Part shown: positions 1 through 32,000 of the stretch, piece by piece | Layout: every line of letters begins with the position of its first letter | Position numbering within the stretch: position 1 is the first letter of the stretch | Assembly (NCBI GenBank): GCA_030765865.1 | Contig: JAVCDK010000106.1 | Span: 1,828 to 33,827 of the forward strand | Direction: 5' to 3' | Length of the DNA stretch: 32,000 nt | Source: Candidatus Celaenobacter antarcticus | GTDB taxonomy: Bacteria > Cloacimonadota > Cloacimonadia > JGIOTU-2 | Notes under the pieces: model-generated | Databases searched by the model: none | Seen by the model: the letters and a program-made list of their open reading frames with translations, nothing else | Told to the model about the DNA's origin: nothing | Position numbers and translations under genes: made by a program

Positions 1-939
1 ACTAAAGAGTCCTATACCGCCTGTAAAAAGCGATATGCTTGAAATTGCCAGCAAAATAATATTCCAATTCTTTAAAAATTCATTCACCTGCTGCCTTACT
101 TCGAGCATGTCTGCACTTATGTCCCTCATACCAACATCATCTGCCATATTATGTCTGGAACGCAATATCTGAACTGCGGAATTATATACATCTCCTACAA
201 GATCAGCATCAGTCGCTTTTATCCACATGACATCAATGTTCATTGTTGGACGAAGATATTTTGCTGCGAATTTAGTCGGAATGTAGCAGGACTCAAGTGC
301 AAGTCTTCTTTCCCACTCATTCCCTTTAGCAAAACTGCTCTCACTTGATTCATAATCAACGATCCCAATGACTTTCAGTCGGATATCACCTATCGAGATA
401 TATTGACCAATTGCATTGCCTTTTGTAAATAATTTGGTGTTCAGGGTTTGCCCGAGCACACAGACATTTTCACCATTTTGTGATTCAATAATATTAAAGT
501 CCCTGCCGTCTGCAATAAAATAACTTTTTTCTACGAAGAAAGTGTTATGCACTCCTTTTAAACGTATCTGGCTTTTCTTTCCATTTATTATCGTGTTTCG
601 TTGATCATCAATTGTGGGATATATATATTCCACATTTTCGAGATTATCCTTCAGCGCTTCGAAATCACTATAGTTAATTTGCTGGTAACGCTTCACAGTT
701 TTGTATTTTTTAAATTGATCAGTGCTTGTATCAGGATATTTTGAGTATATCACGATCACATTATCATAGCCGAGAGAACTGATCGTATCCTCGATGAGAT
801 TTTTCATTGCCTCAACCGAGGAAAACATCGTGGTAACTGCTGCCACGCCGATCATAATACCTGCCAGAGTTAGAAATGAGCGCAACTTATGGGACAGAAT
901 GCTCTTGATCCCAGAAACAAAGACCTCTGAATATTTCAT
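1..939 (-). CDS. ABC transporter permease, MacB/FtsX-like (N-terminal part; C-terminus lies beyond the left edge)
   Basis: Manual translation of the minus strand from ATG at 939-937 gives MKYSEVFVSGIKSILSHKLRSFLTLAGIMIGVAAVTTM... This is an N-terminal TM helix followed by a periplasmic MacB-type domain, and it ends in a second TM segment (NWNIILLAISSISLFTGGIGLFS) at the window edge. The start overlaps the topA stop as TAATG. It is absent from the ORF track because it is truncated. Confidence 0.8.
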   Translation of the reverse strand, partial: MKYSEVFVSGIKSILSHKLRSFLTLAGIMIGVAAVTTMFSSVEAMKNLIEDTISSLGYDNVIVIYSKYPDTSTDQFKKYKTVKRYQQINYSDFEALKDNLENVEYIYPTIDDQRNTIINGKKSQIRLKGVHNTFFVEKSYFIADGRDFNIIESQNGENVCVLGQTLNTKLFTKGNAIGQYISIGDIRLKVIGIVDYESSESSFAKGNEWERRLALESCYIPTKFAAKYLRPTMNIDVMWIKATDADLVGDVYNSAVQILRSRHNMADDVGMRDISADMLEVRQQVNEFLKNWNIILLAISSISLFTGGIGLFS

Positions 940-3131
940 TATGCCATTTCTTTCCCGCATTTTTCGCAAACAAGTATTTTAACCTTTTTGCGAGAAGGTT
1001 TTTCAAACATGGACTCTGCGCCACAATCAGGGCATTTAACAGCAACAGGTTTCTTACTTGTAATGAATTTACATGTAGGATAGTTGGAGCAAGTATAATA
1101 AAGCTTGCCCTTCTTACCCTTTCTTTCAATGAGTTCACCACCGCATCGTGGGCATTTTACCCCAATTGTAAAAGGTTTGGTAAATTTGCACTTCGGGTAG
1201 TTCTCACATGCGTAAAATTTACCGAACTTACCATTTTTCAAAAGTATCCTACCACCACATTTTGGACATTTTTCACCAGTTTCCACCTCGACGATCTTCT
1301 CATTCTCATCAAGAGATTTCACATTCTTGCATTTGGGAAAGGCAGAACAGGCAAGGAATTTCCCATATTTGCCGTACTTAATGATCATTGGGGATCCGCA
1401 CTTATCACAAATGATATCAGTTTTTTGTTCGTATTTCTTCTTTTCTTTGGAAATATCTATCTTATCCAGATGGTTGATGAAATTACCATAATACTTTTCA
1501 AGAATCTCGATCCAGTTCAGCTCTCCATTTTCGATGTTATCGAGCTTATTCTCCATATCAGCAGTAAATTTTACATTAAAGAAATCTTCGAATTTATCAA
1601 TGAGGAATTTTTCTACAGTTTCTCCAAGTTCCGTCGGAAAAAATTTCCTTTTTTGAAGCGTTACATATTTTCTCTGCATGATGGTAGAAATAATTGGTGC
1701 ATACGTGCTTGGTCGTCCAATACCTTCCTGCTCCAGCTTTTTTACCAATGAAGCTTCTGTGTAGCGTGAAGGGGGTTGAGTGAAATGCTGTTCTTTATGA
1801 AGCTTCTGCAATTCGACTACGTCATTTTGTGCAAGTTCAGGAAAGATTTCTTTGAGATTTTTTATTGGGACATGGGGATAGACTTTTAAGAATCCATCAA
1901 AAAGTATCTTTCCTGCCTGTGACTCGAACAATCCCTTTTCCGCTTGAATCTGTGCGGTGATATTTTCCAGCCGGGTATTGGAAAGTTGTGTGGCAACAAA
2001 CCGTTTCCAGATGAGATTGTAGAGTTTGTGCTGGTCTTTTGATAGATATTCTTTGATTGAACCCGGTGTCGTGAAAGAATTTGTAGGACGTATCGCTTCA
2101 TGAGCATCCTGAGCTTTATTCCTATTTTTATATTTACGAATATAGGAATTCAAATACTCTTCAGGGAAGGAATCCTTTATATATTTTCTCACCTGGTAAT
2201 TCGCCTTATCCGAAATGCGAACAGAGTCTGTTCTCATATAGGAAATAAGTCCGGTGTTTCGACCATGTATTATCACACCTTCGTAAAGTTGTTGTGCGAT
2301 CTGCATAGTTTTCTTGATCGAGAACCCCAATAATTTTGATGCTTCCTGCTGCAGGGTGCTTGTTATAAAAGGAGGAAAAGGGGCAACTGATTTCTGTTCT
2401 TTTTTAACATCTTTTACAATATAATCTGCTTTTTTGAGCTTCTCAAATATCTCTTCAGCTTGTTCTTTTGTATTCAACTTGATGACTTTATTTGCATATT
2501 TTTTCAGTTGAGCTTTGAATTCGATATCCTTCTTCAGGTCAGCTTCGATCGACCAGTATTCCTGGGGTACGAAATCTCTGATCCCACGTTCCCGTTCGCA
2601 GATCAGACGCAACGCAACGGTCTGAACCCTACCTGCAGACAGATTTTTCGTAATGACCTTCCAAAGTATGGGGCTAACTTTGTACCCTACGATCCTGTCG
2701 AGAATCCGGCGTGTTTGCTGAGCATCAACTTTATTATCATCAACATGAGTTGGTTTCTCAATTGCTTCAATAATTGCATCCCTTGTAATTTCGTTGAAAA
2801 CGATCCTATAGATATCTTTTTCAGGAACAATATTTTTCAATATCTCTTTAAGGTGCCATGCGATTGCTTCACCTTCACGATCATTATCTGATGCGAGATA
2901 GATATTGTCGCTCTCTTTTGCAGCTTTTTTGATATTATTCACGACTTTGGATTTTTTCGGGTCCAACACATAGGTCGGTTTAAAATCATCTTTCAGATTT
3001 ATTCCGAATTCTTTTTGCGGCAGGTCGCGTATATGCCCCATGGAAGCAAGAATATAAAAATCTTTTCCAAGGTACTGGCTTATTGTTTTTGATTTTGTCG
3101 GTGATTCAACAATGAGTAAATTTTTTGCCAT
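939..3131 (-). CDS. topA: DNA topoisomerase I (type IA) with four C-terminal C4 zinc-ribbon motifs
   Basis: TOPRIM N-terminus MAKNLLIVESPTKSKTI, DNDREGEAI, and four repeats of the CxxC...CxxxxxC type. I prefer ATG at 3131 (MAKNLL...) over the longest ORF start at 3167. The Toprim domain begins there, GGAAAG lies upstream, and the longer form would overlap secA by 22 nt. Confidence 0.93.
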   Translation of the reverse strand: MAKNLLIVESPTKSKTISQYLGKDFYILASMGHIRDLPQKEFGINLKDDFKPTYVLDPKKSKVVNNIKKAAKESDNIYLASDNDREGEAIAWHLKEILKNIVPEKDIYRIVFNEITRDAIIEAIEKPTHVDDNKVDAQQTRRILDRIVGYKVSPILWKVITKNLSAGRVQTVALRLICERERGIRDFVPQEYWSIEADLKKDIEFKAQLKKYANKVIKLNTKEQAEEIFEKLKKADYIVKDVKKEQKSVAPFPPFITSTLQQEASKLLGFSIKKTMQIAQQLYEGVIIHGRNTGLISYMRTDSVRISDKANYQVRKYIKDSFPEEYLNSYIRKYKNRNKAQDAHEAIRPTNSFTTPGSIKEYLSKDQHKLYNLIWKRFVATQLSNTRLENITAQIQAEKGLFESQAGKILFDGFLKVYPHVPIKNLKEIFPELAQNDVVELQKLHKEQHFTQPPSRYTEASLVKKLEQEGIGRPSTYAPIISTIMQRKYVTLQKRKFFPTELGETVEKFLIDKFEDFFNVKFTADMENKLDNIENGELNWIEILEKYYGNFINHLDKIDISKEKKKYEQKTDIICDKCGSPMIIKYGKYGKFLACSAFPKCKNVKSLDENEKIVEVETGEKCPKCGGRILLKNGKFGKFYACENYPKCKFTKPFTIGVKCPRCGGELIERKGKKGKLYYTCSNYPTCKFITSKKPVAVKCPDCGAESMFEKPSRKKVKILVCEKCGKEMA

Positions 3132-3145
3132 AACTACTTTCCGAT

Positions 3146-6100
3146 CTATCCTTTCTGCCCGCAGCAATGCTTATATTTCTTACCGCTTCCGCAGGGACAT
3201 AGGTCATTTCTTCCCACTTTTTCTGTTTCTCTTCTCATAGGTTGAAGCTTTAGTTCTTCAGGTTGCTGTTGTGCTCGACGCTGTTCTTGTGACATACCCT
3301 GCATTTGTTCTCTCTGCTCTTCTGCACGGGATGCAACGTGGTCAAAAGCATTTCTTTCTTTATGAGAAAGCTGCATATCCTTCACCCTCTCCTGCACCTG
3401 ATAATACAGTGCCGGATAAAGAGTGAAAACATTCTTTATTACTTTTTCTTTTATGGCATCGATCAAGTTAAGAAAGAGTTCATAACTTTCTTTTTTATAT
3501 TCTATAAGCGGATCTTTCTGTCCGTATGCTCGTAATCCGATGCCTTCTTTCAAACGATCCATTTCGTACAGATGTTCCTTCCACTGCTCATCCACGACTT
3601 TTAAAAGAGCATAGCGCTCAAGTTTTCTCTGCTCTTCTTCAAAATGTTTTTCTTTATCAGCATAAGCTTTTGTTAACTGCTCATAAAGAGTATCCATCAG
3701 GTCTTCTTGATTCCTTATTGAGCCGAGTTTAAGAGAAATATTGAGTTTTACTCCCAGTTCATTTTCAAACCAACTAATGATATCATCGAGGGGCCAATTC
3801 TCTTCATATTCAGTTGAACCAATAAATGAGGAAACCTTGCTATTTATCGTATCTTCAAGCATTTCCAGAATCTCATCACGAAGATCCAAACCCTTCAACA
3901 CCTTTCTCCTATATGTATATATAACCTCTCTTTGCTGGTTCATAACATCATCATATTTGATGAGCTGTTTACGTATCTCGAAATTGTGACCCTCCACTTT
4001 TTTCTGTGCATTTTCAACTGCTTTTGTCATCCACGGATGCTTGATCGCATCACCTTCTTCGAGCCCCATTCTGGACATTAAACCGGCAATTCTATCAGAA
4101 CCGAATATCCTCATCAAATCATCTTCAAGGGAAAGAAAGAATTTTGATGAACCCGGATCACCCTGACGTCCGCTACGTCCCCGAAGCTGCCTATCGATTC
4201 GCCTGCTTTCATGCCTTTCAGTTCCAATGATATGCAAACCACATGGCATTTCTTTCTTGCAGTTATGTTCCGGCGACGGCTTATTATTGCCTGCATTTTC
4301 ACAATCCCCCACGCAATCAATGATACAGGTATCGCATCGAACGACCTCTTCACCAAGTTTGATATCCGTTCCCCGACCTGCCATATTCGTAGCGATGGTA
4401 ATAGCCCCGGGCATACCGGCATAGGCAACGATCTCTGCTTCTTTCTCATGATACTTTGCATTCAAAACTTCGTGAGGGACATTCTTTCTTTTCAGCAATC
4501 GGCTGATGATCTCTGAAACTTCGACCGATATCGTACCTACAAGCACAGGTCTGCGCTGTTTGTACATCTTTTCAATTTCATCGGTGAGTGCTTCGTATTT
4601 TTCTTTCTTTGTTCTGTAGATCAGATCGTCATAATCGATTCTGCGTACTGGTTCGTTGGTAGGAATTTCTATCACAGGAAGCTTATAAATTTCTTCAAAC
4701 TCGACCTGCTCCGTGATGGCAGTACCTGTCATACCTGCAAGCTTTGTGTACATACGGAAATAGTTCTGGAGCGTAATAGTCGCAAGTGTTTGCGTAGCTT
4801 CCTGTATCTGGACATTTTCTTTTGCTTCCAGCGCTTGATGAAGACCTTCGCTAAAGCGTCTGCCGGGCATTAGACGCCCTGTGAACTGATCCACGATTAT
4901 AACCCGGTTATCAGAAACAATATATTCTACATCTTTTTCAAAAAGTGAAAATGCGAGCAGCATTTGTTTGATGTTATGAAGCTTCTCATTTTTTTCCAGA
5001 AAATCTTCCTGCGATTTTTGCTTTTTTGCCTGCTTTGCGGTCGAATCCAGAGATTCATCTTTATCTATTTTTTCGATATCTTCATCGAAGTCCGGCATGA
5101 TAAAAAGTGAACTGTCAAATTTAGAAAGTTCATCCTGCCCCATCTCGTTAAGATCAGCACTGCGTTGCCCTTCGTCGATCGCATAATAGAGCTGCTCATC
5201 GATCTTTTGGAGCTGTTTCTCCCGCAGATACTGCCCTTCTACATCATTCATAATCTTTTGATACGTGCCGTTTTTCAGTAACTTCAGGAACCGTTTCGAT
5301 TTCGGCGCAGCACGCTTCACCGTCAGCATTTTCTTACCGAAGTCAAATTCATTCTTCTGTGCAGTGCCGTTCTCTATCATAGTGTTGATGTCTGAGAGGA
5401 GTTCATTCACAAAACGCTGCTGCTTTGTCACTAATTTTCTTATCTGTGGATTGAGTTCCCTGTAATAATTTTTCGAGTGTTCAACTGTTCCCGAAATAAT
5501 AAGTGGAGTTCTTGCTTCGTCGATAAGCACACTGTCTGCCTCGTCAACGATACAGTAATAATGCTCACGTTGTACAAGCCCCTCGGGACTTATAGCCATG
5601 TTATCTCTCAGATAATCAAAACCGAATTCGTTATTCGTACCATATGTGATATCAGCAGCATATTGCTCTCTACGCACAGATGGTTCCTGCTCACCAAATA
5701 TACAACCGACAGTCAAACCGTGATATTTGTAGATCTGCCCCATCCATTCGGAATCACGTTGAGCAAGATAGTCATTCACCGTGATAAGATGGGAGCCCTT
5801 ACCAACGAGTGCGTTCAAATACAATGGCATGGTTGCAACAAGGGTTTTTCCTTCACCGGTTTTCATCTCTGTGACCATCCCATTATGCAGAGCGATCGCA
5901 CCGATAAGCTGGACATCGTAGGGTATCATATTCCATTCTGTTTCTCGACCGCGAACAGACCATGAGGTCCCGACAAGACGTCGGCAGGTTTCCTTTATCA
6001 CTGCATATGCTTCAGGCAGGATTTCTTCAAGAACCTTCTTGGTTTCCTCATCGATGTCCTTTTTTGCATCATCGATCTGGAAACCGATGCGGTCTTTCTC

Positions 6101-6337
6101 ATCGTCCTCAGAGGTTTCATCATACTGCAATTCAAGCTCATCAAGAAGCTGCTGTTTCTTATCAATACGATTCTTAATTTTCTCTTTGAATTCTACGGTT
6201 TTGTGCTTAAGTTCCTCTTCTGAAAGGGAGGAAAGATCCGAATAAATGCGATTTATCTCATCCACAACGGGCTGAATTTTCTTCACTTCCCGTTCGAATT
6301 GGGTTCCGAAAAACTTTGTTAGAACTTTTTTGATCAT
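3146..6337 (-). CDS. secA: Preprotein translocase ATPase SecA (long form, 1063 aa)
   Basis: Walker A MKTGEGKTL, DEAD-like IVDEADSVLIDEARTPLIISG, LHIIGTERHESRRIDRQLRGRSGRQGDPGSS, and the C-terminal zinc motif CPCGSGKKYKHCCG. Confidence 0.97.
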   Translation of the reverse strand: MIKKVLTKFFGTQFEREVKKIQPVVDEINRIYSDLSSLSEEELKHKTVEFKEKIKNRIDKKQQLLDELELQYDETSEDDEKDRIGFQIDDAKKDIDEETKKVLEEILPEAYAVIKETCRRLVGTSWSVRGRETEWNMIPYDVQLIGAIALHNGMVTEMKTGEGKTLVATMPLYLNALVGKGSHLITVNDYLAQRDSEWMGQIYKYHGLTVGCIFGEQEPSVRREQYAADITYGTNNEFGFDYLRDNMAISPEGLVQREHYYCIVDEADSVLIDEARTPLIISGTVEHSKNYYRELNPQIRKLVTKQQRFVNELLSDINTMIENGTAQKNEFDFGKKMLTVKRAAPKSKRFLKLLKNGTYQKIMNDVEGQYLREKQLQKIDEQLYYAIDEGQRSADLNEMGQDELSKFDSSLFIMPDFDEDIEKIDKDESLDSTAKQAKKQKSQEDFLEKNEKLHNIKQMLLAFSLFEKDVEYIVSDNRVIIVDQFTGRLMPGRRFSEGLHQALEAKENVQIQEATQTLATITLQNYFRMYTKLAGMTGTAITEQVEFEEIYKLPVIEIPTNEPVRRIDYDDLIYRTKKEKYEALTDEIEKMYKQRRPVLVGTISVEVSEIISRLLKRKNVPHEVLNAKYHEKEAEIVAYAGMPGAITIATNMAGRGTDIKLGEEVVRCDTCIIDCVGDCENAGNNKPSPEHNCKKEMPCGLHIIGTERHESRRIDRQLRGRSGRQGDPGSSKFFLSLEDDLMRIFGSDRIAGLMSRMGLEEGDAIKHPWMTKAVENAQKKVEGHNFEIRKQLIKYDDVMNQQREVIYTYRRKVLKGLDLRDEILEMLEDTINSKVSSFIGSTEYEENWPLDDIISWFENELGVKLNISLKLGSIRNQEDLMDTLYEQLTKAYADKEKHFEEEQRKLERYALLKVVDEQWKEHLYEMDRLKEGIGLRAYGQKDPLIEYKKESYELFLNLIDAIKEKVIKNVFTLYPALYYQVQERVKDMQLSHKERNAFDHVASRAEEQREQMQGMSQEQRRAQQQPEELKLQPMRRETEKVGRNDLCPCGSGKKYKHCCGQKG

Positions 6338-6366
6338 ATTAACTTTAATTTCTTAATAAATGAAAG

Positions 6367-6386
6367 CCCAGTAATTTTTTACTGGG
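6367..6386. other. Perfect 8-bp stem / 4-nt loop hairpin (CCCAGTAA-TTTT-TTACTGGG) in the secA leader/divergent intergenic region
   Basis: Read directly from the sequence. T4 follows on the plus strand and CTTTCATTT on the minus strand. It lies about 30 nt upstream of the secA ATG. Confidence 0.35.
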
Positions 6387-6613
6387 TTTTACGTCAATAT
6401 TTATAGCAATTTATTATAAAAAATTTGACAATACTTTGGAGAAAATCTTTAAAGGATTGAGTAATGAAATAATTCGTAAAAGTTAATGTCTTAGATAGGA
6501 ATTTGTTTATAATGTGTGTTGGCTTTTAAAAAATAGGTTATTCTATGCTGATTGTTTCAGTATAATTTATTTTATATGGATATTTATAGAAAAATCAAAA
6601 AAAGGAGAAAAAA

Positions 6614-7528
6614 ATGAAAACGATACTTTGCGTTATGATAATAATGCTCTTTGCATTGCCGGTTTTGGCTACTACAATTGTAGTTGACCAGTGGAACGGA
6701 CCTTACTATACGATCGCAGATGGATATGCTGCATGTTCTGATGGTGATACATTACTCTTGTCACCTGCACTTTATAATGAAACTTTAACAATTTCAAAAC
6801 CTTTAACTCTAAAAGGAATGGATGTTCATTCAACTATTATGCAGACCACTACTACTACAATTACAATAAATAATGGTGATGTTCTTGTTCAAGACTTAAC
6901 AGTAAGAGGAAATAATTGTGGTATACATGTTACACAAGAAACACCTACTATTGAGCATTGTATTATTGAACAATCAGGTTATGGAGTTGATATGGATGGT
7001 GATGATGCTATAATACGAAATTGTATTATAAGGAATTGTAATAATTCTGGAATAAAGACTTATGGAACTTTATATAACAAAATTATTAATAATGTAATTC
7101 ATGACTGTAATTATGGTATTAACGCTAGAAGTCATTTAGAAATATGTAGCAATATTATTATAAATTGCAATCGGGGTATAAGCGGTGATTCCTATAGTGG
7201 AAATTTATACTATAATTGTTTTTATAATAATACTACTAATATATATGGTGCAACTGTTGGTCCGGGAAATATTGAGGATCAGAATCCATTGTTTGAAGAT
7301 TTAAGTTCATCCAATTATCATCTTCTACCTGCTTCACCTTGTATAGATACCGGAATTCCTATTGGATTATACCAGGACCTGGATGGAACCCGCAACAATA
7401 TGGGAATTTTTGGTGGACAAACTCCCTGGGGAATGGGTAATCCTACTGTTTTAGATATGCAGATAACTCCAGAATCTGTTCCACAAGGAGCAACTTTTGA
7501 TGTAGAAGCAACTGGAACGGTTGAATAA
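6614..7528 (+). CDS. Secreted right-handed parallel beta-helix repeat protein (choice-of-anchor-Q-like C-terminal motif)
   Basis: Strong RBS AAGGAGA. Signal peptide MKTILCVMIIMLFALPVLA. Repeated I/V-x-N-C-x-x-G-I beta-helix rungs. C-terminal motif DQNPLFEDLSSSNYHLLPASPCIDTG...DLDGTRNNMGIFGG. Confidence 0.85.
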   Translation: MKTILCVMIIMLFALPVLATTIVVDQWNGPYYTIADGYAACSDGDTLLLSPALYNETLTISKPLTLKGMDVHSTIMQTTTTTITINNGDVLVQDLTVRGNNCGIHVTQETPTIEHCIIEQSGYGVDMDGDDAIIRNCIIRNCNNSGIKTYGTLYNKIINNVIHDCNYGINARSHLEICSNIIINCNRGISGDSYSGNLYYNCFYNNTTNIYGATVGPGNIEDQNPLFEDLSSSNYHLLPASPCIDTGIPIGLYQDLDGTRNNMGIFGGQTPWGMGNPTVLDMQITPESVPQGATFDVEATGTVE

Positions 7529-7553
7529 ACAATAAGAATAGAAAGGAGTTTCT

Positions 7554-9146
7554 ATGATGAAAATCATTCTTATTGCAATTACTTTGCTTTTATTATTACC
7601 TATCTCTTCTTATGCTAAGCATCTTGTAACTGCTGAATATTTCATAGACGCAGACCCTGGTGAGGGAAACGGAATTCCCATTTCCGGTACTTATGGTGAC
7701 ACAACAGTAACAGTTTCTTTAACAGGAATTTCAACTACCGGAATTTCATATGGAACTCATATTATTTTTACCAGATTTCAGGATTCAGAAGGAAACTGGG
7801 GACAAACAGGAGCAGCATTGCTAAATATCTCTGATCCAGATCTAAATCCAAAAACACTAACTACAGCTGAATATTACATAGACACAGACCCTGGCGAAGG
7901 AAACGGTATTCCTATTTCCGGAACTTATGGTGACACAACAGTAACAGTTTCTATAACAGGAATTTCAACTACCGGAATTTCATATGGAACTCATATTATT
8001 TTTACCAGATTTCAGGATTCAGAAGGAAACTGGGGACAAACAGGAGCATCTTTACTAAATATCTCTGATCCAGATCTAAATCCAAAAACACTAACTACAG
8101 CTGAATATTTCATAGATACAGATCCAGGAGAGGGAAACGGTACAGTACTTTCTGGTGCTTTTGGTAGTTCCACTGTTAATGCATTCATAAGTGGAATATC
8201 AACAGATAATCTAAGTTTTGGCACTCATACTGTATATATTCGTTTTCAGGATTCAGATGGACAATGGGGCACTTTAATATCTAAACTATTAAATATATCC
8301 TCTCTATATCCGGAAAATTACCTAATTGAATCAGAATATTACATTGATGCAGACCCTGGCATTGGAAATGGAATTCCTCTTCTACCTCAAGACGGAAGTT
8401 TTAACTCTCCTACTGAAATAGCGTATCTGGAGGACATTGATTCTTCACCTCTATCCATAGGAAATCATATACTTTATGTCAGATTTCAAGATGTATTATA
8501 TCAATGGAGTGTTGATAAACCTGATACTTTTGAAGTTATTTATTCAGGACCATTACCTCCTACGAATTTATCAACTACAGGAACTCTATCATCAATTGAC
8601 TTGATTTGGAATCATAGTTTGGGCAGCACCCCAACTGGTTATTGCATCTATCGTGGCACTGATCCTGATATAGTAACTCGTATTGATTCAGTGCTCTATC
8701 CTGATCTCACTTATTCAGATTACTCTGTCCCTAACTACGGAATTTATTACTATAGGATAAGTGGATTTGATGCTCAAAATTTTGAAGGACCAATGTGTTT
8801 GGCTGTAAGTGGTACACTTGATAGAATATTACCTGTTGATTCACTCAATATCTCCATAAGTGGTTCTAATATAGTACTTAACTGGCCACATGTTACACAT
8901 ACAGTTAACGGTAATCCAGTGACCATTGATTATTATAAAGTCTATGGTAGTGAAGAAGGTCCTTATGGTTCATTCTCATTCATTAACGGGACTGGTACCA
9001 ATAGCTTAACACATTGGGGTGTACTCAACTTTGGATTAGATAAGTATTTCTATTATGTAACTTGTTTTAAGATTACAGATAAGGAAAGTGAAAAGGAACT
9101 GTTGGAAATGATAGAAAACAATAATATTGAGAGATTGAAAAAGTAA
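7554..9146 (+). CDS. Secreted protein with four tandem ~78-aa AEYFIDxDPGxGNG repeats followed by two Fn3-like domains and a charged C-terminal tail
   Basis: RBS GGAG. Signal peptide MMKIILIAITLLLLLPISSYA. Repeats are visible in both protein and DNA. Fn3-like segments LPPTNL...IWN...YRISGFD and LNISISGSNIVLNWPHV...YYVTCF. Confidence 0.85.
   Translation: MMKIILIAITLLLLLPISSYAKHLVTAEYFIDADPGEGNGIPISGTYGDTTVTVSLTGISTTGISYGTHIIFTRFQDSEGNWGQTGAALLNISDPDLNPKTLTTAEYYIDTDPGEGNGIPISGTYGDTTVTVSITGISTTGISYGTHIIFTRFQDSEGNWGQTGASLLNISDPDLNPKTLTTAEYFIDTDPGEGNGTVLSGAFGSSTVNAFISGISTDNLSFGTHTVYIRFQDSDGQWGTLISKLLNISSLYPENYLIESEYYIDADPGIGNGIPLLPQDGSFNSPTEIAYLEDIDSSPLSIGNHILYVRFQDVLYQWSVDKPDTFEVIYSGPLPPTNLSTTGTLSSIDLIWNHSLGSTPTGYCIYRGTDPDIVTRIDSVLYPDLTYSDYSVPNYGIYYYRISGFDAQNFEGPMCLAVSGTLDRILPVDSLNISISGSNIVLNWPHVTHTVNGNPVTIDYYKVYGSEEGPYGSFSFINGTGTNSLTHWGVLNFGLDKYFYYVTCFKITDKESEKELLEMIENNNIERLKK
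7629..8543 (+). repeat. In-frame tandem repeat array (unit 234 bp / 78 aa, 4 copies; copies 1 and 2 nearly identical at DNA level)
   Basis: Copy 1 is 7629-7862 and copy 2 is 7863-8096; they share long stretches of identical nucleotides. Copies 3 (8097-~8327) and 4 (~8328-8543) are diverged. Confidence 0.9.
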
Positions 9147-9404
9147 TAGCAATTAATACTGAATTCCATTTGTTGAAACTTCAACAATGAATATTTCTTA
9201 ATTTGAAATAAATGTGAGCATTCTAACCCTCGCTTCACCTGACCTGAAACGCAGTGCCGTCTTTGGGCAAACATTTATTATGCCGGAAAAAGTTAGTATA
9301 ATAAATTAAGGACGTAGAGCCACTTTGGGTATCTAAAGGTGAACTTCACTGTTAAGTATCCTTCCTTTCCAACACAATTAAAATGATATAATCGATAATC
9401 CTTA

Positions 9405-12026
9405 CTACTTTTTATTAATATCCTGAAGTTGAACCTTAAACTGCTGGTATGATTTATTTTCCGGAAACTGTTTCACCAGATCATCTATGTAGTCGAGGGC
9501 TCTTTCAGTATAATCAGGATTGCTTCTCACAATATTCACATAGCGATTGAGGAAATAGTGCTGGTCTGTATTTTTCATTATAAAGTCTTCAAGGGCACTG
9601 AGAGCACCGAGAATATCATCGTTCTTTACAAGGAATTCTATTTGAAGGTATACAAGTTGAGGGTCTTCAGGACTCTTTTGTACTAACGGTTCGATCACAT
9701 TTAGAGCACTATCGTACAAGCCCATTTCATAATACAGGTTTGCAAGACTCGGTAGATATCTATTTTTTTCTTTCACAAAATCCATTGCTTTGTTGAGATA
9801 CTTTACTGCATTCTCGTAATCTTCATTCTGGTAGAAGGTTGTAGACATACGCATGAAATCGGCACCGTAATTGTTGATAAGACGCTTCATGTTTTCGTCC
9901 TTGTAGAGGTCTTCATTGTAAATGGAATTATAATCAAACACATTTTCAATATTATGATTGAGCCGTGGTGCGTTAATCTGATATTTTGCTTTAGTGGACA
10001 CTATTCTGTCTGCCATGCCTTCGCTTTGAAGATATTCGTCAAAATCCACGCGGTCTGCGACTGTCACAGCGAAGTAAATCGGGCGTTTGCCATAATTATC
10101 TTTAATGATCTGCAGAACCATCTGGTCTTTCACGAAAAGCTGTTTATCCTTTGGGAAAGTGATCTTAAGATCACCTACTTTGAAATTTGCTTCATTAGCA
10201 AGCTGGATCGGGTGCAGTTCATTGATCTGATTATCGGAGAGTTTGATTTCTATGCCTTCAAAATCGCGGAGTTGTTTTATGTACCAAGGTGTGTTGAGAA
10301 GACTCAGATTTGCAACAGAAACATCCTTACGAATTCCACCAAGATCTTTCTTAGCCAAATATGCATCATTCAGTTTGTTTTGAGTTTTTCTTGGAATATC
10401 TTCCTTATCTGAAATTGAGAATCCTTTGATCTCTCTGAAGAGAAGTGTATCTTCCTCAAGATAATACTCTTCTGCATGCGGGTCATACACTGCCTGGGCG
10501 TACCAGAGCGGGAAAGTATCATTATCACCATTTGTGAAAATGATGGCATTTTTATCAAGTCCATTTAAGAAATTGGTTCCGTACTCGAGTGAAAGAAGTT
10601 CCTGGCTTCTGTCCGTCTTATGAAAATGAGAAGCCATATTTATAATCGGAAGTGTAGCGATAAGACACAATGCAATGATCGCAAGTAGCTTCGACCTCTT
10701 TCGAAAATATCGTACAATTCCCATTGCTCCGATGCCCATCCAAAATGCCCATAGCATATAGGCAGTGATGAAAAAGTACGGTCTGTCACGCACTTCTGCA
10801 GATGAGAGATTCATTACAAGTATCATTGCAATGCTTGCCATAAAGAAGAATGAAGCAAGGTAAATGAACGAGCGCTTGCTCTTTTTGAATTGATAATAAA
10901 AACCGGTCAAACCAAGTGCAACAACAATGAATTGGAAAATAGTATGTATAAACTGTTTTGAGACATGCAGGAAATTGCTGATGACTCCAGCATCAAAAAA
11001 TTGCCAGCTAAAATATCTGAGAAAATGAAAATCGAGCTGCATTAGAATGGGAGCACGCCGCACAAAGAAGCTCGTTGGACCATACTGTTTTCTGAAAACA
11101 TAATCCATAAACCGCGGCAGAGTTGAAGGATCTCCCTCATTAATAAAGGGATCTGCTGCTGCTCTTATTGGGAGAATGAGATGGGTGCTCAATCCGAGTA
11201 CGACCATAAGGAACGCAAAAAGCCATACTTGTGGCTGGACATAATCTCTGAGGTAATATATCAGCACACTAATTACAAAAAGTGCAAAGATATATTTTCC
11301 AAAACTGCCATGTCCGATTCCTGTTCCAATAAGATAGAAAATATAGTATAAAGCAAGCCCTATCACAACGAAGATCAAAAGTTTATTATAGAATTTTTTA
11401 TCGAATTTCAACAACGGTAAAATTACGACAAATAATACTGCCGGTGCGATCTGCAACGTGGTCTGATGCACGCTGAATCCGAGAAAGAAAAGATACACTA
11501 TGAGTAATAATATATTCTGATGGTCGAAGTTCTTTTGCTTTTCAGTCCAGATAAGTGTCAACCAGATAATAAGTGCAATAAAGAATGACAATCCTCCATA
11601 GACCTCCGCCTCGATCGCATTAATCCAGAATTCCTGGGAAAAGGTAATAAAAAAAGCACCAATAACTCCTGCAATGTAAGCATAGATCTGCTTGGTTTCC
11701 CAGATCGCAACAAGCTTCACAATTGAAAGATAGACAAAGAGGACAGCGAAACAGCTGAAGATAACCGAAAGCAAACTAACTGCCTGAGCATGTGAAAGTC
11801 CTATTGGGAGAAGAGTAAAAAATTTCCCGAGTAATATATAAAAAGGATTTCCCGGAGGATGTGGCACACCAAGAATTGAGCTGCAGGAAATATACTCACC
11901 ACAATCCCAAAATGAGAGTGACACAGGTTTTGTGATATAATAGATAATGAAAACAGACAGGAAAATGACAAGTCCGATTATGGCGTTTGTTCTCCTGTCA
12001 ATAGTGCACTTATTTTCAAAGTTCAT
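9405..12026 (-). CDS. DUF2723/TMEM260-like polytopic membrane protein (GT-C-type putative glycosyltransferase) with C-terminal TPR region
   Basis: N-terminal motif SFWDCGEYISCSSILGVPHPPGNPFY is typical of DUF2723. There are about 12 or more hydrophobic segments and C-terminal TPR-like repeats (YENAVKYLNKAMDF..., LANLYYEMGLYDSALNVIEP). The start overlaps the ferredoxin stop as ATGA. Confidence 0.8.
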   Translation of the reverse strand: MNFENKCTIDRRTNAIIGLVIFLSVFIIYYITKPVSLSFWDCGEYISCSSILGVPHPPGNPFYILLGKFFTLLPIGLSHAQAVSLLSVIFSCFAVLFVYLSIVKLVAIWETKQIYAYIAGVIGAFFITFSQEFWINAIEAEVYGGLSFFIALIIWLTLIWTEKQKNFDHQNILLLIVYLFFLGFSVHQTTLQIAPAVLFVVILPLLKFDKKFYNKLLIFVVIGLALYYIFYLIGTGIGHGSFGKYIFALFVISVLIYYLRDYVQPQVWLFAFLMVVLGLSTHLILPIRAAADPFINEGDPSTLPRFMDYVFRKQYGPTSFFVRRAPILMQLDFHFLRYFSWQFFDAGVISNFLHVSKQFIHTIFQFIVVALGLTGFYYQFKKSKRSFIYLASFFFMASIAMILVMNLSSAEVRDRPYFFITAYMLWAFWMGIGAMGIVRYFRKRSKLLAIIALCLIATLPIINMASHFHKTDRSQELLSLEYGTNFLNGLDKNAIIFTNGDNDTFPLWYAQAVYDPHAEEYYLEEDTLLFREIKGFSISDKEDIPRKTQNKLNDAYLAKKDLGGIRKDVSVANLSLLNTPWYIKQLRDFEGIEIKLSDNQINELHPIQLANEANFKVGDLKITFPKDKQLFVKDQMVLQIIKDNYGKRPIYFAVTVADRVDFDEYLQSEGMADRIVSTKAKYQINAPRLNHNIENVFDYNSIYNEDLYKDENMKRLINNYGADFMRMSTTFYQNEDYENAVKYLNKAMDFVKEKNRYLPSLANLYYEMGLYDSALNVIEPLVQKSPEDPQLVYLQIEFLVKNDDILGALSALEDFIMKNTDQHYFLNRYVNIVRSNPDYTERALDYIDDLVKQFPENKSYQQFKVQLQDINKK

Positions 12027-12211
12027 AGTGTTACTTTTTGATTATTGTTAGCTTTGATAGCATCGAGAGGACATTCCTTAATGCACAGTCCACACTCTAT
12101 GCAATCATCAGTGATTATGTATTGTGTGTCGTCTTCGACAATAGCTTTTTCCGGGCATACTTCAATGCAGGATCCGCATTTAATACAATCTGAGGTTATG
12201 ATAAAGCTCAT
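12023..12211 (-). CDS. 2x[4Fe-4S] dicluster ferredoxin (62 aa)
   Basis: Two CxxCxxCxxxCP motifs: CIKCGSCIEVCP and CIECGLCIKECP. It starts 6 nt after the frr stop and has a 4-nt overlap with the downstream gene. Confidence 0.9.
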   Translation of the reverse strand: MSFIITSDCIKCGSCIEVCPEKAIVEDDTQYIITDDCIECGLCIKECPLDAIKANNNQKVTL

Positions 12212-12217
12212 AATACT

Positions 12218-12781
12218 TTAAATCTCCATTATTTCTTTTTCTTTATGTTCGACTATTTCATCGATCTTTTTGGTAAATTCATCAGTGATCTCTTGAATCT
12301 CATCCAAACCATCCTTGGAATTATCTTCAGAGATAACGCTGTCTTTTTCGAGGTGTTTAATATCATCATTAGCAGTTCTGCGAATATTTCTAACTTCAAT
12401 CTTTGCTTCTTCTCCATGCTTCTTCACCAATTTGCCAAGATCTTTTCTTCTATCTTCAGTAAGAGGTGGAAAAGCAAGCCGGATCACATTGCCGTCATTT
12501 TGGGGTGTGATGCCGAGATCAGAAGCAAGGATCGCTTTTTCGATACCTTGCAGCATACTCTTTTCCCACGGATTAATAAGTATCAGCCGGGCTTCCGGCA
12601 CAGAAATCGTTCCTACATGATTGAGAGGAGAGGCCTGTCCGTAATAATCGATAGTGATATCATCAAGAAGAGAAATATTGGCTTTACCGGTTCGAATCTT
12701 CATAAGCTCTTTATGAAACGCCTCAATGGTCTTATCCATTTTGTCGCGAGTATCTTTGTAGATCGACTCTAATTCTTGCAT
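12218..12781 (-). CDS. frr: Ribosome recycling factor
   Basis: 187 aa. Contains ISVPEARLILINPWEK and LPPLTEDRRKDLGKLVKK-like motifs. RBS GAGGAG. Confidence 0.96.
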   Translation of the reverse strand: MQELESIYKDTRDKMDKTIEAFHKELMKIRTGKANISLLDDITIDYYGQASPLNHVGTISVPEARLILINPWEKSMLQGIEKAILASDLGITPQNDGNVIRLAFPPLTEDRRKDLGKLVKKHGEEAKIEVRNIRRTANDDIKHLEKDSVISEDNSKDGLDEIQEITDEFTKKIDEIVEHKEKEIMEI

Positions 12782-12859
12782 AGTTAACTCCTCTTGTTAT
12801 CCTTCGGTGTTGCATAACAATTCATAATTAACTGAGTGTGCAACATATCCGTAAATGCG

Positions 12860-13564
12860 TTACTCTATGATACTTCCGAAATTATCTTCAAAAACAGCTT
12901 TGGAAATATTTCCAAGTTCTTTGATATTGAATATTTTAATTTTTAAGTGATTATTTTTTGCTAATGAAATGGCAGTGAGGTCCATAACTTTGAGACTTAA
13001 TTCGATATAATCAGCATAAGAAATGTTATTGAATAGGATGGCATCAGGGAATTCTACAGGATCCCTATCATAGACACCATCAACTTTTGTTCCTTTGAAT
13101 AGGATATCTGCTTCGATTTCAAGCGCACGTAGAACTGCTGCGGTGTCGGTCGTAAAATATGGGTTTCCTGTACCGCCTGCATAGAGACCGACTTTCCCTG
13201 CCCGAAGAGCTGCCTGAGCATTTTCAGAAGAAAAGCAGGTTCCGATCGATGCGATAGTTTCTGCAGTAAAGATTTCTGAAAGCACATGGTACTCACGCAA
13301 TTTCTCATGAAGCACAATTGTATTTTGTACAGTTGCGAGCATACCGATAGCATCGGCTTCAGGACGCCTCATACCTTCGATCGCATAAGTAGCTCCACGG
13401 AAAAAGTTACCACCGCCTATTACAATGCCGAGTTCCAATCCCTTTGTGTGAAGATCAACAAGTTCTTTGACAATCCGTGTAACAGCTTCGTTTTCAATAC
13501 CAAATGATTTCTGTCCCTGTAGTATTTCTCCGCTGATTTTTAACAGGATTCTCTTGTACTTCAC
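12860..13564 (-). CDS. pyrH: UMP kinase
   Basis: N-terminus KYKRILLKISGE, plus GGGNFFRG and GTGNPYFTTDTAA. GTG start lies 1 nt after the tsf stop. Confidence 0.95.
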   Translation of the reverse strand: MKYKRILLKISGEILQGQKSFGIENEAVTRIVKELVDLHTKGLELGIVIGGGNFFRGATYAIEGMRRPEADAIGMLATVQNTIVLHEKLREYHVLSEIFTAETIASIGTCFSSENAQAALRAGKVGLYAGGTGNPYFTTDTAAVLRALEIEADILFKGTKVDGVYDRDPVEFPDAILFNNISYADYIELSLKVMDLTAISLAKNNHLKIKIFNIKELGNISKAVFEDNFGSIIE

Positions 13565-13565
13565 G

Positions 13566-14159
13566 TTACATTCCTATTTGAAAGCGTGCAAATCTTTTAA
13601 TGCTGATATTTTCACCCAGTTTCAATACTGCGTTGGAAATAAGCTCTTTTATAGTGATATCTTCATCCATTACAAGTGGTTGATCGAGCAGGCAATTCTC
13701 AGTATAATATTTTTTTAGTCGACCTTCAACGATCTTATCAACAATCTTTTCCGGTTTACCGGCTGTAAGAGCTTGCTCTTTATAAATTTCTTTTTCGTCT
13801 TCAATAATTTTAGGATCAATATCCTTTTCTGAAATAGCCATCGGATCGGTCGCTGCGATGTGCATTGCGATCTGATTTGCCATTTCCTGGAAATCATTAG
13901 TGCGTGCAACGAAATCTGTCTCACAGCTCAGTTCAAGCAGAACACCAAGTTTTGCGCCCGGATGAATATATGCATGAATAATGCCTTCACTGGAATCTCT
14001 GCTTGACTTCTTCTCAGCTTTTGCGATTCCTTTCTTGCGCAGGATCTTCACTGCTTCATCGACATTTCCATTTGCTTCGCCCAATGCTTTTTTGCATTCC
14101 ATCAGACCAACACTTGTTTTATCTCGTAACTCTTTAACTTGTTTTGCCGTTATTTCCAT
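13566..14159 (-). CDS. tsf: Translation elongation factor Ts (short form, 197 aa)
   Basis: N-terminal UBA-like ITAKQVKELRDKTSVGLMECKKAL and HPGAKLGVLLELSCETDFVART. RBS GGAG. Confidence 0.95.
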   Translation of the reverse strand: MEITAKQVKELRDKTSVGLMECKKALGEANGNVDEAVKILRKKGIAKAEKKSSRDSSEGIIHAYIHPGAKLGVLLELSCETDFVARTNDFQEMANQIAMHIAATDPMAISEKDIDPKIIEDEKEIYKEQALTAGKPEKIVDKIVEGRLKKYYTENCLLDQPLVMDEDITIKELISNAVLKLGENISIKRFARFQIGM

Positions 14160-14173
14160 AATAGCTCCGTATA

Positions 14174-15199
14174 TTATTTTTGATGAACCAATCCAAGATG
14201 GATCTTCAAGCCGCGTTTTGATGAGAATGTTTTACCACAATCGGGGCATTCAAAACGGGTTTCTTTCTTATCTTTTTTATCTTCTTTTGGCTCTTTTTTA
14301 ATGTTTTTTATTTTCTTTTCTTCTTTCTTTGATTTCTCTTCTTTTGGTTTTTTAGTCTCTTTGACTACTTCGGGTTCTTCAATCACTTCCTTTTCAACAA
14401 CTTTCTTAGTGACTTCGTCATCCTCTTTTTTGACTTCTACTTTTTCTTCTATAACAACTTTTTCTTTCCCATCTTTCTTTTCTGCATCAAAATCGGAAAT
14501 ATCTCCACCTTCAGCAGCGATCTTTTTACCTTCGATGACTGCGTTTGCCATTATATCACAAATAAGATTTATAGATTTCATTGCATCGTCATTACCTGGG
14601 ATCACGTAGTCGATGCCATCAGGATCTCCATTTGTATCAACAATTGCAATGATTGGAATCTTAAGATTTTTAGCTTCACTCACTGCATTTTTTTCATAGA
14701 CAATATCTGCAATAAATAAGGCTGCGGGTATTTCTTCCATATCACGAATTCCACCGAGAGCACGAAGGATTTTATCATACTTCCTTTGCATTTTGAGCAC
14801 TTCGAGTTTAGTGAATTTATTTATCTCACCGGTATCCTGTAGTTTTTCAAATTCTTCGATTTTTGAGATACTCTTTCGGATCGTTTTCAGATTTGTTAAT
14901 GTGCCACCATACCATCTGTTGCTGATAAAGAATTCATCACATTTTTCTGCAGCATTTTGAATGCCTTCTGAAACCTGCTTTTTCGTACCCACAAAAAGGA
15001 TTTTTTTACCTTTTGCAGCAAGTTCTCTGATGAAGTAATATGACTGATTGATGGCTTCAAGGGTTTGTTTAAGATCAATGATGTGAATCCCATTTCTTTT
15101 GATGAAGATGTATCTTTTCATCTTAGGATTCCAGCGTCGAGTTTGGTGACCAAAATGAACACCAGCCTCGAGAAGTCTTTTCATTTCAACGACACTCAT
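14174..15199 (-). CDS. rpsB: 30S ribosomal protein S2 with ~109-aa K/E-rich C-terminal extension ending in a C2H2 zinc finger
   Basis: S2 core: LLEAGVHFGHQTRRWNPKM, GGTLTN, VDTNGDPDGIDYVIPGNDDA. I prefer ATG at 15199 (MSVVEMKRLLEAG...) because GGAGGA sits 5 nt upstream; the longest ORF starts at 15238. The tail ends in RFECPDCGKTFSSKRGLKIHLGLVHQK. Confidence 0.93.
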   Translation of the reverse strand: MSVVEMKRLLEAGVHFGHQTRRWNPKMKRYIFIKRNGIHIIDLKQTLEAINQSYYFIRELAAKGKKILFVGTKKQVSEGIQNAAEKCDEFFISNRWYGGTLTNLKTIRKSISKIEEFEKLQDTGEINKFTKLEVLKMQRKYDKILRALGGIRDMEEIPAALFIADIVYEKNAVSEAKNLKIPIIAIVDTNGDPDGIDYVIPGNDDAMKSINLICDIMANAVIEGKKIAAEGGDISDFDAEKKDGKEKVVIEEKVEVKKEDDEVTKKVVEKEVIEEPEVVKETKKPKEEKSKKEEKKIKNIKKEPKEDKKDKKETRFECPDCGKTFSSKRGLKIHLGLVHQK

Positions 15200-15302
15200 G
15201 TGTGTCCTCCAACGGTTTATTATTTTAACTTCATCCACACTGCATATATTCGAATCTTTCGAACACCGTTTGCAGCTCTGAAGTTAATTGATTGAATATA
15301 TT

Positions 15303-15689
15303 TTATCTCTTTGAATACTGATATGCCTTACGTGCTTTTGCAAGTCCGTATTTCCTGCGTTCCTTCTCACGTGCATCACGGGTAAGAAGTCCTTCTTTTT
15401 TCAGGACTGCGCGCAGTTCAGGATCGTATTCCAAAAGGGCTCTGCTGATACCAAGACGGATTGCACCGGCTTGTCCGGAAAGTCCCCCACCACGCACATT
15501 TACCTTCATATCAAATCGATCTGATTGGTCGATAAGCTTGAAAGGTTCTTCTACGATCATCTCAAGGGTTTCTCGGCTGAGATAATCTTTCATAAGTTTT
15601 TTATTAATGATTCTTTTCCCGGTTCCTTTAGATAAACGAACACGTGCAACAGCGTTTTTACGCCTGCCAATTGCATCAAAATATTGCAT
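15303..15689 (-). CDS. rpsI: 30S ribosomal protein S9
   Basis: 128 aa. Contains [10 protein letters not shown] and [19 protein letters not shown], with the C-terminal [11 protein letters not shown]. Confidence 0.96.
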
Positions 15690-15706
15690 ATATATTTCTC
15701 CTAAAA

Positions 15707-16138
15707 TTAAGAAATTTTAATTTCTTCAGGCTGTTGTGCCTGATGATTGTGGGCATTGCCTGTGTATATTTTCAATCGCTTTAGCATCCTATCACGAAGT
15801 TTGTTCTTGGGAAGCATACCTTTTACGGAATGATATATAATTTGTTCCGGTTTTTTTTCGCGCATCTGCCGGAAGGAAGTAATTCTCTGTCCACTTGGAT
15901 AACCGGAATACCGCTTGTATTCTTTTGCAAATTCTTTTTGACCTGTAACTTTTACTTTTTCTGCGTTTAATATTATTACAAAATCACCCATATCAAAGAA
16001 AGGAGTGAAAGCCGGTTTATGCTTTCCTCTCAGAAGTTTCGCAACTTTGGTAGATAATCTGCCAAGTACAGCATCTTCTGCGTTGATCACATACCAATGA
16101 TGCTCAATTTCATCGACTTTTGGCAATGTCGTTTTCAT
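15707..16138 (-). CDS. rplM: 50S ribosomal protein L13
   Basis: 143 aa. Contains [28 protein letters not shown] and the KGMLPKNKL motif. RBS TAGGAGA. Confidence 0.96.
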
Positions 16139-16277
16139 TATGTCTCCTAAAAATTATGCCTTCACTTAGATAACAATATTTACGATATTTTCATTAAGTA
16201 GTGCCATAAAGTTTGTGCCCATAAACCCTTGTCAAGTTTAACAATTGCAAACAAACACTGCCTGTTAATGACCTGCC
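16139..16277 (-). promoter_or_regulatory. Conserved upstream/leader block, copy 1 (upstream of rplM); contains TTGACA and a GGCAC-N9-GGCAC core
   Basis: Alignable over about 135 bp with 19612-19746. Shared segments include a 23-bp identical core GTGCCATAAAGTTTGTGCCCATA, CTTGTCAAGTT, AACAATATTTA and the RBS-proximal TCTCCTAAAA. Confidence 0.45.
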
Positions 16278-16567
16278 AAATATAGTTTTAATGAAAATAA
16301 TTTAAGTGTGAATCGCAAGAAAAAAATAAATTTCTAAATCTTAATTTATAATAACAAATGAAATATCAAAATTGAAATGTCAAAGTAATTTTTTCTTCAT
16401 TTTTTAATTATGGAACTTCTTTTGAAATAATTCTCAACTAATATTTGGATTTTTTATTCCTAAATATAAATACTTTTAACCACAGGTCTTAACTAAATCG
16501 AACCTCTATTTATTTGATATTTGAAATTAGTAATTCAAGTTGAAAAGGATGTAAATTACTAAAAAAT

Positions 16568-17638
16568 CTGTAGAAAATTGGCTTAAAGGAAAAAAAAGGT
16601 TGCTAAAATATAGCTTAAACTCATATACAGAAGATATTTAGGTAGTATTTCTTACGCACAGGAGTAAAAAATGGCTAAAAAGCATTGTCCAAGATGTGGT
16701 TCAAAGCATACAAAAAAATGGAAAGAGGGATAGAAAACAGAGATATCGATGTCTTGATTGTGGGCATGTTTTTCAGTTTAAAAGGGTAAGAAATCGGGTT
16801 TTTGAAAAGAATTTATGGACCCAGTATGTACATGGAAATCAGACACTCCAATCATTAAGTAAACATTATGGCATATCCTATAAAACGACGAGAAAACTCC
16901 TTGATAATCATCTGATTGGGCAACCAATAATAACGTCTGGAAGCAGTGTTGTCGTAATGGATACCTGCTATTTTGGATGGGGCTTTGGAGTAATGGTTTT
17001 CAGAGATTTCTTAAAACGAAAGAACTTATATTGGAAGTATTTGAAGCATGAGACCATTGAGGAATATAAATCTGGGATCAACTATTTAAAAGGCAAAGGT
17101 GTGGAGATCCTTGGGATAGCCTGTGATGGCAAAAGAGGCTTGTTTAGTGCATTTGAGGCTACTCCCATACAAATGTGCCAATTTCATCAAGTTGCAATAG
17201 TAACTAGATATATTACTCGAAATCCTAAACTTGAAGCTGGTAAAGAACTTAAAATATTAACACATAATTTAACTAAATCATCGAAAACAGAATTTGCAAC
17301 AATGTTAAATGATTGGCATTTGAAGTGGAAGATTTTTTTATCAGAAAAAACATATAATGATGAACATAAGAAATGGCATTATACTCATAGAAGATTAAGG
17401 AGTGCATATCGAAGTTTGAAGACTAATCTGCCATTCCTTTTCACATATTTGGAATACCCAGATCTGGGTATTCCAAACACAACAAACTCATTAGAAGGAA
17501 AATTCTCAAACCTGAAAACCAAGATAAGGATACATGCTGGTATTAAAAAATGGAGAAAAATCAGAATTATCAACGAAATTCTAGTAAAATAGCAACCAAA
17601 AAGTTCCTTTAAACCAGAAAATTTTATTATTTCTACTG
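16568..17638 (+). mobile_element. Insertion sequence (~1.07 kb) with imperfect terminal inverted repeats and a single Zn-ribbon DDE transposase gene (IS256/Mutator-like; family assignment tentative)
   Basis: Left end is CTGTAGAAAATTGGCTTAAAGGAAAAAAAAGGTTGCTA (16568-16605). The reverse complement of the right end (17590-17638) is CAGTAGAAAT..CTGGTTTAAAGGAACTTTTTGGTTGCTA. The shared blocks are GTAGAAA, TTAAAGGAA and GGTTGCTA. Exact termini and target-site duplication were not resolved. Confidence 0.55.
16696..17592 (+). CDS. DDE transposase, main reading frame; the N-terminal Zn-ribbon half is in another frame (16671-16733), so the gene is frameshifted
   Basis: Candidate catalytic residues lie in VVVMDTCYF, IACDGKRGL and NTTNSLEGKFSNLKTK. 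CQFHQV and W..W spacing resemble IS256-type transposases. Upstream, ATG at 16671 with RBS AGGAG encodes MAKKHCPRCGSKHTKKWKEG*. Confidence 0.75.
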   Translation: MVQSIQKNGKRDRKQRYRCLDCGHVFQFKRVRNRVFEKNLWTQYVHGNQTLQSLSKHYGISYKTTRKLLDNHLIGQPIITSGSSVVVMDTCYFGWGFGVMVFRDFLKRKNLYWKYLKHETIEEYKSGINYLKGKGVEILGIACDGKRGLFSAFEATPIQMCQFHQVAIVTRYITRNPKLEAGKELKILTHNLTKSSKTEFATMLNDWHLKWKIFLSEKTYNDEHKKWHYTHRRLRSAYRSLKTNLPFLFTYLEYPDLGIPNTTNSLEGKFSNLKTKIRIHAGIKKWRKIRIINEILVK

Positions 17639-17690
17639 CGAAACTTCAGTTATTTTATTTGCTGCGTTTATCTGGATACTTACTGTTCTT

Positions 17691-18629
17691 TTACTCCATT
17701 TTCTTTAGAAACTTATAGTAATCACTATCAGTAGTCATAATAATGGTATTCTTATTATCTATCGTTTTTTCATAAGTTTCAAGAGTTTTCATGAATTCAT
17801 AAAATTCAGGATCTCTGTTATATGCATTTGCATAGATATTGATAGCTGAAGCATCTGCTTTCCCTTTGATCTCTTGGGCCTTCCGATAAGCTTCAGATTG
17901 TATTTGGTCCAGTTCCCTCTGCATTTTACCTAATATTTCGGAAGAATCTCCCTTTCCTTCAGACAGATATTTTGCAGCGATCTTGTTCCTTTCAGAGATC
18001 ATTCGTTCAAACACTTTTGCCTGAACTTCCTGATTATAATTCAATCTTTTGATACGAACATCGATCAGATTGATACCATACTCTGCAACTTTAACTTTTG
18101 CGAGTGCAAAGATGGAATCTGCAATTGCCTGACGTCCAATTATGATTTGTTCTTTGATCACATCTTCCAATTTACTATCTGAATATTCGGAAGTAAATGC
18201 CATTTCTCTGTTGGAACTTCTTATAAGTTCCAGCAATATATTGGAGCTTATGACGTCACGTGTTATTCCACTGATAATGTCATCCAGTCTACTATGTGCA
18301 TTGTATTCATAACGAGTTGTCTCATAAAACTTCAAAGGGTCGACGATCTGCCAGCGCGAAAAAGTATCAAGCCAGATATATCGCTTATCTGAAGTTGGTA
18401 TTTGCTTAGCATCACCGTCCCATTCTAGTATCCTTTTATCAAAATAATGAACCTTCTGGAAAAAAGGGATTTTGATGTGCAATCCGGCATCTTTAATATC
18501 ATCACCTATTGGTTTACCGAACTGAGTGATGATCACCTGTTGTCTTTCATCTATAATATAAAAAGCATTGAATAATACAATAAGCGCTAATATGGATATC
18601 GAAATTAGAAATATATGTAATTTCTTCAT
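17691..18629 (-). CDS. hflC: SPFH/band-7 protease modulator HflC
   Basis: N-terminal TM helix, then QQVIITQFGKPIGDDIKDAGLHIKIPFFQKV. It is adjacent to hflK with a 1-nt gap. Confidence 0.88.
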   Translation of the reverse strand: MKKLHIFLISISILALIVLFNAFYIIDERQQVIITQFGKPIGDDIKDAGLHIKIPFFQKVHYFDKRILEWDGDAKQIPTSDKRYIWLDTFSRWQIVDPLKFYETTRYEYNAHSRLDDIISGITRDVISSNILLELIRSSNREMAFTSEYSDSKLEDVIKEQIIIGRQAIADSIFALAKVKVAEYGINLIDVRIKRLNYNQEVQAKVFERMISERNKIAAKYLSEGKGDSSEILGKMQRELDQIQSEAYRKAQEIKGKADASAINIYANAYNRDPEFYEFMKTLETYEKTIDNKNTIIMTTDSDYYKFLKKME

Positions 18630-18630
18630 C

Positions 18631-19611
18631 TTATTTTCCTCCTTGTTCGAGATTCAGTAGTGGTAATATGCTGCTTTGTTTATCATCAATAATGTATTTC
18701 TTTTCAACATTTGGAAGTATCTTTTCCATCATTTCCAGATAGAGTCTTTTCCTGGTTACAGATTTGGAATAACGATACTCATTGTACATCTGGATAAAGC
18801 GAGTGGCATCACCATTTGCTCTGTTTACTCTATCGATCGCATATCCTTCAGCTTCCTCAACTGTTCTCTTCGATTTTCCTTCAGCTTCCGGGATTACCTG
18901 ATTATATTTTTCCCATGCTTCGTTAATGATCCTTTCTTTTTCCTGTTTTGCTGAATTCACATTATTAAATGCGGGCTGAACTGCTTTAGGTGGATTTACA
19001 TTCTGCATGTTTATCGTAACGATCTCCAAGCCGGCATTATAAATATCAAGCTGCTCTTGAAGCATTACCTGCGACTTATCAGCGATCTCTTTCCTGTTGA
19101 GCACAATAACCTCATCCACGCTGCGGTCTCCAACAACTTCCCTGACCACAGATTCCGATACATCATGCATTGTCTCTTCCACATTCCTAACATTGAACAG
19201 ATATTTTACGGGATCCTTAATTCTGTATTGAACGATCCATTCAACATCTGCAATATTCAGATCACCGGTAAGCATAATTGCTTCCTGGTTATAACTTTGT
19301 GAAGAGTATTTAGTACGAACACCGGCTTGTAATGTTCTAAATCCAAATTCTTCCTTAAAAACATGTTTAACTTTCACTTTTGTAAGTTTATCTACACCAA
19401 ATGGGATCTTAAAATGCAGTCCCGGCTGTGTAGTTGAAAGATATTTTCCAAATCTCTGGATAACACCTACTTCTTCCGGATTTACAGTATACAAACCCGT
19501 AACCAAGAAAACAATCGCTGCCAGGATGATAACACCCACAGTTATCATTCGCTTTGGTATTTTGATCTGCCGAAAATTGATATCCTCGAATTTTTGAAAT
19601 GTTGGTTTCAT
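18631..19611 (-). CDS. hflK: SPFH/band-7 protease modulator HflK
   Basis: TM helix, then EVGVIQRFGKYLSTTQPGLHFKIPFGVDK, and C-terminal EAEGYAIDRVNRANGDATRF. RBS TAGGAGA. Confidence 0.88.
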   Translation of the reverse strand: MKPTFQKFEDINFRQIKIPKRMITVGVIILAAIVFLVTGLYTVNPEEVGVIQRFGKYLSTTQPGLHFKIPFGVDKLTKVKVKHVFKEEFGFRTLQAGVRTKYSSQSYNQEAIMLTGDLNIADVEWIVQYRIKDPVKYLFNVRNVEETMHDVSESVVREVVGDRSVDEVIVLNRKEIADKSQVMLQEQLDIYNAGLEIVTINMQNVNPPKAVQPAFNNVNSAKQEKERIINEAWEKYNQVIPEAEGKSKRTVEEAEGYAIDRVNRANGDATRFIQMYNEYRYSKSVTRKRLYLEMMEKILPNVEKKYIIDDKQSSILPLLNLEQGGK

Positions 19612-19746
19612 TCTATCTCCTAAAACTTTTCACTTTGATTATCTAACAATATTTATGACTTTTTTATTGAATGGTGCCATAAAGTTTGTGCCCATACTCT
19701 TGTCAAGTTAAACATAAGCAATCAAACATTGAGACGAACGACCTCC
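19612..19746 (-). promoter_or_regulatory. Conserved upstream/leader block, copy 2 (upstream of hflK)
   Basis: Direct-orientation homolog of 16139-16277. On the minus strand TTGACA (19706-19701) is followed after 17 nt by TTTATG. Confidence 0.45.
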
Positions 19747-19969
19747 AACATAAAATTATAATTATGAAAATTATGAAAGCTAATTTCATGATTCATAATT
19801 AATTTCTTGCCTCAGAAAATCTATATTGAAAACATTCGCTCCATGAAAAATAGAAATAGTCAATGGCATTCAAATTATGATTTCATTTATGAAATTCCTC
19901 CTCTTGTATTAAAGTTATCCGCACGGTGTATTTACCGGCTCATTCAAGCCGTGTATATCCTCTTATGAG

Positions 19970-20524
19970 TTGTGTTTTGAAGATGTGTGTTCATTTTTAG
20001 GTCATGTGTGCTTGTGCGGAGCTGGTGGTTATAAGCTCGCACAGCTTGCTATTGAAAATTTGAATAATGACTCCCCTATTCTCGAAAAAGACATGTTCAC
20101 TCTTATCAGCAGTCGAGATCATACTATTGGCGATGTTGTTGCCTTCATACTTGGGTGCTCTCGCAGAAAAGACAAACAGAAAAACCAATATTTTATTGAT
20201 GAAAACATAAAAGCAAACAGAAGAGAATATCATTATCAGATCGCATATCCCTCCAATCAAAAAGCTGTAGAAATTATTTATAAGAAGCATCTTCTTGTGG
20301 GTAATGAGCATATGGACGCATTATGGGAAATCGAAAAAGCTCTTAATAAAAAACCTGAAAGTGTGTCTGACCAAGATAAGAAACTCTATCAGAACGCAAT
20401 GGTTACAATGGTGAAGGATGTACTTTTTGACAGGAAACCAGGTTTGTTTGAGGTACAGAAAATATCCTATCCTTTTTTTGAAATGAATATAGAGTTGATG
20501 AAGGGAATTGAGCAAAAAAGATAA
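19970..20524 (+). CDS. FmdE-like domain protein (start uncertain, apparent TTG)
   Basis: FLGHVCLCGAGGYKLAQLAI resembles the FHGHxCPGxxxGxR motif of the FmdE family, and ILGCS resembles the later GCT/S motif. The frame is open only from 19913 with no ATG before the motif, and there is no clear RBS. Confidence 0.5.
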   Translation: MCFEDVCSFLGHVCLCGAGGYKLAQLAIENLNNDSPILEKDMFTLISSRDHTIGDVVAFILGCSRRKDKQKNQYFIDENIKANRREYHYQIAYPSNQKAVEIIYKKHLLVGNEHMDALWEIEKALNKKPESVSDQDKKLYQNAMVTMVKDVLFDRKPGLFEVQKISYPFFEMNIELMKGIEQKR

Positions 20525-20737
20525 AGTGAAGAGTGGGGATTGATGAATGAAGAGAGAAAGGTAAAGGTAGTAACATTATGACGATTGAGTTACTTCGCTC
20601 TGCTCAAACTTATTTAAAATACAAATGAATTCCTATTATTGCATGAATGACATGTCCCTCTTTATTAATTTATAAAATTGTAATATGCATTCTATGTGAT
20701 CTCATTATTCTCTGTGTTTTTCTAAATTCAGAAAATA

Positions 20738-20764
20738 TTTTCGTGTTTTTTCGTGATTTTCGTG
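20738..20764 (+). promoter_or_regulatory. Three direct TTTTCGTG repeats at 10- and 9-bp spacing, ~105-130 bp upstream of the aldehyde dehydrogenase gene
   Basis: TTTTCGTG occurs at 20738-45, 20748-55 and 20757-64. TTGACA lies downstream at about 20816-20821. Confidence 0.4.
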
Positions 20765-20867
20765 GTTACATCATCTCTATTAGACCAAAGTTATCCATGA
20801 TTGTATCTAAAATATTTGACATCACACACAAGCCCAATTTATTCATTTCAAATGAAAGAAGGCAGCA

Positions 20868-22280
20868 ATGAATAATGAATATCCACTTTATATAGGCAAC
20901 ACTGCAGTAAAGACAAAAGAGAAAATAGTTATCACCTGTCCGCATGATAATAAACCTGTCGGAACTGTATCTATCGCTAATGAAACCCACATCCAACAAG
21001 CGATAAAGAAAACTGTAAAATGCTTCGAAATCTCAAAGAACATACCTGCTTACGAACGGTCGGAAATATTACTTTCAATTGCAAAGAACATTGAGAATGC
21101 GTCTGAATCATTAGCAGAGACACTGGCTTTGGAATGCGGAAAAAATATTACATTTGCACGTGATGAAGTGCAAAGAGCGATCCAAACATTTACCCTAGCC
21201 GCTGAAGAAGCAAAAAGAATAGATGGAGAATTTTTCGGTTTGGACAGCGTTCCAAAAGGGGCACGTGCACATGCCTTGGTAAAACGCTTCCCTATCGGAC
21301 CGGTTCTGGGTATCACTCCTTTCAATTTCCCGCTCAATCTTGTTGCTCATAAGGTTGCTCCTGCACTTGCAGTAGGCAACCCGATCATCATAAAGCCATC
21401 TTCTCTCTCACCCATCTCAGCGCTTAATCTTGCCGAGATCGTGACAAAATATGTGCCCAACGGTATGCTGTCTGTGCTTCCATGTTCCGGTTCTTCAATA
21501 ATGAGTGCAGTAAAGAGCGAAGATATAAAAATGATCAGTTTTACTGGCAGTCCTCCTGTGGGCTGGAAGCTCAAAAATCAGTGCGGAAAAAAGAGGATAT
21601 GCCTGGAACTCGGCGGAAATGCAGGGCTTATTATTGACGAGGATACCAACCTCGATGATGCCGTTGAGAAATCAATAATTGGCGGATTTGCCTATGCCGG
21701 ACAGGTTTGCATTCACACACAACGCTTTTTTATTCATGACTCGATCTTTGAAGAGTTCAAAGATAAATTTATAGAAAAAACAAAAGCAATAACTCTGGGT
21801 CACCCGCTCGATGAAAAAGTATTTCTTAATTGCATGATCTCCGAGCAGGAAGCAATCCGAGCAGAGAATTGGATTCAGGAAGCGCTTGAACAAGGAGCAG
21901 AGATTCTGTGCGGAGGAAAAAGAGAAGGCACTAAACTTGAAGCAACGATCCTCACAAATACAAAACCTGATATGAAGGTAGAGAGAAATGAGGTTTTTGC
22001 ACCTGTTGTGACACTTACCCCGTTTAAGGAATTCGAACACGCAGTTGAGATGGTAAATAATTCTATATATGGACTCCAGGCAGGAGTCTTTACCAATAAC
22101 TTGAAGCACATCAAATATGCATTCAAAAAATTGGAAGTTGGTGGAGTGATCATCAATAATACTCCCACCTTCCGAGTTGATCAGATGCCCTATGGAGGAG
22201 TAAAAAATTCCGGGCTTGGACGAGAAGGAGTCCGCTATTCAATTGAAGAAATGACAGAGTTGAAATTACTTGTGATATAA
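20868..22280 (+). CDS. NAD(P)+-dependent aldehyde dehydrogenase family protein (lactaldehyde/GapN-like subgroup)
   Basis: 470 aa. Contains ITPFNFPLNL, the catalytic Glu in LELGGNA, the catalytic Cys in YAGQVCIHTQR, and C-terminal PYGGVKNSGLGREG. Confidence 0.9.
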   Translation: MNNEYPLYIGNTAVKTKEKIVITCPHDNKPVGTVSIANETHIQQAIKKTVKCFEISKNIPAYERSEILLSIAKNIENASESLAETLALECGKNITFARDEVQRAIQTFTLAAEEAKRIDGEFFGLDSVPKGARAHALVKRFPIGPVLGITPFNFPLNLVAHKVAPALAVGNPIIIKPSSLSPISALNLAEIVTKYVPNGMLSVLPCSGSSIMSAVKSEDIKMISFTGSPPVGWKLKNQCGKKRICLELGGNAGLIIDEDTNLDDAVEKSIIGGFAYAGQVCIHTQRFFIHDSIFEEFKDKFIEKTKAITLGHPLDEKVFLNCMISEQEAIRAENWIQEALEQGAEILCGGKREGTKLEATILTNTKPDMKVERNEVFAPVVTLTPFKEFEHAVEMVNNSIYGLQAGVFTNNLKHIKYAFKKLEVGGVIINNTPTFRVDQMPYGGVKNSGLGREGVRYSIEEMTELKLLVI

Positions 22281-22307
22281 TATATACATAAAAAATTATA
22301 TAACACC

Positions 22308-22335
22308 GAAGGCGAGAATACGCATTCTCGCCTTC
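22308..22335. terminator. Hairpin between convergent genes (12-bp perfect stem GAAGGCGAGAAT / ATTCTCGCCTTC, loop ACGC); possible bidirectional intrinsic terminator
   Basis: Read directly. It lies between the ALDH stop (22280) and the minus-strand lipoprotein stop (22358). Flanks are A/T-rich on both sides, but there is no clean U-tract immediately adjacent. Confidence 0.7.
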
Positions 22336-22357
22336 AAATAAAACAAATTTATAAATC

Positions 22358-23968
22358 TTACCAGAAAATCACCTCTCCATCCTCGATAGTAAAAATTCTC
22401 GGATCGGGATGAAGGCACTCCTCTTCTACTTTATATAAAGTTTCCGGATAGTAAAACTCAAATATCAGAGAATCCGCAGTTGCAGTAGTATCAATGATCT
22501 CCTGCCACTCATCTTCAGCCCAGATAAACCAAGTATAAGTGCTGTCAATTTTAACTTTATTGATCCCACCATGTCCGGTTTTTGTCAGCACGAATGCACT
22601 ATCTTTCTTTTCTCGCAGTTCAACTTCACTATTATCAAAATTGATAATTTCTTCCTCTTCATTCAGAATAAAAGGTGTGCCTGCAGGAATGGGTTCATAA
22701 TCGGGTTTCTTTTCATTTTCAACTATTATTGAGTCCACGATTTCATAGAATACGGGAAGATATGCAATATCTCTGCCCATATCAGAGAATGTTACACTCC
22801 TCAAACTATCCACGCTCCCCCAGTGAATGGGCTGCCAATCATTATCATTGAAAACAGCAATGTAGGCAAAGGGCGAACCCTTATATACCTGTACATTCAC
22901 GTCAGAAACCTGCACATATTTATCTGTCACATCCATGAAATTCTTATATCCAAGCCAGGGCGGCGCTTTCATAGAATCAGGAAGTACATCCGCAAGTGTG
23001 TTCGGCTCCTGGGAATAGAGCTTGCGGTATACTTTTGCGATCTTATCCTGTAGATTATACTGACCGGGATTTGCTTCGGAGCCCATAAATGGGATCACCT
23101 CTCCATCAGGCAGAATGATCGCATTCCACGCATGATTATTCGAGCGGTCCGGCCAAAATGGAGTAAAATCACTTGTCAAAGCCAATCCGTTTGCACGCAT
23201 TGCATAGATGGAAAAATTAGTCATATCTTCGCATCTGCCAAATCCATTCTTGAGCATTTCATCTAGTCCTTGGTCCGCAGGGTGATAATAAAATACTTCT
23301 TTAAAAGTAAACATTTTTCTCGCGGAATCATTGATGGAATAGGCAAGCACGAGTGGATCTTCTGTCGGCTCGCGAAAAGAAGCAAACTGATACCAGAAAT
23401 ACAATCTCCAGTTAGATAATGGCTCGGATGAACCTCTGTACGGAAGAATGTATTCCCTGAAATCATCCCAGCTATATTGACTTGTCCATGGCAAAGTTTC
23501 ATACGCAAGAAACGCCATATCAATGTGTGTCATAAGAAGATGGGCTGTAATTGTTTTTACATCTTCCCTCTTTTCGATCAGCTTGTAATGCAGCTCTCCC
23601 AGCTCTTTTTCAAGGGAGTCAATATGTATTTGCACTTCTAATGCAGTATTAAAATCCATCACATTCAGCGGAACTGTATTTCCCAGCGAATCCACAAGTG
23701 CGACATCTGCAAAACAGTGGTCCGGCATGTATGCGATTAGGAACGATGCAGCTTCCAACTTCTGTGGGTCATCTTTATAATGATAGAGAACTTTCAGAAG
23801 CTCCCGTTTATTACTTCCTGCTTCCTCAAGACTCTCAACCACTTTCTCTCTATATTCCTCGGGAATAGATGGTGCTATTTTTTTTACTGAATAGGGCTGC
23901 AAAATCGAACATGAATTGATAATTACAAACAATGCAAATATCAAAAGAAAGTACGTGATCTTTTTCAA
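22358..23968 (-). CDS. Transglutaminase-like (Cys-His-Asp papain-fold) lipoprotein
   Basis: Core GFGRCEDMTNFSIYAMRANGLA....NHAWNAIILPDGEVIPF. I prefer the TTG start at 23968, which has AAGGA 5 nt upstream. It gives MKKITYFLLIFALFVIINSC, a lipoprotein signal with a lipobox Cys. The longest ORF (to 24121) would overlap tldD by 143 nt. Confidence 0.8.
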   Translation of the reverse strand: MKKITYFLLIFALFVIINSCSILQPYSVKKIAPSIPEEYREKVVESLEEAGSNKRELLKVLYHYKDDPQKLEAASFLIAYMPDHCFADVALVDSLGNTVPLNVMDFNTALEVQIHIDSLEKELGELHYKLIEKREDVKTITAHLLMTHIDMAFLAYETLPWTSQYSWDDFREYILPYRGSSEPLSNWRLYFWYQFASFREPTEDPLVLAYSINDSARKMFTFKEVFYYHPADQGLDEMLKNGFGRCEDMTNFSIYAMRANGLALTSDFTPFWPDRSNNHAWNAIILPDGEVIPFMGSEANPGQYNLQDKIAKVYRKLYSQEPNTLADVLPDSMKAPPWLGYKNFMDVTDKYVQVSDVNVQVYKGSPFAYIAVFNDNDWQPIHWGSVDSLRSVTFSDMGRDIAYLPVFYEIVDSIIVENEKKPDYEPIPAGTPFILNEEEEIINFDNSEVELREKKDSAFVLTKTGHGGINKVKIDSTYTWFIWAEDEWQEIIDTTATADSLIFEFYYPETLYKVEEECLHPDPRIFTIEDGEVIFW

Positions 23969-23978
23969 AAAAATCCTT

Positions 23979-25424
23979 TTATTTTCGTACTCCGACTGCG
24001 ACCTTCTTGAATCGGGATGGTGCAGCACCGTGGGACATTTCTGCACGCTGTCCGGGCTGTCCTTTTCCACAATTCGGCACACCCCAAAGCTGCCATTCTT
24101 CCTCACCGCAGATTGCATCACAGCTCTGCCAGAAATGAGGTGTTATTCCCTGATAAGTGGGATTTTTTACCATTCGAACTTTCTTGCCGTTCTTGATCTC
24201 CCAGCCGATTTCTGTGGTAAACTGGAAATTCAAACGACGCTGATCGATGCTCCATGTTTTGTTGGTTTCAACTAAAAGTCCATTCTTTGTACCTGCGATA
24301 AGCTCATCGAGGGTTCCCTGCACAGGCATGAGAGATATGTTTATCATTCTTATCATGGGGATATTACTATATCCGTCCGCGCGGTTACAGCCCCTGCTTC
24401 GAGGATCACTTATCACATGTGCAAGCTCTCTGTTGGTAAGATACATCTTATACAATCCGTTCTGTATCATATGATAGCGCTGTGCACGAACTCCATCATC
24501 ATCATATCCAAAAGTGCCAAGTCCGGTCGGTACAGTTGCATCTGCAACGACGTTTACGATTGGTGAGCCATAATGATAATCCTTATACAGGTCGGTAGTT
24601 AAGAAGCTTGTACCTGCGTAATTTGCCTCCATTCCAAGCACTCTATCAAGTTCCGAGGGATGCCCGATAGATTCATGGATTTGAAGTGCAAGCTGGCTTC
24701 CACCAATGATGAGATCCATATCCCCGACAGGACAGTCAGGGGCTGAAAGCAATGCAACTGCTTCATCGCGTACTCTTTCAGCATTCTCAACAAAAGGTGT
24801 TCCAAGGATGAATTCATAACCCATTTGAGAATACTGACCGCCAAAGGATGCAGGATAGGATCGCACCTGTACATTGGGTCCGTCAACTGCTGTTGCGGAA
24901 TACCCCGAACCACTGCGAAGAAGTATCTGTTCGATAAAAGTTCCTTCAGTTGTTGCAAGCCATTGATGCTCTCTCCAGAAATTCATTCCTGACTCAGCCA
25001 CCTTGATCTTATCATCCTTTCTGAGAATTTCATCGATCTTGAAAAGCAGATCCAGCTTTTCATCAATAGTAACCTTGAAGGGATCAATCAAATACGGTGA
25101 TGTCCAGATGTCATGATGAATAGCTTCCGGAGCAAGACGTACACTGTCTTTTCGAAGCGTTGCCGATGCTTTTGCTATCTCAACTGCACGCTTTGCAACG
25201 ATCTTTATTTCGGATTTTGTGAGAATAGAACTTGAAGCAAATCCCCATGAACCGTTTACAATAACTCGAATTCCAAAACCAAGACTTTCTGTATTGTTCA
25301 GTGTTTCGACTTCCCCATTCTTTACAAGAATTCTCTGGCTTTTTGAAAGAATAATTCGTATGTCCGCATATGATGCACCATGTATCACGGCAGCATCCAA
25401 TGCTAATTGTGTGAGGTCTTTCAT
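23979..25424 (-). CDS. tldD: TldD/PmbA-family metalloprotease (TldD-like)
   Basis: 481 aa. Contains the HExxxH motif in IHESIGHPSELD, the N-terminal YADIRI, and the C-terminal CGKGQPGQ...SHGAAP.RF typical of TldD. RBS AGGAG. Confidence 0.85.
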   Translation of the reverse strand: MKDLTQLALDAAVIHGASYADIRIILSKSQRILVKNGEVETLNNTESLGFGIRVIVNGSWGFASSSILTKSEIKIVAKRAVEIAKASATLRKDSVRLAPEAIHHDIWTSPYLIDPFKVTIDEKLDLLFKIDEILRKDDKIKVAESGMNFWREHQWLATTEGTFIEQILLRSGSGYSATAVDGPNVQVRSYPASFGGQYSQMGYEFILGTPFVENAERVRDEAVALLSAPDCPVGDMDLIIGGSQLALQIHESIGHPSELDRVLGMEANYAGTSFLTTDLYKDYHYGSPIVNVVADATVPTGLGTFGYDDDGVRAQRYHMIQNGLYKMYLTNRELAHVISDPRSRGCNRADGYSNIPMIRMINISLMPVQGTLDELIAGTKNGLLVETNKTWSIDQRRLNFQFTTEIGWEIKNGKKVRMVKNPTYQGITPHFWQSCDAICGEEEWQLWGVPNCGKGQPGQRAEMSHGAAPSRFKKVAVGVRK

Positions 25425-25443
25425 TGAAAACTCCTTTCACTCA

Positions 25444-28400
25444 CTATCGTAATAAAATTATTTTACCAATATTTATACTATTGTTTTCATTAATTTTCAC
25501 AAAATATATTCCGTTTGGTGATTTTCTATTATGGCAGTCAAATCCATCCCAAATATACTGTTTGCTCTTATCATTTGAATTATCAAAAATTATCTCTTTC
25601 ACCAATTGTCCTTTGATATTATAAATTCCTGCAGAAAGATTTATTTCTGAATTTTCCTTTGAATAATAAGAGATAACTGTCGAGCCGGAAGAGGGTTGTG
25701 GATAGATGAGAAGTGAACCTTTGATGCCTGCGGGTTCTTCATCAACAGCATAATAAGGGTCAGGTGGATCGGTGGTATATTTTATGGTCAGTTCGTTTTC
25801 CAGAGGTGTGGCGCTTGCAGGATACATATCAGCATAAGTGTAGAGAACCCCATCGGACTGAATGAGATTTTCTATCCCAATTGTCGAGTAGTTACTCGTT
25901 GCGTCAGGATTATTTATCGTATGATAATTGCATTGTATCTCTCCATTGCCGCTTGCAGTAGGATAAAAAGCAGGATCGAATAGAATAAGCTCAAATTTCT
26001 CTACAGACGTATCATCGAACCTGTTAAAGCACTTGCTCCATTCTATTATGAATCTATTATTTACCTCATCATAATAATGGCATATCCTCATATCGTGATG
26101 GAAAACAGTGTCCACTACCGTATATGCTTCACCAATGAGATCATCCCAGTATGCACAGACCTGTCCATAAGGACCAAGCGCGGAAGGGATATCCCAGTTT
26201 CGGAAGTTCGTCCAGTCATTTGTAATGAACGAAATCCAGCCATTTGAGCATACTGTTATCTCGTCAAAAGCTTCATCGTAATAGGTAAATGTGAAGGGCA
26301 ATGGAATTGTGCTCGATTCATCATCAGCCATATAAATGACCTGACCCAAACCGCCTTCATCAGGATCGATTTCTATCCAACTATAAGTCGGGACTTCGTC
26401 ATAATCAACATCATAGCTGTCATAGGCATAATAACCGAATGCATCCGGCCCGGTTGGAGCAGTATTATCTACAGGACCGACCTCAAGAGAAAAATACACC
26501 TGTGTGATCCTGCCGTCAGCATCAATGAGATTGAGCTCAAAGGGAATATTCCTTCCTATGAAGCAATTGCTTTCTATACTTACATCAAACAATCCAATAG
26601 AAGTTGTTGTCATAGGCACAGCACCAAATGCATAATCAGCCGAAGTAATCGCTGCGGCATCGCTGTGTACTGCCAAAGTGCCATTAATACTCACTCCATC
26701 GAGAGAGCCGATGTTTTCGATCGTAATCTGTACCTCATCATTCTGTCCCGGTTCCAGCCATCCACTTGCCGAATTTACTATCACATCATTTACTTCAAAC
26801 AGAAGTGATGATGCAACCAGAGAGAACTTTGCGGTTGCACCGGTTGAGATATTTAGAGTAAATTCCAGGACCTGATTATCAGGACAAGCTGCATCGATTT
26901 CTATCTCATAATCCTGCTGGCTTGTTTCACCAGGAGAAATATCACCAAAATTTTTAGTTGGAGCTGTAACAGAAACCATCGAACTGCTCGAACTCAAAGT
27001 AGCTGACACATCCGAAGCTGTGGATGTCCCAAAATTTTTCAGTGTGAGATTAATATCCAAAGTACTTCCAGCTTGTAATGCGGAGGTTGCCGCATACTCA
27101 AATAACCCCACATCTGTTGCCTGCTCGAGAACAGCGATGGTATCAACAAGAGCTACAAAATTCGGAGATGTGATCACAAGCTCGATCTCTCCCGCAGTTT
27201 CTGAAGCAAACGGAATGATCGCGTGCCCGTTTTCAAGCATTGCAACTTCATAAAATTCATCAGCTTTCTTTGCAGTGACAATGCCTTCCTCGAGATTTGC
27301 GCAGGAGATATCAAGATGGTTCGTTCCAACTGTAACGCTTGCAGGTACTGTGCAATCAATATCTTCAGGTATGGTTGTCCACATAGTAAGCGTCGGATCA
27401 CCGAGAATGTTGTACACATGAAAATAAAATTCTACCTGATCACCTGCTGCTTGCTGCAAAGGGAAATTATGATAGAGTTCTATCTTTCCTCTCAGCACCG
27501 CTGAACCAAAATCATAGATGCCTTCATCCAGCAATCCATAATAGAAGCCGGAAAAAATAGAGTTATTCAACTTGGTGCTCGTATGCAAGTCTGAAGGACC
27601 GATAAACACCACACCGCCTTGCGGAGCAGTTGGAGTGCCAAGCTGGAGGATAGCTTCACCGAAACAGGGATCTGCAGAAGAATTGGCAAAATCACCGGTA
27701 TTACACACAAAAGATGTAATCACAGGTGTCAACAACCCATTACTTAAACTGCTCATATTATCCACATGGAATTCAGGATAATGCCAGCCGTTCGCATCTC
27801 CCCAACCGCGGTAGTTAAGAAATCCAATGCCGTCATTGATCCTGCTGATAATTTCTGACGTTCCAGGATAAATGCCTGGATAAAACACAGTATCAACCTG
27901 CGTAAATCCGTAATTCAGCATCTTATCTCTCAGCCATCGGGACACCTTGACCGGCGTACTTGGAGTTGGAGGGGTTGTACTGTAATTTCCTGCTACAACA
28001 AGCGCTTTTTTCAGCCAATCAGGGGTAGTAAGATACGGAGTTTTTTCATAAGAAATTACTTTATTGATGATCGTCCAAAGCTGGTTGATCTCATCGATGG
28101 ACATTCGCCCGATGATCAATTCAGGGAAATAATCCGAGCCGGCAAGCATCGTATACGGATGATCGCTGACATCGTTTTCTGCGCTATAATAAAATGAAGG
28201 TACCGCAAAGTAGTCATCCACATCACCTATCAGGAGTACATAATCAGGCGGCATTTCTGATGTATCATATACTTGCTGGATGTATGATTTAATATCATTT
28301 GCCGTTGTGCCTGTTTCAGTAAGGGTCGCCACTGTGCATTCGATCCCTTTTGCCTGCTTCCAGTTTATGAAATCCTGGATATAGTTTTCAAGCAATTGAT

Positions 28401-28932
28401 GGCATATGATGAGCATTTTTGAGGGCTGAACCGGGAGACCTGCAAGATAGGATTCGTCAAAATTATCTACAAGTTTTGGATAGAGCTGATAAAATGCTTT
28501 GGACAGATATTGAGGAACAGCTTGCGCATTTTGTGGTATTATTTCGAAGTTGAGTTTTTCAATTTTTGAATACGTGTGTTCTTTCTCATTATATACTTGT
28601 GTTTTTATCTGCAGAGTATGACCGCACAGTTCTCTCATGGTAAAGGAGTTGACCTTCTCGATCCTCGAGTTTTCGATCTCTTGCACATTCTTTAGAAATT
28701 TACCCTTTTCAGAATACTCCGATAAAGTGAAATCATGAATGACTATTTCGATATCATTTGATGGAAGTGCAATTGTTGTGAATGCATTTTCTGTCTCAGA
28801 TGATAAGTCGTTGTTATTTTCAAATTGGATTTGAATACTGTTTCCTTTTGAGGAATAAGTAAACATGTCCTTTGCGTGAAGCAGGTTCATTGCACACATG
28901 AGAATAACAGCAATAAGAAATACTTTTTTCAT
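25444..28932 (-). CDS. Gingipain-like peptidase C25 family protein with T9SS type-A C-terminal sorting domain
   Basis: Signal peptide MKKVFLIAVILMCAMNLLHA. C25 motifs YVLLIGDVD, NYRGWGDANGW and SFVCNTGDF. CARDB-like Ig domains. C-terminal GIYNIKGQLVKEI...NGIYFVKI...GKIILLR. Confidence 0.85.
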   Translation of the reverse strand: MKKVFLIAVILMCAMNLLHAKDMFTYSSKGNSIQIQFENNNDLSSETENAFTTIALPSNDIEIVIHDFTLSEYSEKGKFLKNVQEIENSRIEKVNSFTMRELCGHTLQIKTQVYNEKEHTYSKIEKLNFEIIPQNAQAVPQYLSKAFYQLYPKLVDNFDESYLAGLPVQPSKMLIICHQLLENYIQDFINWKQAKGIECTVATLTETGTTANDIKSYIQQVYDTSEMPPDYVLLIGDVDDYFAVPSFYYSAENDVSDHPYTMLAGSDYFPELIIGRMSIDEINQLWTIINKVISYEKTPYLTTPDWLKKALVVAGNYSTTPPTPSTPVKVSRWLRDKMLNYGFTQVDTVFYPGIYPGTSEIISRINDGIGFLNYRGWGDANGWHYPEFHVDNMSSLSNGLLTPVITSFVCNTGDFANSSADPCFGEAILQLGTPTAPQGGVVFIGPSDLHTSTKLNNSIFSGFYYGLLDEGIYDFGSAVLRGKIELYHNFPLQQAAGDQVEFYFHVYNILGDPTLTMWTTIPEDIDCTVPASVTVGTNHLDISCANLEEGIVTAKKADEFYEVAMLENGHAIIPFASETAGEIELVITSPNFVALVDTIAVLEQATDVGLFEYAATSALQAGSTLDINLTLKNFGTSTASDVSATLSSSSSMVSVTAPTKNFGDISPGETSQQDYEIEIDAACPDNQVLEFTLNISTGATAKFSLVASSLLFEVNDVIVNSASGWLEPGQNDEVQITIENIGSLDGVSINGTLAVHSDAAAITSADYAFGAVPMTTTSIGLFDVSIESNCFIGRNIPFELNLIDADGRITQVYFSLEVGPVDNTAPTGPDAFGYYAYDSYDVDYDEVPTYSWIEIDPDEGGLGQVIYMADDESSTIPLPFTFTYYDEAFDEITVCSNGWISFITNDWTNFRNWDIPSALGPYGQVCAYWDDLIGEAYTVVDTVFHHDMRICHYYDEVNNRFIIEWSKCFNRFDDTSVEKFELILFDPAFYPTASGNGEIQCNYHTINNPDATSNYSTIGIENLIQSDGVLYTYADMYPASATPLENELTIKYTTDPPDPYYAVDEEPAGIKGSLLIYPQPSSGSTVISYYSKENSEINLSAGIYNIKGQLVKEIIFDNSNDKSKQYIWDGFDCHNRKSPNGIYFVKINENNSINIGKIILLR

Positions 28933-29110
28933 ACAGCCCCTTAAAAATTTTCATATACTGTGGAAATCGAGTTTTTTATGTCCAGAATTGTAGATTTAGT
29001 GATAGATTTTACTTTCAATATCGGGGCACAAAAGATTCCACGCAAAGACTGCAGAGAACAGAACGCCAAAGACGCAGAGTTAAAGAAGATAAAAATAAAA
29101 AATGCATGTC

Positions 29111-29130
29111 ATTCCCGTGAAAACGGGAAT
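29111..29130. terminator. Perfect 8-bp hairpin with GAAA tetraloop (ATTCCCGT-GAAA-ACGGGAAT); probable terminator or REP-like element
   Basis: Read directly. On the minus strand it is followed by GACATGCATTTTTTATTTTTATC, downstream of the small ORF/beta-helix operon. On the plus strand it is followed by CCAGTATTTT. Confidence 0.5.
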
Positions 29131-29299
29131 CCAGTATTTTCTGATAAAGAAAGAGACGGGGTGTGTATTCTCTATCTAATTAATATCATCTTCCTAATCT
29201 CTTTATCAACTCCATCGACACACATCTTTATGAAATATATTCCTGATGATAATTCATAAACCGCGTAAGCTATTGTGTATTCTCCAACATTTTTTTGCG

Positions 29300-29569
29300 C
29301 TATTTATTGCAAGCTATACAGCTATATATCACCTGCAAGATAAAGCCAAAAACAAGACATCCCATACCAATTATAGCGGCATTTCTTTTACACCAGTTAG
29401 CCCGTCCTAGGTCTACTTCAGCTACGGAATTTCCTTTTTCGTCATATCTGACCCTCATTACAAGGCTTTGGCAAAAGAGGAAACTACCACCGATGATATT
29501 AAAAAATAGTCCTATGATATTAGAATATTTTACTATGATATTAAAAAATTGTCCTATGATATTAAGCAT
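29300..29569 (-). CDS. Small hypothetical membrane protein (89 aa) with four N-terminal NIIGxFF-type heptads and a C-terminal TM helix
   Basis: TAGGAGA lies 5-6 nt upstream of the ATG, the same RBS form as rplM and hflK. It starts 29 nt downstream of the large surface-protein gene. The C-terminal segment AAIIGMGCLVFGFILQVIYSCIA is hydrophobic. No homolog was recognised. Confidence 0.45.
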   Translation of the reverse strand: MLNIIGQFFNIIVKYSNIIGLFFNIIGGSFLFCQSLVMRVRYDEKGNSVAEVDLGRANWCKRNAAIIGMGCLVFGFILQVIYSCIACNK

Positions 29570-29576
29570 TATTTCT
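29493..29576. repeat. Two 42-bp direct repeats containing four ATGATATTA copies at exact 21-bp spacing
   Basis: ATGATATTA occurs at 29493, 29514, 29535 and 29556. The units 29493-29534 and 29535-29576 differ at only a few positions. Confidence 0.85.
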
Positions 29577-29598
29577 CCTACATATTTTTTTTATTTCT

Positions 29599-32000
29599 TT
29601 ATCTCCTAATCCGGAAAAAATTCTTTTTACTATTCACCAATCTATCCAACTCACCCAATTTTATATCTAAATATTCTGCAAGTATTTTTTGTAAAGTAGG
29701 CATATCTCCTACGTAAGCAGTAACTTGATAAAACATGTCGTCGCTAAAATGTGCAACGCCATTATGAACATGATTGGTATTTGTAGTATAGCCCAGAAAT
29801 TTAAATACCGTATAAGGTAAACTTTCATGATAAACAATATAACAATCGACTTCAAGAGAATTACCATGTATTGTTGTTGTGACAGAATCCCAACTTAGAT
29901 ATACATTTACACTATCCACATTGATTATGAGGTTTTCTACCGGGGCTGGAGTTAATCCGCCTTCTCCTGATAGATTTATAGCAAGAATATCTTCATTGTA
30001 AGCATTGGAAACTACAAATAAAGTATCATTGAATAATCCTTCAACTTGAGGATCAAACTCAATATATAAAGTAGCTGTCTCATCCGGCAATATTGTGCTG
30101 TCTGTTATTGAAATAAAATTAAAGTAATTTGTGGGTGCATCAATTATATTCTGAATAGTAAGATTGATATTTCCATCATTTGTAATTTCAAGAAGAAGTG
30201 TATCAGGATATCCGGGTTCTATTGCTCCAAAGTTAAGTGAGTATAAATCCGGTACAATAAATGCACCTAATCCATTCCCAGACAGAGTAACATTTTTATC
30301 AATATAACTATTTTCTATCGTTAATGTTCCTGTTTTAATTCCTATTGTGTGTGGTGTAAAAGTTACTTCTATTACCAAACTATCACCTCCTGGAATTGTT
30401 GGCTCTGTCCAGTTTGATGTAAAAACCGTATCTGAACAGAAAATATCGTAAATTGTAATAACAGAATCTGAATAATTTATTAGTTTTATAGAAAGAGTAG
30501 AATCGCTTCCAATAAGCACATTTCCAAAATCCAAATCTGTCGGATATACTGATAGAGCTTGTTCATAATAAAATGCTCCCATATCTGCAATTGTTCCATC
30601 CGGGTCCAATGGTGAAGTTGGGTCTCCTGCATCTATACAGGGTGAATTTCCTGTGAGATGATAATCTCCATTAGCCGTATCTAAAAATAATGGGTCTTCC
30701 TGTATATTATAATAAGCATCACAACTATCCCCATTTGCGTTTGTAGTAACATTTACTCCAACCCATTGTCCACACCCATAGAAATTGCCATTTTCATTAT
30801 CGTAAATATCAGAATAGATTATTGTTGGATTACCTTGATTAGATTGTGAATTATAAATACCATAATTGCCAGTATTATTTGATATAATTACATTCTTTAA
30901 AATCGGAGATGAATTATCTCTAAAGTAAATCCCACCACCAATATCACCCGCACTATTACCTGATATTGTTACATTGACTAAACTCGGGGATGAAGAATTA
31001 TTACAGTAAACCCCACCACCTCTATAAGCACTATTGCTGATTATGGTTACATTATCTAAACTCGGGGAGGAATTGTCACAGCAAATTCCACCACCAGAAC
31101 CACTATAAGCACTATTGCCGATTATGGTTAGATTGACTAAACTCGGGGATGAATAATCTCTACAATAAATCCCAGCTCCAAACCCACTAGAAGCCCCATT
31201 TGTTATTGTAAAACCACATAAAATCGCTGTCGAATCTTCTCCACTTTCAAATTTTACAACACTATCCAAACTGTCACCATCAATAACGGTCTGTGAAATA
31301 TAAGAGTTATCTTGAGTAGTTAGAAACAAGGAAGCAACAGTAATGTTCTTTCCATTAAAATTTATATTTTCTACATAAGTTCCAGTATCAACAATTACAC
31401 TGTCTCCTTCAATACAATTATTAATCCCTTCCTGTATTGTTGTGTAGCAAAGAGGAATTAATATATAAGTATAAAGTGTAATTTCTTGTATTGTTATATT
31501 AGAATATATAGGTTCATTTAACATTTGAGAATAATAATTCTCTTTAAAATATGTTATATTGTATATACCATCAGGCAAACCAATATCATAATAACCGCCT
31601 GCATTAGTATAGGTAAAATCATTATAAATACTAGGTGCAAACCTTTCAAATATTACTTTAATTCCTGCATTATTTGTTTGATTATTTAAATATGCATGTC
31701 CATTAACATCGTTTCCTTCATATATTGTTATATAATCAACTTTTAACTCTGTATCTGTTGAATCATTTATATCAGTAACCGTAAGTGACACGTTATATGT
31801 ACCAACATTTTGATATAAATGAGTTATTGTATCAATATACGAAGTATATGTTGTATCAATTCCATCTCCAAAATCCCAGTACCAAGATATAATAGAATCA
31901 CGTGGTATAGATAAATCTTTGAAATTTATTGTTGCTTGCAAATAACCATATGTTTCGTCCACTTCGAAATTTGCGTGTAATCCCTGTGCATAATAAAATG
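29599..32000 (-). CDS. Large secreted/surface protein: PKD domain, beta-helix (PbH1) repeats, choice-of-anchor-Q/D-like and Fn3 domains (N-terminus beyond the right edge)
   Basis: PKD motif WYWDFGDG...HLYQNVGTYNVSLTVTD. Repeated NSSPSLxNVTIxGNSA..GGGIYC rungs. DPLFLDTANGDYHLTGNSPCIDAGDP..DPDGTIADMG. DFGNVLIGSDSTLSIKLIN-type domains. The frame stays open upstream of the GTG at 31962 to position 32000 (...FYYAQGLHANFEVDETYGY), so the gene is 5'-truncated by the window. Confidence 0.85.
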   Translation of the reverse strand, partial: FYYAQGLHANFEVDETYGYLQATINFKDLSIPRDSIISWYWDFGDGIDTTYTSYIDTITHLYQNVGTYNVSLTVTDINDSTDTELKVDYITIYEGNDVNGHAYLNNQTNNAGIKVIFERFAPSIYNDFTYTNAGGYYDIGLPDGIYNITYFKENYYSQMLNEPIYSNITIQEITLYTYILIPLCYTTIQEGINNCIEGDSVIVDTGTYVENINFNGKNITVASLFLTTQDNSYISQTVIDGDSLDSVVKFESGEDSTAILCGFTITNGASSGFGAGIYCRDYSSPSLVNLTIIGNSAYSGSGGGICCDNSSPSLDNVTIISNSAYRGGGVYCNNSSSPSLVNVTISGNSAGDIGGGIYFRDNSSPILKNVIISNNTGNYGIYNSQSNQGNPTIIYSDIYDNENGNFYGCGQWVGVNVTTNANGDSCDAYYNIQEDPLFLDTANGDYHLTGNSPCIDAGDPTSPLDPDGTIADMGAFYYEQALSVYPTDLDFGNVLIGSDSTLSIKLINYSDSVITIYDIFCSDTVFTSNWTEPTIPGGDSLVIEVTFTPHTIGIKTGTLTIENSYIDKNVTLSGNGLGAFIVPDLYSLNFGAIEPGYPDTLLLEITNDGNINLTIQNIIDAPTNYFNFISITDSTILPDETATLYIEFDPQVEGLFNDTLFVVSNAYNEDILAINLSGEGGLTPAPVENLIINVDSVNVYLSWDSVTTTIHGNSLEVDCYIVYHESLPYTVFKFLGYTTNTNHVHNGVAHFSDDMFYQVTAYVGDMPTLQKILAEYLDIKLGELDRLVNSKKNFFRIRR

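Follow-up and report, generated by a model that had tools for sequence, protein, structure and literature searches.

A Classical C2H2 Zinc Finger Fused to Ribosomal Protein uS2 in a Branch of the Cloacimonadota

The rpsB gene of Candidatus Celaenobacter antarcticus encodes, in a single open reading frame, a bacterial ribosomal protein uS2, a low-complexity linker and a classical C2H2 zinc finger. This architecture, which had been proposed from the sequence alone, was confirmed as a real fusion, since the ORF is uninterrupted and the S2 and zf-C2H2 Pfam models both scored above their cut-offs. The anatomy of the fusion and its conservation are almost certain. The function is a different matter, and the capture of RNA by the finger is offered here as a tentative best guess.

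Classical C2H2 fingers are hallmark DNA and RNA readers of eukaryotes. They have been reported as nearly absent from bacteria, where they were found in only about 0.003% of the proteins (PMC3541406). Here, one of them is built into a universal and essential ribosomal protein and is under selection across a whole branch of Cloacimonadota. The searchable literature on S2 with C2H2 fingers, Celaenobacter, the “sunset domain,” uS2 extensions and zf-C2H2 fusions was searched, and this fusion was not described in it; the public databases name the finger-bearing protein “30S ribosomal protein S2” only.

The rpsB Gene and Its Genomic Context

The window analyzed is a stretch of 32,000 nucleotides of contig JAVCDK010000106.1. 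The rpsB coding sequence occupies positions 14174..15199 of the minus strand (341 aa plus the stop), and its product is 100% identical to the GenBank entry MDP8314948.1 (P0001) from Ca. C. antarcticus. The longest mechanical ORF at this locus, 14174..15238 (-), runs without interruption and would yield 354 aa from a GTG. The ATG at 15199 is the likely start, rather than the GTG at 15238, because GGAGG lies at -11..-7 and all of the homologs begin with MSVVEMK. The 13 codons between both positions are therefore leader read as protein and lie outside rpsB. This Shine-Dalgarno sequence (15206..15210, minus strand), 7–11 nt upstream of the ATG, is invariant across the finger-bearing clade.

The tsf gene (13566..14159, minus strand), which encodes a short 197-aa form of EF-Ts, begins 14 nt past the rpsB stop and has its own GGAG. 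Upstream of rpsB and in the same cluster are rpsI (15303-15689) and rplM (15707-16138), both on the minus strand, and pyrH and frr follow tsf. The resulting order, rplM-rpsI-rpsB-tsf-pyrH-frr, was also found in related loci, including those of Cloacimonadota whose S2 has no finger. The finger-bearing gene is thus the organism’s ordinary rpsB in its ordinary cluster.

Domain Architecture of the Protein

The canonical bacterial uS2 core (Pfam Ribosomal_S2) is encoded at 14528..15175 (minus strand) and terminates in ...NAVIEGKKIAAEGG. It scored 307.9 bits with PF00318 (cut-off 26.1) and 327.6 bits with TIGR01011 (cut-off 76.3). AlphaFold2 (AF2) modelled it with pLDDT values mostly of 85–96, and Foldseek aligned it with the solved uS2 chains of the E. 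coli, S. aureus, Thermus and Mycobacterium ribosomes at a target-normalised TM of 0.94–0.96 and an rmsd of 1.2–1.6 Å. Both predictions agree with the two-domain uS2 fold, an alpha/beta globular domain plus a coiled-coil hairpin. In an alignment of 71 sequences, the columns of F32 and H18, which dock bS1, and of D188, N203, D204, and D205, which form the Zn pocket, were invariant (roles and numbering from PMC4288201 and PMC10123108).

Beyond the core, the protein continues for 109 aa (14177-14503), a Glu/Lys-rich stretch ending in FECPDCGKTFSSKRGLKIHLGLVHQK-stop. Its first part, at 14255..14503 (minus strand), is a low-complexity linker of about 83 aa rich in Glu, Lys, and Val and predicted to be disordered (AF2 pLDDT below 50 for residues 236–312). 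The earlier description of this tail as low-complexity Lys/Glu sequence held for the stretch as a whole, but “K/E-rich” was not a full account of the linker, which, with 30% E and 25% K, is net acidic. Its charge is split, with a strongly acidic half next to the core and a mildly basic half next to the finger. One example of a linker/finger peptide of the S2 tail is GLKIHLGLVHQK. A Pfam match to GAGA_bind, located in this low-complexity linker, was dismissed at 18.5 bits against a cut-off of 26.6.

The single classical C2H2 finger, FECPDCGKTFSSKRGLKIHLGLVHQK, closes the protein (14177..14254, minus strand). Read from the sequence, its predicted zinc ligands are Cys-1 (TGC, 14246..14248), Cys-2 (14237-14239), His-1 (14198-14200), and His-2 (14183-14185), all on the minus strand. 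The spacing, F-x-C-x2-C-x3-F-x5-L-x2-H-x4-H, fits C-x2-4-C-x12-H-x3-5-H together with three hydrophobic positions, so that the TFIIIA-type consensus reads as it had been stated, hydrophobic residues included. PF00096 (zf-C2H2) exceeded its curated cut-off of 25.2 both with the whole protein (26.9 bits) and with the tail (28.2 bits, E = 2.3e-6), and both this Pfam search and the AF2 modelling, two checks suggested by the sequence-only reading, favored it. Modelled alone, the finger showed a pLDDT of 84.7 and two short strands followed by a helix (beta-beta-alpha). It is accordingly described here as a predicted folded, zinc-binding classical C2H2 module.

Structural comparison with Foldseek placed the finger on those of Kaiso and CTCF with an rmsd of 0.5 Å over 27 residues and a probability of 0.99–1.0, with E-values that are not significant for a query of just 34 aa. 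More generally, it superposes on DNA-binding C2H2 fingers at 0.5–1.7 Å, and its sequence profile recognises eukaryotic C2H2 proteins. A profile search of 1.84 billion representatives with the finger gave 25,769 matches, the best 150 of which were all long, multi-finger and presumably eukaryotic proteins, in a ranking that favors such proteins by summing the scores of many fingers. A word-index search with the finger alone, a short query (43 aa) for this kind of search, returned one 70-aa fragment. The dsRNA-binding finger families stayed below their gathering scores: zf-C2H2_jaz (PF12171) scored 15.1–16.1 bits against a cut-off of 22.6, and zf-met (PF12874) scored 12.2–14.1 against 21.2.

Conservation and Distribution of the Fusion

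The finger was found in frame in 14 GTDB species genomes, 12 with the full-length protein and two cut by contig ends, all of them Cloacimonadota, as well as in 20 of 21 metagenome loci. Among the closest S2 homolog clusters, 41/41 retain the motif, with nine invariant columns (the two Cys, the two His and five more), and the zinc ligands are invariant in these 41 clusters and in 36 loci; the alignment of homologs thus upheld the Cys/His positions. In a neighbour-joining tree of the S2 core the finger bearers are monophyletic, and the branch, to which Ca. Celaenobacter and MAG213-F140, the type genome of “Clade B,” both belong, contains no sequence without the finger and shows no losses.

Within the clade, pairwise identity was 0.71–0.96 for the finger, 0.68–0.93 for the S2 core and 0.25–0.64 for the linker; the finger is therefore conserved to the same degree as the ribosomal core, and the linker is not. 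The linker varies from 67 to 101 aa, with a median net charge of -8 (-10 in the first half and +3 in the second). The invariant Arg, Leu, Ile, and Gly of the finger are each encoded by 3–5 synonymous codons, which indicates purifying selection.

The alternative of an artefact was also considered: the stop codon might have been lost, the assembly might be chimeric, or the Cys/His pattern might have arisen by chance in a tail of low complexity. Three contigs (L034, L047, and L048) do carry a split rpsB. L034 has frameshifts in the S2 core and in an A-run, and in both L047 and L048 a change from A6 to A5 at window positions 14426-14431 leaves a 271-aa S2 and a 70-aa finger ORF. However, these contigs hold 6–7 single-base indels in 1.3–2.7 kb with only three substitutions, and rpsI is also broken in them; they are therefore error-prone assemblies. 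The identical 341-aa protein is present on 22 contigs of up to 288 kb, and the other loci, from many studies, are in frame. No stop or frameshift separated the core from the tail in independent, good-quality assemblies, which is the test that the sequence-only reading had proposed, and the motif is above the Pfam cut-off and under selection. The artefact is thus refuted by the independent assemblies, and its residual probability is negligible. Programmed frameshifting or transcriptional slippage in the A-runs of the Lys codons was rejected as well: the runs have at most 8 A, their position is not conserved and the split contigs are indel-rich.

Bacterial S2 usually has about 240–260 aa, but its length by itself does not set this protein apart. 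Long S2 tails are usual in Cloacimonadota, with S2 proteins of 252–428 aa among the homolog matches; the anomaly is the finger. The long tails of the relatives without a finger are net basic (median +13), which suggests that an S2 tail contacting nucleic acids is an older trait of the phylum.

Leader RNA of rpsB

The rpsI-rpsB intergenic leader (15200..15302, minus strand) contains three nested helices, P1-P2-P3, an invariant CGGUG internal loop and, just 5' of the Shine-Dalgarno sequence, an invariant AACCGU complementary to that loop. These helices are based on a structure given by hand, a covariance model and single-sequence folds; RNAalifold on a MAFFT alignment of all 23 leaders recovered P3 alone, with P1 and P2 misaligned between the clades. 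Neither the window nor the rpsB leader matched a known RNA family in Rfam. The leader is a candidate uS2 autoregulatory RNA, probably tied to the regulation of the gene rather than to the finger.

Autogenous control could be served by the finger, if free S2 recognised the rpsB leader through it and repressed the translation of rpsB-tsf. The uS2 of E. coli is an autogenous repressor (PMC10931766), and directly upstream of rpsB in the window lies a leader that is structured and conserved and has an element complementary to the sequence next to the Shine-Dalgarno site. By contrast, the same architecture (P1-P2-P3, the CGGUG loop and AACCGU before the Shine-Dalgarno sequence) occurs in seven Cloacimonadota with a finger-less S2; a covariance model built from the leaders of the finger-bearing clade alone detected four of those seven, two of them weakly. 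The leader is therefore older than the finger and independent of it. Autoregulation of S2 through the finger, as suggested earlier, is consequently very unlikely.

Possible Function of the Finger

[quoted passage not shown] The earlier placement of the finger near the mRNA entry side was hence mistaken about the side, as uS2 contributes to the exit channel instead; an effect of the finger on mRNA recruitment is possible. Shine-Dalgarno sites are frequent within the window, so the exit-channel Shine-Dalgarno machinery is in use.

In the mechanism that we favor, the S2 core would assemble into the 30S as usual, on the solvent side at the hinge between head and body, where it would help to shape the exit channel and anchor bS1. 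The acidic tether would be repelled by the rRNA and, like a fishing line, would keep the finger out in solution, with a reach of roughly 25–30 nm when fully extended. The helix face that is exposed, S-K-R-G-L-K-I-H, is invariant and basic, as are the Lys of CGK and the terminal Lys, and helix positions -1, 1, 2, 3, 5, and 6 (S, K, R, G, K, and I) are all invariant. This face would most likely bind a conserved nucleic-acid target. The preferred target would be RNA, either the mRNA that comes out 5' of the ribosome or a surface of rRNA or of RNA and protein close to the exit/bS1 platform, and the finger would serve as a second arm, alongside bS1, for capturing mRNA or a partner. The invariance of the bS1-docking and Zn-pocket residues of uS2 may speak for such a tethered arm. 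RNA capture is our best guess, plausible yet short of probable. A single classical finger on its own is usually a weak nucleic-acid binder, base-specific reading of DNA does not typically rely on Gly at +3 and Ile at +6, and the invariant exposed hydrophobic residues (I, L, L, V) would suit a protein interface equally well. Moreover, rather than serving as a spacer, the acidic tether could bend back onto the basic finger, with auto-inhibition as the result.

Those hydrophobic residues bear on a second explanation, by which the finger would be an adaptor for a conserved protein rather than for nucleic acid; bS1, bS21, bS18, RNA polymerase, NusA, a hibernation factor or a neighbouring ribosome were suggested as partners. 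Almost all of the finger surface, including the exposed I18, L20, L22, and V23, is invariant, which fits a fixed macromolecular interface, and uS2 is located where bS1 binds. The zinc fingers of the trypanosome RNA-editing complex 9dei are also among the nearest fold matches. On the other hand, classical fingers make their phosphate contacts through the residues of the basic helix face and the CGK lysine, the closest matches in sequence and fold are mostly DNA-bound fingers, and the data name no partner. An adaptor seems rather unlikely.

The nearest fingers in sequence and fold, such as those of Aart, Kaiso, CTCF, SALL4, and Tramtrack, are DNA-binding, and the finger might likewise bind dsDNA, tethering translating ribosomes to the nucleoid or to the transcribed gene and aiding transcription-translation coupling. 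Single fingers with basic flanks, of which GAGA is the cited example, are known to bind DNA (PMC3541406), and the 15 residues before the finger are basic in many members of the clade. However, the net charge of this flank spans -7 to +4, the linker is acidic overall, and the recognition helix has a Gly at +3 and an Ile at +6, which read bases poorly. Binding to dsDNA is unlikely.

In tblastn, small C2H2 proteins of archaeal viruses and phages gave weak but repeated matches to the S2 finger (E 0.03–0.9). A 94-aa protein that combines an acidic stretch with a finger, CGKELSSKRGLNIH, at its C-terminus is encoded on one uncultivated viral contig; the best GenBank match of this protein is a Methanosarcina virus. 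The viral finger scored 38.5 bits and the best eukaryotic finger 35.3; with only about 3 bits between them, the viral protein is not established as a proven relative or decoy of the S2 tail. The presence of small C2H2 fingers in archaeal viruses, mycobacteriophages and this contig makes a capture event plausible, and archaeal viruses or phages are a possible source to judge from these matches. On a further view, the finger would be an evolutionary passenger that does little today, either taken over from a mobile element as a small C2H2 gene or serving to store zinc, and retained only because its loss is not favored. Nevertheless, no losses were seen in the 41 clusters or in about 35 loci, purifying selection is strong at the codon level and the conservation equals that of the ribosomal core, which makes a passenger highly improbable.

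A wider, rather unlikely reading is that of a specialised ribosome. Each 30S of the clade would carry a tethered nucleic-acid reader of eukaryotic or viral type, structure- or sequence-specific, that selects or positions particular mRNAs or hooks the ribosome to the DNA being transcribed or to RNA polymerase; the finger would have been captured from the prokaryotic mobilome, and viruses would make free copies of the tail that could compete for its target.

Initiation is decided at the mRNA-exit/bS1 platform. Should the finger bind mRNA, rRNA, DNA, or a factor, bacteria would have a new route for adding a function there. Additionally, the S2 finger is a clean natural case of how classical fingers enter and persist in bacteria, and the question can be approached without culturing the organism.

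Comparison With Known Systems

The finger shares with the classical eukaryotic C2H2 fingers (TFIIIA/Krüppel-type, PF00096) the C-x2-C-x12-H-x4-H pattern, the F/F/L hydrophobic core and the beta-beta-alpha model, and its EKxFxCPxCGKxF stretch is close to the animal linker-plus-hairpin consensus TGEKPYKCPECGKSF. It differs from them in being single instead of part of an array, in being bacterial and in lying at the extreme C-terminus of a ribosomal protein. Its own signature is SKRGLKIHxGLVHxK, with Gly at +3, Ile at +6, and H-x4-H.

The Ros/MucR proteins also have a bacterial Cys2His2 zinc site and one finger per protein, and Ros is defined by C-x2-C-x9-H-x3/4-H (PMC9779718). In contrast, the S2 finger has a spacer of 12 residues where Ros has 9, a folded unit of about 26 aa and a stop two residues past the last His, and the ROS_MUCR family was absent among the Pfam matches to the S2 protein with E <= 1. 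The assignment to the classical type, already made in the sequence-only reading, was thereby borne out.

The small C2H2 proteins of archaeal viruses and phages, such as AFV1p06 and the annotated proteins of Thermococcus prieurii virus 1, haloarchaeal tailed viruses and mycobacteriophages, resemble the S2 finger as single classical-type fingers in prokaryotic mobile elements. Unlike it, they are free-standing and small, with no ribosomal fusion.

In eukaryotic uS2 (RPSA), the C-terminus is extended by an acidic and disordered segment on the small subunit’s solvent side. For the lineage-specific extensions of organellar uS2, a preprint on the Chlamydomonas chloroplast ribosome (bioRxiv 10.64898/2026.08.28.747797) offers a comparison. 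The extensions of RPSA and of organellar uS2 have no zinc finger and an origin independent of that of the S2 finger tail.

Precedents for an extended S2 exist in NCBIfam: NF051451, “30S ribosomal protein S2, sunset domain variant,” is a uS2 with a linker and an extra C-terminal module, and NF008966 (PRK12311) is an S2 model of 334 positions, longer than plain S2. The finger-bearing S2 scored 274.8 bits with NF051451 (cut-off 710), over profile positions 1–281 of 382, that is, the core and part of the linker, and 282.6 bits with NF008966 (cut-off 526). Both matches end before the finger, and the module appended here is a different one. With the score this far below the cut-off and the C-terminal module uncovered, membership in the “sunset domain” variant was rejected.

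Finally, the protein resembles bacterial uS2 (PF00318, TIGR01011) in its HMM scores, its two-domain fold, its adjacency to tsf, and its bS1-docking and Zn-pocket residues. The solved bacterial chains are modelled to about 215–235 residues, without a folded C-terminal domain; compared with them, the uS2 of Celaenobacter has about 80 additional disordered residues and a zinc finger.

Identity of the S2 Core and Its C-Terminal Finger

The rpsB gene, encoding ribosomal protein S2 (uS2), is an uninterrupted ORF on the minus strand (14174..15238, 354 codons counted from a GTG). Reading this ORF confirmed exactly the tail given by the sequence-only reading, in which ...NAVIEGKKIAAEGG is followed by a linker of 83 low-complexity residues, then by FECPDCGKTFSSKRGLKIHLGLVHQK and the stop. 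In the whole protein, Pfam scored Ribosomal_S2 at 307.9 bits and zf-C2H2 (PF00096) at 26.9 bits, or 28.2 bits for the tail alone, both zinc finger scores being above the curated cut-off of 25.2; NCBIfam named the core rpsB_bact. An AlphaFold2 model built with a 71-sequence alignment gave pLDDT values mostly of 85–96 for the core, below 50 for linker residues 236–312 and 72–89 for a C-terminal strand-strand-helix unit, and the finger modelled alone reached 84.7. By Foldseek, the core matched solved bacterial uS2 chains (TM 0.94–0.96, identity 45–53%) and the finger superposed on classical fingers of Kaiso, CTCF, Tramtrack, Aart and SALL4 (rmsd 0.5–1.7 Å, probability up to 1.0), with E-values that were weak only owing to the 34-residue query. 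A search of the PDB sequence set and of a 1.84-billion-protein library with the finger profile likewise matched eukaryotic C2H2 proteins. The Pfam score, the predicted fold and these matches bear out the proposal of a classical C2H2 finger. A Ros/MucR identity was ruled out; unlike in those proteins, the spacer here has 12 residues, and two residues follow the last His before the chain stops.

These closest structural relatives would fit a finger that binds double-stranded DNA, tethering the ribosome to the nucleoid or to a transcribing gene, but Gly(+3) and Ile(+6) do not fit this role, which is considered improbable.

Distribution of the Fusion

The finger ended all 41 of the best S2 matches in a collection of 5.8 billion proteins. 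The next 79 matches had no finger and carried tails of 20–196 residues; all those with a source name were Cloacimonadota or Cloacimonas, most having no source name. Among 185,579 species-representative genomes scanned, 14 contained the finger pattern, all Cloacimonadota. The finger bearers include MAG213-F140, the type genome of Cloacimonadia "Clade B", a branch of natural anoxic waters and sediments.

The possibility of a stop or frameshift between core and tail, raised in the sequence-only reading, was examined in these loci, and the finger was in frame with the core in all 12 that contained the whole gene (in L009 and L014 the contig stops inside the gene, hence their absence from this count). 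A metagenome scan yielded 21 further finger loci, 20 of them in frame. The rpsB gene was split on three contigs (L034, L047, and L048) through one-base changes in A-runs, with L034 frameshifted within the core as well as within an A-run. In L047 and L048, A5 replaces A6 at 14426–14431 (T6 on the plus strand), giving a 271-aa S2 and a 70-aa finger ORF. These two differ from the window by only 3 substitutions but 6–7 single-base indels, an excess that marks them as error-prone assemblies, and they have five indels in common, four of which lie within rpsI and break it. The three splits are sequencing or assembly errors and give no evidence for a separate finger gene. Gene callers have deposited the split products as proteins (P0121, the 70-aa finger ORF; P0275 and P0280, 271-aa S2 forms). 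An identical 341-aa protein was recorded on 22 contigs, the longest of 288 kb.

The fusion of S2 with the finger is genuine and under selection, and is an unusual combination of domains. Two papers on the genomes of these organisms (PMC8542988, PMC12590816) mention neither S2 nor zinc fingers, and literature searches beyond these found no report of the fusion.

Conservation of the Finger and Divergence of the Linker

Across the 41 clusters, the four Cys and His residues, whose conservation in relatives had been in question, were invariant together with the S, R, G, I, and L of the finger. The F, K, K, L, K, G, and final K were at least 90% conserved, giving the signature [FY]xCxxCxKx[FL]xSKRGLKIHxGLVHxK. 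In the DNA, many synonymous codons encode the invariant residues (Arg 4, Leu 5 and 5, Ile 3, Gly 3–4), and for this reason their conservation is read as the mark of purifying selection. When identity was binned by core divergence, that of the finger (0.71–0.96) tracked that of the core (0.68–0.93), with only 0.25–0.64 in the linker. Neighbor-joining analysis of the S2 core placed all 41 finger bearers in one clade, into which no finger-less member fell, a pattern that points to a single gain without any loss among those sampled. The invariant exposed hydrophobic residues would fit the binding of a protein partner, a reading regarded as rather unlikely.

Linker length stayed within 67–101 residues across the clade. 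Its composition was 30% E, 25% K, and 9% V, and its net charge about −8; the core-proximal half was acidic (median −10) and the finger-proximal half mildly basic (+3). By contrast, the long tails of finger-less Cloacimonadota S2 were net basic (median +13) with Lys/Thr/Ala/Pro-rich repeats (KKTxKK...). Many of these finger-less tails (P0042–P0120; loci L040–L046) share the terminal peptide ...EEKPKKATKKTEKEA, which suggests that they also have a conserved terminal element.

Start Codon and Neighborhood of rpsB

The true start of rpsB is almost certainly the ATG at 15199, because GGAGG lies 7–11 nt upstream and every S2 homolog begins with MSVVEMK. Translation from this ATG gives a product of 341 aa that matches MDP8314948.1 in GenBank without a difference, named there "30S ribosomal protein S2" and coming from a metagenome-assembled Candidatus Celaenobacter antarcticus (Cloacimonadota). 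The GTG lies 13 codons 5′ of it, and those codons (VDEVKIINRWRTH; 15200–15238) are translated leader RNA, whose apparent conservation comes from RNA structure and the SD sequence. SD motifs were found upstream of most genes in the window.

The cluster order, rplM-rpsI-rpsB-tsf-pyrH-frr, is ordinary for bacteria. Among its neighbors are topA, secA and a peptidase with a Por_Secre_tail domain (described in Pfam as a secretion-system C-terminal sorting domain); a C25 (gingipain-type) peptidase of 1162 aa with this domain is encoded at 25444–28932 on the minus strand. EF-Ts (13566–14159) occurs in two sizes in Cloacimonadota, 196–197 aa in the window and in L042, L044, L045, and L046, and 293 aa in L040, L041, and L043. 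Two Ser/Phe-rich low-complexity ORFs antisense to the rpsB tail (plus strand, 14301–14609 and 13981–14301; 102 and 106 aa) were rejected as genes and taken as shadows of the Lys/Glu-coding strand.

A Candidate S2 Leader RNA

The 103-nt rpsI-rpsB spacer (15200–15302, minus strand) is a conserved structured RNA also present upstream of rpsB in L001–L035 and L040–L046. Its helices P1, P2, and P3 are nested; the CGGUG of its internal loop and the AACCGU immediately 5′ of the SD are invariant. In 16 finger-clade leaders 97.8% of the cells pair, against 27–43% with the partners slid, and seven pairs have changed on both sides (compensatory). The AACCGU can pair with the loop over 6 bp in the finger clade (AACGGU/ACCGUU), without covariation, and this complementarity is possibly a pseudoknot or an SD-occluding switch.

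The same architecture was found in seven finger-less Cloacimonadota, with different P1, P2, and P3 sequences. Unconstrained single-sequence folding of these seven and of the leaders of the window, L010 and L012 gave the nested P1-P2-P3 in nine of the ten, the outer helix of L045 being less regular. A covariance model built from finger-clade leaders only found four of the seven finger-less leaders at the right place (E = 1e-4, 0.012, 0.44, and 0.58). Rfam gave no match to the leader, and the table of Eckert and Weinberg (2020) contains no S2 leader for Cloacimonadota. The RNA is a candidate new uS2 autoregulatory leader, Cloacimonadota-wide. Since finger-less members share its architecture, it is older than the finger, which argues against the finger being required for the suggested S2 autoregulation.

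Possible Viral Relatives of the Finger

The hairpin half of the finger (KEKRFECPECGKTFS) is strikingly similar to the animal consensus TGEKPYKCPECGKSFS, and the helix half is unique to the S2-finger family. Weak but repeated tblastn matches were obtained in GenBank phage records (H2–H16, E 0.03–0.9). In Thermococcus prieurii virus 1 and mycobacteriophage harman the genes hit carry a C2H2 annotation; in haloarchaeal tailed viruses (those of Halorubrum and Halobacterium) the label is "Zn finger" or "zinc-finger domain", and in other mycobacteriophages and in viruses of Haloarcula the products are listed as hypothetical. Single classical-type fingers thus recur in the prokaryotic mobilome.

Additionally, an 85.6-kb uncultivated viral contig (IMGVR_UViG_3300028883_000041), from the same JGI metagenome as the S2-finger contig L024, encodes a 94-aa protein (L036 2794–3078, equal to L037 10001–10285, plus strand). 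Its N-terminus is basic, an E/V-rich stretch in it is acidic, and its C-terminal C2H2 finger FICDVCGKELSSKRGLNIHKTRMHS bears the S2-tail signature CGKELSSKRGLNIH. The S2-finger HMM scored this finger at 38.5 bits, against 35.3 for the best of 3,102 fingers from the top multi-finger library proteins; the evidence of a relationship to the S2 finger is suggestive but not decisive. The best GenBank match of the protein was Methanosarcina virus MetMV. The contig also encodes a family B DNA polymerase and an N6/N4 methyltransferase, and P0273 is an 89-aa relative of the protein, 70% identical. Capture of the S2 finger from the mobilome is reasonable but unproven.

Position on the Ribosome and Putative Function

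uS2 sits on the rear side of the 30S subunit at the head/body hinge, contacting h26 and h35–37; the mRNA exit channel, the docking place of the SD-anti-SD helix, is built by uS2 jointly with bS18, bS21 and the 16S 3′ end, and uS2 is also the main anchor of bS1 (PMC10931766, PMC10123108, PMC4288201). The mRNA entry site named in the sequence-only reading should be corrected to the exit. The bS1-holding residues F32 and H18 and the Zn pocket D188, N203, D204, and D205 were invariant in our alignment, from which we infer that the finger would add to bS1 docking and not replace it.

The reading tentatively preferred is that the finger is a tethered module contacting a conserved nucleic acid. The acidic disordered linker would hold the small basic finger off the rRNA surface, leaving it free to range over the subunit's solvent side. 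Contact with the target would be made by the invariant basic helix face (K, R, and K, with the lysine of CGK and the terminal K); this target would most plausibly be RNA close to the exit/bS1 platform or the mRNA's 5′ part.

There is precedent for bacterial S2 proteins with other C-terminal modules, such as the NCBIfam "sunset domain variant", and the disordered acidic tails of eukaryotic uS2 offer another.
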